From contig JBAZTS010000002.1 of NCBI GenBank assembly GCA_041661795.1, forward strand, positions 36,263 through 100,262: a stretch of 64,000 nt of DNA, written 5' to 3'. A program made the position numbers and the translations under genes. This stretch comes from Minisyncoccota bacterium (lineage in GTDB: Bacteria; Patescibacteriota; Minisyncoccia; UBA6257; JAGOQP01). Below, piece after piece: positions 1 through 64,000 of the stretch (within the stretch, counting starts at the first letter, position 1; the number at the start of each line of letters is the position of its first letter). Below the pieces are notes generated by a model. That model saw nothing but the letters and a program-made list of their open reading frames with translations, did no database searches and was not told where the DNA came from.

Positions 1-1
1 A

Positions 2-1468
2 GAAGTTGAGGAAAAAAGGGCTCATTTGATTGAAAAAATAGTTGAAAAAGATGAGGTCTCAATGGAAAAATATTTAAACGGCCAAGAGGTTGATTTGGAT
101 ACTTTAAGAAAAATTATGCGCAAGGCCACCATTGAAAATGAAATTTTTCCGGTTTACTGCGGTTCAGCTCTAAAAAATAAAGGAACTCAATTGGTTCTGG
201 ACGGAGTAATTGATTATTTGCCTTCTCCTCTGGACATAGGTCATTTAAAACCGATAAAAGGAACAAATCCGAGTACGGGAGAAGAAATAATAAGAAAACC
301 AAGCGATGAAGAACCGTTAACGGCTTTGGCTTTTAAAATAGCCACTGATCCATTTGTCGGAAATCTTACTTATTTTAGAGTCTACAGCGGAATAATAAAA
401 AAAGGGACTTATATTCTTAACTCTTCAAAAGAAAATCAGGAAAGAATCGGTAGAATAGTCCGTATGCATGCCAATCACAGAGAAGATGTGGAGGAAATGT
501 ACGCTGGAGATATCGGCGCTATTGTAGGATTAAAAAATACATCCACGGGGGACACTCTTTGTGACCCTGAAAATCCAATAATTCTTGAAAAGATCATTTT
601 CCCAGAACCGGTTATTAATCTTAAAATTGAACCTAAAACCAAAATTGACCAAGAAAAAATGGGCATGGCTCTTAGGCGTTTGTCCGAAGAAGACCCAACC
701 TTTAGAGTTACGGGAGATTCGGATACTGGAGAAACTATTATTTGGGGAATGGGAGAATTACATTTGGAAATTTTGGTGGAAAGAATGAAAAGAGAATTTG
801 GAGTTGAAGCCGACGTAGGAAGGCCTCGGGTTTCTTATAAAGAAACTATCAAGGGGTCTGCCGAAGCGGAAGGTAAATATATCAGGCAATCGGGAGGACG
901 TGGTCAATATGGACACGTTAAGGTAAAAATTAAACCTCTTGAAAGAGGTAAGGGTTTTGTTTTTGCTAATCAGATCAGAGGAGGTGTTATTCCTCAAGAA
1001 TTTATTTCAGCCGTTGAAAAAGGTATAAAGGAATCTATGGAAAAAGGAGTTGTGGCAGGATATACTTTAACTGACTTTGAAATAACTCTTTTTGATGGTT
1101 CTTATCATGAGGTTGACTCTTCGGAGGCAGCTTTCAAAATTGCCGGGTCTATGGCTTTGCAAGAAGCGGCTAAACAAGCTCAGCCGGTTATATTGGAGCC
1201 AGTTATGAAAATTCAGGTTACTATGCCCGCTGATTTCTTGGGAGACGTTACAGGGGACTTGAACTCAAAAAGAGGTAGAATAGAATCGTTGTCTGACAGG
1301 GCTTTTGCTAAAGTTATTGATGCCAAGGTGCCCTTGTCGGAAATGTTTGGATATGCTACAAAGTTAAGATCAATTACTCAAGGAAGAGGGTCTTTTACCA
1401 TGGAATTTGACCATTATGAAGAGGTTCCTAAAAGCGTTGAACTATTAATTATAGAGGGAAAAAAATAA
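2..1468 (+). CDS. fusA: Elongation factor G, C-terminal ~490 aa (5' end cut by window start)
   Basis: Frame continuous from nt 2 ([12 protein letters not shown]...); EF-G domains II-V motifs; followed by rplM-rpsI. Confidence 0.88.
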
Positions 1469-1472
1469 ATTT

Positions 1473-1814
1473 ATGGAATATACAATTGATTGCAAGGGGA
1501 GGAGTTTAGGAAGAGTGGCTTCGGAAGTTGCCTCTATTTTGCAAGGTAAAAGGGATCCTTCTTATGAACCGAGATTAGTCGGGGACGATACGGTTGTTAT
1601 CAAAAATGTTGACCAAATTAAACTTACCGGCAATAAGGGTCAGCAAAAAATTTATTATTCTCATACAACTCAGCTGGGACATCTTAAAGAAAGAAAAATA
1701 AAAGACGTTATCCAAAAACACGGAATGAAATTTATTTTGAAAAAATCGATTGTTAATATGCTTCCTAAAAATAAATTGAGAGTTGCGAGAATTAAAAAGA
1801 TGTCATTTGAATAA
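1473..1814 (+). CDS. rplM: 50S ribosomal protein L13
   Basis: LGRVASEVA..LQGK..P.Y.P..GD.VVI.N...TG.K..K.YY.H pattern; 113 aa; precedes rpsI. Confidence 0.9.
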   Translation: MEYTIDCKGRSLGRVASEVASILQGKRDPSYEPRLVGDDTVVIKNVDQIKLTGNKGQQKIYYSHTTQLGHLKERKIKDVIQKHGMKFILKKSIVNMLPKNKLRVARIKKMSFE

Positions 1815-1819
1815 AAAAT

Positions 1820-2245
1820 ATGGAAAAGAAAAAAACAACCAAAAAGGCGGAGAAATATTTTGAGGCGGTCGGGAGAAGAAAAACTTCTACAGCCAGAATC
1901 AGAATATATCTTTCTAAAAAAGGAGACGACGGGTTTTTGATAAACGACAAGAATATATCTTCTTATTTTCCCATAAAAAATCATCAAGATACTGTTTTGA
2001 GCCCATTTAAAAGGTTGGATAATTTAGGCGATTTTTCCTTAACCGTTAAAGTTTCAGGTGGAGGAGTTTCTTCACAAGCCCAAGCTATAAGGCATGGTAT
2101 TGCCAGAGCTTTAATAATATTCAACCCCGATTTTAGAAAAAAGCTAAAATCTCTTGGATACCTTAAAAGGGATCCTCGTATGGTTGAAAGGAAGAAATAT
2201 GGATTGAAAAAAGCCAGACGAGCCCCTCAGTGGTCAAAGAGATAA
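1820..2245 (+). CDS. rpsI: 30S ribosomal protein S9
   Basis: GRRKTSTARIRI...GGG.SSQAQAIRHGIARAL...KRDPRMVERKKYGLKKARRAPQWSKR C-terminus. Confidence 0.92.
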   Translation: MEKKKTTKKAEKYFEAVGRRKTSTARIRIYLSKKGDDGFLINDKNISSYFPIKNHQDTVLSPFKRLDNLGDFSLTVKVSGGGVSSQAQAIRHGIARALIIFNPDFRKKLKSLGYLKRDPRMVERKKYGLKKARRAPQWSKR

Positions 2246-2320
2246 TTGGTATCTTGTAGCTTGTGATGTGTATTTTGGATGATAACCAGATACGAGCTAC
2301 TAAATACTAGCTACTAATAA
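2246..2320. repeat. Intergenic repeat element (GTATCTTGTAGCT ... GATACGAGCTAC); inverted copy at 21523-21600
   Basis: Reverse complement of 21523-21600 aligns over ~70 nt with shared blocks gtatcttgtagct, agatacgagctacta, atac.agcta. Confidence 0.45.
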
Positions 2321-2321
2321 C

Positions 2322-2756
2322 ATGACTGTTTCCCTAAAACCAATAGTTATCTTTTTTGTTGTTGTATTTATCATCTATATACCCACAATGATTTTTCAGT
2401 GGTATGTAGATTTACCTTGGATTGATATCCCTTTGCACCTAATGGGTGGAGCTTGGGTAGCTTTGCTTTTCTTTCGTCTTTTTGGAGACCTGTTTTTTGA
2501 GAAACTCTATGAACACAAATATGAGGCGGCTAGAGTTTTAATTTTGGCTGTGGCCTTTAGTGTATTAATAGGAGTTTTTTGGGAATTCTTTGAATATCTA
2601 CTCACTCAATATACCCCCATTGAATTTCAAGGGAGCTTGACTGATACCATGGGAGATCTTTTAATGGATATATTAGGTTCTCTGGCTATGGCTTATTTTA
2701 TCCTTTTTTATCTTTTCCCCAAGAAGAGGCAGGTCGTCTCTCAATTAGAAGGATAA
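2322..2756 (+). CDS. Hypothetical integral membrane protein
   Basis: 144 aa, 4 predicted hydrophobic helices; no family recognised. Confidence 0.5.
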   Translation: MTVSLKPIVIFFVVVFIIYIPTMIFQWYVDLPWIDIPLHLMGGAWVALLFFRLFGDLFFEKLYEHKYEAARVLILAVAFSVLIGVFWEFFEYLLTQYTPIEFQGSLTDTMGDLLMDILGSLAMAYFILFYLFPKKRQVVSQLEG

Positions 2757-4019
2757 ATTAACTGAAGAAATCTTTCCTTCCTTAAGAAGATAAACAACTT
2801 CTTCTTCTTTGTCGTAAACCCAGGATCCCGGGTTATTTTTTATAGTAAACTTGTTGGCCGGCTTATATATACTTAGGTCTGAAATATCCAGAGTTTTTGA
2901 GGAATAATCTATAATGAAATGAAACGAATCATCAAGCCACTCAATCTGCTTGGTTTTTAGGGCGTCTATTATCTCAATTTTCATAATTTCTCCTTTTTTC
3001 TTTTCCAGTGTTACAATTTCGTCTTCAATAAAATAAATAAACGACTTTCCGTCTTTATCCTGATAAAACACTTTCTTTTCGTCAGGAGATATTTTAGCTG
3101 TTTTACCTGAGTGAGCCAATTGGAAAAAATTCTCATCTTTATTATTATAAAACCATATGCTTCCGTCTTTTAATATAAACAGTTGATAATTTTGACTGAC
3201 ATCAATGTTTTCTATTTGATTTCCGTTGAACGGGAGTTTTATTCTTCTGGTTTCTTCAATTAAATTCAAATCAGTGGTGGTGATAAAAGAGTCGGTTGAT
3301 GTGGAATTTTTTTGTTTTGTTGGTAATTCCACCAAATAAAGATTATTTCTTGCCACTGTCATTTTTTCTAAAATTCCCTCTTTTATTGTTTTAAAACTCT
3401 GTTTATTTATGTCTATCCAATAAATCCCCGTAGAAGTCCTGACTATAATTTTGTTTTCTTCTTGAGGATAAATACGAATGTCTTCTATTTTTTGTCTAAA
3501 AAAAGAGGATATTTTTGAATTAAGATTTATTATATTCGGACTATTTAGATTGTATAAGTAATAAATATTCTTTTGGTCGTCCAGAACAATGATTCTCTTA
3601 TCTTTTTTATCTAAAATAATATTTCCCTTAACGTTGTCGATTAATTGTTGTTCATCTATTTTTTGAGGAGCAAGTATGACATTGGAGATTCTGGCAACCT
3701 GAGAAGGGAAAACTTCTATATTTTTTTCATAATCAAGATATCCCTCCTTTTTTAATTCAAGGCGGTATTTTTTAGGCAAGACATTGGAGATTAAAGTCCC
3801 TTTTTGGATTAACCCTAAAGAACTGTCGTATTTTTTATCATTAAGGAATATATCCAAAGATCTTGGTTGCGCCTCAACATAAACAGCCCCAGTTTTAGTG
3901 GCGCTTAGAGTGGAGAAATCAAATCTATATCCTTGGGAATAATAAATAACCCCGGTTCCTATCAATAGGAAAATGACCAAAAAAGAGTAAAAAAGTTTTC
4001 TTCTGAATGGCAGAGTCAT
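2745..4019 (-). CDS. Hypothetical N-terminally anchored protein, PEGA-like segment near N-terminus
   Basis: N-terminal TM (FYSFLVIFLLIGTGVIY); YRLELKKEGYLDYEKNIEV resembles PEGA; remainder unassigned. Confidence 0.45.
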   Translation of the reverse strand: MTLPFRRKLFYSFLVIFLLIGTGVIYYSQGYRFDFSTLSATKTGAVYVEAQPRSLDIFLNDKKYDSSLGLIQKGTLISNVLPKKYRLELKKEGYLDYEKNIEVFPSQVARISNVILAPQKIDEQQLIDNVKGNIILDKKDKRIIVLDDQKNIYYLYNLNSPNIINLNSKISSFFRQKIEDIRIYPQEENKIIVRTSTGIYWIDINKQSFKTIKEGILEKMTVARNNLYLVELPTKQKNSTSTDSFITTTDLNLIEETRRIKLPFNGNQIENIDVSQNYQLFILKDGSIWFYNNKDENFFQLAHSGKTAKISPDEKKVFYQDKDGKSFIYFIEDEIVTLEKKKGEIMKIEIIDALKTKQIEWLDDSFHFIIDYSSKTLDISDLSIYKPANKFTIKNNPGSWVYDKEEEVVYLLKEGKISSVNLSF

Positions 4020-4117
4020 GTTGTAAAGTTGGCTATTTATGAATATTATTAACTAATACAGTTTTAAGCATACCTTTAAGTTGGGCTGTTTTCAATGACG
4101 ATTTATTTGACATTTTT

Positions 4118-5374
4118 ATGAAATTTATAGTAAACGGTAATAAAAAACTCAACGGGAACGTTGATATTAAGGGAGCTAAAAATGCCGCCTTAAAAATAAT
4201 TCCCGCGTCTATTCTGGCTTCTTCTCTTTGTGTTATAAAAAATATTCCACAAATAACCGATATAGAAAAACTTCTGGAAATATTAAAAGGAATAGGGTCA
4301 AAAGTTGAATTTAAAGACGGAGTACTCAAGATAGGTAATAAAGACATTAATTCTTTCCATCCGGATGAAAAATTGGTTAATAAATTCAGAGGATCTATAG
4401 TTCTAATCGGTCCTCTTTTGGCGAGATTTGGCGAGGCAGTTCTTAGTGAACCGGGGGGATGTTTAATTGGTTCAAGACCGATTGATGACCATTTAGATCT
4501 TTTTGAGCAAATGGGAGTTGGTATTGAATATAAGGATAATAAATTTTATTTTCACGGGAAACCAAAAAGCGGTCACATAGTTCTAAAAAAGATGAGTGTT
4601 ACGGCAACTGAAAATGCCATTATGGCGTCAGTTTTTTCCAAGGGTATTACTAAAATTCATATAGCGGCGGCTGAACCGGAAATAAAAGATCTGGCTGATT
4701 TTCTCAATAAAATGGGAGCTAAAATAAAGGGAGCCGGAACCAATGAGATAGAAATAGAAGGAGTGGATGAATTAAAAGGAGCGGAGTATGAAGTTTTGCC
4801 GGACAGAATTGAGATGGGAACATATTTAATAGCCGGTATTTTGACTAACTCGGAAATTACAGTTGGTCCGATTATTTCTTGCCATTCTGACCTGTTTTTT
4901 AAAAAATTAAAGGATGTTGGGGCAAAATTTGAAATAATAGAGAAAGACGGCAAAAAATATGTAAGAACTTTAAAAAGAGGGGATTTAATTCCTCAAAACA
5001 TAGACCCAAGACCATATCCGGGATTTGCCACCGATCTTCAGCCCCAATACGCGGTCTTAATGACTCAGGCCCAAGGCAAAACGGAAATTTTTGATACTAT
5101 GTTTGAAGGAAGATTTAGGTATATTGAGGAATTAAAATTAATGAAGGTTGAAGCCGAAATTTTAAATCCCAATAAAGCCATTATAAATGGTCCCGCTCAT
5201 CTAAAGGGAGCCGAGGTGTCGTGTTTGGATATTAGAGCTGGAGTAGCAGTGGTTCTGGCTTCTCTTATAGCGGAAGGAAAAACAACCATAAATAACATTG
5301 AATTTATAGACAGAGGGTACGAGGATATAGATGGAAAGCTAAGAGAGTTGGGGGCGGATATTAAGAGGGAATAA
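4118..5374 (+). CDS. murA: UDP-N-acetylglucosamine 1-carboxyvinyltransferase
   Basis: MKFIVNG..L.G.V.I.GAKNAALKI; active-site loop EPGGCLIGSRPIDDHL; 418 aa. Confidence 0.92.
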   Translation: MKFIVNGNKKLNGNVDIKGAKNAALKIIPASILASSLCVIKNIPQITDIEKLLEILKGIGSKVEFKDGVLKIGNKDINSFHPDEKLVNKFRGSIVLIGPLLARFGEAVLSEPGGCLIGSRPIDDHLDLFEQMGVGIEYKDNKFYFHGKPKSGHIVLKKMSVTATENAIMASVFSKGITKIHIAAAEPEIKDLADFLNKMGAKIKGAGTNEIEIEGVDELKGAEYEVLPDRIEMGTYLIAGILTNSEITVGPIISCHSDLFFKKLKDVGAKFEIIEKDGKKYVRTLKRGDLIPQNIDPRPYPGFATDLQPQYAVLMTQAQGKTEIFDTMFEGRFRYIEELKLMKVEAEILNPNKAIINGPAHLKGAEVSCLDIRAGVAVVLASLIAEGKTTINNIEFIDRGYEDIDGKLRELGADIKRE

Positions 5375-5378
5375 TAAG

Positions 5379-5990
5379 ATGATTGAATTAGTATTATCTT
5401 GGATTGCCAATATTGTCATAGTAATTATTAACTCTACTGGTTATTTGGGGATTTTTTTGTTAATGGCTTTAGAAAGCGCTAATATTCCAGTGCCTTCGGA
5501 AATTATTATGCCCTTTTCAGGATTTTTGGTTTTTGGGGGAAATTTTAGTTTTTGGTTAGTGGTTTTAGCAGGAACATTTGGAAATCTTTTTGGTTCTCTG
5601 GTTTCTTTCCGGTTTGCCGAGTGGATAGTGGCTAGTCGTTCCAAATTTAAATTAATATCCCATATTTTTTCAGAAAAGTTTTTGTACAAATCTCATGTTT
5701 GGTTTGAGAAGTATGGCTATTGGTCAGTATTTTTTTCCCGTCTCTTACCGGTAGCAAGGACTTTTATTTCTCTCCCAGCCGGATTGGCAAAAATGAACAT
5801 ATGGAAATTTTCCATACTAACTCTTTTCGGGTCGTTTATCTGGTCTTGGATTTTAACTTACATTGGCTTATTTTTAGGGGTTAATTGGCACACTTTGGGT
5901 AAATATTTCAGACAACTTGATTTATTGATATTAGTGATTGTACTTATTCTATTTTTTTGGTGGCTTTATAATCACAATAAACGACACTAA
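5379..5990 (+). CDS. DedA/SNARE-associated family membrane protein
   Basis: GYLGIFLLMALESANIPVPSEIIMPFSGFL core motif of DedA. Confidence 0.75.
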   Translation: MIELVLSWIANIVIVIINSTGYLGIFLLMALESANIPVPSEIIMPFSGFLVFGGNFSFWLVVLAGTFGNLFGSLVSFRFAEWIVASRSKFKLISHIFSEKFLYKSHVWFEKYGYWSVFFSRLLPVARTFISLPAGLAKMNIWKFSILTLFGSFIWSWILTYIGLFLGVNWHTLGKYFRQLDLLILVIVLILFFWWLYNHNKRH

Positions 5991-6043
5991 TGCTCGTGTC
6001 TAAACACCTTTTTTAAAACGATTCTTTCTGGTAAAATTAATAC

Positions 6044-6769
6044 ATGTCTAAATTGGTGGTTTTAAATTGGAAGATGAATTTGCCCGATCTGCCGTCTTGG
6101 AGTGAAGCTTTGAAATTTAAAGGGAATAATAGAATTGTAGTTTGTCCTTCTTTCACTCATATAAATAAGCTAAGGAATTTATTAAAAGGAAAGGGGATAT
6201 ATATTGGGGCCCAAAACGTTTCTTATAAAGAAAATGGAGCTTTGACTGGAGAGGTGTCGGTTGAGATGTTAAAAGATGTCGGCGCTTCATATGCAATTAT
6301 AGGACATTCTGAAAGAAGATATGTTTTTGGAGAAACCGATGAAATTATAGCTAAGAAAGCAAAAGTTGTTCTTGAAGGCAGAATTACTCCTATTCTTTGT
6401 GTGGGAGAAACAAAGAAAATGACTAGAGAAAAATCCTGGAATTTTATCCGCTCTCAACTTCAAAAAGACTTATCTCTTACCCCTTACCCCTTACCCCTTA
6501 CCACTAGTTTAGTTGTGGCTTACGAGCCGGTCTGGTCTATTGGGGGAAATAAAAATATTGATGCGTCACATTCGGCTCATCTAATCGACAGAATAAGAGA
6601 GTTTCTATATACTAACTACAAGATGCGAGCCACCATCTTATACGGCGGAAGTGTTAATAGTAAAAATATTAAATCGCTTTTGTCTGTTGGTGAAATTGAC
6701 GGATTTTTGGTCGGGTCCGCCAGTTTAAAAAAAGAAGAAGTTAAAAAATTATTAAAATTAATAAATTAA
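6044..6769 (+). CDS. tpiA: Triose-phosphate isomerase with in-frame CCCCTTA-type triplet-repeat insertion (TPYPLPLTT)
   Basis: VVLNWKMN, IGHSERR, CVGE, AYEPVWSIG, YGGSV motifs; tandem cttacccc x3 at 6477-6508. Confidence 0.9.
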   Translation: MSKLVVLNWKMNLPDLPSWSEALKFKGNNRIVVCPSFTHINKLRNLLKGKGIYIGAQNVSYKENGALTGEVSVEMLKDVGASYAIIGHSERRYVFGETDEIIAKKAKVVLEGRITPILCVGETKKMTREKSWNFIRSQLQKDLSLTPYPLPLTTSLVVAYEPVWSIGGNKNIDASHSAHLIDRIREFLYTNYKMRATILYGGSVNSKNIKSLLSVGEIDGFLVGSASLKKEEVKKLLKLIN

Positions 6770-6773
6770 TAAA

Positions 6774-7553
6774 ATGAACGAACAATCAAAAAATTCTCTT
6801 TTCGGAGCGCTAACTTTATTTGTCTTGGTTCTCACTGTTATTTTTGTTTATTCAATTTTTTGGGGACCTCTTCACAGATATTCTCAATCTTTAATCTCCC
6901 CAAGAACAATGGCGGTTTCGGCCTCGGATAAAGTAACCGTAAAACCGGATATAGCCAATTTATCTTTTTCGGTGATTACCGAGGGGATGGATACAGCCAA
7001 AGTTGTTGATGAAAACAATAAAAAAATAAATTTAGCCATAGATATTATTAAACAAGAAGGAGTAAGCGAGGAGGATATAAGAACATCAGAATACAATCTT
7101 TCTCCCGTTTATACCTATCCTACCAGGAGCTCTTCTGGCGAGTTTGTCCCAAAAATTGCCAAGTATACTCTGACCCAGTCGGTTTCTTTAAAAATCAGGG
7201 ATTTTACAAAAATCTCTGTTGTTTTACAAAAACTTCCGGCGCTTGGTATAAACAAGATTGAAAATATCTATTTTAGCATTGATGATCCAGATATATTTCT
7301 TTCCAGTGCTAGAGAAGGAGCTTTTAAAAAGGCCTTTGAGAAAGCGGATAAAATGGCCAGACAAAACGGAGTTAGCTTGGGAAGAGTCGTAAGCATTTCG
7401 GATTATTCCAATAACTATTATCCTACCTATGAAAAATATGGAATGGGAGGGGATATGATGTCGTCTTCTGCGTCACCCATCAGCGCTCCTGATATTCAGC
7501 CGGGAAGCAAGGAGTTGACTGTTAATGTTAGTGTCGTTTATGAAATCAAATAG
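6774..7553 (+). CDS. SIMPL/DUF541 family periplasmic protein
   Basis: N-terminal TM then VSASDKVTVKPDIANLSFSV... typical of SIMPL (26 kDa periplasmic immunogenic protein family). Confidence 0.65.
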   Translation: MNEQSKNSLFGALTLFVLVLTVIFVYSIFWGPLHRYSQSLISPRTMAVSASDKVTVKPDIANLSFSVITEGMDTAKVVDENNKKINLAIDIIKQEGVSEEDIRTSEYNLSPVYTYPTRSSSGEFVPKIAKYTLTQSVSLKIRDFTKISVVLQKLPALGINKIENIYFSIDDPDIFLSSAREGAFKKAFEKADKMARQNGVSLGRVVSISDYSNNYYPTYEKYGMGGDMMSSSASPISAPDIQPGSKELTVNVSVVYEIK

Positions 7554-8328
7554 GAAAAAATTTGGAGCTTCTGTTGTTGTTATTTTGGTTGGGTTAATGA
7601 CTATAATCGGACTTTCTGATATCATTTTTATTATTCCCAATCAAAATAACCAAACAGATAATCAAGCCAAAACAATGGAAGAATCCGGTTTCTTAAACGC
7701 CAGCGATGGCAAAAAGATTTCCTATCAATACTTTAAATCTCCAGACCCAAAAGGATGGGTTGTTTATCTACATATGATGCCTTCTACTAAGGAGTCATTT
7801 TTTGATTTAGCCGTAAAACTACAAACTCTTGGATATGAAGGGATAAGTATAGATTTTAGGGGGCATGGGCAATCGGAAGGAGGGCCTGACGGTTATTTGA
7901 ATTTTTCTGATAGTGAGCATCAAAATTATTATAATGATGTTTTGGGAACCGTTGATTTTCTTGTAAGCCAAGGAGCCAAAAAAGAAAAGATATATTTTGT
8001 GGGCGCTTCTATTGGAGCTAATGTTGCTCTAAAATATTTATCTTTAAATAAAGAAACTACAAAAGCAGTCCTGCTTTCTCCTGGGTTTAATTATCGTGGA
8101 ATTACCACAAAAGATTTAGTTGTTAATCTTAGCGAAACAAAAGACATTCTTTTTGTATCCAGCCAAGACGACGAATCTAATTCTGGCGAGGTTGAAGAGT
8201 TATTTTCCTTGGTTCCGCAATCTGCAAAAAAAGATAAAGTTATTTTTGAAAAGGCCGGTCATGGGACTGATATGTTCGCCGTCCAGTCGGATTTATATGA
8301 AAAAATAATTAGTTTTATTACCAATTAA
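7525..8328 (+). CDS. Alpha/beta hydrolase (start may be at 7540, MKSNRKK)
   Basis: N-terminal TM; GHGQSEG and nucleophile elbow GASIGAN. Confidence 0.65.
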   Translation: MLVSFMKSNRKKFGASVVVILVGLMTIIGLSDIIFIIPNQNNQTDNQAKTMEESGFLNASDGKKISYQYFKSPDPKGWVVYLHMMPSTKESFFDLAVKLQTLGYEGISIDFRGHGQSEGGPDGYLNFSDSEHQNYYNDVLGTVDFLVSQGAKKEKIYFVGASIGANVALKYLSLNKETTKAVLLSPGFNYRGITTKDLVVNLSETKDILFVSSQDDESNSGEVEELFSLVPQSAKKDKVIFEKAGHGTDMFAVQSDLYEKIISFITN

Positions 8329-8341
8329 ATTAAAAAATAAG

Positions 8342-8956
8342 ATGGCCATAAAAAAGGATTACTTGTTGGTGTCTCTTATTGGACTGCTCTTTGGGTTGTT
8401 CTCGGCTCCTATTATAAAAAATCTAAATCTCTCATTTTTACCTTTTAGCTGGGTCGCTGTCATTGTTATTGTTGTATTGTTTACTTTGGGAGCTCCCGTT
8501 GCTCTTTTTATAGCGTCTTTTGTCGGCAAGAAAATTCCTGTCATTTTTCAATTTGCCAAATTTGCGGCTGTTGGAGCATTAAATACATTCGTTGATTGGG
8601 GAATATTGAACTTTTTAATATTACTAACTGGAACTGTTACCGGAGTAGGTTTTAGTATTTTTAAAGGAATTTCTTTCCTGTTTTCTGCGTCTAACAGTTA
8701 TGTTTGGAATAAATTTTGGACTTTTGGAGCAACTAATAAAGAAAATTCAGGAAAAGAATTTGGTAAGTTTATTATTATTAGTTTGATAGGATTTCTAATA
8801 AATGTAGGAGTGGCTTCTTTCATAGTAAATTATATATCTCCCTTCGGTGGCTTTTCTTTGACTCAGTGGGCTAACTTAGGAGCTTTGGTGGCTACTTTAG
8901 TGGCTCTTGTCTGGAATTTTGTGGGTTATAAGTTCTTTGTGTTTGACAGTAAATAA
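8342..8956 (+). CDS. GtrA-family membrane protein
   Basis: FAKFAAVGALNTFVDWGILNFL GtrA signature; 4 TM. Confidence 0.7.
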   Translation: MAIKKDYLLVSLIGLLFGLFSAPIIKNLNLSFLPFSWVAVIVIVVLFTLGAPVALFIASFVGKKIPVIFQFAKFAAVGALNTFVDWGILNFLILLTGTVTGVGFSIFKGISFLFSASNSYVWNKFWTFGATNKENSGKEFGKFIIISLIGFLINVGVASFIVNYISPFGGFSLTQWANLGALVATLVALVWNFVGYKFFVFDSK

Positions 8957-9036
8957 AAAAGAGAGTATAATGCCTCTTGAGTGAAGTGCCGAGCAGCCCT
9001 CTGCGATGATATCGATAGAGGATTGCCCTTTCGTTT

Positions 9037-9067
9037 CCCTCCGCCCTCGGGCGGAGGGTTTTGTTTT
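9037..9067 (+). terminator. Rho-independent terminator (ccctccgccc tcgg gcggaggg + T-run)
   Basis: 10-bp GC stem, tetraloop, ttttgtttt. Confidence 0.6.
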
Positions 9068-9175
9068 CATATATGTTTTTTGTTATTATATTAGTGGTGG
9101 TGGGAGAGCACTCACTCATAATAAAAAAACGGAGGTCACCCCCGCCACCATGAAATATAAGGTTCTCATTTAGTT

Positions 9176-10078
9176 ATGTTTATTAGGAAAAATGTTTTGT
9201 TGAAAAATTACAGCGGTTATAAGATCGGAGGACCAGCCGATTTTTTTTGTGAACCCAAATCAAAAAAAGAGCTTTTAACGGCTCTTAATTTTTCACTTAA
9301 AAAAAATATTCCGGTTTATATGTTAGGCGGAGGATTTAATATTTTAATTTCGGATAGTGGTTTTAGAGGTTTGATAATAAAGCCGAAAATAAATTATCTG
9401 GCTGTTAAAAAGAATGGTATGATCGCCGGAGCTGGTGTTGATTTAGGCAGGGCAATTAAATTTTCTTTGAAAAACGGATTGCTTGGACTTGAAGAATTCT
9501 CTGGAATTCCTGGAACTATTGGTGGGGCTCTTTACATAAATATTCATTATTATCAGGCGCTTTTAAATAATTTTGTAGAATGGATTGAATGTGTCGATAA
9601 TAAATTGAATTCGTACTTAATTAAAGCCAAGAACGAAAATTGGAAATATGAATTCTCTCAAATTCAAAAAAGCGGACTTATTGTTGTCAGGGCTTGTTTT
9701 AAACTAAAGAAAGTTAACCAGGAACAAAAATGGAAAGCAATTGGTAAGGCCGAAGAAATTATCCGGACTCGCTTTTACAAATACCCGCAAGAACCGTCGG
9801 CTGGCAGTGTTTTCCAAAACATTGATTCTAAAAATTTTTATGGGGCTCCTTCAATATCAGCGGCTCATTATATTGATCGCTTGGGTATGAAAGGAACGAG
9901 GGTGGGTGGAGCAGAAATTTCCGGGAGGCACGCAAATATGATTATAAATAAAGGCGGAGCTACCGCTAAAGATGTTATTAAGTTAGCTTCTTTAATCAAA
10001 AAACGAGTGAAGAATAAATTTGGAATTGAGTTTAAGCCAGAAGTTCAGTTTATTGGATTTAAAAGTGATCCTTTTTAA
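9176..10078 (+). CDS. murB: UDP-N-acetylenolpyruvoylglucosamine reductase
   Basis: FAD-binding N-terminus YSGYKIGGPADFF; GIPGTIGGA; C-terminal MurB domain. Confidence 0.85.
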   Translation: MFIRKNVLLKNYSGYKIGGPADFFCEPKSKKELLTALNFSLKKNIPVYMLGGGFNILISDSGFRGLIIKPKINYLAVKKNGMIAGAGVDLGRAIKFSLKNGLLGLEEFSGIPGTIGGALYINIHYYQALLNNFVEWIECVDNKLNSYLIKAKNENWKYEFSQIQKSGLIVVRACFKLKKVNQEQKWKAIGKAEEIIRTRFYKYPQEPSAGSVFQNIDSKNFYGAPSISAAHYIDRLGMKGTRVGGAEISGRHANMIINKGGATAKDVIKLASLIKKRVKNKFGIEFKPEVQFIGFKSDPF

Positions 10079-10276
10079 GAAAAAAGTTTAAAAAAGAAAA
10101 AATTTTTAACTGTCGTGAAAGTTATCCACAGTTTTGGTTTCCATTTTGTTGTAAAATGTTCTAAAATTAGATTAGTAAAAGGTTAAAAACTTTTTCAACA
10201 TCATAGTTGAATAGTCGGCGGCTCTGGTGTTGGTAAAATTTATTTTTCTTCCATTAATCTTGGGAGAAATCATAAA

Positions 10277-10363
10277 ATGGCTAAGAAAAAAGCGGCCAAG
10301 AAAGGCAAGAAAGTTGCCAAAAAGGCCAAAAAATCAAAAAAATCAAAGAAATCAAAAAGATAA
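10277..10363 (+). CDS. Tiny lysine-rich ORF (MAKKKAAKKGKKVAKKAKKSKKSKKSKR)
   Basis: GGGAG RBS 8 nt upstream; followed by terminator 10391-10420; not in ORF track (<60 aa). Confidence 0.3.
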   Translation: MAKKKAAKKGKKVAKKAKKSKKSKKSKR

Positions 10364-10390
10364 ATTTTTGAACTAATTTTTAAGATTTAC

Positions 10391-10420
10391 AAAAACCCCT
10401 TTTGGGGTTTTTGTTTTTTT
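10391..10420 (+). terminator. Rho-independent terminator (aaaaacccctttt ggggttttt)
   Basis: Hairpin plus T-run. Confidence 0.6.
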
Positions 10421-10421
10421 A

Positions 10422-10450
10422 CCCCCACACTAATGGAATTAGTGTGGGGG
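10422..10450. repeat. CCCCCACACTAAT-N3-ATTAGTGTGGGGG hairpin/palindrome (family copy 1)
   Basis: 13-bp perfect inverted repeat; related copies at 15335-15361 and 37311-37369. Confidence 0.55.
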
Positions 10451-10469
10451 TTTATGGTAATATACTGGG

Positions 10470-10787
10470 ATGAAGATAATAGTAAAATCAACAGGTTTAG
10501 AGCTTTCTGAGGCGCTAAACGAATTTATAAGTATTAAGCTATCTTCTCTGTCTAAATTTATTGTAAAATTTGAGAAGAAATCAGAAGCTATTTTAAAAGT
10601 TGAAGTGGCTAGATCCACTAAGCATCGCCATAAAGGGGATGTCTATTACGTGGAGTTGTCATTAGCGCTTCCAAAAAATGATTTAAGAATAGAACAATAC
10701 GATGAAGATATAAGATCGGGAATTGATAAAGCCAAAAGAAAAATGGCTCTTGAAATAAAAAAGATTGATGACAAGCATTTTAGATAA
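10470..10787 (+). CDS. hpf: Ribosome hibernation promoting factor (RaiA/HPF, short form)
   Basis: MKI.V...G.ELSEAL.E.I..KL..L.KF... EA...V.V.R......G..Y.VE..L pattern. Confidence 0.8.
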   Translation: MKIIVKSTGLELSEALNEFISIKLSSLSKFIVKFEKKSEAILKVEVARSTKHRHKGDVYYVELSLALPKNDLRIEQYDEDIRSGIDKAKRKMALEIKKIDDKHFR

Positions 10788-13350
10788 AATTTTTTCTCCT
10801 CTTGGTTCTTACCGTAAGAGAGTGGTTAAGATAAATGATTTTGAAAAAGAATTGTCTTTGCTCTCTGATGAGGAAATTAAGAATAAATCTCTTAAATTAA
10901 AAGAGGGTTTTTCCGGTGATCAAGAATATCTGGAAAACAACCTTGAATTGGCTTTTGCTTTAGTTAGAGAATCCTCCAAAAGAAATTTAAAGCAAAGACA
11001 TTTTGATGTCCAGCTTATTGGAGGTTTGGCAATGTCAGATGGAAAAATAGTTGAAATGGCAACGGGAGAAGGAAAAACTTTATCAGCCACACTGCCGGCT
11101 TATCTTTATGGAATCAGTGGAAAAGGAGTTCATGTTATTACTGTCAATGATTATCTTGCCAAAAGAGACGCTGTCTGGATGGGACAGATATATGATTTTT
11201 TAGGATTAACAGTTAGTTGTTTAGTTCATGACGGGGCGTATGTGTATGATTCTAAATATACAAATGAAATTCAAAGTGAAGAAGTGGCAGATGAAAAAAG
11301 AGATGTTGTTGGGGGTTTTAAAGTAATTCAAGAGTTTTTGAAACCAATATCAAGAAGAGAGGCCTATTTGTCAGATATAGTTTATGGAACTAACCACGAG
11401 TTTGGTTTTGATTATCTTAGAGATAATTTGGCTTACAATTCTAAAAATCAGGTCCAACGAGAGCATTATTTTGCTATTATTGACGAGGTAGACAGTATTT
11501 TAATAGATGAAGCCAGAACTCCTTTGATTATTTCAGCTCCAGACGTTGAAGCGGCTCAATACTACAAGGTTTTTGCCAAAGTAGTTAGTTCTTTGGAGAT
11601 TGAAAAGGATTATACAGTTGAAGAGAAAGATAGATCGGCCGTTATGACAGATGATGGTATTGCCAAGGTGGAAAAAATGCTGAATATAGAAAATATTTAT
11701 GATGCTCAATCTGCTTCCCTAGTTCACTATCTTGAAGAATCTTTAAAAGCCAAAGCTCTTTTTAGAAGAGACAGGCATTATGTTGTTAAATCCACTCCTT
11801 CTGGCGAGGGAGAAATTATTATAGTTGATGAATTTACCGGTCGCTTAATGCATGGAAGAAGGTATTCTGGGGGACTTCACCAGGCCATTGAAGCCAAAGA
11901 GGGGGTGAGAATTCAAGAGGAATCAAAAACGTTTGCTCAAATAACTATACAAAATTATTTTCGTCTTTATGAAAAAATAAGCGGAATGACGGGAACCGCC
12001 AAAACCAGCGCTGAAGAATTTAGGAAGGTTTACGGATTGGAAGTTGCTGTTATTCCATCCAATAAGCCCAGAGTAAGAAACGATAAATCGGATTTGATTT
12101 TCAAAACAAAAGAATCCAAATATCAGGCCATCGTGGGTGCTATAAAAGAAATGGTTGAAAAAGGCCAACCGGTTTTAGTTGGCACAACATCAATAGATGA
12201 GAACGAACTTTTATCCTCATATTTTTCCAATGCGGGAATAAAACATGAAGTGCTTAATGCCAAAAACCACGAAAGAGAGGGAGAAATAATTGCTCAGGCC
12301 GGAAGGTCGGAAGGCGTAACTTTAGCCACCAACATGGCTGGAAGAGGAGTGGATATAGTTTTAGGAGGAAATCCTCAAGATGTTTTGGATGCGCAAAAAG
12401 TTAAAGATGCCGGAGGACTTTTTGTTTTAGGAACTCAAAGAAATGAAGCCAGAAGAGTTGATAATCAGTTAAGAGGGCGCTCGGGAAGACAGGGGGATCC
12501 CGGAGAAACACAATTTTTTCTTTCTTTGGAGGATGATATGTTAAGAATTTTTGGAGGAGACAGAATCAAGTCAATGATGAATAGAATGAATATGCCCGAT
12601 GACGTTCCCATAGAATCATCTTTAATCGGAAAAGTAGTGGACGAAGCCCAAAAGAAAGTTGAAGGAATGAATTTTGATATCAGAAAACACCTGTTGGAAT
12701 ATGACGATGTTTTAAACAAACAAAGAAAAGCTGTTTATAGGAAAAGACAAAATATCTTAGAAAGGTTAGAAAAAGGGGAGTTGGAAGATGTTTTAAAAGA
12801 ATTGATTTTAGACGTCCTTAAATTTATTTTTTCAAATCCAACCAAGGATTTGGATTCTATAAAACAATGGTTTGAAGAAGTCGGGTTGGTTAGTAAAGAA
12901 GAAAAAGACAGTTTTAACGTTGAACAAGTGGAAAGCTCAATAAATCAGGGAGTGTTGGATGAATTTATTCTATCTAAAATAAATAACGTCTGTCAGGACC
13001 CGCAAGTTGGATTAAAAATACTTGGGTCCTTGGACGGGTTTTGGACTAATCACTTGGAAAATCTGGAGGCCTTATTGGAATCGGTAAGGATGAGAGCTTA
13101 TGGTCAAAAGGACCCACTGGTTGAATATAAAAGAGAAGGCCATCAGCTTTTTAAGGATTTAATAATTAACGCTCAAGTTTGGGTTGTCTCTAATGTTTTT
13201 AAGGAAATTCAAATCAATCCCAACAAAAATGTTTCTCAGAAATCTTTAGATACGATATACGATATACGAAATACGGATTCCAAATTAGGCCGTAATGACC
13301 CTTGTTATTGCGGAAGCGGTAAAAAATATAAAAAGTGCCATGGAAAATAA
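10765..13350 (+). CDS. secA: Preprotein translocase ATPase SecA
   Basis: 861 aa; MATGEGKTL Walker A; DEAD-like motor; C-terminal Zn finger CYCGSGKKYKKCHG. Confidence 0.95.
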   Translation: MMTSILDKIFSPLGSYRKRVVKINDFEKELSLLSDEEIKNKSLKLKEGFSGDQEYLENNLELAFALVRESSKRNLKQRHFDVQLIGGLAMSDGKIVEMATGEGKTLSATLPAYLYGISGKGVHVITVNDYLAKRDAVWMGQIYDFLGLTVSCLVHDGAYVYDSKYTNEIQSEEVADEKRDVVGGFKVIQEFLKPISRREAYLSDIVYGTNHEFGFDYLRDNLAYNSKNQVQREHYFAIIDEVDSILIDEARTPLIISAPDVEAAQYYKVFAKVVSSLEIEKDYTVEEKDRSAVMTDDGIAKVEKMLNIENIYDAQSASLVHYLEESLKAKALFRRDRHYVVKSTPSGEGEIIIVDEFTGRLMHGRRYSGGLHQAIEAKEGVRIQEESKTFAQITIQNYFRLYEKISGMTGTAKTSAEEFRKVYGLEVAVIPSNKPRVRNDKSDLIFKTKESKYQAIVGAIKEMVEKGQPVLVGTTSIDENELLSSYFSNAGIKHEVLNAKNHEREGEIIAQAGRSEGVTLATNMAGRGVDIVLGGNPQDVLDAQKVKDAGGLFVLGTQRNEARRVDNQLRGRSGRQGDPGETQFFLSLEDDMLRIFGGDRIKSMMNRMNMPDDVPIESSLIGKVVDEAQKKVEGMNFDIRKHLLEYDDVLNKQRKAVYRKRQNILERLEKGELEDVLKELILDVLKFIFSNPTKDLDSIKQWFEEVGLVSKEEKDSFNVEQVESSINQGVLDEFILSKINNVCQDPQVGLKILGSLDGFWTNHLENLEALLESVRMRAYGQKDPLVEYKREGHQLFKDLIINAQVWVVSNVFKEIQINPNKNVSQKSLDTIYDIRNTDSKLGRNDPCYCGSGKKYKKCHGK

Positions 13351-13353
13351 AAA

Positions 13354-13376
13354 CCCCGACACTGTCGGGATTTTTA
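13354..13376. terminator. Bidirectional terminator hairpin (cccgacactgtcggg) between secA and convergent pilin-like gene
   Basis: Stem-loop flanked by A-run upstream and T-run downstream. Confidence 0.55.
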
Positions 13377-13387
13377 TTGATAGAATA

Positions 13388-15280
13388 TTATTGTTCTATA
13401 CAGTAAAGTCTATTAGTCAAGTTGCATGCCTCAATACCAGTGTAAGCCCAGCCACCGATAGCAGTGTTGGTGTATCCATAAGCTCCGTATCCACCCGCAG
13501 AGTTAGTTGTCCAGTTTGAACAGTCACTTGCCCCCTTGTAAAGTCCGGTAAAATCAAAATCTGTCCATACATAATCATTAACAAGAGTTCCATTTTCATC
13601 ATACTCTACTTTATTCATTAGATAATTTGTGCCATCAAATCTTACCCACGGCATTACGTATGGAGAAGTTGTTGTTGCCAAGCTAGAATCGGCGACAACA
13701 TAACCACCCATATTAATTAAACGTATCCAGTTATATCCTATTGTTGTTATTGGTTCTACGGTTGTACTGTATTGTCCAATAATTGCCTCCCACGTTCCGC
13801 CTAAGCTAGCAGCGTTTGCTCGTGCCTGACACTTAGCATGAGCTCCAGAAACTCCACCAAGATTTCCGTCATATAGAGCGGATGTTACAAATACTCTTTT
13901 TGTGAGAGTTGTTGTTGCCGATCCAGAAGCAACAGCCGCGTCAACATAGGCCTTTGTAGTGGCATCGGAATCAGCTGTGGGAGCAGCTAAGTTGGTTAGT
14001 TTGTATGTCGGCGTTGCACCAGTAAGTTTTATATTACCTTTAACTTCAAGCGCTTCTGTTGGAAGAGTTGAAGAAGATAATCCTATCCCAACTTTTGAAT
14101 TAGTTAAGTCCAAAGTCAGTGTTGATGTATCGGATAAAACTTGATAACCGGCAATACAAGGATTTCCAAGACAGATGTCATCTGTAAGAAGAAATTGAAC
14201 ATTTTTTCTACCATAAAATATCATATCATTAAGGGAACTTACTGCCGAAGATGCTCTGCCAAACCACCCTACCGCATAACCTTCATCATCTTCATTGCCA
14301 AAAGAACTTTTTGCTCTACTGGATGAGAATCCATATTGTGGTTCCGATGATACTCCTTCTGCCCACCAATATCCAAAATTATAAGGAGCTCTTGCAGACA
14401 AAACTGATCCGGCCACATCCAGTTTCGCTTTATATGCTGCTGACGTTGATGTTCCTATAACAACTTTATCTCCACTATTACCAACGGTAAAAACAGAAGT
14501 GCTTGAAGCTTTTATTCCCCCTGCGGTTTCTAAACTATAAGACGGAGCTGTTGTGCCTATTCCCACATTTCCTTGCACAATAAGTCCGTTTGAAGGAGCT
14601 GTGCTAGCTCCGGCATATGAAGACCCGATAGCCGCGCCTCCTGCTACGTCCAATTTATTTATTAAAGTTGAAACCCCTATCCCAACGTTTCCGGAAAATG
14701 CAGCGTTCTTCCATCTGGTTGGATTTATTCCAACAGAATATGAGTTGTCCGTTCCGGGAAGCAAATCGGAATCAAATGTCGCTGCCGAAGCTCTGGAAAC
14801 AGCTGATCTCAAACTTCTTGTTACGTTATTTCCTCCAACGTCTTGAGCAGATGATAAAGCCAAATCAATTTGAACCACGTCTTTTCCGGGATATTGAGTT
14901 AACTTCTTAAATTCTAAAGAATCAACCACCACTTTTTCATTAGTAAGCGCTTGAGCTGAATTATTTCCTTCTCTTATGTAAATTTGTCCTCCAGAAAGAT
15001 AAATTGTGGATGTGGTCGTATCTTTCATTCTTAGAACTAAGGAATCAGTGCTGGCTCCCGCTCCTATTTCTATTACGCTGGACTCTTTAACTAATCTTTG
15101 AATGGTATTCATCACAAAATTCAATTGACCCGATAACTCATTTTCAGCAGATTGCTCGACTTGGGTTTTTGTTACCGTTGTCATTATGCCAGTAATAATT
15201 CCTGTAGATATTGCCAAAATACCCACATAAATAAGCACCTCGGTTAAAGTAAAACCTTTGTTTTGTTTGTAGATTCTCAT
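13388..15280 (-). CDS. Type IV pilin-like protein (class III signal GFTLTE) with fibre-like repeats and cysteine-containing lectin-like C-terminal domain
   Basis: N-terminus MRIYKQNKGFTLTEVLIYVGILAI; repeats of the GNVGIGTTAPS..KLDVAG type; C-terminal RVFVTSALYDGNLGG..GAHAKCQ domain (DUF1554-like, tentative). Confidence 0.6.
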   Translation of the reverse strand: MRIYKQNKGFTLTEVLIYVGILAISTGIITGIMTTVTKTQVEQSAENELSGQLNFVMNTIQRLVKESSVIEIGAGASTDSLVLRMKDTTTSTIYLSGGQIYIREGNNSAQALTNEKVVVDSLEFKKLTQYPGKDVVQIDLALSSAQDVGGNNVTRSLRSAVSRASAATFDSDLLPGTDNSYSVGINPTRWKNAAFSGNVGIGVSTLINKLDVAGGAAIGSSYAGASTAPSNGLIVQGNVGIGTTAPSYSLETAGGIKASSTSVFTVGNSGDKVVIGTSTSAAYKAKLDVAGSVLSARAPYNFGYWWAEGVSSEPQYGFSSSRAKSSFGNEDDEGYAVGWFGRASSAVSSLNDMIFYGRKNVQFLLTDDICLGNPCIAGYQVLSDTSTLTLDLTNSKVGIGLSSSTLPTEALEVKGNIKLTGATPTYKLTNLAAPTADSDATTKAYVDAAVASGSATTTLTKRVFVTSALYDGNLGGVSGAHAKCQARANAASLGGTWEAIIGQYSTTVEPITTIGYNWIRLINMGGYVVADSSLATTTSPYVMPWVRFDGTNYLMNKVEYDENGTLVNDYVWTDFDFTGLYKGASDCSNWTTNSAGGYGAYGYTNTAIGGWAYTGIEACNLTNRLYCIEQ

Positions 15281-15334
15281 ATGAGATTATTATATCACAA
15301 TGGTGATTTTTATTCACTAAGATTGTGGATAAAT

Positions 15335-15361
15335 CCCCACACTAATTCTATTAGTGTGGGG
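15335..15361. repeat. CCCCACACTAAT-N3-ATTAGTGTGGGG hairpin (family copy 2)
   Basis: 12-bp inverted repeat between lepB 3' end and pilin-like gene start. Confidence 0.5.
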
Positions 15362-15367
15362 ATAAAC

Positions 15368-15973
15368 TTACCAGACAACCTTGCCTATGATGTTTTCTTT
15401 GGGTATTAAACCAAATCTGGTGCTATCCAAACTTCCTTCCGGAATGTTTCCTAAAATCAAAAAAGTGTCTTTTGGAATAATGGGATAATCTTTGGTATAC
15501 AACTTGAGCATGGCAGATTTTTGAGTAGATAAAACATAAGGAATAGATTGCTGGTTTCTCAATACTTTTTCGTTAACTATTATTTGATATCCGCTGTTTA
15601 TTTTTTTTAAGTTCCAAGAATCTCCATCTATGGCTTTTACTGTTTTTATGAGCGGTTCAGGATTGCCTGCATATTTGTATATGACAATATCATCTCTTTT
15701 GACTGGATTACACTTATAATATCCTTCCAAAACTTTTATTTTAGTTCCCGACTCTATTAATCCGCTCATGGAAGAACCAACTACGATGTCTTCTTTTTCG
15801 TCGTACGCGCAAGAAGAATTATTGGCAGAAACTATTTGTTTATCAGGGTGTTGGTTAATCTGAATCAGCTGGTCCGTGTTGCTTGATATGTTGAAAATAA
15901 TAATCAACAAAAAAATAACCGAGACGAGAACAAATATTTTGAATGTTTTTTTAAAAATCTTTGAATTTATCAT
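15368..15973 (-). CDS. lepB: Signal peptidase I (S26)
   Basis: GSSMSGLI (SM.PT box variant), GNIPEGSLDSTRFG (GDNR.S.DSR box), N-terminal TM. Confidence 0.7.
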   Translation of the reverse strand: MINSKIFKKTFKIFVLVSVIFLLIIIFNISSNTDQLIQINQHPDKQIVSANNSSCAYDEKEDIVVGSSMSGLIESGTKIKVLEGYYKCNPVKRDDIVIYKYAGNPEPLIKTVKAIDGDSWNLKKINSGYQIIVNEKVLRNQQSIPYVLSTQKSAMLKLYTKDYPIIPKDTFLILGNIPEGSLDSTRFGLIPKENIIGKVVW

Positions 15974-16012
15974 AAATTGAACTTGATGCCTATTTAAATT
16001 ATACTTCTTTGT

Positions 16013-18334
16013 ATGTTAAGCGACAATATACGCAATTTTTGTATTATAGCCCACATAGATCACGGCAAATCTACATTGGCTGATAGGTTGCTTGAAATTA
16101 CAGGAACTATAGATAAGAGGAAGATGAAGAACCAATATCTTGATCAATTGGAATTGGAAAGAGAAAGAGGGATAACTATCAAAATGGCTCCTGTCCGCAT
16201 GCTCTATGCGCTGACTAACGCCGACTCTACGCCGACTGACGCAGACAATAAGAAATTAGATAATGCGAGTAGTCAATTATTGTATGAAGATTTAACCTAT
16301 AAAATAAGAGGAGTGTTGTTTGGCGTAAAGAAAAAAATAGGACTTGGTCATAAAGAAGTTATTTACCAAAAGGCCATAGAAGAAGAATTGACAAAAGAGA
16401 ACATACCTTTTGAAAAAGAAAAAATAATTAATATAGAACTTGATAATAAAAGTCTTGGCGTATACAGACCAGATTTTGTTATTGATAATAAAATTATATT
16501 AGAGATAAAATCTTTGCCTTTTATTGGAGATGTTGAGAAAAGGCAAGTTTGGACATATCTTAAGGGATCAGAATATAAATTGGCTTTATTAGTCAATTTC
16601 AATTCTAGAGATATTGATATTAAAAGAGTTGTGTATGATACAGCCAGAGAAATTCAGCGTGAGTCAGCGTTTAGTCAGCGTAAGTCGGCGCAGGTTGAGC
16701 AGTATGTGCTCAACCTGATAGACACTCCCGGGCATCCGGATTTTGGTTATGAAGTTTCCAGAGCTTTGGAAGCGGTTGAGGGGGCAATTTTGTTGGTTGA
16801 TGGAATGCAAGGAATACAAGCACAAACGTTATCTAATTTTTATGCTGCCAAAAAAGCCGGACTTACAATTATTGGCGCGGTTAACAAAGTGGATTTAAAT
16901 ATTCCTGACATAGATAAAGTTGTAATGGAAACAGCGGAGCTAATTGGTTGTGGGCCAGAACAAATTCATAAAATATCAGGAAGAACAGGAGAGGGAGTTC
17001 AACAGCTTTTGGGAGCAGTTATTCTTAGAATCCTACCTCCAAAAGCTGTAATTCCCAATTTCCAATTCCCAATTTCCAATTTTGGAAGGGCATTAATATT
17101 TGATTCTTTTTATGACGACCACAAAGGAATTATAGCCAGTGTCAGGGTATTTAATGGAGAATTTAATCAGTTTGATGATGTGGTTTTGGTGGCTGCTAAA
17201 GAAAAATTTAAAACAAAAGAAGTCGGATATTTTTCTCCGACCCTAAATCCTTCAAAAAGAATTTTAGAGGGAGAGATAGGTTATTTGGTTACCGGGATAA
17301 GAGACCCGTATAAAATAAAAATCGGTGACACGGTAATAGGTCACAAATCACAAGTCGCGCATCACGAATCGTATGCTTTGCCCGGATACAAAGAACCAAA
17401 GCCGGTGGTGTTTGTTTCTTTCTATCCAGACAATCCGGATGAATATGATGATTTAAAAAAATCTTTGGAAAGATTAAAGCTTAACGACTCTTCTTTTGCT
17501 TTTGAGCCGGATTTAAATGAAGTGTTGGGCAGGGGATTTAAAGGAGGATTTTTGGGAAAGCTTCATTTTGAAATAATTTCTCAGCGTCTTGAAAGAGAGT
17601 TTGGAATAAAAACAATCACATCTTTTCCTTCGGTCAGTTATAAAATAAAAACTTCTTCCAAACACTTAGCTCATCTAAAATTGGACGAAGATGGATTTTT
17701 CATAGCGTATAATCCCAAAGATATTCCTGAAGAATTTGAAAAGATATTAGAACCGATGATAAAAGTTGAAATTGTTTCATCACAAAAAATATTGGGAACA
17801 GTTTTGGGACTTAAAGATGCTTTTCGTTGGGAATACATAGAGACCCAACAATTGGGAGAAAAAGTTATTATTAAAACCAGAATGCCCTTGGCTGAGCTTA
17901 TCTCGGATTTTGACGACCAGTTAAAATCGGTTTCAGGTGGATTTGCTTCTTTTAGTTATGAAGAAGACGGCTATCAACAGGGCGATTTAATTAGGATGGA
18001 TATTTTAGTGGCAGACGAAATAGTTCCTGGGCTTTCTAGAATTCTTCCCAAAAAAGACATAGAATATCCGGCCAGGAAAATGGTTGTTCGCTTAAAGGAA
18101 GTATTGCCTCATCAGCAATTTACCCAAGCTATTCAAGCCAAAGTCGGAGGGAGAATTATAGCCAGAGAAACTATTGCGGCTTTAAGAAAAGATGTGACCG
18201 GATATCTTTATGGAGGAGACAGAACAAGAAAAATGAAACTTTGGAAAAAACAGCAAAGAGGCAAAAAGAAACTTCTTTCTATGGCCAAAGTGACCATATC
18301 TCCAGAAAACTTCAAGAAACTTCTTTCAAAATAA
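16013..18334 (+). CDS. lepA: Elongation factor 4 (LepA) carrying an in-frame ~167-aa GxxExxY-domain insertion in the G domain
   Basis: AHIDHGKST ... [insertion] ... DTPGHPDF, NKVDL, LepA C-terminal domain; 773 aa vs ~600 typical. Confidence 0.9.
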   Translation: MLSDNIRNFCIIAHIDHGKSTLADRLLEITGTIDKRKMKNQYLDQLELERERGITIKMAPVRMLYALTNADSTPTDADNKKLDNASSQLLYEDLTYKIRGVLFGVKKKIGLGHKEVIYQKAIEEELTKENIPFEKEKIINIELDNKSLGVYRPDFVIDNKIILEIKSLPFIGDVEKRQVWTYLKGSEYKLALLVNFNSRDIDIKRVVYDTAREIQRESAFSQRKSAQVEQYVLNLIDTPGHPDFGYEVSRALEAVEGAILLVDGMQGIQAQTLSNFYAAKKAGLTIIGAVNKVDLNIPDIDKVVMETAELIGCGPEQIHKISGRTGEGVQQLLGAVILRILPPKAVIPNFQFPISNFGRALIFDSFYDDHKGIIASVRVFNGEFNQFDDVVLVAAKEKFKTKEVGYFSPTLNPSKRILEGEIGYLVTGIRDPYKIKIGDTVIGHKSQVAHHESYALPGYKEPKPVVFVSFYPDNPDEYDDLKKSLERLKLNDSSFAFEPDLNEVLGRGFKGGFLGKLHFEIISQRLEREFGIKTITSFPSVSYKIKTSSKHLAHLKLDEDGFFIAYNPKDIPEEFEKILEPMIKVEIVSSQKILGTVLGLKDAFRWEYIETQQLGEKVIIKTRMPLAELISDFDDQLKSVSGGFASFSYEEDGYQQGDLIRMDILVADEIVPGLSRILPKKDIEYPARKMVVRLKEVLPHQQFTQAIQAKVGGRIIARETIAALRKDVTGYLYGGDRTRKMKLWKKQQRGKKKLLSMAKVTISPENFKKLLSK
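16202..16702 (+). mobile_element. In-frame insertion within lepA encoding a complete GxxExxY-family PD-(D/E)XK domain, flanked by GC-rich AGTC(A/G)GCG-octamer inverted repeats
   Basis: DLTYKIRG...GHKEVIY...PDFVIDNKIILEIKS...LALLVNFN matches GxxExxY family; arms 16218-16262 and 16655-16700. Confidence 0.55.
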
Positions 18335-18349
18335 TTTTTATTTGTGTCT

Positions 18350-18450
18350 TTTTTTAAATAAGCTTTAGGAAAGATTTTGAGGCCATGCGGAAGACGGCGG
18401 TCTGAGCTAGAGGGATTTTTCAGCAGAAAAATACCCGTGCCTAAAAATTT
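18350..18450 (+). repeat. ~95-nt conserved intergenic element (copy A), candidate 5' leader/ncRNA; inverted copy at 46835-46930
   Basis: Near-identical core GAGGGATTTTTCAGCAGAAAAATACCCGTGCC shared with reverse complement of 46835-46930. Confidence 0.5.
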
Positions 18451-18472
18451 TTTCTAAAGCGGATTAGTATTA

Positions 18473-18787
18473 TTGGTTGTAAGTTATTGGCTGTCTTGTT
18501 ATTATTTACTTATGAGTGTTAAGAGGGCTGTTTGGCTGACGGTTTTTGGTTTGTTTTTGCTACTTTTGTGGGTTAATTTATTTGTCATATTTAAAGAATT
18601 AAGAAAGTTGTCTTTGGAATACAAGCAAGTGAGTGAAGATTTTGTGAAACTGGAAGATGAAAACAAGATGATAGAAAGAGATATAGCTTTTTATTCTTTT
18701 CCGGCTAATTTAGAAAAGAATTTAAGAGAGAAATTTAATTATAAAAAAACGGGGGAGAAAATGATTATTGTTGTTCCGGGAAATTAA
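18473..18787 (+). CDS. FtsB/DivIC-like septum formation initiator (possible start at 18512)
   Basis: Single TM then coiled-coil KLSLEYKQVSEDFVKLEDENKMIERDIAF. Confidence 0.45.
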   Translation: MVVSYWLSCYYLLMSVKRAVWLTVFGLFLLLLWVNLFVIFKELRKLSLEYKQVSEDFVKLEDENKMIERDIAFYSFPANLEKNLREKFNYKKTGEKMIIVVPGN

Positions 18788-18789
18788 AT

Positions 18790-19374
18790 ATGATTTTGTT
18801 TTTAAACAAGTACAAAAAATTGACCATTATTTTGTTAATAATGGCTCTTGTTGCGTTCGTTTTTATTTTAATTATCGGATTTGGAATTTATCCTTTGGCT
18901 ATAGCTGATGGAAAAATAATCACATCTCGCCAATACTACAAAAGCTATAATTTGGCTTACAATTATTTTAGCTATTTTAATAATTTTTACGGAGTCAAAG
19001 ATTCTCCCGAATTTGAAAAAGAAATGAAATTAACAGTAATGCAAGGATTAATTGACGAAATTATTGTTGATAAAAAACTTGCGCAGGAATTTAAAAAATC
19101 TGAATTACAGCAAAAAGTGAATGAGAAAGTAAATCAGATGTATGAGGGTGAAAACTTCAAAAAGATATTATCTGAAATCACCAAAGTTTCCGAAGATGAT
19201 ATAAAGAATTATTTTATTGAAAATCAGGCAAAAAATGATATATTGGCCGGTAGGCTGGATTTAGAAGGAAAAAACGTTGTCTCTTGGTTAGTTGAAAAAA
19301 GAAAAGAGATTAAAATTTATCTGTTGGCTCCACATATGAAATGGGAGAAAGGAGAAATAGAATGGAAAGATTGA
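18790..19374 (+). CDS. Hypothetical membrane-anchored protein (SurA-N-like region, tentative)
   Basis: N-terminal TM; no firm family. Confidence 0.4.
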   Translation: MILFLNKYKKLTIILLIMALVAFVFILIIGFGIYPLAIADGKIITSRQYYKSYNLAYNYFSYFNNFYGVKDSPEFEKEMKLTVMQGLIDEIIVDKKLAQEFKKSELQQKVNEKVNQMYEGENFKKILSEITKVSEDDIKNYFIENQAKNDILAGRLDLEGKNVVSWLVEKRKEIKIYLLAPHMKWEKGEIEWKD

Positions 19375-19385
19375 TATATAATTTG

Positions 19386-19456
19386 AGCGGGATACGGGAA
19401 TCGAACCCGCGCTTCAACCTTGGGAAGGTCGTGTATTACCACTGTACTAATCCCGC
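19386..19456 (-). tRNA. tRNA-Gly (anticodon CCC)
   Basis: GCGGGAT acceptor, anticodon arm CGACC-TTCCCAA-GGTTG, T-arm GGGTTCGATTCCC, discriminator U; no encoded CCA. Confidence 0.85.
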
Positions 19457-19477
19457 ACTAAGCATCTAGATAAGTTT

Positions 19478-20668
19478 ATGAAATATCTTAGAAATGTCAA
19501 AATAGAAAAGATAAGAAACAAAACCTGCGTTTTAAGGTTGGGTTTGGATATAAAGGATGGTGAGTTAAAAAATTCGTTGAGAGTTATAAAATCTATCCCG
19601 ACACTCAAATTTCTATTAAAAAACGACTGCAAAGTAGTGATAATTTCACATCGAGGTAGACCTCAAGAGGGGAAAGAGGAAAGTGAAAAGAGGAAAGTGA
19701 AAAGAGAAGAAACTTTAAGATCATTTGTGGAGATTTTTGAAAAACTACTAAAAACAAAGATTAGTTTTGATGACTCTTTTGATTTTAAAAAGATGAGTGA
19801 AAAGATTAAAAAACTTCACTCAAAATCTATAGTTATTGTTGAAAATATAAGATTAGTAAAAGGAGAAAAGGATGATAACGATAAGCTAGGGAGAGAATTG
19901 GCTTCTTTGGGAAATTTTTATGTGAATGATGATTTTTCTACCAGTCACAGAAAAAACGCTTCTTTATGTGCGATAACAAAATTCACACCTTCTTATGTTG
20001 GCCTGCAGTTTGAAGAAGAAATAAAGAATTTAGACAAAGTTCTTAAAAATCAAAGGAAGCCAGTTGTTCTGATTGTAGGGGGAGTTAAATTGTCGGACAA
20101 AGTTGGCGTAATAAAAAATTTCTTAAACAAGGCAGATTATGTTTTGACCGGTGGGGGAGTTTCCAATACTTTCTTTGCTGCTAAAGAAATTCCAGTTGGT
20201 GATTCGTTAATTGATAAAGAAATGATGAAAATGGCAAAAACCTTACTTAAATCAAAAAAAATCATTTTACCCCAAGACGTTAGGATAAAAGGAAAATCTA
20301 TATTGGATATAGGGGATAAAACCATTGAAGAATATAAAAAAATAATAGAAAAAGCAGGGACTATTATTTGGGGTGGACCGTTAGGATATTTTGAGGACAA
20401 AAAATTTGCCAAAGGAACATTTGAAATAGCCAGAGCGATTTTAAAATCAAAAGCTTTTTGTGTTATTGGCGGCGGAGAAACTACAGTCGCCTTTCTTAAG
20501 GCAACTCGCGGACTTACACGGACTTCACGCAGAACTACGCGGAAAACAGTCAGCGTCAGTCAGCGTTCAGTCGGCGTTGGTCAGCGCTTGTTTCTGTCTA
20601 CTGGTGGAGGGGCAATGTTGGAATATCTAGCAGGTAAAAAATTACCGGCTTTGGAAGCGCTTAAATAA
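19478..20668 (+). CDS. pgk: Phosphoglycerate kinase with two in-frame low-complexity insertions
   Basis: VIISHRGRP, FSTSHR, GGGVSNTF, STGGGAMLEYLAGKKLPALEAL; insertions at 19670-19715 and 20511-20588. Confidence 0.9.
   Translation: MKYLRNVKIEKIRNKTCVLRLGLDIKDGELKNSLRVIKSIPTLKFLLKNDCKVVIISHRGRPQEGKEESEKRKVKREETLRSFVEIFEKLLKTKISFDDSFDFKKMSEKIKKLHSKSIVIVENIRLVKGEKDDNDKLGRELASLGNFYVNDDFSTSHRKNASLCAITKFTPSYVGLQFEEEIKNLDKVLKNQRKPVVLIVGGVKLSDKVGVIKNFLNKADYVLTGGGVSNTFFAAKEIPVGDSLIDKEMMKMAKTLLKSKKIILPQDVRIKGKSILDIGDKTIEEYKKIIEKAGTIIWGGPLGYFEDKKFAKGTFEIARAILKSKAFCVIGGGETTVAFLKATRGLTRTSRRTTRKTVSVSQRSVGVGQRLFLSTGGGAMLEYLAGKKLPALEALK
20511..20588 (+). repeat. In-frame GC-rich AGTCAGCG-octamer repeat insertion in pgk (encodes TRTSRRTTRKTVSVSQRSVGVGQR)
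   Basis: cagtcagcgtcagtcagcgttcagtcggcgttggtcagcg; same octamer family as lepA insertion arms. Confidence 0.55.
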
Positions 20669-20673
20669 TTATT

Positions 20674-21522
20674 ATGAAAGATATTGTTGTTTTATATCAT
20701 AAAGATTGCTGGGACGGATTTGGAGCTGCTTGGGCGGCTTGGAAAAAATTTGGCGATAAAGCTCAATATATCCCAGTTGGCTACGAAGAAAATCTACCCA
20801 AGGGTTTAATTAATAAGGAAATATATCTAGTTGATTTTTGCTATGAAGATAATTTAATGAAGAAGATTATTGGTAATAATAAAAAAGTTATAGTTATTGA
20901 CCATCATTTTAGTAGGGAGAAATTTATAAAAAGTGTTAAGGGTTGTATTTATGGAAGAAATAATTCTGGGTCAATTCTCTCTTGGAAATATTTTCATCCA
21001 AACAAAAAAGTTCCCATATTTTTGAAACACATAGAAGACATTGATCTATGGAGTTTTAAATTAAAAGATTCTTACGAAATTATGCTGGCGGTTGATTTAA
21101 AAACTCGCGATTTTAATAGTTGGAGTAAAATTGCCAAAGATTTAGAAGATAAAAAAACAAAAGGTAAATATATAAATGAGGGTAAGATAATTTTAAATTA
21201 TACCAATAGAATCGTAACTGATATTGCAAAAAAAGCTGTTCCTGTTTTGATTGACGGTAAAAAAGCCATGGCGGTTAATGGACCTCATTTTATACATTCA
21301 GAAATAGGAAATGTTTTACACAATAATGAATATCCAATCGGTCTGATTTGGCGAGCGGAAGGAAACAACATTTTTGTTTCTTTGAGGTCAAAAAAAGGAG
21401 GGAAAACAGATGTTTCTAAAATTGCCAAAAAATATGGTGGCGGGGGACATAAATCGGCATCGGGATTCGGGATAAAAAATGGGTTAGGTAAAAAACTTCC
21501 CTGGCGTATTATTAAGCAGTAG
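20674..21522 (+). CDS. DHH-family phosphoesterase with DHHA1 (NrnA-like)
   Basis: VIDHH DHH motif; C-terminal GGGGH DHHA1 motif. Confidence 0.75.
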   Translation: MKDIVVLYHKDCWDGFGAAWAAWKKFGDKAQYIPVGYEENLPKGLINKEIYLVDFCYEDNLMKKIIGNNKKVIVIDHHFSREKFIKSVKGCIYGRNNSGSILSWKYFHPNKKVPIFLKHIEDIDLWSFKLKDSYEIMLAVDLKTRDFNSWSKIAKDLEDKKTKGKYINEGKIILNYTNRIVTDIAKKAVPVLIDGKKAMAVNGPHFIHSEIGNVLHNNEYPIGLIWRAEGNNIFVSLRSKKGGKTDVSKIAKKYGGGGHKSASGFGIKNGLGKKLPWRIIKQ

Positions 21523-21600
21523 CTTGTATATAGTAGCTCGTATCTTGTATAAGAGAAGATTGTATGCCAACTACTAGCTACAAGATACTAGATACAATTT
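21523..21600. repeat. Intergenic repeat element, inverted copy of 2246-2320
   Basis: See 2246-2320. Confidence 0.45.
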
Positions 21601-21604
21601 TATT

Positions 21605-22030
21605 ATGAATAAAATTATCATTTATACTGATGGAGGTTCTCGGGGGAACCCCGGGCCTTCGGCTCTGGGGGTTTATTTTAAGGATTTAAACAAAAAATAC
21701 TCCCAACATCTTGGCAAAGTCACTAATAATGAAGCTGAGTATCAGGCCATTGTTTTTGCTTTAAAAAAATCCAAACAATTAATTGGGAAGAAAAAAAGCG
21801 ATAAATCTCATATTGAAATTAGGTCCGATAGCCAGCTCATAGTCAACCAGTTGAGCGGAGAGTTTAAGTTGAAAGAAAAAGGCCTATGGAAATATTTTAT
21901 AGAAATTTGGAATTTAAAGCAGGAATTTGAGAAGGTGGATTTTGTTTATATTCCACGGGAGGAAAATAAAGTGGCCGATAGATTAGTTAACGAAGAATTG
22001 GATAAAGCGGGTGCCTCTAAATTATTTTAA
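21605..22030 (+). CDS. rnhA: Ribonuclease HI
   Basis: IYTDGGSRGNPGPSALG; AEY.A...AL; DS.....QL; VKADRL pattern. Confidence 0.8.
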   Translation: MNKIIIYTDGGSRGNPGPSALGVYFKDLNKKYSQHLGKVTNNEAEYQAIVFALKKSKQLIGKKKSDKSHIEIRSDSQLIVNQLSGEFKLKEKGLWKYFIEIWNLKQEFEKVDFVYIPREENKVADRLVNEELDKAGASKLF

Positions 22031-22038
22031 TTTTAGCT

Positions 22039-22067
22039 TTGACTTTTTCGATGTTGAGTTGTATTAT
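22039..22067 (+). promoter_or_regulatory. Putative sigma70 promoter for rnpB (TTGACT-N17-TATTAT)
   Basis: Consensus-like hexamers positioned ~7 nt before the start of the P1 helix. Confidence 0.35.
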
Positions 22068-22073
22068 CTTAAA

Positions 22074-22428
22074 AGATAAGTGAGTGATTGCCCTGACATT
22101 TGTTGGGGAGGAAAGTCCGGACTCCCATCTCCGACGTAACGTCGGAGTAAACGTATTCGCTAACAGCGAACTATCGCAAGATAAGAGGTGCGAACAGAGA
22201 CGAGTCCTAATGGAAACATTAGGGGTGAAACGGTCCCGACGCCTATTTCGGGTTAGGGACTCCGACATCCGCAAGGATCGTCGGAGCTAAATCCTTGCGG
22301 GGTGCAAGACCGTATCCGCCCAGGGCGGGTGAGTCGCTTGAACCTGAGAGTAATTGAAGGTCCAGACAAATAATCACTATCCCGACGTAACGTCGGGACA
22401 CAGAATCCGGCTTATAGCTTATCTAAAC
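22074..22428 (+). ncRNA. rnpB: RNase P RNA (bacterial type A)
   Basis: GGAGGAAAGTCCGGACTCC (P4 5' strand), AGGGGTGAAACGGT, ACAGAATCCGGCTTATAG (P4 3' strand), P1 pairing agataag/cttatct; GC-rich versus surroundings. Confidence 0.85.
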
Positions 22429-22500
22429 ATATCAAGAATCTCTCCTTAACGGGGGGATTTTTGATTGATTTATTAAGGGTTTTTTGATACTTTTAACAAG

Positions 22501-23556
22501 TTGCTTATGTTTAAAAAATTTCAAGAAACTCTAAGTTTTGATGATGTTCTGCTGGTTCCGATTTATTCTGAAATTGTTTCCAGAAAAGAGGTTTTGTTAC
22601 AAACCAATCTTTCTTTAAAAAGAAAATTTATTTTAGATATTCCTATTTTTTCGGCTGCGATGGATACTGTTACCGAAAGTAAGATGGCAATTGCTTTAGG
22701 GAAAATGGGCGGGATAGGAATAATTCATCGTTTTATCACAACCGAAAAACAAGTAGTTGAAGTCAAAAAATCTAAATCCGCTGGTGTTAGAGTCGGAGCG
22801 GCGGTAGGAGTTAAAAATGGAGAAATGGAAAGAGCTAAGGCATTGGTCAACGCTGGAGTTGACCTTTTGGTTTTAGATATAGCTCATGGGCATTCCAAAT
22901 ATGGACTTGAAAAAACGAAATTGTTGAGAAAAATGTTTCCTAAAACTTTTATTATTGCCGGAACCGTGGCAACAGGAAAAGGATTTTTGGATTTAGCTAG
23001 AGCTGGAGCTGACGCTGTTAGAGTTGGAATTGGAGCCGGTTCCATATGTACTACTCGCATAGTTACCGGATTTGGAGTTCCTCAAATTTCGGCTATTTTG
23101 GATTGTCTTAGCGCTTCTAAAAAAACGGGAGTGGGTCTAATTTCTGATGGAGGAATAAAAAATTCCGGTGATATTGTTAAGGCCTTGGCAGCTGGGGCTT
23201 GTGCGATAATGACCGGAAATATTTTAGCTGGGACCGACGAAGCGCCCGGCAAGTTAATTACCTATCAGGGAAAGAAATTTAAAGTTTATAGAGGAATGGC
23301 TTCTTTACAAGCCAACCTTTCCAGGTTCGATAAAAAGAATAATAAAAATGAAATTATTGCCGAAGGAGTTTCGGGAGCAGTTCCTTATAAAGGAAGTGTT
23401 GTTGATGTTATTAAAAAAACGATCGGAGGCATCAGGTCGGGCCTAAGCTATGCTGGCGCCAAAGACATAAAAACTTTTCAGAAAAAAGCGTCCTTTATTA
23501 GAATTACTCCTTCTGGGTTTAGGGAAAGTAATTTTCATGATATATTTGTTAAATAG
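22501..23556 (+). CDS. IMP dehydrogenase/GMP reductase family protein lacking CBS pair
   Basis: [20 protein letters not shown] catalytic Cys loop, 351 aa. Confidence 0.8.
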
Positions 23557-23564
23557 TAAAAATT

Positions 23565-23975
23565 ATGAACAATAACAGTGATAAAAACAGTCCATTTTTT
23601 TCAGACATTTTTTGGAGGTATCTTACTCATATTTGGACAGTTGTTTTCATAATTTTAGTTGTCTGTGATTTTTTATACACCGGTAAATTTGAATATCTTC
23701 TTACTCCATTTTCCATTATCTATGGAGCGATTTTAAGCATTTTTGTTGGTACCAAGGAATTTGATAGATGGTATAACGTTTATAAATCAAAACAGCATCC
23801 TGGGGAATTATTTGTCATAGCTTGGAGCATTGTCGTTTTTGGCCTAGTTATCGCTTCTTGGGCTTTAGGGAAGAATTATCAAATTTCTTCCGATGTAATT
23901 TCCGTCTACATAATGGTACTGACAGTTTTTGCTATTACCCAAGGTTCAAAGAGGTTGCATCACAAAAGGAGGTAA
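23565..23975 (+). CDS. Hypothetical integral membrane protein
   Basis: 4 hydrophobic helices. Confidence 0.4.
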   Translation: MNNNSDKNSPFFSDIFWRYLTHIWTVVFIILVVCDFLYTGKFEYLLTPFSIIYGAILSIFVGTKEFDRWYNVYKSKQHPGELFVIAWSIVVFGLVIASWALGKNYQISSDVISVYIMVLTVFAITQGSKRLHHKRR

Positions 23976-23979
23976 ATTT

Positions 23980-25950
23980 ATGAGTATTTTAAAAAGAACA
24001 TTAATTTTTCTTTTTGGGGCGTTTATTCTTTTTTCTGTCGGAAATTTTGCCTATGCTCAAGGGGCTGATTCTTTAAAATATTACTATTACAAATTAATAG
24101 ACGTTTCTTTGTTTGTTAATTCCGACTCAAGCGTTAATGTAACGGAAAAACAAACGTTCAGTTATCAAGGGAATTTTCATAAAGGATGGAGAAGTATCAA
24201 CTTAGACGGGATTGGCGAAGTGAGTGACGTTTCTATTGTAGATGGAACTACTGGAAAGGCGCTAGAATATTCATATTCAAAACTCAGCCCCGAGGATTCA
24301 TCCAGCTGGGGGAAATTTACTCATTATAAATCTAGTGGAGACGAAGGAGTTTATCAAAATATTGAGTGGTACTATAATCTCTCCGATACTGACCACGATT
24401 GGATTATAAGATATAAAATTGCGGATTCAGTTTCTTTTTATGATAATTATGATCGTCTTTATTTGGATATTTTTTCTGACAGTGCTTATAACGTTCCGAT
24501 AGATCAGGTGGATGTCTCTGTTTATTTCCCCGGGCATACTTTGGACCAAAATTATCAGGCATTATATTACAGGTCTTTTGGCAAAAACGGAGATTTTACA
24601 CTAAATCAAAATAGTAATACTCTCGTGTCAAAGGCCTCCAATTTTTCTTCAAAGGAATTCTTAACTGTTGATGTTAAATTTCCAAAGGGGATTGTTGTTG
24701 AAATTTTTAGACCCAAGGCGTCTTTAGGAGATCTTTGGGGAATATTTGCGTCCATAGCTATCTCAATTATTTGTCTTATCATCGGATTTTTCTATTGGCT
24801 TTTTCAGGAGAAATTTAAAAAGGGCAAAGGAGTTATAATTCCGCAATATGAACCGCCAAAAGGCATTAAGCCGGCCATGGCCGAGTTTGTGATAAAAGAA
24901 TCGGTTGGACCCAAAGGAATATCTGCTACTATTGTGGATTTGATTGTCAGGAAATATATAGAGATTGAAGAAATGCCCGTAAAAAAATCAAAGATGCTTC
25001 TTCTCAAGATATTTGTGGGGATTATTCCTCTTGCTGTTTTAGCATCCTTTCTCGTATCTGTTTTGCTTTCTGACGCCGGAAGTGTTTTTTTTGGACTGTG
25101 GCCCTTCTTTGCCATTATAATTGTTATTTCTTTGGCTAAAATATTTTTCTCTTTTGGAAAGAATTTTTCTAAGACGCGTAAGTCATTTAAAATGATTTTA
25201 ATTAAGGACTATCAAAATGATCTACATTTAAACCATTATGAAAAGAAACTTCTTGATACGATTTTCTCTGAAAATAACAGTTTAATGTTTGGATGGGGTA
25301 TTCCTTTTTCAGAATCCGCAAAGTTTAGAAAAATGTATAGCGGAATTTTGGAATTTAAAAAAGAAGTTGGAGAAGAGTTGGAAAAAATAAGCGGAATATA
25401 CACGGCTTCTCCATCCAAGGAATACAGGTGGAAAGTCAGAGTTTTTCTTTCTTATATATTAGCTACCGGAATATTCATATTTGGTTCGTTCTTTTCTGTC
25501 TTTGTGGGCGGAGTGGAATATTCTCATCAGATGGTAATGTTTTGGGCTTATGGTTTTGCCGCCATTTATTCATTGCGTTCTTTTATAAAATACGAAACCC
25601 GGCTTTCTCACGAGGGGAATATTTTAAAAGAACATCTCTTGGGTTTTAAATATTTTTTGGAAACGGTTGAGGGAAGAAGAATACAGGATCTAACTCCGGA
25701 AATGTTCCAGACATTTTTTCCTTACGCGGTTGTTTTTGGAATAGAAAGCAAGTGGACTAATCATTTTTCATCTTTATTTATTCAAGACCAGCAACTTTCA
25801 GGCGGGTATATTAATCCGTCCATAGCGGTTGGACTTTCTTCGTCTTTGTCGTCTGCTTTTAATGTTGGCGCAACTGGAGGAGGAAGTGGTGGATTTGGAG
25901 GCGGAGGCGCAGGTGGTGGTGGAGGAGGCGGTGGCGGTGGAGCCAGTTAG
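23980..25950 (+). CDS. DUF2207-like membrane protein with Gly-rich C-terminal tail
   Basis: Signal peptide, large extracytoplasmic domain, multiple TMs, terminal GGGSGGFGGGGAGGGGGGGGGG; start taken at MSILKRT. Confidence 0.55.
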   Translation: MSILKRTLIFLFGAFILFSVGNFAYAQGADSLKYYYYKLIDVSLFVNSDSSVNVTEKQTFSYQGNFHKGWRSINLDGIGEVSDVSIVDGTTGKALEYSYSKLSPEDSSSWGKFTHYKSSGDEGVYQNIEWYYNLSDTDHDWIIRYKIADSVSFYDNYDRLYLDIFSDSAYNVPIDQVDVSVYFPGHTLDQNYQALYYRSFGKNGDFTLNQNSNTLVSKASNFSSKEFLTVDVKFPKGIVVEIFRPKASLGDLWGIFASIAISIICLIIGFFYWLFQEKFKKGKGVIIPQYEPPKGIKPAMAEFVIKESVGPKGISATIVDLIVRKYIEIEEMPVKKSKMLLLKIFVGIIPLAVLASFLVSVLLSDAGSVFFGLWPFFAIIIVISLAKIFFSFGKNFSKTRKSFKMILIKDYQNDLHLNHYEKKLLDTIFSENNSLMFGWGIPFSESAKFRKMYSGILEFKKEVGEELEKISGIYTASPSKEYRWKVRVFLSYILATGIFIFGSFFSVFVGGVEYSHQMVMFWAYGFAAIYSLRSFIKYETRLSHEGNILKEHLLGFKYFLETVEGRRIQDLTPEMFQTFFPYAVVFGIESKWTNHFSSLFIQDQQLSGGYINPSIAVGLSSSLSSAFNVGATGGGSGGFGGGGAGGGGGGGGGGAS

Positions 25951-25960
25951 TTTATTATAA

Positions 25961-26000
25961 AAAAATCCCGTCCCGACAATTCTATCGGGACGGATTTTTT
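25961..26000. terminator. Bidirectional terminator hairpin (aaaaaaatcccgtcccga...tcgggacggatttttt)
   Basis: Perfect stem flanked by A-run and T-run; convergent genes either side. Confidence 0.6.
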
Positions 26001-26002
26001 GA

Positions 26003-26257
26003 TTACATCTTTTCCTCTTCTTTTTTGTCTACTTTACACTCTGGGCAATCTTTGCAATCTTTCCAACTCTTACAGCTTTTACATCCGCACCATGAGCAAC
26101 CCCAACCACTTTTACACTTATGTTTGAAGCACAAACTAATTCCAACAACTATCAAAGCTATGGGCCAAATAAACCCCCAAACGCTTCCGGCCACTATTCC
26201 CAATGTTTCCAAAAGGAATACAGCTCCGATGATAACTAATATCAATCCTAAAACCAT
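26003..26257 (-). CDS. Small membrane protein with Cys-rich C-terminus
   Basis: 2 TM + CKSGWGCSWCGCKSCKSWKDCKDCPECK. Confidence 0.4.
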   Translation of the reverse strand: MVLGLILVIIGAVFLLETLGIVAGSVWGFIWPIALIVVGISLCFKHKCKSGWGCSWCGCKSCKSWKDCKDCPECKVDKKEEEKM

Positions 26258-26371
26258 ATTTTTATTTGCTATTACAAACCGCGACCTTTTCTGTTACAAT
26301 ACGTCTAATCTAATGTAGTGATTATACAGAGTCGTCTGTATAAATCAATTATCAATAATAAATAAACAAGT

Positions 26372-27334
26372 ATGAGAAAATTATCAGTATTATCATTAGT
26401 TTTAGCGGGTCTTTTGATGGGAACTTTGGCTTTTGCCCAAAATTCTACCGGTACCAATCCGGCTATTTGGGGCATAAAGCAGGATATAAAAGAAGAAAGG
26501 GAAGATTTTAATGACGATACAAATAAGTTGCGGGAGCAAAACAGGGAGGAAATTAAAAATACTCTCAAAAACTCTATTGAACAAAACAAGGAGTTAAAAG
26601 AACAGTTTAGAGAGAAATTTCTTAAAACTGCTACCGCTACAATTGAAGAGATAAAAGATCAAAGAGAGCAGATGACGAAAGTATTAAAGGATAATAGAGA
26701 AGACGCTAAACAGTTTATTGAAGAAAAGAGAGAAGCTCTTAAGGAAAGTTTTGAAAACAGAAGAGAGGCCTTTAAACAAATGGTTGAACAGAAGAGGGAA
26801 GAAATAAAAGATTTAATAGAGCAACGCCGAGAAGAGTTTAAAAATAAGCTTGAAGGATTTAAAGATGAAAAGAAAAAAGAAGTAGCCCAAAGAGTTGATG
26901 ATAATTTGGACAAAATAAACAAAAATCGTTCCGATCATTTTGCCTCAGTTGTTGATAGGTTGGAAAAGATTTTGGCTAACATTGAATCAAGAACTGACAG
27001 GGCTCAAAGTGCTGGTCTTGATGTGACTTTAGTTAGAACCGCAATTACTGAAGCAGAAAATGTTATAGCTTCTGCCCGAACAGCCATAGAAAAACAAGCG
27101 GGAAATACTTACGTAGTTACTTTAACTACCGAAAACAGCTTGGGTCAGGATTTGAAAACTGCCAGAGAGAAACTTTACAACGACTTAAAAGTTGTTAAAG
27201 AGGCGGTGGAAAAAGCTCGTGACGCTGTCCATAAATCAGCCACCACTCTTGGACAAGTTCAGGGAATAAATGATTTGGATGATGACGATGATGATGACGC
27301 AACTGCAACTTCAACAGCTACATCAACAAATTAA
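26372..27334 (+). CDS. Secreted coiled-coil protein (E/K/R-rich repeats, poly-Asp C-terminus)
   Basis: Signal peptide MRKLSVLSLVLAGLLMGTLAFA; repetitive REE..K.. heptads; DDDDDDDATATSTATSTN. Confidence 0.5.
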   Translation: MRKLSVLSLVLAGLLMGTLAFAQNSTGTNPAIWGIKQDIKEEREDFNDDTNKLREQNREEIKNTLKNSIEQNKELKEQFREKFLKTATATIEEIKDQREQMTKVLKDNREDAKQFIEEKREALKESFENRREAFKQMVEQKREEIKDLIEQRREEFKNKLEGFKDEKKKEVAQRVDDNLDKINKNRSDHFASVVDRLEKILANIESRTDRAQSAGLDVTLVRTAITEAENVIASARTAIEKQAGNTYVVTLTTENSLGQDLKTAREKLYNDLKVVKEAVEKARDAVHKSATTLGQVQGINDLDDDDDDDATATSTATSTN

Positions 27335-27357
27335 AATTAATCAACTCAAATAAAAAT

Positions 27358-27654
27358 ATGGAACAGATGCAAAATCAAACTCCTAATATGGAAAATATGT
27401 CATCGGGAGAAAAATCAAAGTCATGGGTTTATGTAGTTGTTGCTGTAATTGCGATTCTTGTTTTTTGCTGGTTTTTCTTTGGAGAAAGGATAAAGACCTA
27501 TGACTTTAACAACCAATCACTTCTTCCTTCGGAACAGAGTCAGAACACCTCTCCTGATTCTTTAACTTCTATAAATGGTGATTTACAGAGTATTGATTTG
27601 GGAGATTTGAACGTAGAATTTCAGGCGGTGGATAAGGATATAAATTCGTTGTAA
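27358..27654 (+). CDS. Small single-pass membrane protein
   Basis: 98 aa with one TM. Confidence 0.35.
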   Translation: MEQMQNQTPNMENMSSGEKSKSWVYVVVAVIAILVFCWFFFGERIKTYDFNNQSLLPSEQSQNTSPDSLTSINGDLQSIDLGDLNVEFQAVDKDINSL

Positions 27655-27781
27655 TTGGTAGAGGAAAGAGATAAGAGAAAAGGGAAAAGTAATAAGTAAT
27701 AAGCAACAAAACAAGACGCTCTAAACGGGTGTTTTGTTGATATTTATCGGGTTTTGATGTAAATTTTGAAAGGTAACTAAT

Positions 27782-27852
27782 TGGGAGATCGTCTAATGGT
27801 AGGACAGCGGCCTTTGAAGCCGTGAATCGGGGTTCGAATCCCTGTCTCCCAG
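27782..27852 (+). tRNA. tRNA-Gln (anticodon TTG)
   Basis: U1-A72 acceptor pair, anticodon loop CTTTGAA, T-arm GGGTTCGAATCCC, discriminator G. Confidence 0.85.
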
Positions 27853-27856
27853 CAAT

Positions 27857-28315
27857 ATGAACATTGTAGATAAGGCCGAATTGTTTGCTAAAGAAAGATA
27901 TTTAGCAAACGACCCAATTCATCAGTGGAGACATATTCAGAATGTAATGGAAAGGGCTCTTTTGATTGCTCAGAATTTTGATGACATTGATTATGAAACT
28001 CTTAAGTTAGCAGTAATTTTTCATGATATAGATTATCGGTCATATGATACACATGTTGATGCAAGCGCAAAAGTTGCAGAGAAATTTCTAAGTGAGAATA
28101 ATTATCCTAGGGAAAGAATTAATAGGGTGAAGGAAGTTATATTTGATCATTCAACGCCACATCGCGAAAAACAAGGAGAAGCGGAGTCTTTAGAAGGAAA
28201 GATAATTTATGATGCGGATAAATCTATATTTATCACTGACAAAAAAACGTACGATAAATATTATCCAAAATTATATTTAAAAGAAACCAAAAATTTGGTT
28301 GTTATCTATAAATAA
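27857..28315 (+). CDS. HD-domain phosphohydrolase
   Basis: H..RH...V...A..IA ... AVIFHDIDY ... DADK. Confidence 0.7.
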   Translation: MNIVDKAELFAKERYLANDPIHQWRHIQNVMERALLIAQNFDDIDYETLKLAVIFHDIDYRSYDTHVDASAKVAEKFLSENNYPRERINRVKEVIFDHSTPHREKQGEAESLEGKIIYDADKSIFITDKKTYDKYYPKLYLKETKNLVVIYK

Positions 28316-28414
28316 ATTATTAACCAAGACGCGTCGGGGTTTTTGTTGGAATGTATTTAAAAAAGCTTTATAATACTTACGTATTCTAGTCCTAAACTGG
28401 AATACACCGTAATT

Positions 28415-28918
28415 ATGACAAATAAAATATCACATGATAGTGAAACTTTAGCTGATGGACAGCAGGTTATAACTGCTTGTGCTTTTATCCATCAAAAATT
28501 TAATGGAATTGAAAAAGTTTTTTTACCAAAAAGAGCAACGACAAAAAAGTTTTTGCCGGATGTATATGAACTGCCTGGTGGTCACATTAACTACAGAGAA
28601 GATATTGTTGACGGTCTTAAGCGTGAAATAATGGAGGAATTTAATATGAAAGTAAGAGTTGGTGATCCATTTGCTGTCTTTACATATAATAACGACATCA
28701 AAAAATCTCATTCTATTGAAGTTATTTATTTTGCTGAGTTTTCCGATCCAATAGAAAATATCAAGATTCATCCGGAGGACCATTCTTGTTTTGATTGGGT
28801 TGGAGAGAACGAATTGGATAAAGTTTATACAGAGAATAAGAAATCCGATGACCCGGAAATGCAATCTATACAAAAAGGATTTAAAATTCTAAACGGAGAA
28901 TCGCCAGCGTTTAATTAA
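28415..28918 (+). CDS. NUDIX hydrolase
   Basis: Nudix box LPGGHINYREDIVDGLKREIMEEFNMKV. Confidence 0.7.
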   Translation: MTNKISHDSETLADGQQVITACAFIHQKFNGIEKVFLPKRATTKKFLPDVYELPGGHINYREDIVDGLKREIMEEFNMKVRVGDPFAVFTYNNDIKKSHSIEVIYFAEFSDPIENIKIHPEDHSCFDWVGENELDKVYTENKKSDDPEMQSIQKGFKILNGESPAFN

Positions 28919-28920
28919 AT

Positions 28921-29634
28921 ATGAAAAACATCAAAACAAAAAAGCAGAGTTTAAAAAAAATTGGTCCTGACCGCATGACCACAGAGGGGAGAAAAAAATT
29001 CTTTGGTTTTTATAAAACTAATAGATCAAGAGCTCTAATAGGTTTTTTAAAGGATATTGCAAAAAGCAAGACCAACAGAAAAAGAATTTCTGCTTATTTA
29101 GGAAATAGAGAAAAAATAAACTGTTTGATTATGGGTTGTTCACATTGGGCTAATCCTAGAGACACGGCGAATTTTTTGAAAAGTTTTAATAAAAATTTAA
29201 ATATTAATCTTGCGGTTCTGGACGTATTACCCGATGCTCTTTTGGAAAGTGTTAGACATAATATTGATTGTTTGCCCATCATAACTCCCGCGCAAAAAAC
29301 TCCGTTTTTGGATAATTATTTTGATATTATAATCTGTGACTGTCTTTTGACTTGTTGTAGTTTTGACCAGCACGAACCAGTAATCAAAGAAATGAGTAGG
29401 GTCATAAAAAGAAAGGGTCTACTTATACTGGGAATTGTGCATTCTAAACGTAATATCACTTTTAAAATGACGGAACGACCTATTGTGAACTATTGCAGAC
29501 CGTTTAAGGATTATCAGAAACTTTTTGGTAAATATAACTTCATATTTCCGCCAAACTCTTCGGTTGAAACGCAACTTCCGGGAAAATGGAGCCAGATGAA
29601 AATCGCAAATGGTATTGTGATCAAGAGAAAATAA
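28921..29634 (+). CDS. Putative SAM-dependent methyltransferase-like protein (divergent)
   Basis: Rossmann-like CLIMGCS..., FDIIICDCLL, IKRKGLLILG; weak. Confidence 0.35.
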   Translation: MKNIKTKKQSLKKIGPDRMTTEGRKKFFGFYKTNRSRALIGFLKDIAKSKTNRKRISAYLGNREKINCLIMGCSHWANPRDTANFLKSFNKNLNINLAVLDVLPDALLESVRHNIDCLPIITPAQKTPFLDNYFDIIICDCLLTCCSFDQHEPVIKEMSRVIKRKGLLILGIVHSKRNITFKMTERPIVNYCRPFKDYQKLFGKYNFIFPPNSSVETQLPGKWSQMKIANGIVIKRK

Positions 29635-29648
29635 TTAAAAGATTCGTT

Positions 29649-29900
29649 ATGTTCTTTGTTTATATTCTCAAATGCTCCGATAAATCTCTTTACGTAGGAT
29701 GTACCAATGACCTTGAGAAGAGATTAAAACAACACAACGAGTCAAAGCAGGGAGCGCATTATACTAAAATCAGAAGGCCGGTCACGTTAAAATATTCTCA
29801 AAAATTCAGGACTCTGGCTCAGGCAAGAAAAAGGGAAGCCGAAATAAAAACATGGCGCAGAAGCGAAAAAATTAAATTAATAAATTCTATAAAAAAATGA
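29649..29900 (+). CDS. GIY-YIG nuclease-family small protein (UPF0213-like)
   Basis: FFVYILKCSDKSLYVGCTNDLEKRLKQHN; start taken at MFFVYIL. Confidence 0.7.
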   Translation: MFFVYILKCSDKSLYVGCTNDLEKRLKQHNESKQGAHYTKIRRPVTLKYSQKFRTLAQARKREAEIKTWRRSEKIKLINSIKK

Positions 29901-30015
29901 TTATCCTTGGCCGTATCCCGCGTTAGCGGGTAGACTACAACAACGAAATGTTCACCCCCTGACATTTTTATAAAAATTTATGAGGGTTAACAAAGTGATA
30001 TAATAAGAATTAAAT

Positions 30016-30579
30016 ATGAAAAAGGTTTTATTATTACCAGGGTGGATGAGAACTCTTAGATTATACAAAGCTCACAATGATTTTGATGTGCGCATAGGAA
30101 AACTAGATGATGAATCTGTACTAGCTGATTATGTTATTGGTTTGAGTTTGGGAAGTTTAGCTGTATTGCAACAAGTTGAAAGTATCAAAGGAAAAATAAT
30201 TTTAATAAATCCTCCTCTTCCAAAAAAAAGCATTCTAATTTGGTTTGTTAACTGGCTGAAGTTTATTGTAACCGAGGGTCTATTTTTTGAAAGACAAAAA
30301 TTTACCAGAAATCCGATCAAGTTTATTTCCGCGTTAATTGTCTGTGTAAAATTACTTAATGTAGATTTTTCAAAAACGTTGGACAGCATAAAAGGGCGGT
30401 TATTGATAATTAGAGGAAGAAACGATAGATTTTTCTGTAATGATAAGACTATAAAATTTCTGAGTGCCAGGGAAATTAGAATTATAGAAATTAATGGAGG
30501 ACATAATTGGTGTGAAGAAATAGAAAAAACAATAAACGATCTGACTAAAGACACCGGTTCAGAATTATTGCCAAAGTGA
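30016..30579 (+). CDS. Small alpha/beta-hydrolase-like esterase
   Basis: Nucleophile elbow GLSLGS; C-terminal GGHNW. Confidence 0.45.
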   Translation: MKKVLLLPGWMRTLRLYKAHNDFDVRIGKLDDESVLADYVIGLSLGSLAVLQQVESIKGKIILINPPLPKKSILIWFVNWLKFIVTEGLFFERQKFTRNPIKFISALIVCVKLLNVDFSKTLDSIKGRLLIIRGRNDRFFCNDKTIKFLSAREIRIIEINGGHNWCEEIEKTINDLTKDTGSELLPK

Positions 30580-30591
30580 TATAATAAACTT

Positions 30592-30903
30592 ATGAGTTTC
30601 ATAAAAAACTACATTAATTATCTGAAAGATAATCCTAATAAATATTGGTTTAAGAGAAAACTGTATGGATGGGGATGGGTGCCGGTTAGATGGCAGGGAT
30701 GGGTTGTTATATTGGCTTTTATTCTTTTTATTGTATTGAGCGGAATGGATATGGAGTCCAATATAACTCCCACAGACGGCCAGTTAATATTGTTTTTTGT
30801 AAAAATTGTTTTATCTGTAGCGGTAGTGATGTGGATTTGCTACAAAACCGGAGAAAAACCCAAATGGCAATGGGGACCGCCTCAAAATTCAAATCAAAAA
30901 TAA
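30592..30903 (+). CDS. Small membrane protein
   Basis: 2 TM, Trp-rich. Confidence 0.35.
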   Translation: MSFIKNYINYLKDNPNKYWFKRKLYGWGWVPVRWQGWVVILAFILFIVLSGMDMESNITPTDGQLILFFVKIVLSVAVVMWICYKTGEKPKWQWGPPQNSNQK

Positions 30904-30906
30904 ATT

Positions 30907-31602
30907 ATGCAAATAAAAATTCTTTCTTGGAATATATGGTGGGATTGTCAATTTGAGCAAGTTGCCGAGTTTTTGAATTCTTCCAATGCCGATATTATCG
31001 GTCTGCAGGAAGTATCTCCAGAGGATAAAAATAGGGATGTTATCGGCTATCTAACAAAACTTGGTTATCAATATGTATTTTCTCCAATTGTAGATATACA
31101 AAACAAAGGTTATAAAAAAGAACCTGTAGGGAACGCTATTTTTAGCAAGTTTGATATCTTAAAAAGCGAAACCCATATTTTGTCTGAAGTGGATAGTAGG
31201 ATTGCCATAGAGGCAGATTTCAAAATAGGAGATAAAGAACTCAATGTTTTCAACGTTCACTTGCTCCATACTCATCAAAATCCATCAGAGATACAAGCTC
31301 TTCAAGCCGAAAATCTTATCAAAATTCTTCCTGATAAAAATACTGTTGTTATGGGCGACTTTAACGCCACACCAGAAAGCGATGCAATAAAAAGTATGAA
31401 CAGTGTTTTAAAAAATGTTGCTGATGATTCAAATCCGACCTGGAGTTTGGATGAGAAGGGTTGCCCTGTGTGTAAGGTGGGGGACTTAAAATATTGTTTG
31501 GATTATATCTTTGTTAGCAAAGATATCCAATCACACTCATTCAAAATCGAAAATCCTAAAGGATCTGATCATTTGCCGATTTCGGTTATGATTGAAATAT
31601 AA
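30907..31602 (+). CDS. Endonuclease/exonuclease/phosphatase (EEP) family protein
   Basis: ILSWNIWW, IIGLQEV, GDFNATPES, GSDHLPI. Confidence 0.75.
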   Translation: MQIKILSWNIWWDCQFEQVAEFLNSSNADIIGLQEVSPEDKNRDVIGYLTKLGYQYVFSPIVDIQNKGYKKEPVGNAIFSKFDILKSETHILSEVDSRIAIEADFKIGDKELNVFNVHLLHTHQNPSEIQALQAENLIKILPDKNTVVMGDFNATPESDAIKSMNSVLKNVADDSNPTWSLDEKGCPVCKVGDLKYCLDYIFVSKDIQSHSFKIENPKGSDHLPISVMIEI

Positions 31603-31640
31603 GAATTTTGTCATATCTTAAAACAGAGTCAAAAATAAAA

Positions 31641-32186
31641 ATGGAAAAAATAACTCACCAGGGGAAAATAATAGAAGTTGTTCAAAAAGAAGTTGAGCAA
31701 AACGGGAAAGTTAAAACTTTTGAATTTGCGCGCCGTTCTCCCGGGACACGTCTGATTATCCCAAAGGAGGACAAAATTCTCTTGTCAAAAGAATTTAGAC
31801 ATGAAGTAGAAGGATATGACTACCGTCTCCCGGGAGGGAAAGTGTACGACTCTTTGGAAGAATACAATTTGGCTCTTCAATCGGGTGTGGATATTGGCGA
31901 AATGGCAAAAAAGGCGGCCATAAAGGAAGCGCGAGAAGAAACCGGAATTGAAATAAAAGATATTTCATTTATACATAAGTCGGTTTGCGGAGCAACTGTG
32001 GTTTGGGATTTGTTTTATTTTGTTGTAAACGACTTTAGTGAAACATCCAGACAGTTGGAGGATGGCGAAGATATAGAGGTTGAATACGTTTCTCGCGACA
32101 AAGTGAAAGAGATGTGTCTAAACGGAACAATCGGAGAGGAGCGATCCGCCCTTGTTTTGATTAGATATTTGGGTGGTGGATTCTAA
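31641..32186 (+). CDS. NUDIX hydrolase (ADP-ribose pyrophosphatase-like)
   Basis: PGGKV....AA.KEAREETGIEI Nudix box; start taken at MEKITHQG. Confidence 0.7.
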   Translation: MEKITHQGKIIEVVQKEVEQNGKVKTFEFARRSPGTRLIIPKEDKILLSKEFRHEVEGYDYRLPGGKVYDSLEEYNLALQSGVDIGEMAKKAAIKEAREETGIEIKDISFIHKSVCGATVVWDLFYFVVNDFSETSRQLEDGEDIEVEYVSRDKVKEMCLNGTIGEERSALVLIRYLGGGF

Positions 32187-32236
32187 AATGACTATTATAG
32201 AGCTTGTGGAGGTCCAATGTTAGTAGATAAAGATTT

Positions 32237-32863
32237 ATGAGTAAAGAACTATCACATAAAGAAATAACAGACTATTTCCGATCTAATATTTATGAGGCTA
32301 TTTCTTCATATAATGCTTGGAAAATGTTGTCGTATTCTAAATCTAATAAAGTGGTTTCTGATGATATGGCAAAAAGATATCTTGAAATACAAAATTACCA
32401 TCCGGGATTTTTTGCGACAGCAGAGCGTGCCTTTTTAGTTGATTTTGTGATTATGTCACTACATCCATTTGACCACAGAGATGATTCTTATTCACTTTAT
32501 AAAATAAACAAGGAAGATACAGAAGATTTTATTAATAACAATGAGAGTGTGGTAGCCGCTTTACGGAATTTAAGGAATAAACTTTTTGCACATAGAGATG
32601 CTGATATAAATAATACAAAAAACTTAATAATTCCTTCGGTTGTTAATCAAAATAAATATTTTGAAAATTTAATTGATTTTTATAATAAGCTTACTTCTGT
32701 GGTTGACGAGTCATCAACAAATTTCGTTAATGCGAAGGAGATTAAATTAGATATAGAGAATTTATTTATGAATTTATATCGAGGCGAGGCTATTAGGAAA
32801 AAACAAATTGATATTGAATGGTTGTGGGAGAAAGACAATAAAAAAGCTTCAGATATTTTATAA
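32237..32863 (+). CDS. HEPN-domain protein, Abi-like (AbiD/AbiF/AbiU2-type RN..AH motif)
   Basis: LRNLRNKLFAHRD = R-x5-H with RN pair; alpha-helical composition. Confidence 0.4.
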   Translation: MSKELSHKEITDYFRSNIYEAISSYNAWKMLSYSKSNKVVSDDMAKRYLEIQNYHPGFFATAERAFLVDFVIMSLHPFDHRDDSYSLYKINKEDTEDFINNNESVVAALRNLRNKLFAHRDADINNTKNLIIPSVVNQNKYFENLIDFYNKLTSVVDESSTNFVNAKEIKLDIENLFMNLYRGEAIRKKQIDIEWLWEKDNKKASDIL

Positions 32864-32865
32864 AT

Positions 32866-33309
32866 TTGATGAATTTAAATAAAATCCAAGAATTCGCTAA
32901 AAAGATATTAAGAAATTCAACTAAGACAAAGAATTCTTTGTCTAGCTTGGCAAAAGATAATTGTAGTGAACTGACTAGATTAGTGGGGTGTTTTATTCTA
33001 AAATCACAAAGTGGAGTTACTGTATATGTGTTAAAAGGGGACAGAGTTTTTGGTAAGAAACAATCTCATGATATATTGGCTTTACATGATAAAAACGGGG
33101 TTTTTGTTATAGACCCATCCGTTTGGCAGTTTTTTCCAAACAAGAAGAGTATTCTTATATCCAACAGTAAGAATATAAAGGACGCTATTAAATCAGCAGA
33201 AAAGATATATGGCGGAAAGTGGAAAGTATCCGAAAAACTGTCGCTGAAGAAATGTTTGAAAAATCAAAAAAAGTGGATTTCTGTCATCCGTAAAAATAAT
33301 CAAAAATAA
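32866..33309 (+). CDS. Hypothetical protein, 3-nt spaced partner of HEPN gene
   Basis: 147 aa, Lys-rich, no family recognised; operonic spacing. Confidence 0.4.
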   Translation: MMNLNKIQEFAKKILRNSTKTKNSLSSLAKDNCSELTRLVGCFILKSQSGVTVYVLKGDRVFGKKQSHDILALHDKNGVFVIDPSVWQFFPNKKSILISNSKNIKDAIKSAEKIYGGKWKVSEKLSLKKCLKNQKKWISVIRKNNQK

Positions 33310-33311
33310 TC

Positions 33312-33878
33312 ATGAAAACAGCCGTAATCATTCACGGGAGTCCGACTAAAAAAGAATATTTTACACGCAAGAAACCAAGTCAGTCCAATAAACACTGGTT
33401 GTCCTGGATACAAAAAGAACTCAATTTGAAAGGTATTCTTGCTCAAACTCCTGAATTTCCGGAACCCTACAAACCTGTTTACGAAAAATGGTGTTCTGTT
33501 TTTGAGCAATTCAAAATTGATGAAAACACCATGCTTATAGGTCACAGCTGTGGCGGGGGATTTTTGGTAAGATGGCTAAGTGAAAACAAAGTAAAAGTTG
33601 GAAATGTAGTTTTAGTAGCTCCTTGGATAGACCCAAATCATTATTTAAAAACCAATTTTTTTGATTTTAAAATAGACCCAAATTTAGCGAAAAGAACCAA
33701 AAAGCTGATCATTTTTGAATCCAATAATGATTTTAAAGAGATACAGAAAAGCATTGATATATTAAGAACCAAGCTAAAAGGCGCCAATTTTAAAAAATTC
33801 AAAAATATGGGGCACTTTATATCAAGTAGTATGAAAACCGACAAATTTCCTGAATTATTGAAAGAGCTTATAAAATGA
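33312..33878 (+). CDS. Serine hydrolase of YdeN/RBBP9 alpha/beta family
   Basis: MKTAVIIHGSP..; GHSCGG nucleophile elbow. Confidence 0.55.
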   Translation: MKTAVIIHGSPTKKEYFTRKKPSQSNKHWLSWIQKELNLKGILAQTPEFPEPYKPVYEKWCSVFEQFKIDENTMLIGHSCGGGFLVRWLSENKVKVGNVVLVAPWIDPNHYLKTNFFDFKIDPNLAKRTKKLIIFESNNDFKEIQKSIDILRTKLKGANFKKFKNMGHFISSSMKTDKFPELLKELIK

Positions 33879-33891
33879 AGTATATAAAAAT

Positions 33892-34470
33892 ATGAACAAA
33901 TTATTTGATAAAAACAAAACTGCGTTAGTTATTATTGATCTTCAAAAAGGAATAATAAACCGACAAACTTATCCACGTAAATCTTCCGTTGTTGTCTCAA
34001 ATGCCACTAAATTAGCCGACGTATTCAGAGAAAATTCTATGCCTGTATTTTTGATTCGGGTTACTGCATCTCCAGATATGAAGGATGGCTTAAAGCCAAT
34101 TACTGACAGTCCGACTGGAACGGAAAATAAAAAAGATCCTGATTGGGCGGACATTGTTTCGGAGCTCGTTCCAAAAGAAGACGATTTTGTAATAACTAAA
34201 AGGCAATGGGGTGCTTTTTATAACACAGAGCTGGATCTTCAGCTAAGAAGACGTAAAATTGAAACCATTGTGCTTTGTGGCATTTCAACTAATATCGGAG
34301 TAGAAAGCACGGCTAGATTTGCCTATGAGTATGGCTATCAGCAAATTTTTGTAGAAGACGCTATGGCATCAGGAAAATCAAAAGAAGAACACGAAGCAAC
34401 AATAAAGTATATTTTTCCAAGAATAGGGCGTGTACGAAAAACCGACGAGATTATCAATGAGTTTAAGTAA
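33892..34470 (+). CDS. Isochorismatase-family cysteine hydrolase
   Basis: KTALVIIDLQKG; CGISTNIGVESTAR catalytic Cys region. Confidence 0.75.
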   Translation: MNKLFDKNKTALVIIDLQKGIINRQTYPRKSSVVVSNATKLADVFRENSMPVFLIRVTASPDMKDGLKPITDSPTGTENKKDPDWADIVSELVPKEDDFVITKRQWGAFYNTELDLQLRRRKIETIVLCGISTNIGVESTARFAYEYGYQQIFVEDAMASGKSKEEHEATIKYIFPRIGRVRKTDEIINEFK

Positions 34471-34515
34471 ATTACATATAAAAATTTATGAAACGGGTTA
34501 TTATAGTCCATTGTT

Positions 34516-35196
34516 ATGCTGAATAAGATATTTAATAGAATCCCCAAACTTCCATTATCCGCTTTAATATTTTATTTGGTTGTTCTTTTGTTTTGGAAAC
34601 TTGGTATTATTCCCAGCCCAGCCAATGCCCTTACCTTTCTTGAGGGGTTGTATGAATCTTACGGATTGGTAGGTCTTTTTATTGCTTCGTTTCTTGAGGG
34701 AGTAGTTTATCTTGGGCTTTATTTCCCTGGTTCTTTTATAGTTGCTTTGACGGTTATTTTGTCCAACGGTTCGTTTCTGTCCTTGCTTTCCATAAGTTTG
34801 GTCGTAGCTTGCGCGCTAACCATAACTTCTCTGATTAATTATCTTATTGGAAAAAGCTTAACCAAAAATAAACCAAATAGTAGTTCGTTGACAGTCAACA
34901 AACAAATTGTATCTAAAGGTTTAGTCGCTTCTATGCTACACCCCAATTCTCTGGCTTTTTATTTTTTAAACTTGGGAATAAAAAAGGAAAATTTACTAAA
35001 AATAGTATTTGTTCCTATTTTTATGACTCTTTACGGTCTTGCTCTGGGGTACCTGCTTTATTCAGTAAAAGAACCTCTAAAAAGAGCGGCCGATAGTCCC
35101 TACGCTCTTATAACCTTAATTTTTATCTGGATAATAATCGCTTTTATCGTGGAGAGTCGCAGAAATAAAGATCTTGAGAAAGATAAACAATTATAA
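34516..35196 (+). CDS. DedA-like membrane protein
   Basis: LFIASFLEGVVYLGLYFPGSFIV. Confidence 0.55.
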   Translation: MLNKIFNRIPKLPLSALIFYLVVLLFWKLGIIPSPANALTFLEGLYESYGLVGLFIASFLEGVVYLGLYFPGSFIVALTVILSNGSFLSLLSISLVVACALTITSLINYLIGKSLTKNKPNSSSLTVNKQIVSKGLVASMLHPNSLAFYFLNLGIKKENLLKIVFVPIFMTLYGLALGYLLYSVKEPLKRAADSPYALITLIFIWIIIAFIVESRRNKDLEKDKQL

Positions 35197-35201
35197 AACA
35201 T

Positions 35202-35921
35202 ATGAGAAGCATACTAATCAAATCTATTAACGGCAGAAAAATGCCTCTTGTTATGGCGCATATGGGGGGATTGTCTCATGGGAGACCAAATTCCATTCAA
35301 GCTATTAGAAATAGTACAAAATACAATCCTGACATATTTGAAATTGATGTTAGAAAAAGCAGAGACAATATTCTTTTTTGTCACCATGGTTCTTTGCCAT
35401 TCGGTATAATATTTTCTCAAATCCTCTTTCTCTTTCGGTTCAATTTTATAGTTAAATTGCTTGGACAGATAAATACTCTTGATGAGATATTGGAAGCTAT
35501 TCCCCAAAACATTATTGTGTATTTGGATATAAAAAGCGGTTATATTACAAGTGATGACTTATTGAAAGTTATTAACAAATATCCAGCTCATCAAATATGG
35601 ATGGCTGCATATAACTTGAATTATTTAAAAAGATTGCGCGCAAAACTCGGAGAGAATTATGTATATGTTTTTAATCGTCCCATAGTTTTCTTAAATCACT
35701 TTTTAAACAACTCAAAAGGCATTGCTGATATTGTTCAATTGTTTATATGGCAGTGGAAAGAGCGTGTTGTCCAAAAAGTAAACAGTAACGGTATTGAAGT
35801 TCATTTGGCTCACTGGTTCGTTCCTCTGTCCAGAAAATATATAATTGGTAAGAAATATAATAATATATGGCTCACTTATGATGATCTTCGTTTGACACAA
35901 ACATCAAAGCAACTTTCTTAA
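35202..35921 (+). CDS. Glycerophosphodiester phosphodiesterase-like (GDPD) protein
   Basis: VMAHMGG...PNSIQAI..S..Y..DIFEIDVR.S.D..LFCHHG. Confidence 0.5.
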   Translation: MRSILIKSINGRKMPLVMAHMGGLSHGRPNSIQAIRNSTKYNPDIFEIDVRKSRDNILFCHHGSLPFGIIFSQILFLFRFNFIVKLLGQINTLDEILEAIPQNIIVYLDIKSGYITSDDLLKVINKYPAHQIWMAAYNLNYLKRLRAKLGENYVYVFNRPIVFLNHFLNNSKGIADIVQLFIWQWKERVVQKVNSNGIEVHLAHWFVPLSRKYIIGKKYNNIWLTYDDLRLTQTSKQLS

Positions 35922-35979
35922 TTTATTGAATAAAAAATCAACTATTCTTACAATGTCTTCTTTGCCTCTTTTATAGATT

Positions 35980-36627
35980 TTAGTATCTTAATACCTTATT
36001 AATTCTCTCTACCGCCAAATTCATATTCCTCATTCCCTGACCGACAGGATAGTAGGTTGGATAAACTAAAAACTTTTTGTTTCTGACATTTAAAGTTTCA
36101 CCTTCTTTATTTTTATAATTGCTTACTTTTATTTTTTTATCCAAAAGAATCGAACTTACTTGATTCCCAAAGGTTATAATTTTTTTGGGATTGACCGACA
36201 AAATTTCTCGGAACATCAAATCCAGATATTCTCTAAAAATTCTATCATTAAGGGAATGAGCGTCTATTTGGGTGCACTTTGCTAAATTGGTTATATAAAC
36301 TTTGTTTTCGTTAATTTCTTGATAGATATTTTTTGAAAAGTCATAAGTCCAGTCACCAAACTTGATCTTTTGCGTTTTGTCAAAACTGCTTTTGGAAATA
36401 AACTCTAATTTATATAAAAGCTTCCATATATTTTTTGTTCCCAGCCACGGAGCTCTCAACCCTTTCCAATTTTTATCGGCGGATATGTTCCTTGCCGTGG
36501 GATTCATAAAAATAAGCATAATCTGGGGACTTCTAATACACCCGGCTCCGTATACGGAATTGAGATTAGAATGGCCGTGTAGAACCTGTAGTCGGTCAAA
36601 TCTTTTATGTAGGTGCTTTAACTGCAT
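35980..36627 (-). CDS. Uracil-DNA glycosylase superfamily protein (MUG/TDG-like motifs)
   Basis: IMLIFMNPTARNISA...NIWKLLYKLEFI resembles GINPG...NRFWK motif; YITNLAKC resembles UDG motif B. Confidence 0.45.
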   Translation of the reverse strand: MQLKHLHKRFDRLQVLHGHSNLNSVYGAGCIRSPQIMLIFMNPTARNISADKNWKGLRAPWLGTKNIWKLLYKLEFISKSSFDKTQKIKFGDWTYDFSKNIYQEINENKVYITNLAKCTQIDAHSLNDRIFREYLDLMFREILSVNPKKIITFGNQVSSILLDKKIKVSNYKNKEGETLNVRNKKFLVYPTYYPVGQGMRNMNLAVERINKVLRY

Positions 36628-36861
36628 TTGTTTTATTATATACTATCAGTGTACAATATCCCTATGGACCAATTGGACCCAAAAATAACAGAAACACTTG
36701 AACAGAAAATAGATAAACTTCAGCGTTCAATAAGCAGATTAAATAAAATATTTCTTTGGACACTGATAATAGGTGTTGTCTTGTTTGTCTTGCCTTTGAT
36801 TGGACTTTTGTTTGTGATACCTCAGCTGTTTTCAAGTTATAGTAATGTATTGAATTTTTAA
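36628..36861 (+). CDS. Small membrane protein
   Basis: 77 aa, 1-2 TM. Confidence 0.3.
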   Translation: MFYYILSVYNIPMDQLDPKITETLEQKIDKLQRSISRLNKIFLWTLIIGVVLFVLPLIGLLFVIPQLFSSYSNVLNF

Positions 36862-36864
36862 TAT

Positions 36865-37176
36865 ATGAAAATAATAAAAAATGCTTTAGTGAGCGCGGTG
36901 CTGGCGGTTTTGTATATAGGATTAGTCGCCACAGTAATGACCAACATAGAAAAATTATTTGGTGAGGGAGATCCAAAAACTGTTTTGGTTCCGATGTCAT
37001 TTTTGATTTTATTCGTATTCTCAGCGGCCTTGATGGGAATAATTATTCTTGGAAAACCGATTTTGTGGTATCTGGACGGATTTAAGAAAGAGGCGGTTAA
37101 ACTTGTTTTTTATACATTAGGATTTCTGTTCATGTTTCTTGTTGTGGCTTTTCTTGTTCTTGTTTTGTTTTTTTAG
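36865..37176 (+). CDS. Small membrane protein
   Basis: 103 aa, 3 TM. Confidence 0.4.
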   Translation: MKIIKNALVSAVLAVLYIGLVATVMTNIEKLFGEGDPKTVLVPMSFLILFVFSAALMGIIILGKPILWYLDGFKKEAVKLVFYTLGFLFMFLVVAFLVLVLFF

Positions 37177-37266
37177 CCATACTATTCTTTTTACACCATC
37201 CTCTCTGCGCTTTTTATCAGCTCTTCCTTTTTTCTTTTGTTTATTGTATACCCTAATCAGTACTAA

Positions 37267-37291
37267 AAGAGAGCGATAAGGGCTCTTTTTA
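37267..37291 (+). terminator. Terminator hairpin (aaagagagcgataagggctcttttt)
   Basis: Stem plus T-run after 36865-37176. Confidence 0.5.
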
Positions 37292-37310
37292 CAGCTCTTT
37301 GACAGATACA

Positions 37311-37369
37311 CCCCCACACCAATTTTGCTTATTATCGTCAAGTGCGTGTTGGCAGAATTGGTGTGGGGG
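37311..37369. repeat. CCCCCACACCAATT-N31-AATTGGTGTGGGGG hairpin (family copy 3, with compensatory change)
   Basis: 14-bp stem; CTAAT->CCAATT change mirrored in the 3' arm. Confidence 0.5.
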
Positions 37370-37418
37370 TAAATAGCGACTCTGCAAATCAGATTTAATA
37401 GAGTTTTAATGCAAAAAT

Positions 37419-38006
37419 ATGAAAAAAATAGCTTTTCTTACGGCTTTTTTGGTCTTGGGAGTAATCTTAGTATCCGGCGTAGCTAAAGCCGAATCTACTG
37501 ACGGAGTAGTAACAGTTGTAAGTCAGGAAGAGGTTTTAACTCCAGAGCTTTCTCAAATTCTTAAAGATGGATTGGATGCTTTGGAAATTACCTTAAATCA
37601 GGTAAAAGCTCGTCTTGACTCTCAGTTGATCTCAGAAGAGAAAAAACCGATTGTTGACCAAAGTTTGGTGATTATAAAAAATAGCTTGGTAACTATTGAT
37701 TATACTCTTGAAACTTTAAGCTTAGCTCCGTCTGCCGATTCGTCCGTTGCTTCCGATGTAAATCTTTCTCCGATTGTTATTAATCCGGCGGAAAATCAAG
37801 AAACATCCAATGTCGCATCTAAAGATAACTTGCTGACAGGAACAGTGTCTAATAAAACAACTTTGACTGTTGTGGGAGCGATTGTGGGATTAGCGCTGAT
37901 AGGACTAATAATGTGGTTTATTATGCGGAAACCAAAATCTAAAACCCTTCAAACAGTTCAGACGCATCAAACTCAAGAATCTTCAGATATTCCAAAACAG
38001 GCCTAA
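37419..38006 (+). CDS. Secreted, C-terminally membrane-anchored hypothetical protein
   Basis: Signal peptide, C-terminal TM + basic tail. Confidence 0.45.
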   Translation: MKKIAFLTAFLVLGVILVSGVAKAESTDGVVTVVSQEEVLTPELSQILKDGLDALEITLNQVKARLDSQLISEEKKPIVDQSLVIIKNSLVTIDYTLETLSLAPSADSSVASDVNLSPIVINPAENQETSNVASKDNLLTGTVSNKTTLTVVGAIVGLALIGLIMWFIMRKPKSKTLQTVQTHQTQESSDIPKQA

Positions 38007-38011
38007 AAATA

Positions 38012-38045
38012 AATCCTCTCATTTCGAGAGGATTTATTTTTATAA
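38012..38045. terminator. Bidirectional terminator (aaatcctctc atttcg agaggattt)
   Basis: Perfect stem; A-run/T-run. Confidence 0.55.
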
Positions 38046-38168
38046 TATTTTGTGTAATTTTTATATCTATCATTTCTTGCTACAGCAACCAGATTTATAT
38101 ATAACCGGTACTTAATATGTAATTTTTTGTATATAGTATTTGGTATACGGTATACGATATTCGGTATT

Positions 38169-39272
38169 CTATTTTAGATTCTCTATTATAGCTATCTCAA
38201 AGGGCACCAAGGGGAAAGGATTGTATTTCATTTGGGAGTAGGCGGTGATGAGCGCTTTTATAAGTTTTATCTGCTCGTCCGTATCTATTTTAGCCGAATG
38301 TTTTTTTATTTCTTTTATTTGGCTTTCGGCCAATTCCTTTTCAAATATCTTTTCCAGTTCCGGATTAAGATGTAAAGAAAGAACCCTTCTTAAATATTCT
38401 GTCAGATCTTTGTTAAATTGAAAAAGATTGTATCCCTGACTGTTTATTTCGTATAAAAATTCCAGCGACTTTTGTAAGTCCTTTTTTATGACCAAATCGG
38501 CCATTTTTATTGTTTTTAGAAAATCAACTTTTCCCAAGATGCTTTCCACGTATTCAACGGTAATATTCTTGCCCTTCATGGAAACAATCTGGTCAAAAAG
38601 AGATTCGGCATCTCTTAAACTTCCTTCAGCTAAAAAGGCAATCATTTCCAAAGCTTCTTTTTCGTATTCTACTTTTTCTTCTTTGGCGATAAATGAAAGT
38701 TTTTTTATAATCTCCTGTAGTGTCAGCTTTCTAAAATGAAATCTCTGGGTTCGGGAAACAATAGTGGGAGGGAGCTTGTCGTATTCGGTGGTGGCTAATA
38801 TAAAAACGGCATGGGCTGGCGGTTCTTCTAAAGTTTTTAAAAGAGCGTTAAATGCCTGTGGAGTGAGCATGTGAACTTCATCTATGATAAAGATTTTGTA
38901 TTTAAGATAAGAGGGGAGTGTTTTTATGTTTTCTTTGAGATTTCTTATTTCATCTATTCCTCGGTTGGAAGCGGCGTCAATTTCAACGACATCCAAAGCT
39001 CTGCCTTCTTCAACTTGTAAACAGGCGTGACATTCTCCACAGGGCTCTCCTTGCTTGGCAAAGTTTTCGTCCTCTTGTCTTTTCTGGCAGTTAATTATTT
39101 TGGAAAAGATTCTGGCGATAGTTGTTTTGCCGGTTCCTCTTGAACCGTAGAAAAGATAGGCATGAGAAATTTTACCTTCCTTAACTGAATTTTGAAGTAT
39201 GGTAACCGTATTTTCCTGACCGTAAATATCAGCAAGTTTTTTTGGTCGGTATTTTCTATAAATAGCTAACAT
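38169..39272 (-). CDS. dnaX: DNA polymerase III subunit gamma/tau (short form)
   Basis: GSRGTGKTT Walker A, Zn module CGECHAC, DEVHML box. Confidence 0.9.
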   Translation of the reverse strand: MLAIYRKYRPKKLADIYGQENTVTILQNSVKEGKISHAYLFYGSRGTGKTTIARIFSKIINCQKRQEDENFAKQGEPCGECHACLQVEEGRALDVVEIDAASNRGIDEIRNLKENIKTLPSYLKYKIFIIDEVHMLTPQAFNALLKTLEEPPAHAVFILATTEYDKLPPTIVSRTQRFHFRKLTLQEIIKKLSFIAKEEKVEYEKEALEMIAFLAEGSLRDAESLFDQIVSMKGKNITVEYVESILGKVDFLKTIKMADLVIKKDLQKSLEFLYEINSQGYNLFQFNKDLTEYLRRVLSLHLNPELEKIFEKELAESQIKEIKKHSAKIDTDEQIKLIKALITAYSQMKYNPFPLVPFEIAIIENLK

Positions 39273-39278
39273 ATCAAT

Positions 39279-39309
<31 letters not shown>

Positions 39310-39334
39310 TAAAGAGCTATGAAATAAAAAAAGC

Positions 39335-39900
39335 CCGCCGGTGTCTTCCGAGGAAGTCCTGGCGGGGTGGAACAGGTGGTGCGACCTTAGCTCACTCGGT
39401 GCTGTCGAGTTCGCTCGCCCGATATACTCTCCGGGTGATACGAGAGCTCGAATCTGCCGAGACGTGACGCGTGGTCACTTTTTGCTAAGGTTTTTTGGGG
39501 TGCTGCTCCTCTTCCTGTTCGGTACTTTCTAAGAACGGTTCCCACACCGTTCTCGCCGGCGAGCTTAGCTCGCGCAGGGTAGAGGCGCCTCCTAAAGGAG
39601 GCAAAACATGAGTACAAATTCGGAATTGGATTTTTGTGAGTTTCCGGACTCACTATCTCGTTTGGTGCACCTCCCGAGAAGTCCTTTTCCTTCCACTTAT
39701 TATTGGGCCAGTTTGAGATCAGCGGTGGACACTCAAACTGTTTGCGTGCTTTCACCGAGCTTGCCGGATTTACTCGGATCTTTGGTGAGATGGCGCAACC
39801 CCACAGTTTTGACCTCCCTCAGCTGCGCGCGCAACTGAGTTGTCAGCTCACCTAGTGACAGAGGCCCCCTTTTTGACCGTTTTTTCTTCTTGGTCCGGAA
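39335..39900. ncRNA. GC-rich structured non-coding locus (one or two ncRNAs; minus-strand terminator at 39335-39378); identity unresolved, SRP RNA candidate by position upstream of dnaX
   Basis: GC content far above flanks, no protein-like ORF, multiple stems (gtttgag..ctcaaac, ccgag..ctcgg), ccccgccagg...ccggcgggc + T7 on minus strand. Confidence 0.35.
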
Positions 39901-40020
39901 GGGTTTCCGTGCTACATTTTTATGCCTGTATTATACTCCTTTTGTTTTATTTGTCAAGTACCCATAATAAAGTTCTAAAAACCTTGGAATTTAGTGTTTT
40001 TGGCTATATAATTAATTAGT

Positions 40021-40737
40021 ATGTTTGAAATGAAGTCGGTTGAGTTCTCTGGGCCCCTGGACAAGCTTTTGGAACTTATTGAGGGGAAAAAAATGGATAT
40101 AACCAGAATCAGTTTAGCCGAAGTGACGGCTGATTTTTTGACATATCTTAAAGACCTAACGCAGGCAAATCAAGAAAATAAAAATGACTCTCTTTCAAGA
40201 ATAATAGCTGATTTTTTAGTGGTGGCTTCTCAATTGATTTTGATAAAATCTAAAGCTATACTGCCCGAGATAGAACTTTCTGAAGAGGAAGAGGAGAGCA
40301 TTCAAGATTTGGAGAAACGCTTGGAGCTTTACAATCAAATCAAACCGATGTTGGCTGTCTTAAAAAAATCGTGGAAAGAAAACAGTCCCTCTTTTTCAAG
40401 AGAAATGTTTTCTTCAATACAACCGGTTTTCTATCCTCCCTTAAAAATTTCAATAAATGACTTAAAACTTTCACTGCAGTCGCTGGTTGATTCGCTGGGA
40501 TCATTTATTCTGGAAACGGAAAAGATAGAAAGACAAATATTTACGCTGGAGGAAAAAGTGGCAGAACTTTCCCAAAGAATTACAGATGGGATTTCAAAGT
40601 TTTCCCAGGTTATTTCAAAGAAATCAAGACAGGAGGCGATTGTTATGTTTTTAGCCCTGCTTCACTTGTTAAGAGATCAGGTTCTAAGAGTCAAACAATC
40701 GGAAATTTTTAAAGAAATAGAATTAGAAAGAGTATAA
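40021..40737 (+). CDS. scpA: Segregation and condensation protein A
   Basis: LDKLLELIE..KMDIT.ISLAEVT..FL.YL; FLVVASQLILIKSKAILP. Confidence 0.8.
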   Translation: MFEMKSVEFSGPLDKLLELIEGKKMDITRISLAEVTADFLTYLKDLTQANQENKNDSLSRIIADFLVVASQLILIKSKAILPEIELSEEEEESIQDLEKRLELYNQIKPMLAVLKKSWKENSPSFSREMFSSIQPVFYPPLKISINDLKLSLQSLVDSLGSFILETEKIERQIFTLEEKVAELSQRITDGISKFSQVISKKSRQEAIVMFLALLHLLRDQVLRVKQSEIFKEIELERV

Positions 40738-40746
40738 AATAATTTC

Positions 40747-41325
40747 ATGGAAGAAAATAAACAAAATCAAAATAATGTGGCGGCTTTGGAGGCGGTAATG
40801 TTTTTATACGGGGAACCGATGGATTTGGAAAAATTGTCCAAGGTTATGAAAATTTCTACAGAGGAAGCCAAGACGGCTCTGGAGGAATTGAAAAATAATC
40901 TCTTGTCGGAAAATAGGGGACTTATCCTTATTGAAAAAGGAGGGTCTTTTGTCTTGGCCACTAAGCCGGAGTTTTCATCTTTTTTGGATAACTTTGTCAG
41001 AGAAAATTTAAAAGAGGATTTAACTCCCGCGTCCTTGGAAACTCTCTCTTTAATCGCTTATTTTTCTCCAATTTCCAGAGCTCAAATTGATTATATCAGA
41101 GGAGTCAATTCCAGCTTTATATTAAGAAACCTACTAATAAGAGGTCTTGTGGATAGAAAAATGAAAGGTAATATGTATCTTTACGAACCAAGTTTTGATT
41201 TCTTAAAACATCTTGGACTGGAGAACATTTCCCAGCTTCCAGAATTTGTTCGCTTCCAACAGATAAAAGATAATTATTTTTCTGCAGAATCAAGTAAATC
41301 CGAAAATCAACCAGCATTCATATGA
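40747..41325 (+). CDS. scpB: Segregation and condensation protein B
   Basis: ALEAVMFLYGEPMDLEKL; tandem wHTH ETLSLIAYFSPISRAQIDYIRGV. Confidence 0.8.
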   Translation: MEENKQNQNNVAALEAVMFLYGEPMDLEKLSKVMKISTEEAKTALEELKNNLLSENRGLILIEKGGSFVLATKPEFSSFLDNFVRENLKEDLTPASLETLSLIAYFSPISRAQIDYIRGVNSSFILRNLLIRGLVDRKMKGNMYLYEPSFDFLKHLGLENISQLPEFVRFQQIKDNYFSAESSKSENQPAFI

Positions 41326-42269
41326 AATTACAAGCTCTTATTTTAATATTTGTCATTGTGATTTCTTTTTATGTATTAAAGGAAGGATCGTCCATATCCC
41401 AAGGCAAATCCGAAATTGACCAGTCGGTCGGCATGGCTTCTTTGGGGGAAATTAATAATGGTGAACCAATAGTGGTAAAAGAAGAAATTACTGTTATCCC
41501 TGCCAACGCTGTTGTTGAGTCGCCTAAAATAGAAAAAGATGAAGAGCTTCCGATAAATTGCCGGTCGGTTAGTTCTAAAATTTTTGCCATAAAAGATTTG
41601 GATGATAATAAAGTTATTTTAGAAAAAAATCCTGATAACCATTGGCCGGTCGCTTCTATTACCAAGTTGATGACGGCCATAGTTGCTTTAGAAAATCTTA
41701 ATCTTTCCAGTGTCGTGGAAATAACTCAGGAAGCTATTTTGTCGGCTGACGGTTTTAGTACGCTGGCGATAAAAGAAAAGTATTCAGTTGAAGATTTATT
41801 GGAGGCCTCTTTGGTTTTTTCCAGTAACGACGCTTCTTATGCTTTAGCGCAGGGGTTAGGGCAAGATATATTTGTTCAAAAGATGAACGACAAAGCCAAA
41901 GAAATAGGTATGAGTCAAACATCTTTTGTTGAGCCGTCGGGACTCTCTTATCTTAATCAATCAACCGCCAATGATCTGGCTACACTACTATCATATATAT
42001 ACAGAAACCATCCTCTTATTTTAAATATGACCAGGCAGAAAACCGCTTCAATAAAAGAAAGAGTTTCTGGGAAAACAAAAAAGTTTTCCAATATAGATTT
42101 GTTTGCCGGACAATCCAACTTCTTTGGAGGAAAAACTGGGTTTATAGACCAGTCGGGAGGAAATTTGGTTACTTTATTTCAGAAAGGTGGTAAGATGTTT
42201 TTTGTAGGAGTTTTGGGAAGTCAGGACAGATTTGGAGAAGTGAGTAAATTATTAGAGTGTATTGAATAA
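41322..42269 (+). CDS. D-alanyl-D-alanine carboxypeptidase (S11, PBP5-like)
   Basis: ASITK (SxxK), SSNDAS (SxN), GKTGF (KTG). Confidence 0.75.
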   Translation: MKLQALILIFVIVISFYVLKEGSSISQGKSEIDQSVGMASLGEINNGEPIVVKEEITVIPANAVVESPKIEKDEELPINCRSVSSKIFAIKDLDDNKVILEKNPDNHWPVASITKLMTAIVALENLNLSSVVEITQEAILSADGFSTLAIKEKYSVEDLLEASLVFSSNDASYALAQGLGQDIFVQKMNDKAKEIGMSQTSFVEPSGLSYLNQSTANDLATLLSYIYRNHPLILNMTRQKTASIKERVSGKTKKFSNIDLFAGQSNFFGGKTGFIDQSGGNLVTLFQKGGKMFFVGVLGSQDRFGEVSKLLECIE

Positions 42270-42271
42270 TT

Positions 42272-43321
42272 ATGTTAAGTTCCCAGGTCATAAGAGTTTT
42301 AATGTTGATGGGCGTGTCGTTCGTAACGGCTTTGCTTTTAACACCCTTGGTAACCAAGTTTCTTTATCGTTACAAAATGGGAAAGCAAATCAGGCAAAGT
42401 GCCGAAACCCCCATATTTTCCGCTTTACATAAAAACAAAGAAGGAACGCCAACTATGGGCGGAATAATAATTTGGGCAACCGTTCTTGGTTTGTCTCTTA
42501 TCTTTTTTATTCTTAATCTTATTTTTGACGGATTTTGGGATTATTTTAATTTTGTTGACAGAGCGCAAACTTATCTTCCGATTGCAGCTATGTTGATTGC
42601 CGCTATCTTAGGACTAGTAGATGATTTGTTTGGAGTTTTTAAAAGAGGGCCTAATGGCGGGGGAATGTCTGCTAAAAGAAAGTTAATAATTTATCTTGTT
42701 ATATCTTTGATTGGTGCTTATTGGTTTTATTTCAAACTTAACTGGACGATTCTTCATATTCCTTTTTTAGGGAGCTTTGAAATTGACGGATGGTATATTC
42801 CCTTGTTTATATTTATTATTTTTGCCTCGGCTTTTTCGGCTAACGAAACTGATGGCTTAGACGGGCTTTTGGGCGGAGTTTCTCTTTTTTCATTTGGCTC
42901 GTTGGCGGTTGTCTCTTTTGCTTTGGGAAGATACGAGCTGGCGGCTTTTTCTACTGTAGTGGCTGGAGCCCTGTTGGCTTTCTTGTGGTTTAATATTTAT
43001 CCGGCCAAGTTTTTTATGGGGGACACTGGTTCTATGGCTCTTGGTATTACCATGGGAGTTATAGCTTTGCTCACCAATACCATTATATTCTTACCTTTAT
43101 TTGCTCCGATATTGGTTATTGAATCGCTGTCCGTAATAATTCAGATGATTTCTAAAAAACTTTTTAAAAAGAAAATATTTCTTTCCACTCCCATTCACCA
43201 TCACTTTGAGGCCTTGGGGTGGCATGAATCCAAAGTAACAATGAGATTTTGGATTATAACGGCCGTCTCCAACGGCCTGGGACTAGTCCTGTTTTTCCTT
43301 TCAAGAATCGTGTTGAGATAA
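42272..43321 (+). CDS. mraY: Phospho-N-acetylmuramoyl-pentapeptide transferase
   Basis: VDDLFGV, NETDGLDGL, GDTGSMALG; 10 TM. Confidence 0.9.
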   Translation: MLSSQVIRVLMLMGVSFVTALLLTPLVTKFLYRYKMGKQIRQSAETPIFSALHKNKEGTPTMGGIIIWATVLGLSLIFFILNLIFDGFWDYFNFVDRAQTYLPIAAMLIAAILGLVDDLFGVFKRGPNGGGMSAKRKLIIYLVISLIGAYWFYFKLNWTILHIPFLGSFEIDGWYIPLFIFIIFASAFSANETDGLDGLLGGVSLFSFGSLAVVSFALGRYELAAFSTVVAGALLAFLWFNIYPAKFFMGDTGSMALGITMGVIALLTNTIIFLPLFAPILVIESLSVIIQMISKKLFKKKIFLSTPIHHHFEALGWHESKVTMRFWIITAVSNGLGLVLFFLSRIVLR

Positions 43322-43324
43322 ATA

Positions 43325-43930
43325 TTAAAGAAATTCTTTTAGAACTTTAAAATCCTCTTTTAAAGTGTCTTTTGTTTTATTGTTGTAGATAGCAACTGCC
43401 GGGTGGTAGAGAGGAATAATAGTTATTAATCTTCCCGAAAGTGAATTTGTTTTAAAAACTTTCCCATGAAGTTGGCTTATCGGTCCAAGCTCGTTGTGGA
43501 GTCCCATCTTTTCCATTATATAAGCCATAGAAAATCTTCCCAAAGAAGCAATAACTTCTGGTTGAATAATTTCAATTTGTCTGTCTAAAAAAGGTCCATA
43601 TATTTTTATTTCTTCTGGTAACGGGTCTCTGTTTTGTGGGGGTCTGTCTTTAACGATGTTGGTTATGTAAACATTTTCTCTTTTAAGACCTATTGAATCG
43701 CAAAGCTCATCTAAAATCTTTCCTGCCGCTCCGCAAAATGGATGACCTGTTTTTGCTTCGTTTCTTCCTGGACCTTCTCCTACAAACATTATTTTGGCAT
43801 AGTGGCTCCCTTGCCCGATAACGGGAAAGTAATTATTGTCTACCCGATATTGGTAGAGAGGAGAGTCCTTTAAGTCAATTACCTCATCTCTTATCTTTTT
43901 TAATTCTTCATCTCTATTTGTGTCTTTCAT
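43325..43930 (-). CDS. Uracil-DNA glycosylase family 4
   Basis: MFVGEGPGRNEAKTGHPFCGAAGKIL motif A; HPA motif. Confidence 0.8.
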   Translation of the reverse strand: MKDTNRDEELKKIRDEVIDLKDSPLYQYRVDNNYFPVIGQGSHYAKIMFVGEGPGRNEAKTGHPFCGAAGKILDELCDSIGLKRENVYITNIVKDRPPQNRDPLPEEIKIYGPFLDRQIEIIQPEVIASLGRFSMAYIMEKMGLHNELGPISQLHGKVFKTNSLSGRLITIIPLYHPAVAIYNNKTKDTLKEDFKVLKEFL

Positions 43931-43992
43931 ATTTTGGACAAATGCTATTTTTTATGTAATTATACCAGAAAGAGTTCTTTTTCAAAATTTTT

Positions 43993-44721
43993 ATGTATAA
44001 AAGAAGTGATCCTTTCAAACAAGGAGAAGATTTCAAATTAAGCCGAAGCAAACTTGAAGCATTTACACAATGCCCAAGATGTTTTTATTTGGACAGACGT
44101 TTAAAAATTCCTCAGCCCTCAGGGCCGGCCTTTACTCTTAATTCGGCAGTTGATGCTCTTTTAAAGAAAGAATTTGATATTCACAGGGCTAAGGGTTCTA
44201 CCCACCCTCTTATGAAGGAGTATGGAATAAAAGCAATTCCTTTTTCCCATGAAAATATAAATATTTGGAGAGAGAATTTTAAAGGTGTGACTTTTTATCA
44301 CGAGCCCACTAAGTTAACAATTTCAGGGGCTATTGATGATATTTGGCAAGACGATTCTGGAAAACTTTTTATAGTTGATTATAAAGCCACCAGCACTACC
44401 GCTGAACTTTCTTTGGATACCGAATACCGTCAGGCCTATAAGAGACAAATGGAAATATATCAGTGGCTTTTTAGGAGAAACGGATTTGATATTTCTGATA
44501 TCGGATACTTTGTTTATGCCAACGGAAGAAAGGATAAGGAGGCCTTTGACGGCAAACTGGAATTTGACGTTCAAATCATTACTTATCATGGAAATGATTC
44601 ATGGGTGGAAAAAACGATAATTGATGCCAGAAAATGCCTTGATTCAGATGATCTTCCTCAAAGTTCTCCAACTTGCCAGTTTTGTGAATATAGGAAAAAG
44701 GCCGTCAAAGTAGAAGAATAA
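43993..44721 (+). CDS. PD-(D/E)XK nuclease, Cas4/RecB-like with putative Fe-S cysteines
   Basis: GAIDD...LFIVDYKAT nuclease core; CPRC near N-terminus and C...CQFC near C-terminus. Confidence 0.6.
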   Translation: MYKRSDPFKQGEDFKLSRSKLEAFTQCPRCFYLDRRLKIPQPSGPAFTLNSAVDALLKKEFDIHRAKGSTHPLMKEYGIKAIPFSHENINIWRENFKGVTFYHEPTKLTISGAIDDIWQDDSGKLFIVDYKATSTTAELSLDTEYRQAYKRQMEIYQWLFRRNGFDISDIGYFVYANGRKDKEAFDGKLEFDVQIITYHGNDSWVEKTIIDARKCLDSDDLPQSSPTCQFCEYRKKAVKVEE

Positions 44722-44730
44722 ATACATGAC

Positions 44731-45426
44731 ATGAAAGTGCATCGATTTTTTATTGACAAAGATCTGTCGGAATACAATCTAAATCTTTCCGATTCAAAAA
44801 TTATTAATCAAATAAAAAATGTTTTGAGATTGAAAATTGGAGAGGAAGTGTCTTTTTTTAATGGCCGAGATGAAGTTTTGGCAAAGATAAATTCATTGGA
44901 AAAAGATAAAATTCTTTTTTCGTGCAAGAAGATATCCATCAAAAAAGACAGAGGAATTATAGTTTCTTTGTACTGTTCCGTTGTCAAAAAGGACAAATTT
45001 GAATGGATTGTGGAAAAAGCATCCGAAGTGGGGATTTTTAAAATTATTCCTGTCATATCTTCCAGAACAATAAAAACATCTCTTAATCTAAAAAGATTGA
45101 ACGATATATCCAAAGAAGCGTCCGAGCAGTCAGGAAGGATAACCTTGCCTCTTATTAGCGATATAATGACTTTTAGCCAATCCATAGAAGATGCCAAATT
45201 CAATAAAATGAATGTTTTTTTAAACACCGATATTGATGATCGAAAAATTCCCAAAATCGGAGATGGAGAAAGTATTGGAATATTTGTAGGTCCAGAAGGC
45301 GGATGGACTCAAGAAGAATCTGATCTTGCCAAAAAGAATGGGTTTTTGGAAAAGTCCTTAGGGAATAATATTTTTAGAACCGAAACTGCTGCTATTGTTG
45401 CTTCCTATTTATTTGCCAATAGCTGA
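44731..45426 (+). CDS. rsmE: 16S rRNA (uracil1498-N3)-methyltransferase
   Basis: MKVHRFFID; PUA-like N-terminus; SPOUT fold GPEGGW. Confidence 0.75.
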   Translation: MKVHRFFIDKDLSEYNLNLSDSKIINQIKNVLRLKIGEEVSFFNGRDEVLAKINSLEKDKILFSCKKISIKKDRGIIVSLYCSVVKKDKFEWIVEKASEVGIFKIIPVISSRTIKTSLNLKRLNDISKEASEQSGRITLPLISDIMTFSQSIEDAKFNKMNVFLNTDIDDRKIPKIGDGESIGIFVGPEGGWTQEESDLAKKNGFLEKSLGNNIFRTETAAIVASYLFANS

Positions 45427-45448
45427 AGTTTTGTATTAGAATACAGAC

Positions 45449-45901
45449 ATGACAAGAAAAAAATACTTTATGTTGGCGGGCGTGGTGGTGGTTATTTTAG
45501 TAGGTGTTTTTCTGTTTTTAAATAAAGACGGAGGATTTACGGTTTTGGCTTCTTATAATAATCCGATTTATAAATATAGTTTAGGTATACCCAAAGAGTG
45601 GCAGGGAAAATATGAAATTCAAGAATCGTCAGATTTTAGGACGGCCTCTTTTATTTATTCCAACGACCAAAAAAAGAGTCCTATTATGACTTTGGTTATT
45701 TTTAATAAAAATGAATGGGATTTAATTCCGGATAAATCTGGGGCCGGGACAGAGCTTGGAACAAAAGATAATAATGTCTTTCTATATTTGGCTTATCCTA
45801 TTTCTCAAGGCAATCCTTATGAAGGCCAGGCAGGAAAAGAATTTTCTTCTTTTGTAAAACAAGCTAATTTGGTAGCTAAAACATTTAAATTTGCTGAGTA
45901 A
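45449..45901 (+). CDS. Hypothetical membrane-anchored/secreted protein
   Basis: N-terminal TM. Confidence 0.4.
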   Translation: MTRKKYFMLAGVVVVILVGVFLFLNKDGGFTVLASYNNPIYKYSLGIPKEWQGKYEIQESSDFRTASFIYSNDQKKSPIMTLVIFNKNEWDLIPDKSGAGTELGTKDNNVFLYLAYPISQGNPYEGQAGKEFSSFVKQANLVAKTFKFAE

Positions 45902-46328
45902 TTTTATGTGGCTTTTATACGCTTTTTTGGCATCTGTTTTCGCTGCTTTGGTGGCTGTTTTGGGAAAATTAGGCCTGAAAAATATAGACCCGATTTTGGC
46001 AACTACAGTCAGAGGGATAATTATGGCGATCTTTCTTTTTGTTGTAACTTTAGGTTTGAACAAAATAAATCTGACTAATATTAAATCAATTTCTACAAAA
46101 GATTGGGGGTTTATAGCTGCATCGGGAATAGCCGGAGCTTTGTCTTGGCTTTTCTATTTTGTGGCTCTTAAAAACGGCAGCGCTTCAAAAGTTTCGGCTA
46201 TTGACAGGACCAGTATAATTTTTGTCATTTTTTTGTCCGCCTTATTTTTAGGAGAAAGTTTTGGATGGAAAAGCGCTTTCGGGGCTTTGTTTATAGCTTT
46301 GGGAGCGATTCTTATTACTCTTAGATAA
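45891..46328 (+). CDS. EamA-like (DMT) 4-TM small transporter
   Basis: 4 TM, EamA-type pattern. Confidence 0.5.
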   Translation: MLSNFMWLLYAFLASVFAALVAVLGKLGLKNIDPILATTVRGIIMAIFLFVVTLGLNKINLTNIKSISTKDWGFIAASGIAGALSWLFYFVALKNGSASKVSAIDRTSIIFVIFLSALFLGESFGWKSAFGALFIALGAILITLR

Positions 46329-46331
46329 TTA

Positions 46332-46817
46332 TTATTTTATCTTCTGTATTGAAACATCATCTTCTTTTTGAATGGACAATTTGTCTATAGTTCCGGCATT
46401 TATTTCTAAGACCATATCAATTAATTGCTGAGGTAAAATTGTTATCGGATCTTCTCCGTTTTTTGGGTAATCAACATTTTTATCTACTCTCACCACTTTA
46501 TTGTTATTAATCCAGACAAAGTCCAGCGGGAATTTCATTTCTCTCATTGAAAATCCAACCGCCTGGCTTGTTCCAAAAATGAATAACATTCCTTTATCTT
46601 CTTCCATGAAAACTACTCCAGAAAGGCCTTGCGCTTTTTTATATGAAGAAGCCGAAACTTGAGCTTCTATTTCTTTTCCGTTGATTGATATTATGGCCGT
46701 GTTTTCGTCGTTCCATTCTATTTCTCCCTTTTGATAATAATTACTTACGATAAACCAAATCAAAAACAGCAAAGCAACGGAGATTATTATGATGAATAAA
46801 ATAGTAATCATTTTCAT
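46332..46817 (-). CDS. DUF192-family protein
   Basis: N-terminal TM; GMLFIF..., PLDFVWIN..KVV....NV.P typical of DUF192 (COG1430). Confidence 0.65.
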   Translation of the reverse strand: MKMITILFIIIISVALLFLIWFIVSNYYQKGEIEWNDENTAIISINGKEIEAQVSASSYKKAQGLSGVVFMEEDKGMLFIFGTSQAVGFSMREMKFPLDFVWINNNKVVRVDKNVDYPKNGEDPITILPQQLIDMVLEINAGTIDKLSIQKEDDVSIQKIK

Positions 46818-46834
46818 GGGTTTTATTATTTCGT

Positions 46835-46930
46835 TTCAGAAAAGGTTTTGGGGCACGGGTATTTTTCTGCTGAAAAATCCCTCAAGCTCAGCCCGTCGGC
46901 TTCCGCACGGTCCCAAAACCTTTTCTAAAA
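46835..46930 (-). repeat. ~95-nt conserved intergenic element (copy B, minus orientation), in 5' leader of DUF192 gene
   Basis: Reverse complement matches 18373-18450 with the GGGATTTTTCAGCAGAAAAATACCC hairpin core. Confidence 0.5.
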
Positions 46931-46955
46931 CTACAAATATGTTAAAATCATTATT

Positions 46956-47384
46956 ATGAAAAATTATCTATATATAGCAATTGTGTTGGTTTTAGTTATC
47001 GGGGGAATCGTATATAATTCTTATAATAAAAATAACATAAATAATATGAGTAATACACAAGAGGGACTTATTATTGAGGACTTGATAGTTGGCGGTGGAA
47101 AAGAGGCGCAGGTTAAAGATAGTGTGGTGGTGAATTATGTAGGCACTCTTACCGATGGAACTAAGTTTGATAGCTCTTATGATAGAGGTCAGCCATTTCC
47201 TTTTATACTGGGAGCGGGCGACGTCATAAAGGGTTGGGACAAGGGAGTTTTAGGGATGAAAGTCGGTGGTAAAAGAAAATTAACAATTTCTCCCGAACTG
47301 GCTTATGGCGACAGTGGAGCCGGGTCAATTATCCCTCCCAACGCCACCTTGATATTTGAAGTTGAGTTATTAAAAGTTGAATAG
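46956..47384 (+). CDS. FKBP-type peptidyl-prolyl cis-trans isomerase
   Basis: [51 protein letters not shown]. Confidence 0.85.
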
Positions 47385-47386
47385 AA

Positions 47387-48235
47387 ATGAAAATGAGGAT
47401 TGGGGCTCATGTTTCTGCTTCCGGAGGTTTAGGAGAAACGATAAAGAGAGCTAAAGAAATAGGTGCTAACACCATTCAAATTTTTGGCGCTTCTCCTGTC
47501 AGATGGCAAGCGTCTTTACCGGATAAAAAAGAGGCGGAAAAATTTTATTTAGAAGCAAAAGAAAACGACATCTTACCTATTTTTCTTCATGCCCCCTATC
47601 TTATTAATTTACCCAGTCAAAAAGAAAATTTACCCTCTCTTTCAAAAAATCTTTTAAAAAAACATTTGGAAATATCAAATGCCATTAAAGCCAATGGTGT
47701 TATTTTTCATATAGGTTCTAGGGGAGACAGGGAAGAAAAAGAAGGTCTAAAAATTGTAATTGATTCAATTAAACAAATATTAGAAGACGTTAAAGAAGGA
47801 AATCTTCTGATAGAAAACAGCGCTGGAGCTGGAAATTTGGTTGGTGACACCTTAGAAGAGATATCGGAAATCATAAAGAGTGTGAAAAGTAATCGCTTAG
47901 GAATGTGTTTGGATACGGCTCACGCTTTTGAATCGGGAATACTTCCCGACTATTCCAAAAAATCCATTGATGAATTTTCAAAAAAAATTGATAAGTTAAT
48001 CGGATTTGATAAGATTTTGGCTGTCCATCTTAACGACAGCAAAACGCCCTCTTTCTCAAACAAAGACAGACATGAAAATATAGGGGAGGGAATGATAGGA
48101 AAAGAGGGTATAAAGAATTTTATTAACCATAAGGACTTTAAAAAACTCCCATTTCTTCTTGAAGTTCCCGGGTTTGACGATAATGGACCGGATAAAAAGA
48201 ATATTGATATAGTCAAATCTCTCGTGGTAGAATAA
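47387..48235 (+). CDS. nfo: Endonuclease IV (AP endonuclease, TIM barrel)
   Basis: IGAHVSASGG, IFHIGS, NSAG.GN.VG, metal-binding H/D/E pattern. Confidence 0.85.
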   Translation: MKMRIGAHVSASGGLGETIKRAKEIGANTIQIFGASPVRWQASLPDKKEAEKFYLEAKENDILPIFLHAPYLINLPSQKENLPSLSKNLLKKHLEISNAIKANGVIFHIGSRGDREEKEGLKIVIDSIKQILEDVKEGNLLIENSAGAGNLVGDTLEEISEIIKSVKSNRLGMCLDTAHAFESGILPDYSKKSIDEFSKKIDKLIGFDKILAVHLNDSKTPSFSNKDRHENIGEGMIGKEGIKNFINHKDFKKLPFLLEVPGFDDNGPDKKNIDIVKSLVVE

Positions 48236-48240
48236 GCAAG

Positions 48241-48321
48241 ATGAATAAGAAAAGAAAAATTGCCGGCAGGAAACACGCTAAAAAAGCTGGCAAGAAGATA
48301 AAGTCAATTCGTAACCGTTAA
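48241..48321 (+). CDS. Tiny lysine-rich ORF (MNKKRKIAGRKHAKKAGKKIKSIRNR)
   Basis: 26 codons between nfo and HAD gene; weak RBS. Confidence 0.25.
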   Translation: MNKKRKIAGRKHAKKAGKKIKSIRNR

Positions 48322-48326
48322 GGTTT

Positions 48327-48998
48327 ATGAAACCCCTGGCTATATTTGATATAGACGGAACTATATTTAGAAGCTCTTTAGTTATAGAACTTAACAGGGC
48401 TTTAGTTAAATATGGTGTTTTTCCTCCGATAGTGGAAAAGGAGATAGAACATCATTATATAAAGTGGGTGAATAGAAAAGGTGACTATGATGATTATATC
48501 AATCAAGTTATTAAGGCATTTGATAAAAGGATAGAGGGATGTTCGGTGGAGGATATAAAAAGAGTCAGTGAGGTTGTTATCAAGGAACAGAAAGATAAAG
48601 TATATCGTTTCACTAGAGATCTTATAAAAGAAATAAAAAAGAAGTATGTTTTGGTGGCTATTTCCGGGTCTCCTATTGAAATTGTAAAGATATTTGCAAG
48701 AAAATGGGGATTTGAAGTTTTTTATGGAACTTTCCATTATTCTAAAAATGGAAGATATACCGGTGAAATTAACGTGCCGGCAAGAAACAAAGAGAAAGTA
48801 GTTCTTGATTTGAAAAATAAAACTGGTTGGAGTTTAAAAAACTCTATTGGTGTAGGGGATACTGAAACTGATATCGGATTTTTGAAATTAGTTTCTAAAC
48901 CAATTTGTTTTAATCCCAACAAAAAACTTTACAATATCGCTAAAAAGAACGATTGGAAGATTGTTGTTGAAAGAAAAGACATGGTCTACAAAATATAA
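48327..48998 (+). CDS. HAD-superfamily hydrolase (subfamily IB-like)
   Basis: FDIDGT motif I; S(G)SP motif II; GDTETD motif IV. Confidence 0.7.
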   Translation: MKPLAIFDIDGTIFRSSLVIELNRALVKYGVFPPIVEKEIEHHYIKWVNRKGDYDDYINQVIKAFDKRIEGCSVEDIKRVSEVVIKEQKDKVYRFTRDLIKEIKKKYVLVAISGSPIEIVKIFARKWGFEVFYGTFHYSKNGRYTGEINVPARNKEKVVLDLKNKTGWSLKNSIGVGDTETDIGFLKLVSKPICFNPNKKLYNIAKKNDWKIVVERKDMVYKI

Positions 48999-49663
48999 TG
49001 TTATACGTTGTTTCTACTCCAGTCGGTAATTTAAAAGATATTTCGGAACGTGCTTTAGAAACATTGAAAAATGTTGATTTTATAATTGCTGAAAGTCCGA
49101 CCGACTCAATAAAACTTCTTAACGCTTATTCTATAAAAAAAGAAATAGTTAAGTATAACGACAAAAATAACAAGTTGGTTGTTAATAAAATTGTTGAACG
49201 GCTGGAGAATGAAAATGCCGCTTATATAACGTCTGCTGGAACTCCTGGCATAAGTGATCCTGGTGCTGATTTGGTTAAAAAAACAAGAGAAACTGGAGTG
49301 ATAATAAATATAATTCCTGGAGCATCGGCTTTAGTTAGTGCCGTTGCCGTTTCTGGAATAAGAGCCAAGCTGTTTACATTTATTAGTTTTCCGCCAAAAA
49401 AATCGGGGCAGATGAAAAATTTTTTTGATGAATATAAAGAAAGAAAAGAAGTTTTGGTATTTTTTGAATCAACCCATCGTATATTAAAAACTTTAAATAT
49501 TTTAAAAGAAACAGTGCCTGATTGTTATGTTTGTGTAGCCAAAGAAATGACCAAGATATTTGAAAATTATTTTACCGGAAGTCCACAGGAGGTTATTGAT
49601 AAAATTAGTGAATTGCCTAAAAACGTAAGAGGGGAGTTTACGATTGTGATTGACTTTAAATAA
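48998..49663 (+). CDS. rsmI: 16S rRNA (cytidine1402-2'-O)-methyltransferase
   Basis: MLYVVSTPVGNL.DIS.RAL..L..VD.I.AE; tetrapyrrole-methylase fold. Confidence 0.85.
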   Translation: MLYVVSTPVGNLKDISERALETLKNVDFIIAESPTDSIKLLNAYSIKKEIVKYNDKNNKLVVNKIVERLENENAAYITSAGTPGISDPGADLVKKTRETGVIINIIPGASALVSAVAVSGIRAKLFTFISFPPKKSGQMKNFFDEYKERKEVLVFFESTHRILKTLNILKETVPDCYVCVAKEMTKIFENYFTGSPQEVIDKISELPKNVRGEFTIVIDFK

Positions 49664-49698
49664 ATAAAAAGATATTTTTCTGTTAAGGGGGATGGATA

Positions 49699-49926
49699 AT
49701 GGCTAGAAGAAAACCGGCAAGATCGATAACCATAGATAGGATGACAAGGATGATTTGCGGAGTGCTGATTCCGTCAATTATCCTTCCTCGACTACAAGAG
49801 GCGGAAGACATCGCCCTTCGGACTCTGGGGGCTTTAGGAAAGTCCCAGAGTGAAGCTCGTCATCTTTTCTGGGTGGCTATTGAGACACTCGCCAAGAGTG
49901 AGCAGATTTCCAACGGCACGCAATAG
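49699..49926 (+). CDS. GC-anomalous small ORF (75 aa) of unknown function; may instead be non-coding
   Basis: GGGGGA RBS; GC content well above flanks; 9-bp hairpin gactctggg...cccagagtg inside. Confidence 0.3.
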   Translation: MARRKPARSITIDRMTRMICGVLIPSIILPRLQEAEDIALRTLGALGKSQSEARHLFWVAIETLAKSEQISNGTQ

Positions 49927-49942
49927 ACAGCTCTTTCCAACT

Positions 49943-49975
49943 ATAGGCGCGGAACTTGTTCCGCGCCTTCTGCAT
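49943..49975. terminator. Terminator hairpin (ggcgcggaac ttg ttccgcgcc)
   Basis: Perfect 10-bp stem between 49699 ORF and convergent tgt. Confidence 0.55.
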
Positions 49976-51133
<1,158 letters not shown>

Positions 51134-51178
51134 TTATAATAATCATATACCGAATACAGTATACCGTATACCGCAAAA

Positions 51179-52666
51179 ATGACTAAGTATATTAAATCTA
51201 AATTAAATAGTTGCTTTTCTTATCCCGATATACGGTCTACGGTTTACAGTTCCCGTTCCTTCACCCTTGTAGAACTCCTCGTCGTCATAGGTATCCTAGC
51301 AGTCCTTACTACAGCAGTCGTTATCATCCTCAATCCTGCTGATTATCTTGCTCAATCTCGTGACTCTAGAAGAATGAATGACCTCTCTCTCCTCAATAAC
51401 TCTCTCCAGAACTTAGAAGCCATAGACCCTACCATATCTTTTGGAACATCTCTTACCGTCTATATCTCCATCCCAGACGATGCTTCTTCTACCTGTGGAA
51501 CCTTAGGATTACCCAATCTTTCTTCAGGATATACATATAACTGTGTCTCTACAGCTAATCTCACCAAAACAGATGGTACAGGTTGGGTTCCTGTCAACTT
51601 TACTACTCAATCTATTGTTCAATTATCTGCTCTTCCTATAGATCCTACTAATACCCCTACAGATGGACTTTATTATACATATACTCCTGGAGGGAGTTGG
51701 CATCTAAGATCTATTCTTGAATCATCTAAATATCAATCCAAAGCTCTAAACGATGGAGGCACATCAGACAACGCCTTTGAAACAGGAACGAACATGGCTC
51801 TTGCTCCAGCAGTATTCCCCAACAACTGGATAAAGGTTCCCGGAAGCTCCACATACAATACCTCTGATTTTTGGGTTATGAAGTATGAGGCCAAGTATGA
51901 CAAGGATAATGATGGAAAAGGAGATGCAACATCATATTGTAGATACGGTGGTTATAATTCAATTTCTATTGGTTGTGTTACTGGTGGCAGTTTTATATCC
52001 TCAGCTTATGGTTTTCCTGTTGCTACCGCTTATTCTGCTTCTGACGCTAACAATGCCTGTTCTTCTACCGGTGCTCATCTTGTTACAAATAACGAATGGA
52101 TGACGATCGCCAGAAATGTAGAACAAGTTGATTCCAACTGGACAGGCGGTTCTGTTGGTTCCGGAAAATTATTTATTGGCAACTATGGTTATTGTTATGG
52201 AGTTAGTAATTGCTATACCTTTAGTGGCACGTTTCAAGATTATGGAACTAATAGAAACTCAAGAGCAAAGTTGACTCTTTCCAATAAGGAAGAAATATAT
52301 GACTTTTCTGGTAATATGGCCGAAAATGTAAAACTCGGATCTTCTTTTGCTATTACCGAAGCAAATCATCCGGATGCGATCAGTATAGGAGATTGGGCCA
52401 ATAATGATTTTTTATCTCTTACTAGTTATGGAGATTTTTCTTCTTATGATAATCTAGGACCATCTGATGACTCATGGACTAATGCCAGTCAAGGAGTTGG
52501 ATATATGTATCATTGCGATGGATGTTCTTCTGGTGGCGCCTCAACAATAATTAGAGGAGGATCAGTTGATTCTCAAGCCGCTGGAGCTCCTGGAATATAT
52601 ACGATTCGTCTGCGTTATATAGGTGGCGATTATAATGCTTATAGTGGTTTTCGCTGCGCTAAATAA
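51179..52666 (+). CDS. Type IV pilin-like protein with C-terminal FGE-sulfatase (SUMF1)-like lectin domain
   Basis: N-terminal SFTLVELLVVIGILAVL prepilin-type motif; AHLVTNNEWMTIAR and IIRGGSV...IRLRY...GFRCAK FGE-domain signatures. Confidence 0.65.
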   Translation: MTKYIKSKLNSCFSYPDIRSTVYSSRSFTLVELLVVIGILAVLTTAVVIILNPADYLAQSRDSRRMNDLSLLNNSLQNLEAIDPTISFGTSLTVYISIPDDASSTCGTLGLPNLSSGYTYNCVSTANLTKTDGTGWVPVNFTTQSIVQLSALPIDPTNTPTDGLYYTYTPGGSWHLRSILESSKYQSKALNDGGTSDNAFETGTNMALAPAVFPNNWIKVPGSSTYNTSDFWVMKYEAKYDKDNDGKGDATSYCRYGGYNSISIGCVTGGSFISSAYGFPVATAYSASDANNACSSTGAHLVTNNEWMTIARNVEQVDSNWTGGSVGSGKLFIGNYGYCYGVSNCYTFSGTFQDYGTNRNSRAKLTLSNKEEIYDFSGNMAENVKLGSSFAITEANHPDAISIGDWANNDFLSLTSYGDFSSYDNLGPSDDSWTNASQGVGYMYHCDGCSSGGASTIIRGGSVDSQAAGAPGIYTIRLRYIGGDYNAYSGFRCAK

Positions 52667-52668
52667 TT

Positions 52669-54618
52669 TTATGAAGATGCTTTTTTAATTGCCTCCATTT
52701 CTTTTTTTATTTGAGTAGCTTTTTCAAACTGTAAATTTCTCTGTGCCATTTCCAGTTTTTGCCTTAATTCTTTCAAATAATCCCTCTTAAATTCACTGCT
52801 GATATTTTTGAACTCTTCGCTTTTCTCTTCTTTATTATCTAATAATGTATTTTTTATTTCTTTTATTATGGCCTGTGGCTTTTTATTGTGTTTGCGATTA
52901 TATTCCTGCTGAATTTTTCTTCTTCTGTCCATTTCGGATATTGCTCCTTTCATTGATTTAGTAGTTTTGTCGGCATACATAATCACATGGCTGTTTAAGT
53001 TTCTGGCAGATCTTCCGGCAATTTGAATGAAAGAAGTTTTATCTCTTAAAAATCCTTCTTTGTCGGCGTCTAAAATAGCTATTAATGAAACTTCAGGTAA
53101 ATCCAATCCCTCTCTTAATAAGTTTATCCCAACCAGAACATCAAACTTTCCGGTTCTCAAATCAAAAAGAATTTTTGGTCTTTCCAATGTATCAATTTCG
53201 GAATGTAAAAACTCAGCTTTTATTTTTTTATCCTTAAAATGTTGAACTAGGGCTTCTGACAAGCGCTTGGTAAGAACAGTTACTAAAACTCTTTCTTTCC
53301 TTTTTATTCTTTCTTCTATTTCTTTTATTAAGTCAGGGATTTGATTTTCCGTGGGGCGAATCTCAGTTTCCGGGTCCAAAAGATAAGTTGGTCTGACAAT
53401 CTGTTGGGCAACCAAAGATGATTTTTCCAATTCATATTCAGCTGGGGTAGCCGAAGCAAACAAACATTTATTTATTTTTGAATGAAACTCGTTAAATTTA
53501 AGAGGTCGATTATCTAAGGCCGATGGTATGCGAAATCCGTGTTCTATAAGAGTTTCTTTTCTGGCTTTGTCGCCGTGATACATCCCTCTTACCTGAGGAA
53601 GAGTCATGTGGGACTCGTCTATAATCATCAAAAAATCTTTAGGAAAATAATCAATCAAAGTGAATGGGGGACTGTCTGGTTTTCTTCCCTCAAAATAACG
53701 GGAATAATTTTCAATTCCTTTACACCAGCCAACTTCAGATATCAAAGCCATATCATAATTAGTCCTTCTCTTGAGACGCTCGGCTTCTATCATTTTTCCT
53801 CTTTCCTGAAGTTTTTTAACTTGTTCTTCCAAATCCAAACGTATATTGGATATGGCTACTTGTCTTACACTCTCTTCCGATGACCAGAATTTTGCCGGAA
53901 ATAAATTAATTTCTTTTATATCTTTACTTTTTCCAAACGGCGCTTCCATTTCCACTATTTTCTCAATTGATTCGTGGTTTATCTTAAATCTGTATAAAAT
54001 ATCTCCTCCCGGGGGCCAAACATCTATAAACTCGGCCCTCTGTCTAAAATTTCCTCTCCAAAAACCAAATTCGTTTCTCTCAAACTGTAAAGTTAGTAAT
54101 TTTTTTAGAAGTTCTCTTTTAGTTGTTTTTTGACCCACTTTTATTTTTAAAGAAAGATTTTTGTATGCCTCTGGAGAACCCAAATTATAAATACAGGAAA
54201 CAGAAGCCACGATTATGGTGTTTGGATTTTTTAAAACTGATTGGACGGCCGCGTGTCTTAGTTTGTCTATCTCTTCATTAATTTGAACTTCCTTTTCTAT
54301 ATAAGTATCGGATGTGGGTAAGTAGGCCTCTGGTTGGTAGTAGTCGTAGTAGGAAACAAAATAATGGACATTGTCTTTAGGAAATATCATTTTAAATTCT
54401 TCATAAAGCTGGGCGGCTAAAGTTTTGTTATGGGAAATAACTAAGGTGGGCTTGTTAAGTGCCTGAATGGTGTGGGCCATAGTAAACGTTTTACCGCTTC
54501 CGGTAACTCCCAAAAGTGTCTGGAATTTATTGTTTTTACGGAACCCAGAAACTATCTGTTTTATAGCTTTGGGTTGATCGCCAGCTGGCTTTAGTTTTTT
54601 TGATATATTAAATGGCAT
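52669..54618 (-). CDS. uvrB: Excinuclease ABC subunit B
   Basis: GVTGSGKTFTMA Walker A, YFVSYYDYYQPEAY beta-hairpin, helicase motifs, C-terminal UVR coiled-coil. Confidence 0.95.
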   Translation of the reverse strand: MPFNISKKLKPAGDQPKAIKQIVSGFRKNNKFQTLLGVTGSGKTFTMAHTIQALNKPTLVISHNKTLAAQLYEEFKMIFPKDNVHYFVSYYDYYQPEAYLPTSDTYIEKEVQINEEIDKLRHAAVQSVLKNPNTIIVASVSCIYNLGSPEAYKNLSLKIKVGQKTTKRELLKKLLTLQFERNEFGFWRGNFRQRAEFIDVWPPGGDILYRFKINHESIEKIVEMEAPFGKSKDIKEINLFPAKFWSSEESVRQVAISNIRLDLEEQVKKLQERGKMIEAERLKRRTNYDMALISEVGWCKGIENYSRYFEGRKPDSPPFTLIDYFPKDFLMIIDESHMTLPQVRGMYHGDKARKETLIEHGFRIPSALDNRPLKFNEFHSKINKCLFASATPAEYELEKSSLVAQQIVRPTYLLDPETEIRPTENQIPDLIKEIEERIKRKERVLVTVLTKRLSEALVQHFKDKKIKAEFLHSEIDTLERPKILFDLRTGKFDVLVGINLLREGLDLPEVSLIAILDADKEGFLRDKTSFIQIAGRSARNLNSHVIMYADKTTKSMKGAISEMDRRRKIQQEYNRKHNKKPQAIIKEIKNTLLDNKEEKSEEFKNISSEFKRDYLKELRQKLEMAQRNLQFEKATQIKKEMEAIKKASS

Positions 54619-54628
54619 AATTTTCTGC

Positions 54629-54658
54629 CACCTTTTTGGTCAGAAAAAGGTGGCGCCA
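54629..54658 (-). promoter_or_regulatory. 12-bp-stem hairpin in uvrB 5' UTR containing the only SD-like AAGGTGG
   Basis: gccaccttttt ggtcag aaaaaggtggc 9 nt upstream of uvrB ATG. Confidence 0.4.
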
Positions 54659-54842
54659 AAACTGACAACCCTGTATATCCTCTCAAACAAATGAAACAAA
54701 TATCTCGCTTTGTCTTGAACTCGTATCTGCTATACTCACACACTCAAGACACTAAAAGCTCATATTTGCTTTATTTGTTAGTGTTCGGACATACGGGTTG
54801 ATATTTAGCTAATAATAGCCCTAAATCTAGTGTTTGTTAATA

Positions 54843-54871
54843 TTGACTTATTAGTAATAATATGATATACT
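54843..54871 (+). promoter_or_regulatory. Near-consensus sigma70 promoter (TTGACT-N17-TATACT) driving GC-rich gene
   Basis: Hexamers and spacing; ~90 nt upstream of 54963 ATG. Confidence 0.45.
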
Positions 54872-54962
54872 CAAAACAAGTTTCGAAACCGCTTCACTGC
54901 CGTGAACAACACTACAGAAAGAGCGGTCGGAGCACTGCTCTTTCACAGAAAGGGGAACTTCG

Positions 54963-55361
54963 ATGAGTGGGATCGCTTGGTTTTTCGAGGTGTTCGCTCT
55001 GCTGTTTTTCGTGGGGACTCTGGGCGTTGCTTTCATCGGACGCCGCATCCTCAAGGCGGAGCAGGAGTCGTCGGTTCTGATGTCTTTCCTCCAGATCTGC
55101 AGTGGAGCGCTCTTCATCTTCTACGTTTTCGGACTGGGTCAACTCATGGCTCTGTCTGGACTGGAAGGTGCAAGGGCGCCCCGGTGGCTGATTCCGGGCA
55201 CCTACATCACTCTCACCATCTTCAGCGCGTTGACTCGGCTGGCTCTTCCAAGGTGGGGCAGTGACAACAAAGCGATGCAACTCTGGAGTGTCGTCAGCGT
55301 CCTGACGTTCCTACTCGGCACGTTCTGCCTCGGGGCGTACTCGTCCAACTACTTCGAGTAG
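54963..55361 (+). CDS. GC-anomalous (foreign-looking) 4-TM membrane protein, unknown function
   Basis: 132 aa, GC3-rich codons in an AT-rich genome, AGGGGA RBS, own terminator. Confidence 0.6.
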   Translation: MSGIAWFFEVFALLFFVGTLGVAFIGRRILKAEQESSVLMSFLQICSGALFIFYVFGLGQLMALSGLEGARAPRWLIPGTYITLTIFSALTRLALPRWGSDNKAMQLWSVVSVLTFLLGTFCLGAYSSNYFE

Positions 55362-55385
55362 GTCTCCTTCTTCAGCTCTTCAACT

Positions 55386-55421
55386 GGCGGCGTCTCTCAC
55401 GAGGCGCCGCACTGCTTTTTA
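55386..55421. terminator. Bidirectional terminator (gcggcgtctc tcac gaggcgccgc + T-run)
   Basis: GC stem between GC-rich gene and uvrC 3' end. Confidence 0.6.
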
Positions 55422-55467
55422 TATGGTTATAAAATTTATATAAATTTCCCCGTCAATATAAATCCGC

Positions 55468-56607
55468 TTAATCGGTATATGTCCGTGACCGACGTAGTCG
55501 GTGGTATCGTATAGCAAATCTGTGGGCTTCGTTTCTTAACGAAAGTAATGTATTTTTAACATCTTCGGGGATTTGGCTCAAGCTGATAGGGGATTTTGAA
55601 TAGGGACTGTAAATCAATCCTTTTGTTTGTGATCTTTTATATTTCTTGCCAACATCGTTAATTAACTTACCATTACAATTAGAACGATCGTTGTAATTGT
55701 AATGGTGTGGATTATTACCCACAGATTGCAATTTGCCCACGTTTAGTTTTGCTAGAGCTATCATCGGAATCTTAATTGTTTTGAGTTGTGAGATTTGTGA
55801 TTTTCCTCCGTCAATGATAATTAAATCCGGATATTTCCATTCTTTGTGGTTAAGGCGTCTTTCTATAATTTCTTTTATTGAAGCCGGGTCATTGGCTCCT
55901 TTTATCGTTTTTATTTTAAATTTTCTGTAAAGATTTTTATTAGGTTTATTTCCGATAAACGTTACCATTGAGCCAACTGACAAACTACCTTGGGTATTGG
56001 AAATGTCGTAGCACTCAATATGTGTTTTTTCTCCATTATATAAACGAAGAAAAGTTTTTAATCCATTAACCACCTGGATGTATTTTTTTACTTCGATATT
56101 ATGAGCGGAACATAACCCTAAGTGATAATACAAGCACGGCTTTTCCGGTTTATTTTTACATGTGCGATAGGGGAATATTCTTCTGATTATCAATAAGAGA
56201 TGCTTAATCTCTTTTGCGTCTACAAACGGGCCAACAAAATCGGCTTTAAATTTTTTTGTTTGGTGTGTTAAAAGCACTCTGGGGTACTTTTCGTCGGTAA
56301 AAGCTATATACAAAAAATCCTTGTCATCTTTAAGTTCAATGTTATATTTTGGCTGATACTGTCTAACTAATTTTCTTTCTAAAATCAAGGCGTCTTTTTC
56401 AGATGGGGTTTCTATAAAATCTAAGTCAGCTACTTGTTTGTAAAAATTAATAGAAGCATTCTCTTGTCTAGAAAAATGCGATTCTATTCTCTTTTTTATA
56501 TTAATAGCTTTTCCGATATACAAAATCTTCTCATTCTTATCTTTGAAAATATATACTCCCGGTTTCTTAGGAAGTGCTTTTATCTTATTCTTCAGGATTG
56601 TTTTCAC
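55468..56607 (-). CDS. uvrC: Excinuclease ABC subunit C, short form lacking C-terminal (HhH)2 region; GTG start; contains in-frame palindrome insertion
   Basis: GIY-YIG PGVYIFKDKNEKILYIGKA, UvrC Cys-region, RNEAHRFAIRYHR motif near C-terminus; 379 aa vs ~600 typical. Confidence 0.8.
   Translation of the reverse strand: MKTILKNKIKALPKKPGVYIFKDKNEKILYIGKAINIKKRIESHFSRQENASINFYKQVADLDFIETPSEKDALILERKLVRQYQPKYNIELKDDKDFLYIAFTDEKYPRVLLTHQTKKFKADFVGPFVDAKEIKHLLLIIRRIFPYRTCKNKPEKPCLYYHLGLCSAHNIEVKKYIQVVNGLKTFLRLYNGEKTHIECYDISNTQGSLSVGSMVTFIGNKPNKNLYRKFKIKTIKGANDPASIKEIIERRLNHKEWKYPDLIIIDGGKSQISQLKTIKIPMIALAKLNVGKLQSVGNNPHHYNYNDRSNCNGKLINDVGKKYKRSQTKGLIYSPYSKSPISLSQIPEDVKNTLLSLRNEAHRFAIRYHRLRRSRTYTD
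55670..55705. repeat. 36-bp palindrome copy 1 (CCATTACAATTAGAACGATCGTTGTAATTGTAATGG) inside uvrC coding sequence, in-frame
   Basis: One mismatch from perfect symmetry; translated as ...YNYNDRSNCNGKLIN... Confidence 0.6.
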
Positions 56608-56645
56608 TGTTTTTTTATTTTTATCCTTATCTTAATCTTAATCTA

Positions 56646-56681
56646 CCATTACATTTAGAACGATCGTTCTAAATGTAATGG
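56646..56681. repeat. 36-bp perfect palindrome copy 2 (CCATTACATTTAGAACGATCGTTCTAAATGTAATGG), 39 nt upstream of uvrC start and abutting PaaX-like gene stop
   Basis: Perfect symmetry with symmetric A/T change relative to copy 3. Confidence 0.6.
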
Positions 56682-56684
56682 TGG

Positions 56685-57245
56685 CTAGATTTTCTTTATA
56701 GTCCCCATTTTTCCTATTTCCAATATCTCCACGTATTCGTTTATTCTCATTTTTTCTAAATCTTCCACAAACTTTTTAGGAATTTTTATTTTTCCTATCC
56801 AGACACTTTTTTGCAACATTTCAAATCCAATATTCTTTACAGCTGATCTTAACCAAGCCCTCTTCCTTTTAAATTTTTCCGGAACATCAAAAGCTATCAA
56901 AATAACATTGTTTCCGGCTTCTTTCTTATAATCTAAAGCTGGAGATTGATTATTGGATACCCGGTTAATAAGTTTTTTGGCTTTTTTAGTAATCTTGATA
57001 ATCAACCCCTCTTTTTGTTCTATGAGTCCGTCTTTCTTAAGACGATAAATCATTACCCTATATCTGTTTCTTATTTTTTCTTTCTCTGTTTTGATAGTCT
57101 CATTTTTAGTGCCGATTCTATTTAAATTGTCTCTTAATATAGACGTTGAGCCCCAAGAGAATAAAAACGCTTCAAAAGCATTAGAGTATGTTTGTCTATC
57201 TACATTATTTAGAAAACTTATTGTTTCTCTATTTCTTGCCCTCAT
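56685..57245 (-). CDS. PaaX-like transcriptional regulator (wHTH + PaaX middle-domain-like fold)
   Basis: RLKKDGLIEQKEG wHTH; VILIAFDVPEKFKRKRAWLRSAVKNIGFEMLQKSVWIGKIKIP matches PaaX W..LV.S.PE..R..R..LR..L...GFG.LQ.SVWI. Confidence 0.55.
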   Translation of the reverse strand: MRARNRETISFLNNVDRQTYSNAFEAFLFSWGSTSILRDNLNRIGTKNETIKTEKEKIRNRYRVMIYRLKKDGLIEQKEGLIIKITKKAKKLINRVSNNQSPALDYKKEAGNNVILIAFDVPEKFKRKRAWLRSAVKNIGFEMLQKSVWIGKIKIPKKFVEDLEKMRINEYVEILEIGKMGTIKKI

Positions 57246-57270
57246 AACAATATTATATCATCATTTATTA

Positions 57271-57306
57271 CCATTACAATTAGAACGATCGTTCTAATTG
57301 TAATGG
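57271..57306. promoter_or_regulatory. 36-bp perfect palindrome copy 3 overlapping putative leaderless promoter (TTGTAA-N16-TATAAT) of PaaX-like gene
   Basis: CCATTACAATTAGAACGATCGTTCTAATTGTAATGG; TATAAT 6 nt before the ATG. Confidence 0.5.
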
Positions 57307-57417
57307 AGGGAGTATATATGATTAAGAATATTAAATAATTATCATAGAGTTATTATGATTATAGATTGATTTTATCGTTTTAATTAAAGAGTGCCTTATA
57401 AATTAGCACGGACCGCT

Positions 57418-57570
57418 TTATGGGCGGTCCGGGATGGGTGGAGCGGGTGCGGGCTTGACCACTTTGGCCACGAGGCCGATTAATATGGTCAGCATTGAAA
57501 CGGGTACTACGGTGGCGATGATGACGGACGATTCCACCACCACCAGAGACCACTTGACTAGGTAGTGCAT
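57418..57570 (-). CDS. GC-rich tiny membrane protein (50 aa, MHYLVKWSLVVVESSVIIATVVPVSMLTILIGLVAKVVKPAPAPPIPDRP)
   Basis: AAAGGAGG SD; overlaps upstream ORF stop; followed by hairpin cggaccgc...gcggtccg. Confidence 0.4.
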   Translation of the reverse strand: MHYLVKWSLVVVESSVIIATVVPVSMLTILIGLVAKVVKPAPAPPIPDRP

Positions 57571-57689
57571 TCAACCTCCTTTCTTCTGAGAATCTTGGTG
57601 ATCCACAGATAGAGGTTGTATCCTGTTTGAATAACGTGGGCCATCTTTTGGCCCAGTATTGTCGTCCGATGAAACGTTGTTGTAGACAT
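57558..57689 (-). CDS. GC-rich tiny protein (43 aa, MSTTTFHRTTILGQKMAHVIQTGYNLYLWITKILRRKEVECTT)
   Basis: AAAGGAGACGTG-ATG SD; same frame as C-terminal part of listed ORF 57558-57860. Confidence 0.35.
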   Translation of the reverse strand: MSTTTFHRTTILGQKMAHVIQTGYNLYLWITKILRRKEVECTT

Positions 57690-57703
57690 CACGTCTCCTT
57701 TGG

Positions 57704-57949
57704 TTAGGCGATGGCGCCGGGGTATTCTTCGGAGATCTTCTCGATCTCTTTTTCCTCTTTCTTCACTTGGTCTGTGAGCACAAGGAAGAAAAAGATGATG
57801 GCCATGATTCCCACAAGAGTGGCAAAGGCCCATGAAAAGCTCTTGGGGAGTTGGAACCATCGTGATAAGTGATATCCTCCAAAAGTGAGAATTACCACGG
57901 CCACGGTCGCTCCAACTTTACGGAGCAAGTTGAGTAGTCCCGGGAACAT
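57704..57949 (-). CDS. GC-rich small membrane protein (81 aa, 2 TM)
   Basis: AGGAGG SD 6 nt upstream; hydrophobic helices. Confidence 0.5.
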   Translation of the reverse strand: MFPGLLNLLRKVGATVAVVILTFGGYHLSRWFQLPKSFSWAFATLVGIMAIIFFFLVLTDQVKKEEKEIEKISEEYPGAIA

Positions 57950-58193
57950 TACTCTCCTCCTTTTTGGTGTACATCTTTCGAAGTTTCTCCTGTAGAGCGT
58001 TGAGCCCCGTGAAGACCAGGGCTCCGGTCAGAAACCCGATACAAGCCAACGATCCTCGGATCTCCAATCCTGGAGGCAGTGGAACTCGGTCTGCCCATAG
58101 GACCGTGAAGAAACAGGAAGCAGCAGTTGAAAGGCCAACGAAAGTGAACCAAACCACTCTTGCGATCAACTCCAGAACTTTTCCGATTTTCAT
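57918..58193 (-). CDS. GC-rich small membrane protein (91 aa, 2-3 TM)
   Basis: GGAGGA SD 8 nt upstream; hydrophobic helices. Confidence 0.5.
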   Translation of the reverse strand: MKIGKVLELIARVVWFTFVGLSTAASCFFTVLWADRVPLPPGLEIRGSLACIGFLTGALVFTGLNALQEKLRKMYTKKEESNVPGTTQLAP

Positions 58194-58280
58194 GCTCTGA
58201 TCCTCCTCTGTTTTTCACATTATAATAATCATTGAATTTTGTCCATGTTTGATTTAGAATAACCCTTTGGTTGGCATTTT

Positions 58281-61193
58281 ATGAAAAAAGAGAATCAATC
58301 AATAGAAATAATCGGGGCGCGTGTCCACAACTTAAAAAATGTGGATGTTTCTATACCTAAAAATAAATTGGTAGTTGTTTGCGGAGTTTCTGGTTCCGGA
58401 AAATCATCTTTAGCTTTTGATACTTTATACGAAGAGGGACAGAGAAGATATTTAGAAAGTTTGTCCTCTTATGTCAGACAGTTTTTAGGAGGATTTAAAA
58501 AACCAGATGTTGAAAAAATAATCGGCTTGTCTCCGACTATCGCCATCAACCAAAAAAGCGTTTCTTCCAATCCGCGTTCAACTGTGGGCACAATAACTGA
58601 AATTTACGATCATCTCCGTCTTCTCTTTGCTCGAGTTGGAATTCCTCATTGTCCAAATGACAACATTGTCATAACCGCTCAGACACCACAAGAAATCGCC
58701 AATAGAATTATTGACTTGGCTCATAACAACGAAATTGTTTTGCTGGCTCCAATAATCTCGGGGAAAAAGGGTCAGCACCAGGCGATTTTTGACGAGATTG
58801 AGAGGGGCGGATATTCACAGGTCAGGGTTGATGGGTATTTTTATCCCATTGCCGAAGCCAAAAATATTTCTCTGGATAAAAATAAAAAACACGATATCGA
58901 AGTTACCGTAGGTAAGTTTTTTACTGGAGTAAAAATAGATATCCAAAGAAATATATCCAAAATGGAAAGAGAGGCATTGAAAAACAAAAATAAAAAGATA
59001 GATAAGTTGATAAAAGAAGAAAAGTTAGAACTTTTAGAAAACATCAGAAAAGGACTGGCCATGGGGCAGGGAAATATTGTTGCTCATACCAAGGGGAAGG
59101 ATTTTTCCTTTTCCGAGAATTATTCCTGTTCTAAATGCGGATTTTCTTTACCCAAAATTGAACCCAGAACTTTTTCATTCAACAGTCCTTTTGGAGCTTG
59201 TAAAAATTGTCAGGGATTGGGAACTAAACTTGAAATAGATTTGGATTTGATAATCAACCCGGAAATCTCTTTGGAAGCGGGAGCTATAAAGCCCTGGTTT
59301 TCTTTAAGCCGTATGGGAAGAAGAGCTCTTGGCGCCAATTGGCAGAGATTTGTTACTGAGACCATTATTAGGGATTCTGGGCTGTCCCCAAGAACTCCTT
59401 TTGGAAAACTTCCCAAAGAAGTCCAGGATAAAATTTTATATGGTGATAAAGAAAATTATACTCATCTTAAAGACGGCGATTGGGAAGGAAAAACTTTATT
59501 TGAGGGAATTATTCCTCGCTTGGAGCGACTTTATTACGAAACTGAATCTGATTTTATCAGACAGGAACTTTCTAAATACATGCTTGAAAAAACCTGTCCC
59601 GTTTGTAATGGGTCGCGTTTAAGAGAAGAAGCATTGGCGGTAAGAGTGGGAGGAAAGAACATTTCTGAATTGACTTCAATGGCGGTTTTGGATTTTGTTA
59701 GTTTTTGCCAAAAACATATTTATGAAAAAATGTCGGAAAATCAAAAAACGGTTGCTGTTTCAATAATCAAAGAAATTTCCACTAAATCAAATTTTTTAAT
59801 TAACGTTGGTTTGGAATATATGAACTTGGGAAGGTCAGCGACTACTTTGTCAGTAGGAGAAAATCAAAGAATCCGCCTGGCTACCCAGTTGGGTTCTGGA
59901 TTGTCTGGAGTGATTTATGTTTTAGACGAACCGACTATTGGGCTTCATCCTCGCGACACTGACCGTCTCATAAAAACATTAAAAGAACTTAGAGATTTAA
60001 ATAATACCGTGATTGTGGTGGAACATGATGAGAGGGTTATAGAAAGCGCCGATTGGGTTATTGAAATTGGACCATTAGCCGGAGAAGAAGGTGGCAAGGT
60101 TGTTTTTGAAGGAACGCCATCAGATTTGAAAAAATCAAAAACGTTAACTGGATTATATTTTGCCGGCAAGAAAAAAGCGCAATCGGGACTTTCTAAAAAT
60201 AATTCTGAAAATAAAGAATTTATAAAACTGTATGGCGCTTCACAGTTTAATTTAAAAAACATAAATCTTTCCATTCCTTTAAAAAAATTTGTCTGTGTGG
60301 CAGGAGTTTCGGGCTCGGGTAAAAGCACGTTAATGTTAGATGTTTTTGCCAAGGCCCTTCAGAAAGAAGTTCTTAGGATGAGCGTGGCTGTAGGTGAATA
60401 TAAAAAACTTGAGGGGGAAAGAAATATAGACAAAGTGGTTATTATTGACCAAAGTCCTATCGGCAGAACCCCTCGTTCCAATCCGGCTACTTATACGGGA
60501 ATTTTTACTCCCATTAGACAATTTTTCACTCGCTTGGAAGAGTCGCAGATAAGGGGATATGGGCCATCATATTTTAGTTTCAACGTTAAGCCGGGAAGAT
60601 GTGAGGCCTGCAGAGGGGAAGGATTTAAAAAGGTGGAGATGTATTTTTTGCCGGATATGTACGTAGAGTGTGAAGTTTGTAAAGGCACCAGATTTTCTCC
60701 CGAGGTTTTGGATGTTAAATATAAAAACAAAAACATTGCTGATGTTCTTTCTATGAGCGTTAAGGAAGCGCTGGCGTTTTTTCACCAGTTTCCTTTTATT
60801 GGCGATAAGTTAAAAATTCTTGATGAAATCGGTCTTGGATATATGAAACTGGGACAGCCGGCGACAACTTTGTCGGGAGGAGAAGCTCAAAGGATAAAAC
60901 TTTCCGATGAACTTGCCAAAAGAGCTACAGGAAGGACTATTTATATTTTAGACGAACCGACTGTGGGACTTCACTTTGAAGACACAAAAAAACTTTTATA
61001 TATTTTGCGCTCGTTGGTTCTAAAAGGTAATACGGTTTTAGTTATAGAACACAATCCTGATGTTTTAAAAGAATCGGACTGGATTATTGAACTTGGTCCC
61101 GAAGGTGGAGACAAGGGAGGAAAAATAATTTTTGAGGGAACACTGGAAGAGATAAAAAAGAAAAAAACAATGACGGGGAAGTATTTAATATGA
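58281..61193 (+). CDS. uvrA: Excinuclease ABC subunit A
   Basis: Two ABC modules ([20 protein letters not shown]), Zn fingers CSKCGF...[12 protein letters not shown]...CEVCKG; 970 aa. Confidence 0.95.
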
Positions 61194-61411
61194 AGATAAT
61201 AATCATCGTAAAACCAAATAAAAAAGAAAATAAGGTTGTGAAAATAGGAGAGAACATTTTTGAAATTTATACGAATCAACCGGCTAAAGAAAATAAAGCC
61301 AATTTGGATATTATTCAACAAATGTCCAAGTATTTTAAAGTATCAAAATCAAAGGTTTCTATATCTTCCGGATTAAAGTCAAAGAAGAAAATTTTGGAAA
61401 TAAATATATAA
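61190..61411 (+). CDS. DUF167 (YggU/UPF0235) family protein
   Basis: VKPN.K.....I......I....P..E.KAN.....Q..K.F.VSKS.V.I.SGL.SK.K.L.I. Confidence 0.65.
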   Translation: MKIIIIVKPNKKENKVVKIGENIFEIYTNQPAKENKANLDIIQQMSKYFKVSKSKVSISSGLKSKKKILEINI

Positions 61412-61443
61412 AAAAAGGGGGCTCCCGGTGTTGCTGGGAGCCC
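61411..61443 (-). terminator. Minus-strand terminator (gggctcccagcaacaccgggagccc + T7)
   Basis: Perfect stem followed by TTTTTTT on minus strand, ending GC-rich island. Confidence 0.5.
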
Positions 61444-61960
61444 AAAGTGCGGTAAGGAGGTCAATGTACGATGCGGTGCCTGCCGTGCGTCGCTTCGCTC
61501 GTTCGGGTCTTGGTGGTTCAGATCAGGGCCAGTCGTGCCCGAAAACTTAACTTTCTGGCCCATTGCTTCTCGGCACGCATGGTTTCTCCTTGCATGGATT
61601 TTTGGTCCACGCAGCTCTGCCCTCAGCGCTTGACGGTGGCCTCGTCGTTGGTGCGGTGGTTGTTCTGACGCTGTTGCATGGGATTTCTCCTCGCGTGAAC
61701 GTCGTCGGTTGTTGGTGCTAGCTATGGCTCAAGTCAAGCTTTCTTTTCGGTGAGCTTGACGAGCAGTGCTAGCGCCTGTTCTGGGTTTCGTTTTTTATCG
61801 GTATAACCTTCACAAGGTTATACCAGGGTTTCCTTCCTGATTGGCGGTCAAGAAGGTTGTTTAATCATCCAGCATTGTCCTAACTAACGGAACGGCGGTT
61901 CGACGTCCACGTGCATCGCTTTCCTCCTTATGTAGTTTACTTATTTCAGGATAAAACAAA
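61444..61960. other. GC-rich non-coding island (candidate structured RNA or degraded foreign DNA) in convergent intergenic region
   Basis: GC content well above flanks, stops in most frames, hairpins (ggtataacc..ggttatacc), possible minus-strand promoter TTGACT near 61950 and terminator at 61411-61443. Confidence 0.3.
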
Positions 61961-61991
61961 AACGGCTATTAGTCAAATATTTTTGTGAAAC

Positions 61992-62693
61992 TTACTTTTG
62001 ATGCTGAAACACATCTATTATCAAATTTTGGTCGGGGATAATTTCTTTTTTTAATGCTTTGACAATGACCTGAGCAACTTGATTTGGAGTATGTTTTGGT
62101 TCATGGTCGGGAAAACATGTTTTAAACATTCCAGTATCGGTTGAGCCGGGAGTAATTGTAAAAACGTCTATATTGTATTTGGAAAGTTCGTCTTTTAACG
62201 ACTGAGAAAGATTTATAATCGCCGCTTTAGTTAGAGAATAAATAGAGAGTCCTTCAATCCCGTAAAATCCGGCTCCAGAAGAAATATTGACGATTAATCC
62301 GGATTTCTTTTCTTTCATAATTTCAAGAACCCTTTTTATAACATTTAAAGTTCCTTTGATGTTAACGTCTATAATAAAATTCCAGTCAGGATAATCGGTT
62401 TCTTCAAAATTTTTATTCTGGGCAACAGCCGCATTGTTTACTAAAATATCTATACTTCCGAATTTATCAATCGTTTCTTCAATAACTTTTTCAACATCTT
62501 CTTTTGTTCTTATATCGCCTTGAGTAACTAAAAAATTGGGATTTTTTAAAATCACTTCCGTATCCAAATTATCGGGGATATTAATGGAAACCGTAGAAAC
62601 TTTACATCCTTGGTCAAGCAAGAGTTTGGCTGTTTCAAGACCTATTCCCGACGTTGCTCCAGTTATAAATACAACTTTATTTTTTATGTCCAT
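61992..62693 (-). CDS. Short-chain dehydrogenase/reductase (SDR)
   Basis: VVFITGATSGIGLETAKLL; NNAA; catalytic Y...K. Confidence 0.8.
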   Translation of the reverse strand: MDIKNKVVFITGATSGIGLETAKLLLDQGCKVSTVSINIPDNLDTEVILKNPNFLVTQGDIRTKEDVEKVIEETIDKFGSIDILVNNAAVAQNKNFEETDYPDWNFIIDVNIKGTLNVIKRVLEIMKEKKSGLIVNISSGAGFYGIEGLSIYSLTKAAIINLSQSLKDELSKYNIDVFTITPGSTDTGMFKTCFPDHEPKHTPNQVAQVIVKALKKEIIPDQNLIIDVFQHQK

Positions 62694-62743
62694 AAGATTA
62701 GTATATAGTATTTAGTAGTTAGTATATAGTATAATAGAAACAA

Positions 62744-63790
62744 ATGGATACCCAAAGCTTTGTAATTCTCATAATTATCCAAGCCGCTTTTCTTGCGGGT
62801 ATTTATTTTGTATTTAAAAAATTATCTACAAAAAAGCCGGAGGATTCTTCTTTCTTGATGATCCAAAATCAGCTTAATGAGCTGACTAAAAATATGGACT
62901 CTAAACTGGGGGAATCACATAAGGCCGCTCAGCACCAATTCTCCGAGAGCGCCAAAATTATTCGCGATGTTACCGAACGCTTAACCCGTCTTGATGAAAC
63001 CAATAAGCAGGTTATTGATATCACCGACCAGCTTAAGAATCTTCAAGATATTTTAAAAAATCCAAAACAAAGGGGAGTTCTTGGGGAATATTATCTAGAA
63101 ACAGTTTTAAAAAATGTTTTGCCTCCCGGAGTTTTTCAAATGCAATACGAATTTGCCGACGGCAATATCGTTGATGCGGTAGTTTTTGTGAAAGACAAAA
63201 TAATTCCCATTGATTCCAAGTTCAGTTTGGAAAATTACAACAGAATTCTGGAAGCTAAAACGGATGAGGACAGAAAAAGATTTGAAAACGCTTTTTCCCA
63301 AGATTTAAAAAACAGAATTGATGAAACATCCAAATATGTTCGTCCGGAAGAAAAAACGACCGAGTTTGCTTTTATGTTTATTCCATCCGAAGCGGTGTTT
63401 TACGACTTATTAATAAACAAGGTTGGAGTAATGCAATCCAACACCAGGAGCTTGATTGATTATGCTTCGGGAGAAAAGAAAGTGGTAATTGTTTCTCCAA
63501 CAACATTCTTGGCTTATTTACAAACTGTGCTTCAGGGCCTTAAAGCCATGCAGATAGAAGAATCGGCTAAAGAAATCAAAAAAAGAGTTATTGATTTGGG
63601 AAAACATCTGGCCGGTTACGACAGTTATTTTAGTAAGCTTGGAAATCATCTTTCTACGACCGTTAATGCTTATAACTCGGCTTATAAGGAACTGGGAAAA
63701 ATTGACAAGGATGTTTTGAAAATCTCTGGCGTAGCTCCGGGGATAGAAGTCAGCCAGATAGAAAAACCAAGAGAAGAAGAGGAGGAATAA
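62744..63790 (+). CDS. rmuC: DNA recombination protein RmuC
   Basis: N-terminal TM, coiled coil, GVLGEYYLETVLKNVLPPG..QMQYEF.DG..VDAVVFV....IPIDSKFSLENY RmuC core. Confidence 0.75.
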   Translation: MDTQSFVILIIIQAAFLAGIYFVFKKLSTKKPEDSSFLMIQNQLNELTKNMDSKLGESHKAAQHQFSESAKIIRDVTERLTRLDETNKQVIDITDQLKNLQDILKNPKQRGVLGEYYLETVLKNVLPPGVFQMQYEFADGNIVDAVVFVKDKIIPIDSKFSLENYNRILEAKTDEDRKRFENAFSQDLKNRIDETSKYVRPEEKTTEFAFMFIPSEAVFYDLLINKVGVMQSNTRSLIDYASGEKKVVIVSPTTFLAYLQTVLQGLKAMQIEESAKEIKKRVIDLGKHLAGYDSYFSKLGNHLSTTVNAYNSAYKELGKIDKDVLKISGVAPGIEVSQIEKPREEEEE

Positions 63791-63900
63791 ATTTTTGTTG
63801 ACTTTGTTAAGAATTTGAATAGAATTTTGACTGTAAAGAGCAGGGTCGAAAGCTTAACTTTACAAACCTTTAACTTTATAAACTTTAATAACTAATAATA

Positions 63901-64000
63901 TGAATTTAAAACCACTTTCTAATCGTATAGTTCTTGAGCCGGTAGGCGAGGAAAAAGTAACTCAATCGGGGATAGTTCTTCCCGAAAGCTCGGAGGCAAA
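63901..64000 (+). CDS. groES: Co-chaperonin GroES (3' end beyond window)
   Basis: MNLKPLSNRIVLEPVGEEKVTQSGIVLPESSEA. Confidence 0.8.

Follow-up and report, generated by a model that had tools for sequence, protein, structure and literature searches.

A modular type IV pilin-like protein from Paceibacteria combines a pilin head, a tail-fibre-like stalk and an endostatin-like end domain

Introduction

Modular pilins, in which a pilin module is joined to at least one module that is not pilus-specific (sensu Raynaud et al., 2021), are widespread and have been proposed to be located at the pilus tip (PMC8179133). In S. sanguinis, the modular type IV pilins PilB and PilC end in vWA or ConA-lectin modules, with a short loop joining the pilin and vWA modules of PilB (PMC8179133). 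The minor pilin CofB of enterotoxigenic E. coli, which has additional beta-rich domains, is a homotrimer and is predicted to reside at the pilus tip (PMC8179133). Amongst the Patescibacteria, the Saccharibacteria minor pilins PilX1 and PilX2, both encoded in pilus loci, possess C-terminal accessory domains described as lectin-like, i.e., a beta-propeller in PilX2 and another beta-rich domain in PilX1; without PilX2, filaments are still extruded, but host binding is no longer efficient (PMC11623550).

A second group of relevance comprises the mosaic adhesive trimer (MAT) fibres of Bdellovibrio bacteriovorus, which were shown by crystallography to be trimeric and which carry exchangeable adhesive tips (Caulton et al., 2024; PMC10769870). 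These proteins, about 1000 aa long, consist of a signal peptide, a conserved ~130-aa beta-rich domain and a beta-helical fibre, along which a capping-loop motif, V-G-G/N-pi-x-x-P-x-x-x-L, is repeated (PMC10769870). Pilin heads and Patescibacteria do not figure in the MAT paper or its supplements (PMC10769870), and a literature search for “mosaic adhesive” together with “pilin” yielded no relevant co-mention.

Here, we describe a gene from an ultrasmall bacterium of the Paceibacteria (Patescibacteria/CPR), the product of which combines a pilin head, a tail-fibre-like stalk and an endostatin-like end domain, and which is thus a modular pilin in the above sense. Whereas PilB has a short loop, this protein has a fibre-type stalk of ~290 residues, and its tip resembles endostatin and is neither a vWA nor a ConA-lectin module. 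It also differs from PilX1 and PilX2, which lack a fibre stalk, and its gene lies amongst housekeeping genes. Modular pilins are already known as a kind and the protein is already in databases; the value here lies in its annotation and a testable hypothesis, not in a system of a new kind.

Gene and protein

The gene occupies positions 13388..15280 of the minus strand (stop codon, 13388-13390) in the window, i.e., the whole 64,000-nucleotide stretch of DNA analyzed; all parts of the gene described below are on the same strand. In the ORF list it encodes a 630-aa modular type IV pilin-like protein, and the mature ORF product has a computed mass of ~65 kDa and a pI of 4.8. The start is unambiguous, since only two codons separate the upstream stop from the ATG. 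The initial annotation had read this ORF as a giant pilin-like protein with a class III signal, fibre-type repeats and a DUF1554-like C-terminal domain. The ORF is real and all three observations held, but “giant” went too far: a length of 630 aa, though considerable for a pilin, is near the family median of 566 aa. An identical protein (P0001) is present in four public sources and on contigs of two samples, under the names “DUF1554 domain-containing protein [Ca. Paceibacterota]” (NCBI) and “pseudopilin PulG” (JGI).

Class III signal, pilin head and neck

The protein begins with a nine-residue leader, MRIYKQNKG (15254..15280), followed by FTLTEVLIYVGILAIS (FTLTEVLIYVGILAISTGIITGIM). This places Gly at -1, Phe at +1 and Glu at +5, so that a short basic leader precedes ~20 hydrophobic residues, as in class III signals. 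Pfam N_methyl matched aa 5-29 with 23.2 bits (cut-off, 21.2), in support of the proposed signal and pilin head, and removal of the leader by prepilin peptidase is predicted to occur after Gly9. The NCBIfam model TIGR02532 (IV_pilin_GFxxxE) scored below its cut-off (13.4 versus 16.3 bits), the motif being nonetheless present. Of the 222 family proteins, 192 bear the same signal motif; position -1 is Gly in 165 of these and Ala in the other 27. Glu+5 is at least 90% conserved across the family alignment.

The head itself (aa 10-165; 14786..15253) has the pilin fold, with a long N-terminal helix packed on an antiparallel beta-sheet. The hydrophobic alpha-1 helix, which includes F10 and E14, runs to aa ~66, the sheet spans aa 80-162, and the globular part comprises aa 41-165. 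Searches with the head matched 646 clusters (50% identity) at E <= 1e-3, of which 472 also passed E <= 1e-10; amongst the best 150 of the matched clusters, the match begins near the N-terminus and protein lengths range from 184 to 1930 aa. The head is followed by a neck (aa 166-196, AATFDSDLLPGTDNSYSVG..RWKNAAFS; 14693..14785), which is the most conserved stretch of the family. Across 111 sequences, F169 and G184 are invariant, and A166, A167, T168, D170, P175 and W190 are at least 90% conserved. The neck is common to 112 of the 120 top homologues, and its identity to pilin-headed homologues was 61-76% in a region-wise comparison.

The T2SS pseudopilins GspJ, XcpW and EpsJ were amongst the head matches, and NCBIfam returned weak matches to ComGE, ComGF and GspH. 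A ComEC gene (DUF4131 + Competence) is located some 6 kb outside the window, on the side of its start. These observations would suit a role as minor pilin in a competence (DNA-uptake) pilus or T2SS-like pseudopilus, with the fibre and tip capturing DNA or other cargo instead of host cells. However, the NCBIfam matches are far under their cut-offs and confined to the N-terminal helix, and the recognizable stalk and tip elements all come from surface-recognition proteins, i.e., MAT fibres, phage tail fibres and, amongst DUF1554 proteins, the Len adhesins. Furthermore, the acidic tip is ill suited to DNA binding, and tip swapping amongst close relatives fits variable targets but not DNA. We therefore consider a role in DNA or cargo uptake improbable.

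Fibre-type stalk and junction

The stalk (aa 166-456) contains two strong (aa ~195-220 and ~236-259) and two degenerate (aa ~272-293 and ~395-420) copies of the motif GNVGIGTTxPxxKLxVxG. The first three repeats, identified by motif position and profile, lie within aa 197-299 (14384..14692) and read GNVGIGVSTLINKLDVAG, GNVGIGTTAPSYSLETAG and, in the degenerate copy, KVVIGTSTSAAYKAKLDVAG. A 26-residue repeat profile, built from homologues with the query's own unit left out, matched the ORF with an E-value of 7.5e-18, copies 1 and 2 scoring 26.4 and 34.6 bits, respectively; no other stop-to-stop segment of the window gave a match below E 2. When the family repeat profile was compared with the PDB, the only matches were to Bdellovibrio MAT trimeric fibres, in five chains (8ond, 4.6e-18; 8oml, 9e-10; 8ojn and 8on4, 1e-5; 8ol4, 6e-4). 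The stalk thus carries the repeated MAT capping-loop motif, in two strong and two weak copies. It is short in comparison with the MAT proteins, and the N-terminal layout differs from their published description in that a class III signal and an alpha/beta pilin head stand in place of the signal peptide and beta-rich domain.

The third and fourth repeats are separated by an insert (aa 300-392; 14105..14383) that is rich in W, Y and S, acidic (pI 4.1) and contains Cys370 and Cys375. It is common to only four of the 120 top homologues and was modelled by AF2 with pLDDT <50. The view that the middle of the protein is built of repeats was therefore correct in part: repeats are present, but aa 41-165 form the globular head and aa 300-392 the insert. 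The degenerate fourth repeat (aa 393-420, SKVGIGLSSSTLPTEALEVKGNIKLTG; 14021..14104) was placed by motif position and profile, and AF2 gave short strands with pLDDT 73-81 over aa 391-420. No Pfam family covers the stalk, three fragments of which, including the insert, yielded nothing meaningful at E <= 10. AF2 was run on the monomer only and gave a pLDDT mostly <50 across the stalk; an obligate oligomer could give such a low-confidence model, which is, however, no proof of oligomerization. A Foldseek search with the full-length model returned nothing significant.

The last part of the stalk is a junction (aa 421-456; 13913..14020) with the motif KLTNLAAPTADSDATTKAYVDAA, after which the tips of homologues diverge. 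The motif, with the consensus I.N..P....DAATK.YVDAA, occurs once in each of 39 of the family proteins fetched, upstream of the last module, and junction identities are 41-74%, whereas the tips turn unrelated. In the PDB, the junction profile matched the phage tail fibres gp9 (23sh, 1.4e-12) and gp47 (8vbx, 6e-6), a cyanophage fibre (8i4m, 2e-3) and, at about 1e-11, a capsule depolymerase and a tailspike (9m4c and 9m4d). Thus, the proposal of fibre-type repeats found support from two sides, the repeats leading to MAT fibres and the junction to phage tail fibres and tailspikes.

The junction motif is common to phage proteins. Many homologues go by the name “tail fiber domain-containing protein” and possess Peptidase_S74, a domain described for trimeric phage spikes (PMC10769870) that ends 23 of the 120 top homologues. 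On these grounds, the gene might be a phage-derived tail fibre gene, i.e., a prophage remnant or recent transfer that is pilin-like at the N-terminus only. Against this, the gene is flanked by housekeeping genes and holds a syntenic position in five genomes, no repeats flank it and its GC content is unremarkable. A PHROG search matched only the N-terminal helix, to families of unknown function, with no tail-fibre family and no match over the stalk, and the similarity to phage tail fibres and tailspikes is limited to the ~30-aa junction motif. A phage origin is thus most improbable, and prophage origin was rejected on gene context.

The DUF1554 tip

The tip (aa 457-630; 13391..13912) is an acidic, aromatic-rich DUF1554 domain of the endostatin fold. 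Pfam DUF1554 (PF07588; IPR011448 is presumably the same family) matched aa 469-606 with 36 bits, above its cut-off of 27.5, and the match extends over profile positions 3-135 of 136. This profile match, together with four conserved cysteines (Cys484, Cys587, Cys619 and Cys627), substantiates the C-terminal domain that had been put forward as DUF1554-like. The NCBIfam equivalog model for LenA/LenB (NF047482) scored 30.4 bits against a cut-off of 300, with only the DUF1554 part aligned. The tip is therefore a domain relative of Leptospira LenA-F and not a Len orthologue.

The fold is also that of the endostatin domains of collagens XV and XVIII, relative to which the tip model contains two low-confidence loop insertions (model residues 51-60 and 81-100). 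Vertebrate endostatin possesses N-terminal zinc-binding histidines and a basic heparin-binding surface. By composition, neither feature is found in the tip, which has a single His, 9 K+R against 14 D+E and a pI of 4.6, making a zinc site and a basic heparin-binding surface unlikely. Endostatin ligands are thus not transferable to this protein.

Mosaicism and tip exchange

Homologues were placed in two separate alignments, a combined alignment of full-length homologues and short DUF1554 proteins having misaligned the short ones (11-20% identity). By region-wise identities, the family is mosaic. The homologue P0002 is 63% identical in the head and 43% in the tip, whereas in P0007, which shares the head (62%) and junction (65%), the tip is unrelated. 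P0111, which starts with a Sec-type signal and lacks the pilin head, is 62% identical in the junction and 52% in the tip; a stalk and tip behind a Sec-type signal were also found in P0113. Many different C-terminal Pfam domains occur amongst the homologues. The gene order lepA, S26 peptidase, pilin-fibre gene, secA (the middle two in the same direction) is kept in five related genomes, and at this one locus the tip is DUF1554 in two genomes and an unrelated Cys-rich domain, with no Pfam family and no PDB sequence match, in the other three. The swapping of C-terminal binding domains suggested by the initial annotation is thus borne out by mosaic identities, by varied end domains and by replacement at a syntenic locus.

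The occurrence of the same stalk and tip behind a Sec-type signal implies that a pilus is not required for fibre function. It favours a reading in which the protein acts as a surface fibre anchored in the membrane and does not enter a pilus at any stage, with the class III signal, cleaved or not, serving for export and N-terminal anchoring, and the trimer projecting through the envelope like a MAT fibre or a trimeric adhesin. Consistent with this, pilus genes are absent near the gene in all five syntenic genomes, Bdellovibrio MAT fibres act at the cell surface without pili (PMC10769870), and a homotrimer is hard to fit into a one-start helical filament. We nevertheless regard a fibre without a pilus as rather unlikely.

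Genomic context and a second pilin-like gene

The flanking genes (secA, lepB-like, lepA, pgk and murB) have housekeeping functions. Prepilin peptidase, PilB/C/M/N/O and other pilus machinery genes were absent from the ~84 kb inspected of the 156-kb contig, which comprised the large ORFs of the window and the annotations 10 kb past its end and about 7 kb before its start. This result, the TIGR02532 score and the Sec-type homologues are observations that run counter to a pilus assignment; the low-confidence stalk model, the Foldseek result and the lack of PHROG and Pfam families for the stalk also weigh against the model given below.

The initial annotation had paired the gene with a second pilin-like gene at 51179-52666 as one family of adhesins. 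This pairing failed, since the two products share the N-terminal helix only (29% identity over 66 aa). The protein encoded at 51179-52666 differs in its head, lacks fibre repeats and ends in a domain of an FGE-sulfatase-type family. The two are accordingly different modular pilins rather than paralogues. A diversity-generating retroelement acting on 13388-15280 was also rejected, as no template-like repeat was found for either pilin gene; no repeat of at least 40 nt involves 13388-15280, and the window ORFs, as scanned or annotated, include no reverse transcriptase. An Rfam search of a GC-rich gap at 54.6-55.5 kb gave no match.

A model for function

We favour the reading, at a probability of roughly 55%, that the product of 13388-15280 is a modular minor type IV pilin located at the pilus tip, where it would bind the surface of a host, probably as a homotrimer. 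The domain identities, the mosaicism across the family and the replacement of the tip at the syntenic locus were observed, whereas cleavage, pilus incorporation, tip position, trimer state, ligand and adhesive role are inferred. In this model, prepilin peptidase would strip the 9-residue leader from the preprotein, and the hydrophobic alpha-1 helix of the GspJ-like head would keep it membrane-anchored pending uptake by the pilus machinery. The bulky 465-residue extension and the minor-pilin-type head speak for incorporation at the tip of the filament and against a place in its shaft. Three copies would then form one intertwined fibre in the order of 10 nm long, a rough scaling from Bd2133 (about 370 residues for ~14 nm). 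A trimer is probable in that every recognizable stalk element (MAT capping-loop repeats, phage tailspike junction) comes from homotrimeric fibres, and the S74 chaperone carried by 23 of the 120 homologues lends indirect support. The three alpha-1 helices might cap or prime the pilus, as proposed here by analogy with the CofB trimer. Tip pilins of the CofB/TcpB type (type IVb) are the closest precedent for a pilin-borne trimeric fibre; the likeness is mechanistic only, no sequence or fold match to CofB having been seen. At the distal end, three endostatin-fold DUF1554 domains would bind a surface molecule of a host or partner cell, and exchange of the tip between lineages at the conserved junction motif would retarget the fibre.

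More tentatively, many Patescibacteria may possess a homotrimeric fibre of the MAT/phage type in which a GspJ-like pilin head has taken the place of the N-terminal domain. Three helices would cap a type IV pilus, the retractable filament would present a receptor-binding module resembling that of phage tail fibres, and the tip cassette after DAATK.YVDAA, swapped amongst close relatives at a fixed chromosomal locus, would set the host cell to which the episymbiont attaches. If true, the arrangement would parallel, in bacteria, the way in which phages switch host range by exchanging tail-fibre tips.

Most Patescibacteria are uncultivated and their host recognition is largely unexplained; to our knowledge, every cultivated member lives attached to other microbes. 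The gene at 13388-15280 is a concrete candidate for a receptor-binding protein, and its parts are resolved. The family to which it belongs numbers at least 472 clusters (50% identity); head, neck and junction are conserved throughout, but the binding end is swapped, in close relatives even at a single syntenic locus. The gene also joins four lines of work that are usually separate, i.e., modular pilins, Bdellovibrio MAT fibres, phage tail-fibre junctions and endostatin/DUF1554 domains. Should tip type track host identity, such genes could serve to predict the partners of uncultured Patescibacteria from metagenomes.

Upstream region

The gene possibly has its own promoter, as read from the sequence: an extended -10 element, TGaTATAAT (15289..15297, minus strand), ends 8 nt upstream of the ATG. 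No Shine-Dalgarno sequence was seen between the two, such that transcription from this element would give a leaderless or near-leaderless mRNA. A consensus promoter scan of the gap 15281-15367, in which both hexamers were required, reported nothing. A strong -10 element of its own might be expected of a major, shaft-forming subunit of a thick decorated pilus, and large major pilins are known, e.g., Myxococcus PilA. Given the bulk of the extension and the type of head, we consider such a subunit highly unlikely. Finally, a hairpin with an 11-bp stem (CCCCACACTAA/TTAGTGTGGGG) and a 5-nt loop (15335..15361, minus strand) lies directly after the upstream S26 signal peptidase gene; it was missed by the terminator scan because of its poor T-run, and may act as a weak terminator.

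A modular protein with a minor-pilin head

The open reading frame at 13388..15280 (minus strand, 630 codons) is a real gene of a member of the Patescibacteria (CPR), situated in a window of low GC content (32-41%) that carries the housekeeping genes of a small-genome bacterium. Only two codons separate the upstream stop from its ATG. The protein was already deposited and partly annotated: the identical 630-aa sequence is present in public collections as 'MAG: DUF1554 domain-containing protein [Candidatus Paceibacterota bacterium]' (NCBI) and as 'type II secretory pathway pseudopilin PulG' (JGI), and is also encoded on an ENA contig of 156 kb and, in a second sample, on a Logan contig. By reading the upstream sequence, we located a hairpin at 15335-15361 (minus strand), 3' of the S26 peptidase gene, and an extended -10 element, TGaTATAAT, at 15289-15297 (minus strand), ending 8 nt 5' of the ATG; neither was called by a consensus scan. 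Given this -10 element and the lack of a Shine-Dalgarno sequence between it and the ATG, the gene may be transcribed from a promoter of its own into a leaderless mRNA.

The initial annotation had proposed a class III signal at the N-terminus. This was confirmed by a 9-residue basic leader with a terminal Gly (MRIYKQNKG), followed by FTLTEVLIYVGILAISTGIITGIM with Phe+1, Glu+5 and an extended run of hydrophobic residues, and by a match to Pfam N_methyl above cut-off (23.2 vs 21.2 bits). NCBIfam TIGR02532 scored below its cut-off (13.4 vs 16.3), and the NCBIfam ComG and GspH equivalogs matched the helix only, far under theirs. When the full-length protein was modelled with AlphaFold2 (111 aligned homologues), confidence was high over aa 11-160 (block means 88-98) and poor for the remainder, with a helix at 12-66 placed before a beta-sheet at 80-162. 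No significant Foldseek match was obtained with this whole-protein model. In the head comparison major pilins scored no higher than 5.3, so the head is a module of the minor-pilin/pseudopilin type.

Modular pilins are a described kind of protein. We take the InterPro number in Dataset S1 of Raynaud to be that of DUF1554. The pilin plus Peptidase_S74 architecture is tabulated in that dataset (PMC8179133), and the pilin plus DUF1554 architecture is probably there too.

The stalk combines fibre repeats with a phage-type junction

The fibre-type repeats proposed for the middle of the protein were borne out. Their motif occurs four times in the stalk, which spans aa 166-456, at aa 197, 237, 272 and 395, as two strong copies (26 and 35 bits) and two degenerate ones, and 402 times among the 120 best homologues (consensus sGNVGIGTT.P..kLdV.G). 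A profile of 101 units, from which the query's own were left out, matched the 13388..15280 frame at E 7.5e-18; every other stop-to-stop segment in the window scored E 2 or worse. Searched against all PDB sequences, the repeat-type profile retrieved five chains only, all of them mosaic adhesive trimer (MAT) fibre proteins of Bdellovibrio bacteriovorus, i.e., 8ond/Bd2133 (E 4.6e-18), 8oml (E 9e-10), 8ojn and 8on4 (both E 1e-5) and 8ol4 (E 6e-4). MAT fibres are intertwined homotrimeric beta-prisms with exchangeable adhesive tips and a capping-loop motif, V-G-G/N-pi-x-x-P-x-x-x-L (Caulton et al., PMC10769870); pilins and Patescibacteria are unmentioned in that paper and its supplements.

Neither Pfam nor PHROG has a family that covers the stalk. 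Its repeats 3 and 4 are separated by an acidic, W/Y/S-rich insert of 93 residues with two cysteines, common to only 4 of the 120 best homologues. Directly before the tip lies a junction, KLTNLAAPTADSDATTKAYVDAA, found once in each of 39 of the fetched family proteins, N-terminal to the last module. Its profile matched phage proteins in the PDB: tail fibre gp9 (23sh; 1.4e-12), a capsule depolymerase and a tailspike (9m4c and 9m4d; ~1e-11), tail fibre gp47 (8vbx; 6e-6) and a cyanophage fibre (8i4m; 2e-3), with weaker matches to phage hyaluronidases and trimeric autotransporter fragments.

The tip is an endostatin-like DUF1554 domain

The C-terminal domain (aa 457-630), previously suggested to be DUF1554-like, scored above the Pfam DUF1554 cut-off (36 vs 27.5 bits), and each of its four cysteines is either invariant across the family or conserved at 90% or above. 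A separate AlphaFold2 model of the tip (89 aligned domain homologues) was confident, with a pLDDT of 89.4 and a pTM of 0.87. In the PDB, the domain-family profile matched only the endostatins of collagens XVIII and XV (E 2e-16 to 2e-13). The alignment pairs all four cysteines, including a C-terminal CxE that reads CIE in both the tip and endostatin. As the tip is acidic (pI 4.6) and Trp- and Tyr-rich, with one His, the ligands of vertebrate endostatin are not simply transferable to it. For the characterized DUF1554 members, the Leptospira Len proteins, the ligands are laminin, fibronectin and complement regulators (PMC2063517); orthology of the tip to Len was rejected (30 bits vs a cut-off of 300).

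Tips are exchanged within a large mosaic family

Amongst the 120 best full-length matches, the head was common to 109, the neck to 112 and the first repeats to 77, the last repeat plus junction to 18 and the DUF1554 tip to five. Precomputed C-terminal Pfam domains in this set comprised Peptidase_S74, in 23 proteins, as well as Laminin_G_3, Gly_rich_2, Kelch, C1q, Collar, dockerin, YadA head and others. Searching exhaustively with aa 30-196, which cover the globular head and the neck, yielded 646 clusters (50% identity) at E <= 1e-3, 472 of them at E <= 1e-10; in the 150 best listed, proteins of 184-1930 aa, the alignment begins near the N-terminus. The class III motif was present in 192 of 222 fetched members. 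Region-wise identities to the query form a mosaic: the homologous protein P0002 is 63% identical in the head, 76% in the neck, 65% in the junction and 43% in the tip (DUF1554), and P0007 has similar values (62%, 76% and 65%) up to an unrelated Cys-rich tip that matched nothing in Pfam or the PDB. A third homologue, P0111, has a Sec-type signal and no head, no neck value, and identities of 62% in the junction and 52% in the tip.

Five genomes share one gene order, i.e., pgk ... lepA, a divergent S26 signal peptidase gene, the pilin-fibre gene and a convergent secA (the short contig of homologue P0009 stops just 3' of the pilin-fibre gene, before secA). The tip at this locus is DUF1554 in the window genome and GCA_026419535.1, and the Cys-rich domain in GCA_900175145.1, GCA_025999395.1 and GCA_964354445.1. 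The tip has therefore been replaced at one orthologous locus, and the earlier proposal of swappable C-terminal domains is upheld by this replacement, the mosaic identities and the varied Pfam domains. Searchable literature yielded no description of syntenic tip replacement, of a phage-type junction as exchange point, or of the stalk identified with Bdellovibrio MAT fibres.

Two neighbouring genes also differ between these relatives. Next to murB, two syntenic relatives carry very large genes with Flg_new_2 (PF18998) repeats, of 812 aa (locus L006, 17907-20346, truncated where the contig ends) and 1330 aa (locus L007, 16618-20610); the window genome has no large Flg_new_2 gene there and a 204-aa GtrA-like gene instead. 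Close to the pilin-fibre gene there is thus a further locus at which surface proteins vary. The LepA (EF4) gene at 16013-18334 (plus strand) contains an in-frame PD-(D/E)XK_3 (PF13366) nuclease-like domain (aa 93-206) inside its GTPase domain. The domain is also found in the syntenic LepA of GCA_026419535.1 and GCA_900175145.1 but is absent from those of GCA_025999395.1 (625 aa) and GCA_964354445.1 (602 aa), a patchy presence that suggests a mobile, non-intein insertion.

Pilus tip or membrane-anchored fibre

The best-supported reading is that the 13388..15280 product is a modular minor pilin of the type described by Raynaud et al. (PMC8179133). We infer that it is cleaved and assembled, its head positioning it at the pilus tip. 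Given that the stalk elements all derive from homotrimeric fibres, the protein is probably a homotrimer, like CofB, and its three endostatin-like domains would bind a surface molecule on another cell. A minor pilin of Saccharibacteria, PilX2, also carries an accessory domain at its C-terminus, and efficient host binding depends on PilX2 (PMC11623550).

As the main rival reading, the protein would be a surface fibre anchored in the membrane and never built into a pilus. This reading stays alive because P0111 bears the same fibre behind a Sec signal and because the gene adjoins none for pilus assembly, for a prepilin peptidase or for another pilin; the same pilus genes were absent from the window's large ORFs and from annotations to 10 kb past the window end and ~7 kb past its start. 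However, the complete globular pilin domain is strongly conserved, which argues against this rival. The sole competence- or pilus-related gene seen in the ~84 kb inspected encodes a ComEC-type DNA-uptake channel (DUF4131 plus Competence; contig L004, 21183-21275), ~6 kb beyond window position 1 on the same contig.

The other modular pilin belongs to a different family

The gene at 51179..52666 (plus strand) also scored above the N_methyl cut-off, with Ser at position -1 of its class III motif. The initial annotation had grouped it with 13388..15280 in one family. This grouping fails, since the two share only the N-terminal helix (29% over 66 aa), the repeat profile found no fibre repeats in 51179..52666, and its C-terminal 291 residues belong to another, large family (723 matches). 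Most of the 120 matches listed have an N_methyl plus FGE-sulfatase architecture; the protein itself reached only E 0.079 against the Pfam FGE-sulfatase model. It is a modular pilin of a different family. The FGE-sulfatase domain has a C-type-lectin-like fold, one that diversity-generating retroelements often use. The protein ends in ...YSGFRCAK, and several homologue clusters have many near-identical members (26, 21 and 56); neither a template repeat nor a reverse transcriptase was seen within the window.

Other features of the window

An element of ~100 nt occurs at 18361-18469 (plus strand) and 46824-46932 (minus strand), the copies being 83% identical. It folds into a single structure that has a long stem and two internal hairpins (-40 kcal/mol, 35 pairs), four of the pairs being preserved through changes on both sides between the two copies, and matched no Rfam family; we regard it as a candidate for an unnamed structured RNA. 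A 424-aa ORF at 2745-4019 (minus strand), without a Pfam or NCBIfam match, is conserved between the contigs from the two samples. Between uvrB and uvrC lies a relatively GC-rich (~0.41), gene-free gap of ~850 nt (54619-55467), in which spurious-looking ORFs overlap on both strands and neither an Rfam match at E <= 1 nor a tRNA was found. Finally, a 46-nt palindromic repeat with a TTACCATTACAATTAGAACGATCGTTCTAATTGTAATGG core is present at 55662-55707, 56638-56683 and 57263-57308. One copy lies within the uvrC ORF, and two tightly flank a small gene at 56685-57245 (minus strand) with a PaaX_M/Cas2-like domain, which together with its flanking palindromes may be a small inserted cassette.

What the first reader, a model, noticed from the sequence alone, without database searches (positions are those of the whole stretch)
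16202..16702. Complete GxxExxY (PD-(D/E)XK) nuclease-like domain inserted in-frame into the LepA G domain, bounded by GC-rich inverted repeats
Between the switch-I region (GITIKMAPVRM) and the DTPGH G3 motif, lepA carries ~167 extra in-frame codons. They match the free-standing GxxExxY protein family end to end (DLTYKIRG..GHKEVIY..PDFVIDNKIILEIKS..LALLVNFN). The insertion is delimited by GC-rich arms of AGTC(A/G)GCG octamers in inverted orientation (16218-16262 and 16655-16700), unlike the AT-rich host gene. There are no intein termini (no Cys/Ser at the N-junction, no HN+Cys/Ser/Thr at the C-junction), and the frame is open throughout, so this is not an intron read by chance. It resembles the in-frame palindromic-element insertions of Rickettsia (RPEs), but here the element carries a nuclease-like ORF. 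GxxExxY genes are otherwise known as stand-alone ORFs. This may be a previously undescribed class of in-frame selfish element targeting conserved translation factors.
Basis: partly seen in the sequence, partly recalled or inferred. Interest (0 to 1): 0.85.

Follow-up and report, generated by a model that had tools for sequence, protein, structure and literature searches.

The report
Nuclease gene jumping in-frame into proteins
The lepA gene of this Paceibacterota (candidate phyla radiation) bacterium is interrupted, without breaking its reading frame, by a small selfish DNA element: a nuclease gene bracketed by inverted repeat arrays. The same kind of element sits inside many unrelated proteins of related bacteria, which would make it a third type of in-frame selfish element beside inteins and Rickettsia palindromic elements.

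Summary
lepA (16013-18334) carries about 162 extra in-frame codons in the beta2-beta3 turn of its G domain. They hold a full-length GxxExxY / PD-(D/E)XK nuclease (TIGR04256, profile 1-116 of 116, E 2e-30). The nuclease lies between GC-rich inverted arms (16207-16246 and 16654-16693), each with three or four copies of an 8-nt motif spaced about 10 nt apart.

It is not a native LepA domain.
- Related LepAs are empty, carry the arms alone, or hold the module at two other sites.
- The closest relatives of the insert sit in at least ten unrelated protein families (GT2, RecG, DHFR, GatB, LeuRS, RtcB, O-antigen ligase and others), always with the same arms.
- Its nuclease is most similar to copies at a different LepA site in its nearest relatives.
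- An arms-only copy sits in frame in pgk (20507-20587), and a syntenic relative lacks it.

Motif-array arms also flank free-standing GxxExxY genes in many phyla: 50 of 79 loci, against 0 in controls.

Best reading: a transposon-like selfish element translated as part of its host protein. Its mobility mechanism is inferred, not shown. The proposed targeting of translation factors is not supported. I found no prior description.

The parts
16013..18334 (+). Host gene lepA (elongation factor 4), 773 aa. G1-G4 motifs are intact.
   Evidence: TIGR01393 645 bits. The ORF is listed. The host part is 64-72% identical to empty-site relatives.
16195..16209 (+). Left junction: a residual 5-nt mirror of the host flank (CGCAT / ATGCG).
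   Evidence: Not significant in the window (P 0.71). In relatives the first insert codons mirror the host V-R-M codons over 7-10 nt, with covariation (L084 9 nt, L085 10 nt). 28 of 55 full inserts begin with the predicted mirror peptide H-[ASPT]-[YHND]-[RGW].
16207..16246 (+). Left arm: CGCYGACT x3 plus CGCAGAC, spaced 10-11 nt. It is translated as a linker (LTNADSTPTDAD).
   Evidence: It is disordered in both AlphaFold models (pLDDT below 50).
16247..16288 (+). Poorly conserved spacer between the left arm and the nuclease.
   Evidence: Gapped, non-conserved columns in alignment A1.
16289..16633 (+). GxxExxY / PD-(D/E)XK nuclease core (aa 93-207). It has no start or stop codon of its own.
16654..16693 (+). 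Right arm: TCAGCG, AGTCAGCG x2 and AGTCGGCG, the inverted copy of the left arm. It is translated as QRESAFSQRKSA.
   Evidence: pLDDT is 33-42 in the full LepA model.
16691..16717 (+). Right junction palindrome: the last insert codons (CAGGTTGAGCA, Q-V-E-Q) are the exact reverse complement of the first host codons after the Tyr codon (TGCTCAACCTG, V-L-N-L).
   Evidence: repeat I11. 0 of 200 shuffles reach it. It co-varies in 6 of 7 other LepA loci. The mirror peptide is present in 38 of 55 full inserts.
19478..20668 (+). Host gene pgk (phosphoglycerate kinase), 396 aa. It carries the second, arms-only element.
20507..20587 (+). Arms-only (non-autonomous) copy of the same element family, in frame in pgk. 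Left arm CGCGGACT/CACGGACT/CGCAGAAC/CGCGGAA; right arm AGTCAGCG x2, AGTCGGCG, GGTCAGCG.
   Evidence: The syntenic relative L081 has a 373-aa PGK lacking about 22 codons here. About 30 of 107 related PGKs carry arm-type peptides at this site, and none carries the nuclease.

Best explanation
The segment is a small selfish DNA element. It is a roughly 375-bp PD-(D/E)XK (GxxExxY) nuclease gene bracketed by two inverted arms. Each arm is an array of three or four copies of a 7-8 bp motif spaced one helical turn apart.

In a Patescibacteria-specific lineage of this family the element has neither a start nor a stop codon. Its arms use motifs that are stop-free in all six frames. It can therefore sit inside a surface loop of a host protein and be translated straight through. 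The arms become disordered linkers and the nuclease folds as an extra domain, so the host protein (here LepA) stays functional. The nuclease borrows the host gene's promoter and ribosome-binding site.

The element moves between sites and genes within a lineage. Internal deletion leaves arms-only copies, like the one in pgk, which resemble non-autonomous MITE- or RPE-like elements.

Inferred, not shown: the encoded nuclease binds the iterated motifs of its own arms, brings the two ends together and cuts. Host break repair then carries out insertion, which would explain the absence of target-site duplication. It might also explain the mirror-image copies of host flank at some junctions.
For: Insertion rather than native domain:
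- Among related LepAs, 55 carry the full element at this site by a strict motif test (nine more are full but fail it), 27 are empty, and the rest carry short inserts, three of them clearly arm-derived remnants.
- The same module occurs at two other LepA sites.
- The window's nearest LepA relatives by host sequence are mostly empty or arms-only.

Many hosts:
- Most of the top 45 of 5777 relatives are internal to larger proteins.
- The 20 of these scanned with Pfam comprise at least ten unrelated families, and one has no recognisable host domain.
- All carry homologous arm peptides.

Movement:
- The window's nuclease core is 73% and 70% identical to cores at LepA site 2 of its closest relatives, and 68% to one in a GT2 enzyme. 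The median to other LepA site-1 cores is 56%.
- The neighbour-joining (NJ) tree interleaves the hosts.

Translated through:
- All six loci of the in-frame clade found by a frame-blind tblastn scan are open on both sides.
- The core has no ATG of its own.
- The catalytic E52, D91, E101 and K103 are invariant.
- AlphaFold places beta2 and beta3 of the G domain normally, with disordered linkers and a well-folded nuclease.

Arms as a cis-acting part of the element:
- 55 of 80 GxxExxY loci from many phyla have significant inverted arms.
- 50 of 79 have a 7-mer at least three times in both arms, against 0 in shuffled and 0 in displaced flanks.
- The periodicity peaks at 9-10 nt.
- The motif differs between loci but matches between the two arms of each locus.

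Non-autonomous copy: the pgk element shares the rare AGTCRGCG octamer, and the site is empty in a syntenic relative.
Against: - No mobility event has been seen directly. I found no near-identical copies at two sites in one genome and no presence/absence polymorphism between strains.
- PD-(D/E)XK enzymes hydrolyse DNA but are not known to carry out strand transfer. A 120-aa nuclease as the only mobility protein has no precedent.
- There is no evidence that the protein binds the arms.
- The window holds only one full and one arms-only copy in 64 kb.
- The mirror-image junctions are present in LepA and at two other loci, but absent in RecG, GatB, GT2, DHFR and RtcB insertions. They cannot be a universal signature of insertion.
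- The NJ tree is built on 125 residues and is not bootstrapped.
Confidence: 0.6

Rival explanations
1. A homing-endonuclease gene without an intron or intein. The nuclease cuts empty alleles of the same site in other cells or genome copies, and the element is copied in by recombinational repair. The arms are only linkers or regulatory sequence.
For: - The same LepA site is occupied in very many lineages, as are the same RecG and GT2 sites.
- Occupied sites are conserved genes, as with inteins.
- There is no target-site duplication.
- PD-(D/E)XK homing endonucleases exist (I-Ssp6803I; my own knowledge).
Against: - Homing does not need arms, yet motif-array arms are nearly universal in the family, co-evolve within each locus, and survive as arms-only copies.
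- Cores at different sites of one lineage are each other's closest relatives. This requires ectopic movement, not only homing.
- The targets share no evident sequence.
Confidence: 0.2
2. The nuclease is cargo or an addiction module. The arms are mobilised in trans by some other, unidentified enzyme, as REPINs are mobilised by RAYT transposases.
For: - Arms-only copies are far more common than full copies at the pgk site.
- A small hydrolytic nuclease alone is an unlikely transposase.
Against: - The arms flank this particular gene family in 55 of 80 loci across many phyla.
- No other conserved gene accompanies the element in the contexts examined.
Confidence: 0.1
3. An RNA-level intervening sequence. 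The two arms pair in the transcript and the segment is cut out (RNase III-like or bulge-helix-bulge cleavage, then RtcB ligation), so that mature LepA lacks it.
For: - The arms are predicted to pair in RNA over about 40 nt (-137 kcal/mol for the 531-nt region, z -5.96).
- RtcB exists in these bacteria.
Against: - Arm mismatches show no strand asymmetry: 43 G-T against 45 A-C.
- All in-frame-clade loci from a frame-blind search keep the frame open through both arms and into the host. That would be unnecessary if the segment were spliced out.
- The nuclease has no start codon, so it can only be made by read-through.
- No Rfam family matches.
- The catalytic residues are those of metal-dependent DNases.
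Confidence: 0.05
4. A domesticated accessory domain of LepA that has a host function in this clade.
For: - It is widespread in Paceibacteria-type LepAs.
- The nuclease residues are conserved.
Against: - The distribution is patchy, with empty and decayed alleles among the nearest relatives.
- There are three sites within LepA.
- The same module sits in unrelated enzymes.
- Truncated copies exist (P0054).
Confidence: 0.05

Closest known systems
Rickettsia palindromic elements (RPEs)
   Same: Palindromic DNA inserted in frame into conserved protein genes. It is translated into surface loops and is tolerated by the host protein. The arms-only copy in pgk is the direct analogue.
   Different: RPEs encode nothing, and no autonomous partner or mobilising enzyme is known for them. 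Here a full-length form carries a nuclease gene between the arms. The arms are arrays of a short motif at helical spacing. The host phylum is different, and sequence relatedness to RPEs was not tested.
Inteins with homing endonuclease domains
   Same: A selfish nuclease-encoding element that sits in frame in conserved sites of essential proteins and is expressed from the host gene's signals.
   Different: There is no Hint splicing domain and there are no splice-junction residues. The insert stays in the mature protein. The nuclease is PD-(D/E)XK rather than LAGLIDADG or HNH. The element has DNA inverted repeats.
REP / RAYT (REPIN) systems
   Same: A single small gene flanked by inverted repeats, with many short palindromic non-autonomous derivatives of those repeats elsewhere.
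   Different: RAYTs are HUH tyrosine transposases and REPs are extragenic. Here the enzyme is a PD-(D/E)XK nuclease and the elements sit inside genes.
IS elements and MITEs with terminal inverted repeats (multi-site ends as in Tn7 or Mu)
   Same: The two ends are inverted and contain several phased copies of a short motif. Deletion derivatives lacking the gene persist.
   Different: There is no target-site duplication and no DDE, serine, tyrosine or HUH transposase. The element is only about 0.5 kb and is read through by the host ORF.
Free-standing and intron-borne PD-(D/E)XK homing endonucleases (e.g. I-Ssp6803I)
   Same: A small PD-(D/E)XK nuclease acting as a selfish gene.
   Different: It is not in an intron, it has arms, and it has many unrelated insertion sites.

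Membership tests
GxxExxY protein (TIGR04256) / PDDEXK_3 (PF13366) | Profile match above the curated cutoff over the full length | tested here: met
   105.6 bits against 35, profile 1-116 of 116. PF13366 101 bits against 22.
GxxExxY protein (TIGR04256) / PDDEXK_3 (PF13366) | PD-(D/E)XK catalytic residues (E of GxxExxY, PD, ExK) and the corresponding fold | tested here: met
GxxExxY protein (TIGR04256) / PDDEXK_3 (PF13366) | Free-standing protein of about 125 aa | tested here: not met
   It is embedded at aa 93-207 of a 773-aa LepA with no start or stop of its own. Most of the top 45 relatives are embedded too.
LepA / EF4 (TIGR01393) | Equivalog profile above the cutoff, with G1-G4 motifs and the LepA C-terminal domain | tested here: met
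   645.5 bits against 533.9; PF06421 LepA_C.
Intein | Hint domain, Cys/Ser at the N-junction, His-Asn plus Cys/Ser/Thr at the C-junction | tested here: not met
   No Hint or intein Pfam hit. The junctions are A66|L67 and Q229|Y230.
Group I / group II intron or other known structured RNA | Match to an Rfam covariance model | tested here: not met
   Only a tRNA and one chance-level hit in 15500-21000 at E up to 1.
Rickettsia palindromic element (RPE) | Palindromic element inserted in frame in a protein gene and translated | tested here: met
Rickettsia palindromic element (RPE) | Short (about 100-150 bp) with no ORF of its own | tested here: not met
   The lepA copy is about 490 bp and encodes a nuclease. 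The pgk copy (81 bp) does meet this feature.
Rickettsia palindromic element (RPE) | Sequence homology to RPE families | not tested
Classical TIR transposon / MITE | Terminal inverted repeats | tested here: met
   Arms 16207-16246 and 16654-16693.
Classical TIR transposon / MITE | Target-site duplication | tested here: not met
   No direct repeat at the boundaries in the window or in 12 other in-frame loci.
Classical TIR transposon / MITE | Known transposase family (DDE, HUH, serine or tyrosine) | tested here: not met
   The only domain is PF13366.
REP / RAYT | HUH Y1 transposase flanked by inverted REPs, located outside genes | tested here: not met
   The flanking inverted repeats are present, but the enzyme is PD-(D/E)XK and the location is intragenic.
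23S rRNA intervening-sequence ORF | Located within an rRNA gene | tested here: not met
   No rRNA in 20 free-standing GxxExxY loci or in the window region.
Anti-phage defence nuclease / phage gene | Match to PADLOC or PHROG families | tested here: not met
   No hits in either library. Only 12 distant relatives in IMG/VR.
Homing endonuclease | Cleaves the empty allele of its own insertion site | not testable with these tools
   Needs biochemistry.

The most novel reading that the evidence does not exclude
GxxExxY genes with their phased inverted motif arrays are a previously unrecognised class of prokaryotic mobile element driven by a minimal PD-(D/E)XK nuclease. One lineage, in Patescibacteria, has specialised in living inside open reading frames, translated through by the host ribosome. 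It seeds these reduced genomes with arms-only palindromic inserts. That would explain many of the odd low-complexity insertions in candidate-phyla-radiation (CPR) proteins. It would also provide the autonomous element plus derivative pair that has never been found for Rickettsia RPEs. The mirror-image host flanks at LepA junctions would then be scars of hairpin or fold-back intermediates of insertion.
Probability: 0.4. Interest if true: 0.9.

Novelty: new variant of a known kind. Interest (0 to 1): 0.8.

Why it matters
Only two kinds of selfish element are known to live inside protein-coding frames. Inteins remove themselves from the protein. Rickettsia palindromic elements have no known engine. 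This element has an RPE-like lifestyle and also carries a candidate engine, a conserved nuclease. Arms-only derivatives lie in the same genomes.

That makes an old question experimentally approachable: how do palindromic elements get into genes in frame? The arms, the nuclease and empty sites can all be synthesised and tested.

It also has three further consequences.
- It suggests that the widespread, uncharacterised GxxExxY / PDDEXK_3 family is a mobile-element family.
- It offers an explanation for many of the low-complexity insertions seen here in LepA and PGK of Patescibacteria, and perhaps in other proteins of the group.
- It explains annotation errors. This LepA is annotated from Met63, and other fusions are named 'GxxExxY protein'.

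Tried and rejected
- **rRNA intervening-sequence idea** (recalled from memory for this family). There is no rRNA in 20 free-standing loci. Dropped.
- **RNA stem as the selected feature.** The arms fold well as RNA, but their mismatches show no G-U bias on the sense strand (43 against 45). Judged unlikely.
- **Target-site duplication.** None found at any junction.
- **Mirror-image host flanks as a universal insertion scar.** They are strong in LepA sites 1 and 2, L005 and L001. They are absent in RecG, GatB, GT2, DHFR and RtcB. Kept as unexplained.
- **Metagenome scan for AGTCRGCG x3**. Most of the 80 loci were unrelated GC-rich tandem repeats with no nuclease. Only a few were in-frame arms-only elements, in PolX-like and DnaG-like genes as judged by eye. 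The scan was not useful for counting copies.
- **Sequence search of the PDB.** It gave only a chance-level hit to T7 endonuclease I (E 0.57). The fold search gave generic PD-(D/E)XK matches without a specific function.
- **Defence, phage or virus-borne origin.** No PADLOC or PHROG hit, and only 12 distant viral hits.
- **A full element at the pgk site.** None among the 120 closest PGKs.
- **Other copies in the window.** None.
- **Literature.** Six full-text searches found no description. The 2012 PD-(D/E)XK survey lists PF13366 as function unknown.
Full report
**What is at the coordinates**

The window is AT-rich (about 35% G+C). Its own proteins in the database are labelled Candidatus Paceibacterota, a Patescibacteria/CPR group (P0001, P0270).

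The ORF 16013..18334 encodes a 773-aa LepA/EF4 (TIGR01393, 645 bits). Its profile match is interrupted between the switch-I strand (GITIKMAPVRM) and the G3 motif (DTPGH).

The interruption holds a complete GxxExxY domain: TIGR04256 profile 1-116 of 116 at aa 93-207, E 1.9e-30. Pfam calls it PDDEXK_3 (PF13366).

Empty LepA relatives have 26-30 residues from GITIK to DTPGH. The window has 189, so the insert is about 162-164 codons.

The flanking arms are real.
- AGTCRGCG occurs 10 times in 64 kb against 0.83 expected by chance.
- There are three copies in the right arm (16654-16693) and three reverse-complement copies in the left arm (16207-16246).
- The spacing is 10-11 nt.

There is no Hint or intein domain and no Cys, Ser or Thr at the junctions. 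No Rfam family matches.

**It is an insertion, not a LepA domain**

Among the 120 best LepA relatives, all Patescibacteria-type, site 1 shows these states:

| State at site 1 | Count |
|---|---|
| Nuclease plus arms, by a strict motif test | 55 |
| Full but failing that test | 9 more |
| Empty | 27 |
| Short inserts | the remainder |

The short inserts include arm-derived remnants (P0004, P0046, P0047) and a truncated nuclease (P0054).

Three relatives carry the module at a second LepA site, in domain II (P0003, P0004, P0008). One carries it at a third site (P0111). Arm remnants occupy further loops.

By host-only identity, the window's nearest LepAs are mostly empty or short at site 1.

An AlphaFold model of the whole protein supports a tolerated loop insertion.
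- Strands beta2 (60-66) and beta3 (230-237) lie in their normal hairpin.
- The two arm-encoded segments are disordered linkers (pLDDT 33-50).
- The nuclease is a separate, well-folded domain (pLDDT 80-89).

**The same element sits in many unrelated proteins**

A search of 1.84 billion representative proteins with the 167-aa insert found 5777 relatives. Most of the best 45 are internal to larger proteins.

Pfam identifies the hosts as follows:
- GT2 and GT1/GT4 glycosyltransferases
- RecG, four clusters
- a DEAD helicase
- DHFR
- GatB
- LeuRS
- RtcB
- O-antigen ligase
- EF-type GTPases

Every one carries homologous arm peptides: '..TQTxTQTNAD' on the left and 'RxSAxSxRxSA' on the right. The claim that the element targets translation factors is therefore not supported.

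The catalytic E, D, E and K and a dozen other residues are invariant across inserts from different hosts. The nuclease is under purifying selection.

**Evidence for movement**

The window's nuclease core was compared with other cores:

| Compared core | Identity to the window core |
|---|---|
| LepA site 2 of P0003, a close host relative | 73% |
| LepA site 2 of P0004, a close host relative | 70% |
| A GT2 enzyme | 68% |
| 62 other LepA site-1 cores (median) | 56% |

A neighbour-joining tree of 121 cores interleaves LepA copies with copies from other hosts. The tree is not bootstrapped. Elements therefore group by lineage rather than by insertion site, which indicates transfer between sites and genes.

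A second, arms-only copy lies in frame in pgk (20507-20587). It uses the same rare octamer.
- The syntenic contig L081 has the same gene order: signal peptidase, lepA, DivIC, then pgk further downstream.
- Its PGK is 373 aa and lacks about 22 codons exactly there.
- About 30 of 107 related PGKs have arm-type peptides at this site, and none has the nuclease.
- In-frame arms-only copies also occur in other genes in metagenomes, including PolX-like and DnaG-like genes as judged by eye.

**A family-wide property**

I fetched 80 GxxExxY loci from GTDB genomes. Most are free-standing ORFs of 130-170 aa in Omnitrophota, Chloroflexota, Bacteroidota, Saccharibacteria and other phyla.

- 55 have significant inverted repeats flanking the ORF.
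- 50 of 79 have a 7-mer present at least three times in both arms. The count is 0 after shuffling and 0 for flanks displaced by 500 nt.
- Arm autocorrelation peaks at 9-10 nt.
- The motif varies between loci (CGCAGAC, ACGCGGA, CACGGAT, CACGAAT, TACAAAT and others). The two arms of each locus agree with each other.

This architecture, several phased copies of a short site in inverted orientation at both ends, is that of protein-binding transposon ends.

Arm mismatches show no sense-strand G-U excess (43 against 45). That argues for a constraint on double-stranded DNA rather than on an RNA stem.

No target-site duplication is seen at any junction.

**Translation through the element**

The core has no in-frame ATG. 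The in-frame clade uses arm motifs that have no stop codon in any of the six frames, which I checked by reading the motifs. This also explains why the arms are GC-rich in an AT-rich genome.

The tblastn-based locus search was blind to the host frame. All six loci of the in-frame clade (L001-L006) are open for 77-470 codons upstream and 276-547 codons downstream. That would not be required if the segment were removed from the RNA.

**An unexplained feature: mirror-image junctions**

In the window, the last insert codons are CAGGTTGAGCA (Q-V-E-Q). They are the exact reverse complement of the host codons TGCTCAACCTG (V-L-N-L) that follow the Tyr codon. None of 200 shuffles reaches this match.

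Six of seven other LepA site-1 loci have an 11-12-nt palindrome at the same place, and a seventh has 8 nt. Synonymous differences in the host codons are mirrored by amino-acid changes in the insert (Q/E, V/I, E/K, Q/D/N).

The left junction behaves likewise. The insert begins with the mirror of the host V-R-M codons, over 7-10 nt in L081, L084 and L085.

The predicted mirror peptides occur in 38 (right) and 28 (left) of 55 full inserts.

Similar mirrors occur at LepA site 2, at L005 (13 nt) and at L001. They do not occur at the RecG, GatB, GT2, DHFR or RtcB insertions.

They could be scars of hairpin or fold-back processing of broken target ends. They could also be selected structures at the element boundary. 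I cannot decide between these.

**Conclusion**

The best-supported reading is a selfish, transposon-like element: nuclease gene plus phased inverted arms. A Patescibacteria lineage of it inserts in frame into surface loops of proteins, is translated through, and decays to arms-only, RPE-like inserts.

Shown:
- it is an insertion;
- it has many hosts and sites;
- empty sites exist;
- the catalytic residues are conserved;
- the frame is open;
- the arm architecture is family-wide.

Inferred:
- the nuclease recognises its own arms;
- it cuts to initiate movement;
- host repair completes insertion.

Rivals are pure homing, mobilisation by another enzyme, RNA excision and a domesticated domain. All are less consistent with the data but are not excluded.

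Six literature searches found no description of this. The only survey that mentions PF13366 lists its function as unknown.

Noticed in passing
window 20507-20587 (in pgk, 19478-20668): An 81-nt arms-only palindromic element with the same AGTCRGCG motif, in frame in phosphoglycerate kinase (peptide TRGLTRTSRRTTRKTVSVSQRSVGVGQR). It is absent from the syntenic relative L081. About 30 of 107 related PGKs have arm-type inserts at this site.
   Followed up: yes
window 16691-16717; L081-L086 lepA junctions: A perfect 11-12-nt palindrome between the end of the insert and the first host codons. It co-varies across lineages, and there is a matching mirror at the left junction in relatives. It is not seen at RecG, GatB, GT2, DHFR or RtcB insertions.
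   Followed up: partly
window 17050-17082 (lepA, aa about 346-357): A tandem 14-mer, AATTCCCAATTTCC x2.3 (peptide IPNFQFPISNF), in the linker between the G domain and domain II. In relatives this loop carries arms-only inserts (P0004, P0010), so it may be a remnant of an AT-rich arm family.
   Followed up: partly
window 19673-19706 (pgk): A tandem 14-mer, AAAGAGGAAAGTGA x2.4, adds about 4 codons relative to the PGK of the syntenic relative L081.
   Followed up: partly
window 2290-2317, 6476-6502, 13250-13275, 21572-21595, 38125-38169, 39279-39311, 51146-51173, 62699-62733: Many short tandem heptamer repeats (ATACGAT, TATACCG, GTATTCG, AAGTATA, TAGTATA, TACTAGC, CTTACCC), mostly at gene ends or between genes. 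Several share a GTATAC-like core. Their function is unknown.
   Followed up: partly
window 16199 (Met63 of LepA): The public annotation of this LepA (P0001, 711 aa) starts at Met63, just before the insert, and so drops the G1 and switch-I part. Other LepA fusions are named 'GxxExxY protein'. The insertion misleads automatic annotation.
   Followed up: partly
LepA relatives P0013, P0014, P0056, P0059, P0070, P0077, P0089, P0092, P0096 (site 1): Other AT-rich palindromic low-complexity inserts occupy the same LepA turn (the 'EILNSK...' and 'QNANIKNQN...' types). Some end in '(I/V)LNF(D/N)xY(I/T)LNL', which looks like a direct duplication of the host YILNL. They may be a different element family with a target duplication.
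   Followed up: no
P0097 against P0098; P0072, P0100: Near-identical LepAs differ in the number of right-arm repeat units (SPQLSAS x4 against x1). Others have duplicated right arms. The arms expand and contract like tandem repeats.
   Followed up: no
P0148, P0159, P0169, P0178 and others: In a separate GxxExxY subfamily the nuclease forms the N-terminus of a protein that continues ('..YTNDRK..') into a transmembrane or signal segment and a secreted-looking domain. The element seems to have inserted at the very 5' end of the host gene and to supply its start codon.
   Followed up: no
L081 13662-13913; L208 2696-2998: Small free-standing GIY-YIG nuclease ORFs lie next to pgk in the syntenic relative and next to a GT2 gene that carries a GxxExxY element. 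This is another class of selfish nuclease in the same neighbourhoods.
   Followed up: no

What the first reader, a model, noticed from the sequence alone, without database searches (positions are those of the whole stretch)
18350..18450. Conserved ~95-nt element (copy A) in the 5' leader of an FtsB-like gene
The segment ...TTTTGAGGCCATGCGGAAGACGGCGGTCTGAGCTAGAGGGATTTTTCAGCAGAAAAATACCCGTGCC... recurs nearly identically, in inverse orientation, at 46835-46930. Each time it lies immediately upstream of a gene, on the strand of that gene. It contains a 10-bp hairpin GGGATTTTTC-AGCA-GAAAAAT(A)CCC plus a more variable GC-rich 5' part. This suggests a shared cis-regulatory RNA (riboswitch- or attenuator-like) or a small RNA family.
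Basis: seen in the sequence. Interest (0 to 1): 0.55.

Follow-up and report, generated by a model that had tools for sequence, protein, structure and literature searches.

The report
Dispersed three-way-junction RNA-like repeat
A roughly 100-base sequence that folds into a closed three-armed hairpin occurs at least three times in one tiny-genome (Candidatus Paceibacterota) bacterium, so it looks like a new species-specific structured RNA or mobile repeat and not a switch for the genes next to it.

Summary
Copy A (window 18362-18460, +) and copy B (46931-46833, -) are paralogues with an identical 32-nt core.

It closes the unit into a three-way junction: P1, a short P2 with an invariant GGA/GA internal loop, and the invariant P3 hairpin.

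A third copy lies on another contig of the same MAG (L009 7744-7642, -). Across the three copies, 98% of pair cells are paired. Seven pairs show changes on both sides. P1 varies more than the core (16/44 against 5/55 columns).

The cis-regulatory reading fails on several counts:
- Copy C points into the 3' end of a convergent gene.
- No terminator or start-site-masking structure follows any copy.
- P1 is far too stable to switch.
- Four relatives keep lepA-divIC synteny with 36-53-nt spacers and no element.

No match turned up in Rfam or in the other collections searched.

Best reading (about 0.4): a lineage-restricted structured small-RNA module that spread as a discrete unit. Its invariant core would be a recognition surface for an unknown partner. 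The main rival (about 0.3) is a hairpin-forming mobile repeat. Function is unknown. The element is a modestly interesting new RNA motif candidate.

The parts
18362..18460 (+). Copy A, whole unit (99 nt): closed three-way junction between the lepA stop (18334) and the DivIC/FtsB-like ATG (18512)
   Evidence: 127.8 bits with model R1; 115.5 bits with R2. MFE is -40.3 kcal/mol, z = -6.0. The opposite strand reaches only -30.3.
18362..18383 (+). Copy A, P1 5' arm (pairs with 18439-18460)
   Evidence: 22 pairs, 97% of cells paired across three copies, 6 pairs changed on both sides.
18387..18407 (+). Copy A, P2: GC / GGA-GA internal loop / 4-bp stem AGAC-GUCU / loop GGCG
   Evidence: pair 37-44 is A-U in copy A and C-G in copies B and C. 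The internal loop is invariant.
18412..18436 (+). Copy A, P3 hairpin GGGAUUUUUC-AGCA-GAAAAAU(A)CCC, invariant in all three copies
   Evidence: 10 pairs, none varies.
18439..18460 (+). Copy A, P1 3' arm
46833..46931 (-). Copy B, whole unit (99 nt), in the 138-nt divergent spacer between DUF192 (ATG 46817, -) and FKBP (ATG 46956, +)
   Evidence: 125.5 bits; 119.5 bits. MFE is -42.5 kcal/mol, z = -5.0.
46910..46931 (-). Copy B, P1 5' arm (pairs with 46833-46854)
46886..46906 (-). Copy B, P2 (stem AGCC-GGCU, loop GACG)
46857..46881 (-). Copy B, P3 hairpin, identical to copy A
46833..46854 (-). Copy B, P1 3' arm
16013..18334 (+). lepA (context only): copy A starts 28 nt after its stop codon, so read-through from lepA would transcribe copy A in the sense orientation
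   Evidence: In four relatives the lepA-divIC spacer is only 36-53 nt.
18512..18787 (+). DivIC/FtsB-like gene (context only)
   Evidence: PF04977, E = 4.9e-5, below the cut-off. Syntenic orthologues hit DivIC.
46332..46817 (-). DUF192 gene (context only)

Best explanation
The element is a lineage-restricted, low-copy family of discrete units of about 100 nt. It is not a leader for the adjacent genes.

**Shown**
- The unit begins and ends at the foot of a 21-23-bp closing stem, P1.
- P1 and P2 keep their pairing through compensatory changes.
- The junction strands, the GGA/GA internal loop of P2 and the whole P3 hairpin are essentially invariant.
- There are three copies in about 120 kb of one Candidatus Paceibacterota genome. 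They sit in unrelated intergenic sites, with no constant orientation to their neighbours.
- Relatives lack the element, including at the orthologous lepA-divIC junction.

**Inferred**
- Each copy is transcribed, by read-through (copy A from lepA) or from a nearby promoter. For copy B a candidate site is TTGCTA-16-CATAAT. Such sites occur at the chance rate in that region.
- P1 only has to close and stabilise the molecule. It may also define its ends by double-strand-specific processing.
- The invariant core is a sequence-specific recognition surface for a trans-acting partner, most likely a protein.
- The family spread by duplication or insertion of the bare structured unit, without flanking promoter or terminator.
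For: **Structure**
- 98.2% of 114 pair cells are paired, and 7 pairs are changed on both sides. Sliding the 3' partners by 1-3 columns gives 0-2 such pairs. Only 1 of 500 shuffles reaches the observed values.
- MFE z-scores are -5.0 to -6.3, and no shuffle folds as well.

**Strand**
- There are 5 G-U cells against 1 A-C cell.
- The named strand is more stable by 10 kcal/mol in copy A and 11 kcal/mol in copy C. In copy B the two strands are about equal.

**Selection on the core**
- 5 of 55 core columns vary against 16 of 44 P1 columns (Fisher p = 0.0012).
- Pairwise identity is 91-98% in the core and 75-77% in P1.

**Discrete unit**
- Similarity ends at the foot of P1 in a three-way alignment with flanks.

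**Same genome, unrelated contexts**
- NCBI accessions and locus tags (WC705_01635 and WC705_03260) tie both contigs to one MAG.
- Copy C is antisense to both of its neighbours.

**Lineage-restricted**
- The element is absent from 4 relatives with conserved synteny.
- Pattern scans gave no true match in GTDB species genomes.
- In JGI metagenomes the only true match was this organism.
- IMG/VR gave none.
- BLAST against phages and plasmids gave only short chance matches.

**No known family**
- Rfam gave nothing at the gathering threshold or at E <= 10.
Against: - There are no expression data.
- No promoter or terminator is conserved around the three copies. Independent sRNA genes usually duplicate with their promoters.
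- For copy C no convincing promoter was found on the element's strand.
- The strand bias of G-U over A-C is not significant on its own (p = 0.11).
- Only three paralogues from one species are known, so the covariation rests on few events.
- A stem sequence that never varies (P3) is unusual for an RNA selected for structure only. It would also fit a DNA-level site.
- The partner is unidentified.
- Insertion-like behaviour fits a selfish repeat equally well.
Confidence: 0.4

Rival explanations
1. A non-autonomous mobile repeat. The closest analogues are MITE/Correia/ERIC, Rickettsia palindromic elements and REPINs. The hairpin, as single-stranded DNA or RNA, would be what the mobilising enzyme needs. 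Any effect on neighbouring genes would be incidental.
For: - The unit is discrete, with boundaries at the foot of the stem.
- It sits in unrelated intergenic sites in either orientation to the neighbours.
- It looks inserted into a lepA-divIC junction that is tight in four relatives: 177 nt against 36-53 nt.
- It was found in one species only.
- Short-read contigs break inside the invariant core.
Against: - The termini (P1) are the fastest-evolving part and the interior is invariant. This is the reverse of transposase-recognised inverted repeats.
- No target-site duplication is visible at any copy.
- No transposase, RAYT or IS200/IS605 gene appears among the genes called in the roughly 120 kb seen.
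- Only 3 copies occur in about 120 kb.
- All copies are intact and none is eroded.
- The copies sit at the same sites in assemblies from three samples.
Confidence: 0.3
2. A DNA-level site. The invariant near-palindrome GGGATTTTTC-AGCA-GAAAAAT(A)CCC would be a binding or recombination site for a dimeric protein. The flanking inverted repeats would promote cruciform extrusion.
For: - P3 and its flanks are identical in all three copies.
- Orientation relative to genes is irrelevant.
- Every copy sits next to a promoter-like region, although those scans are at the chance rate.
Against: - Half-sites of operators are conserved in sequence, not by covariation. P1 and P2 covary.
- G-U against A-C cells (5:1) and the 10-11 kcal/mol strand asymmetry in copies A and C point to one strand folding on its own.
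- The 4-bp spacer and the bulged A make a poor recombinase core.
Confidence: 0.1
3. One reading: a cis-acting 5' leader (riboswitch or attenuator) that controls the DivIC-like and DUF192 genes. Copy C would be an orphan.
For: - Two of three copies lie 15-51 nt upstream of a co-oriented start codon.
- A three-way junction with invariant junction strands is aptamer-like.
- Copy B would be inside the DUF192 5' UTR if the promoter-like site at 46980-46953 is used.
Against: - Copy C has no co-oriented downstream gene.
- There is no terminator with a U-tract and no alternative pairing with the start region.
- P1 is 21-23 bp, too stable to be displaced.
- The only promoter-like site for the DivIC-like gene lies downstream of copy A.
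- The element is absent upstream of the orthologous divIC in four relatives.
- The genes are unrelated, and Rfam gives no match.
Confidence: 0.06
4. A new small self-cleaving ribozyme or other catalytic RNA. It would be dispersed in the genome the way hammerhead and twister copies are.
For: - The junction is compact, with junction strands of 3, 4 and 2 nt.
- The junction and the internal loop are invariant while stems covary.
- The P2 loop (GNCG) and the P3 loop (AGCA) could form a 2-bp GC loop-loop contact. This is my own reading of the sequence, not a tool result.
- The element is multi-copy and patchily distributed, with no fixed gene neighbours.
Against: - No Rfam ribozyme family matches, even at E <= 10.
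- The hammerhead core CUGANGA...GAAA is not present (sequence).
- An invariant stem (P3) and a 22-bp closing stem are not typical of these ribozymes.
- There is no biochemical evidence.
Confidence: 0.06

Closest known systems
Dispersed intergenic hairpin repeats: Neisseria Correia elements, enterobacterial ERIC, Rickettsia palindromic elements and Pseudomonas REPINs (comparison from general knowledge, not tested against their sequences)
   Same: About 100 nt long, with a long terminal inverted repeat that folds the whole unit into a hairpin. Discrete units sit in short intergenic spacers in either orientation. Species-restricted. A long double-stranded stem that RNase III could cut.
   Different: Here the termini vary and the interior is invariant. 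There is no target-site duplication, the copy number seen is low (3 in about 120 kb), no partner enzyme was seen, and no sequence similarity exists.
Orphan structured ncRNA motifs found by comparative genomics (the many Rfam 'motif' families of unknown function)
   Same: A compact multi-stem junction with covarying stems and invariant junction and loop nucleotides. No consistent gene association.
   Different: No Rfam family matches. It is known from a single species, whereas Rfam motifs normally span many genomes. One stem (P3) is invariant in sequence.
Riboswitch aptamers with a three-way junction (purine, TPP and others)
   Same: Three helices around a junction with conserved junction strands. 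Two copies lie in front of genes.
   Different: There is no expression platform. P1 is 21-23 bp, against about 4-8 bp in those aptamers. One copy has no downstream gene. Relatives have no orthologous conservation, and no Rfam model matches.
Type III hammerhead ribozyme
   Same: A closing stem plus two hairpins around a small junction, possible loop-loop contact, and dispersed multi-copy occurrence.
   Different: The core sequences are absent: CUGAGCUWGA and GU stand in place of CUGANGA and GAAA. Rfam gives no hit.
Integron attC sites
   Same: Structure is conserved rather than sequence in the stem, folding is strand-specific, the size is 57-141 nt, and the centre is sometimes branched.
   Different: There are no RYYYAAC / GTTRRRY boxes at the stem foot (sequence), no cassette array and no integrase nearby. 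The centre is the conserved part here.

Membership tests
Riboswitch / cis-regulatory 5' leader | Every copy lies in the 5' untranslated region of a co-oriented gene | tested here: not met
   Copies A and B do. Copy C (L009 7744-7642, -) faces the 3' end of a convergent gene and has no co-oriented gene downstream.
Riboswitch / cis-regulatory 5' leader | An expression platform: a terminator/antiterminator, or a structure that masks the ribosome-binding region | tested here: not met
   No stem plus U-tract follows any copy. The only 'terminator-like' call is an internal 5-bp artefact inside the element. P1 is 21-23 bp, with whole-unit energies of -40 to -52 kcal/mol.
Riboswitch / cis-regulatory 5' leader | Conserved upstream of orthologous genes in related genomes | tested here: not met
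   Four relatives with lepA-divIC synteny have spacers of 36-53 nt and no covariance-model hit in about 85 kb.
Any Rfam family (riboswitches, ribozymes, SRP, 6S, Y-like RNAs, sRNAs) | Score at or above the family's gathering threshold | tested here: not met
   The whole window at the gathering threshold gives only RNase P and 2 tRNAs. The local search at E <= 10 gives only chance hits of 10-17 bits.
MITE (transposase-mobilised miniature inverted-repeat element) | Terminal inverted repeats conserved between copies | tested here: not met
   Inverted termini exist but are the most variable part: 16 of 44 columns vary, against 5 of 55 in the interior. Pairwise identity in P1 is 75-77%.
MITE (transposase-mobilised miniature inverted-repeat element) | Target-site duplication flanking each copy | tested here: not met
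   The flanks are AAATAA|GGATTA (A), TTTGTA|GAAATA (B) and AGTATG|AAATAA (C). No direct repeat is present.
MITE (transposase-mobilised miniature inverted-repeat element) | A cognate transposase, or many copies, in the genome | tested here: inconclusive
   No transposase appears among the genes called in about 120 kb, and 3 copies were found. The rest of the genome could not be read.
REP / REPIN (RAYT-mobilised) | A conserved 5' GTAG next to the hairpin, and a RAYT gene | tested here: not met
   GTAG precedes copy B only (TTTGTAG). Copies A and C have TAAG and TATGG. No Y1 transposase is seen in the DNA available.
Hammerhead ribozyme | Core CUGANGA between stems I and II, and GAAA between stems II and III | tested here: not met
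   The junction strands are C(R)U, UWGA (or CUGAGCUWGA if the 2-bp helix is opened) and GU. Rfam gives no hit.
Intrinsic terminator | A GC-rich stem followed directly by a U-tract | tested here: not met
   The tails after P1 are CGGAUUAG, CGAAAUAA and CCAAAUAA. The scans find none at the end of the element.
Diversity-generating retroelement component (considered because copy C lies 148 nt upstream of a DGR target gene) | Similarity to the TR/VR, or a position 3' of the VR | tested here: not met
   TR and VR lie at L053 11008-11118 and 10621-10731. The element lies upstream of the target gene on the other strand. The window has no TR-like sequence. Copies A and B have no reverse transcriptase or Avd nearby.
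Independent small-RNA gene | Its own promoter and terminator, and a discrete transcript | not testable with these tools
   Only a weak promoter-like site lies upstream of copy B (9/12 match, at the chance rate for the region). None was found for copies A or C on the element's strand. No transcriptome data are available.

The most novel reading that the evidence does not exclude
The unit is a new class of functional RNA: a small self-cleaving ribozyme, or a protein- or ligand-binding module. It would propagate as a bare structured unit through a Candidate Phyla Radiation genome, possibly copied through RNA. The invariant junction, the GGA/GA loop and P3 would form the active or recognition site.
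Probability: 0.08. Interest if true: 0.8.

Novelty: new member of a known kind. Interest (0 to 1): 0.4.

Why it matters
Non-coding RNAs of Candidate Phyla Radiation bacteria are almost unexplored. My literature searches found no paper on structured RNAs or hairpin repeats in these lineages.

Here only three paralogues already give seven covarying pairs and a clearly constrained core. That makes a well-defined candidate for a new RNA motif, with a covariance model (R2) ready to scan more genomes.

If it is a functional RNA, it shows how a structured module can spread through a very compact genome without promoter or terminator. If it is a selfish repeat, it is an unusual one: its interior, not its ends, is conserved.

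Its reach is currently one species, which limits the general interest.

Tried and rejected
- **Rfam.** The search at the gathering threshold and the local search at E <= 10 gave nothing.
- **GTDB species genomes.** The junction-pattern scan gave one Streptomyces hit. The covariance model did not confirm it, so it is chance.
- **JGI metagenomes.** The scan gave 44 hits, about the chance number I had estimated. Only L009 is real. L026 looked partly similar but is GC-rich and looks like coding sequence.
- **IMG/VR.** Three scans gave 0 hits.
- **Phages and plasmids.** BLAST gave only short chance matches inside coding genes.
- **Homologues of the neighbouring genes.** The nearest DUF192 relative is 38% identical and the nearest LepA relative 64%. 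There are no close relatives to compare.
- **More copies.** Covariance-model searches covered about 17 kb beyond the window ends and about 39 kb of the second contig, and found no further copy. A search of the window with filters off hit only unrelated hairpins.
- **Empty P1 hairpins.** I looked for P1-like hairpins without a core, to test whether the core had inserted into a pre-existing palindrome. None exists in the window.
- **Targets of the core.** I looked for complementarity or similarity between the element and the rest of the genome DNA held, including the rRNA. Only short AT-rich chance matches came up.
- **DGR link.** The retroelement next to copy C is real, but it shares no sequence with the element, and copies A and B have none nearby.
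- **Mini-ORF.** A 6-codon ORF (AUG/GUG CGG AAG NCG NCG GNC UGA) is present in all copies. Its codons change non-synonymously, in step with the P2 stem, and it has no proper ribosome-binding spacing. I rejected it as coding.
- **K-turn.** The GGA/GA loop of P2 has the tandem G-A arrangement and a CUGA box, but only a 1-nt bulge. It is not a canonical K-turn.
- **SRP and Alu-domain resemblance.** No model hit.
- **Further look-ups.** Protein ids from the listing of cluster members were accepted instead.

Full report
**1. Observation**

It recurs at 46931-46833 on the - strand (copy B).

A 32-nt core, GAGGGATTTTTCAGCAGAAAAATACCCGTGCC, is identical in both copies. It occurs nowhere else in the window, and none is expected by chance. 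A repeat search lists the pair as the longest inverted repeat of the window: 109 nt, 83% complementary.

Both copies do lie upstream of a co-oriented gene.
- Copy A lies between the lepA stop codon (18334) and the ATG at 18512 of a 91-aa protein. That protein is weakly DivIC/FtsB-like: PF04977, E = 4.9e-5, below Pfam's cut-off. Its syntenic orthologues in relatives hit DivIC.
- Copy B lies in the 138-nt divergent spacer between a DUF192 gene (ATG at 46817, - strand) and an FKBP gene (ATG at 46956, + strand).

**2. Anatomy**

Folding shows more.

- **P1.** The two ends of the unit pair over 21-23 bp. This AU-rich stem closes a three-way junction.
- **P2.** A 2-bp helix, then an invariant GGA/GA internal loop, then a 4-bp stem with a GNCG loop.
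- **P3.** The 10-bp hairpin GGGAUUUUUC-AGCA-GAAAAAU(A)CCC.
- **Junction strands.** They are 3, 4 and 2 nt long.

Energies are -40.3 (A), -42.5 (B) and -51.7 (C) kcal/mol. The z-scores are -6.0, -5.0 and -6.3. No shuffle folds as well.

A three-way alignment with 60-nt flanks loses all similarity exactly at the foot of P1. The unit is therefore discrete.

**3. A third copy, and whose genome this is**

Proteins encoded in the window are identical to proteins of a Candidatus Paceibacterota MAG, a Candidate Phyla Radiation bacterium. The source contig is 156 kb.

A junction-pattern scan of the GTDB species genomes returned only a chance Streptomyces hit.

A looser core pattern in JGI metagenomes returned 44 hits, about the number I had estimated by chance. 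The covariance model built from A and B confirmed only one: L009 7746-7640 on the - strand, at 115 bits.

Exact-sequence look-up shows that the L009 proteins carry accessions and locus tags of the same MAG: WC705_03260, against WC705_01635 in the window. Copy C is therefore a third paralogue on another contig of the same genome.

Its core is again identical. Its P1 differs again, with pairing kept.

Covariance-model searches of about 17 kb beyond the window ends found no further copy. Nor did searches of about 39 kb of the second contig. That makes three copies in about 120 kb.

Two short-read contigs from another sample end inside the invariant core. This is what an assembler does at a repeat.

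**4. Is the structure selected?**

On the three copies, 98.2% of 114 pair cells are standard pairs. Seven pairs have changes on both sides, six in P1 and one in P2. Sliding the 3' partners by 1-3 columns gives 0-2 such pairs and 31-64% pairing. Only 1 of 500 column shuffles reaches the observed values.

Most double changes are AU-GC transitions, and G-U intermediates are actually present. There are 5 G-U cells against 1 A-C cell on the named strand (p = 0.11 on its own).

The named strand folds 10 kcal/mol better than its complement in copy A and 11 kcal/mol better in copy C. In copy B the two strands are about equal.

The core varies at 5 of 55 columns, and two of those form a compensating pair. 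P1 varies at 16 of 44 columns (Fisher p = 0.0012).

So pairing is maintained in P1 and P2, and sequence is maintained in the junction, the P2 internal loop and all of P3.

**5. Why it is not a leader**

- Copy C lies between two + strand genes but is itself on the - strand. It begins 148 nt upstream of, and divergent from, a DGR target gene. It runs into the stop codon of a convergent lamin-tail-domain gene 13 nt away.
- The near-consensus promoter there (TTGACT-17-TATAAT, 11/12) is on the other strand and serves the DGR target gene.
- No copy is followed by a stem plus U-tract, nor by a sequence that could pair alternatively with the start region.
- P1 is several times longer than the switching helix of known riboswitches.
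- Downstream of copy A, the only promoter-like site for the DivIC-like gene lies after the element (18477-18505). This is a consensus match at the chance rate.
- The four nearest relatives have LepA 59-72% identical. They keep the lepA-divIC-194aa-pgk order with lepA-divIC spacers of 53, 36, 42 and 42 nt, against 177 nt here. They have no covariance-model hit anywhere in about 85 kb.
- Copy A therefore looks like an insertion into a formerly tight junction, probably within an operon.
- The neighbouring genes share no function.

**6. What it most likely is**

The variation pattern, with a covarying closing stem and an invariant junction and hairpin, is that of a functional structured RNA.

The genomic behaviour is that of something that spreads:
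- a bare unit without promoter or terminator;
- unrelated intergenic sites;
- no fixed orientation;
- one species only.

I combine these. The best reading is a lineage-restricted structured-RNA module. It would be transcribed by read-through (copy A from lepA) or from nearby promoters. For copy B a weak candidate site lies at 46980-46953. Its invariant core would be a recognition surface for an unidentified partner. P1 would only close and stabilise the molecule and could define its ends by double-strand-specific processing. My confidence is about 0.4. Transcription, processing and the partner are all inferred.

**7. Rivals**

- **Selfish hairpin repeat (about 0.3).** It explains the insertion-like behaviour. 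It is contradicted by variable termini with an invariant interior and by the absence of target-site duplications. No transposase is seen in the DNA available, and there are no eroded copies.
- **DNA-level protein or recombination site (about 0.1).** It fits the invariant near-palindrome, but not the covariation or the strand asymmetry.
- **Cis-regulatory leader (about 0.06).** See section 5.
- **New self-cleaving or otherwise catalytic RNA (about 0.06).** This is suggested only by the compact invariant junction, a possible loop-loop contact and the dispersed, patchy distribution. It is not computationally testable here.

**8. Comparison with what is known**

No Rfam family matches. The defining features of several families were checked and not met:
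- the hammerhead core;
- attC boxes;
- the REP GTAG;
- conserved MITE termini and target-site duplications;
- a terminator U-tract;
- DGR TR/VR similarity.

Details are in the membership table. In behaviour the element is closest to dispersed intergenic hairpin repeats such as Correia, ERIC, RPE and REPIN. In its conservation pattern it is closest to orphan structured ncRNA motifs. Three literature searches found nothing on such elements in CPR bacteria.

**9. Verdict**

- The cis-regulatory interpretation is not supported.
- The 'small RNA family' interpretation remains plausible.
- It is a new member of a known kind: a species-specific structured intergenic element.
- The structure is unusually clean, but the reach is one species and the function is unknown.
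- Interest is 0.4.

Noticed in passing
window 16013-18334 (lepA), insert at about 16300-16700: LepA (elongation factor 4) carries a PD-(D/E)XK 'GxxExxY' domain (PF13366) inserted in its GTPase region. Dozens of Paceibacteria-like LepA homologues of 740-820 aa have the same architecture, while others of about 600 aa lack it.
   Followed up: partly
window 55662-55707, 56638-56683, 57263-57308: Three copies of a 38-46-nt perfect palindrome, ACCATTACAATTAGAACGATCGTTCTAATTGTAATGGT. They flank the uvrC and PaaX-like genes near uvrA/uvrB. The centre, GAAC-N4-GTTC, resembles a Gram-positive-type SOS (Cheo) box, which suggests a shared repressor operator.
   Followed up: no
window 10418-10455, 15329-15366, 37311-37369: A second hairpin family, CCCCCACAC(T/C)AAT...ATT(A/G)GTGTGGGGG, followed by T-rich sequence. 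These are probably shared intrinsic terminators.
   Followed up: no
window 20530-20590 (inside pgk) and 16655-16695 (inside the LepA insert): In-frame GC-rich runs of a GTCAGCG(T)-like octamer inside coding genes of an otherwise 36% GC genome. They give SVSVSQRSVGVGQR-like and QRESAFSQRKSAQ-like peptide inserts.
   Followed up: no
L053 10001-12509 (same genome, other contig; copy C is at L053 9749-9851): A complete diversity-generating retroelement.
- A 247-aa target gene carries the VR at 10621-10731.
- The TR lies at 11008-11118 and is 78% identical. All 24 differences fall at TR adenines.
- A bAvd gene lies on the opposite strand.
- A reverse transcriptase gene follows.

The VR-bearing gene has a near-consensus promoter that starts right after copy C.
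   Followed up: partly
L053 12500-17800; L052 4233-7775: The 23S rRNA gene next to the DGR carries two LAGLIDADG homing-endonuclease ORFs. The IleRS gene has an inserted histidine-phosphatase (His_Phos_1) domain.
   Followed up: no
window 22072-22430; 19385-19456 (-); 27782-27853: RNase P RNA class A (138.8 bits), tRNA-Gly(CCC) and tRNA-Gln(UUG) are the only Rfam or ARAGORN hits in the window.
   Followed up: yes
L002 1-45 and L054 1-17: Two Logan short-read contigs from sample SRR6484324 end inside the invariant core of copies B and C. These are assembly breaks at the repeat. The same organism is present in at least three samples, with the element at the same sites.
   Followed up: yes
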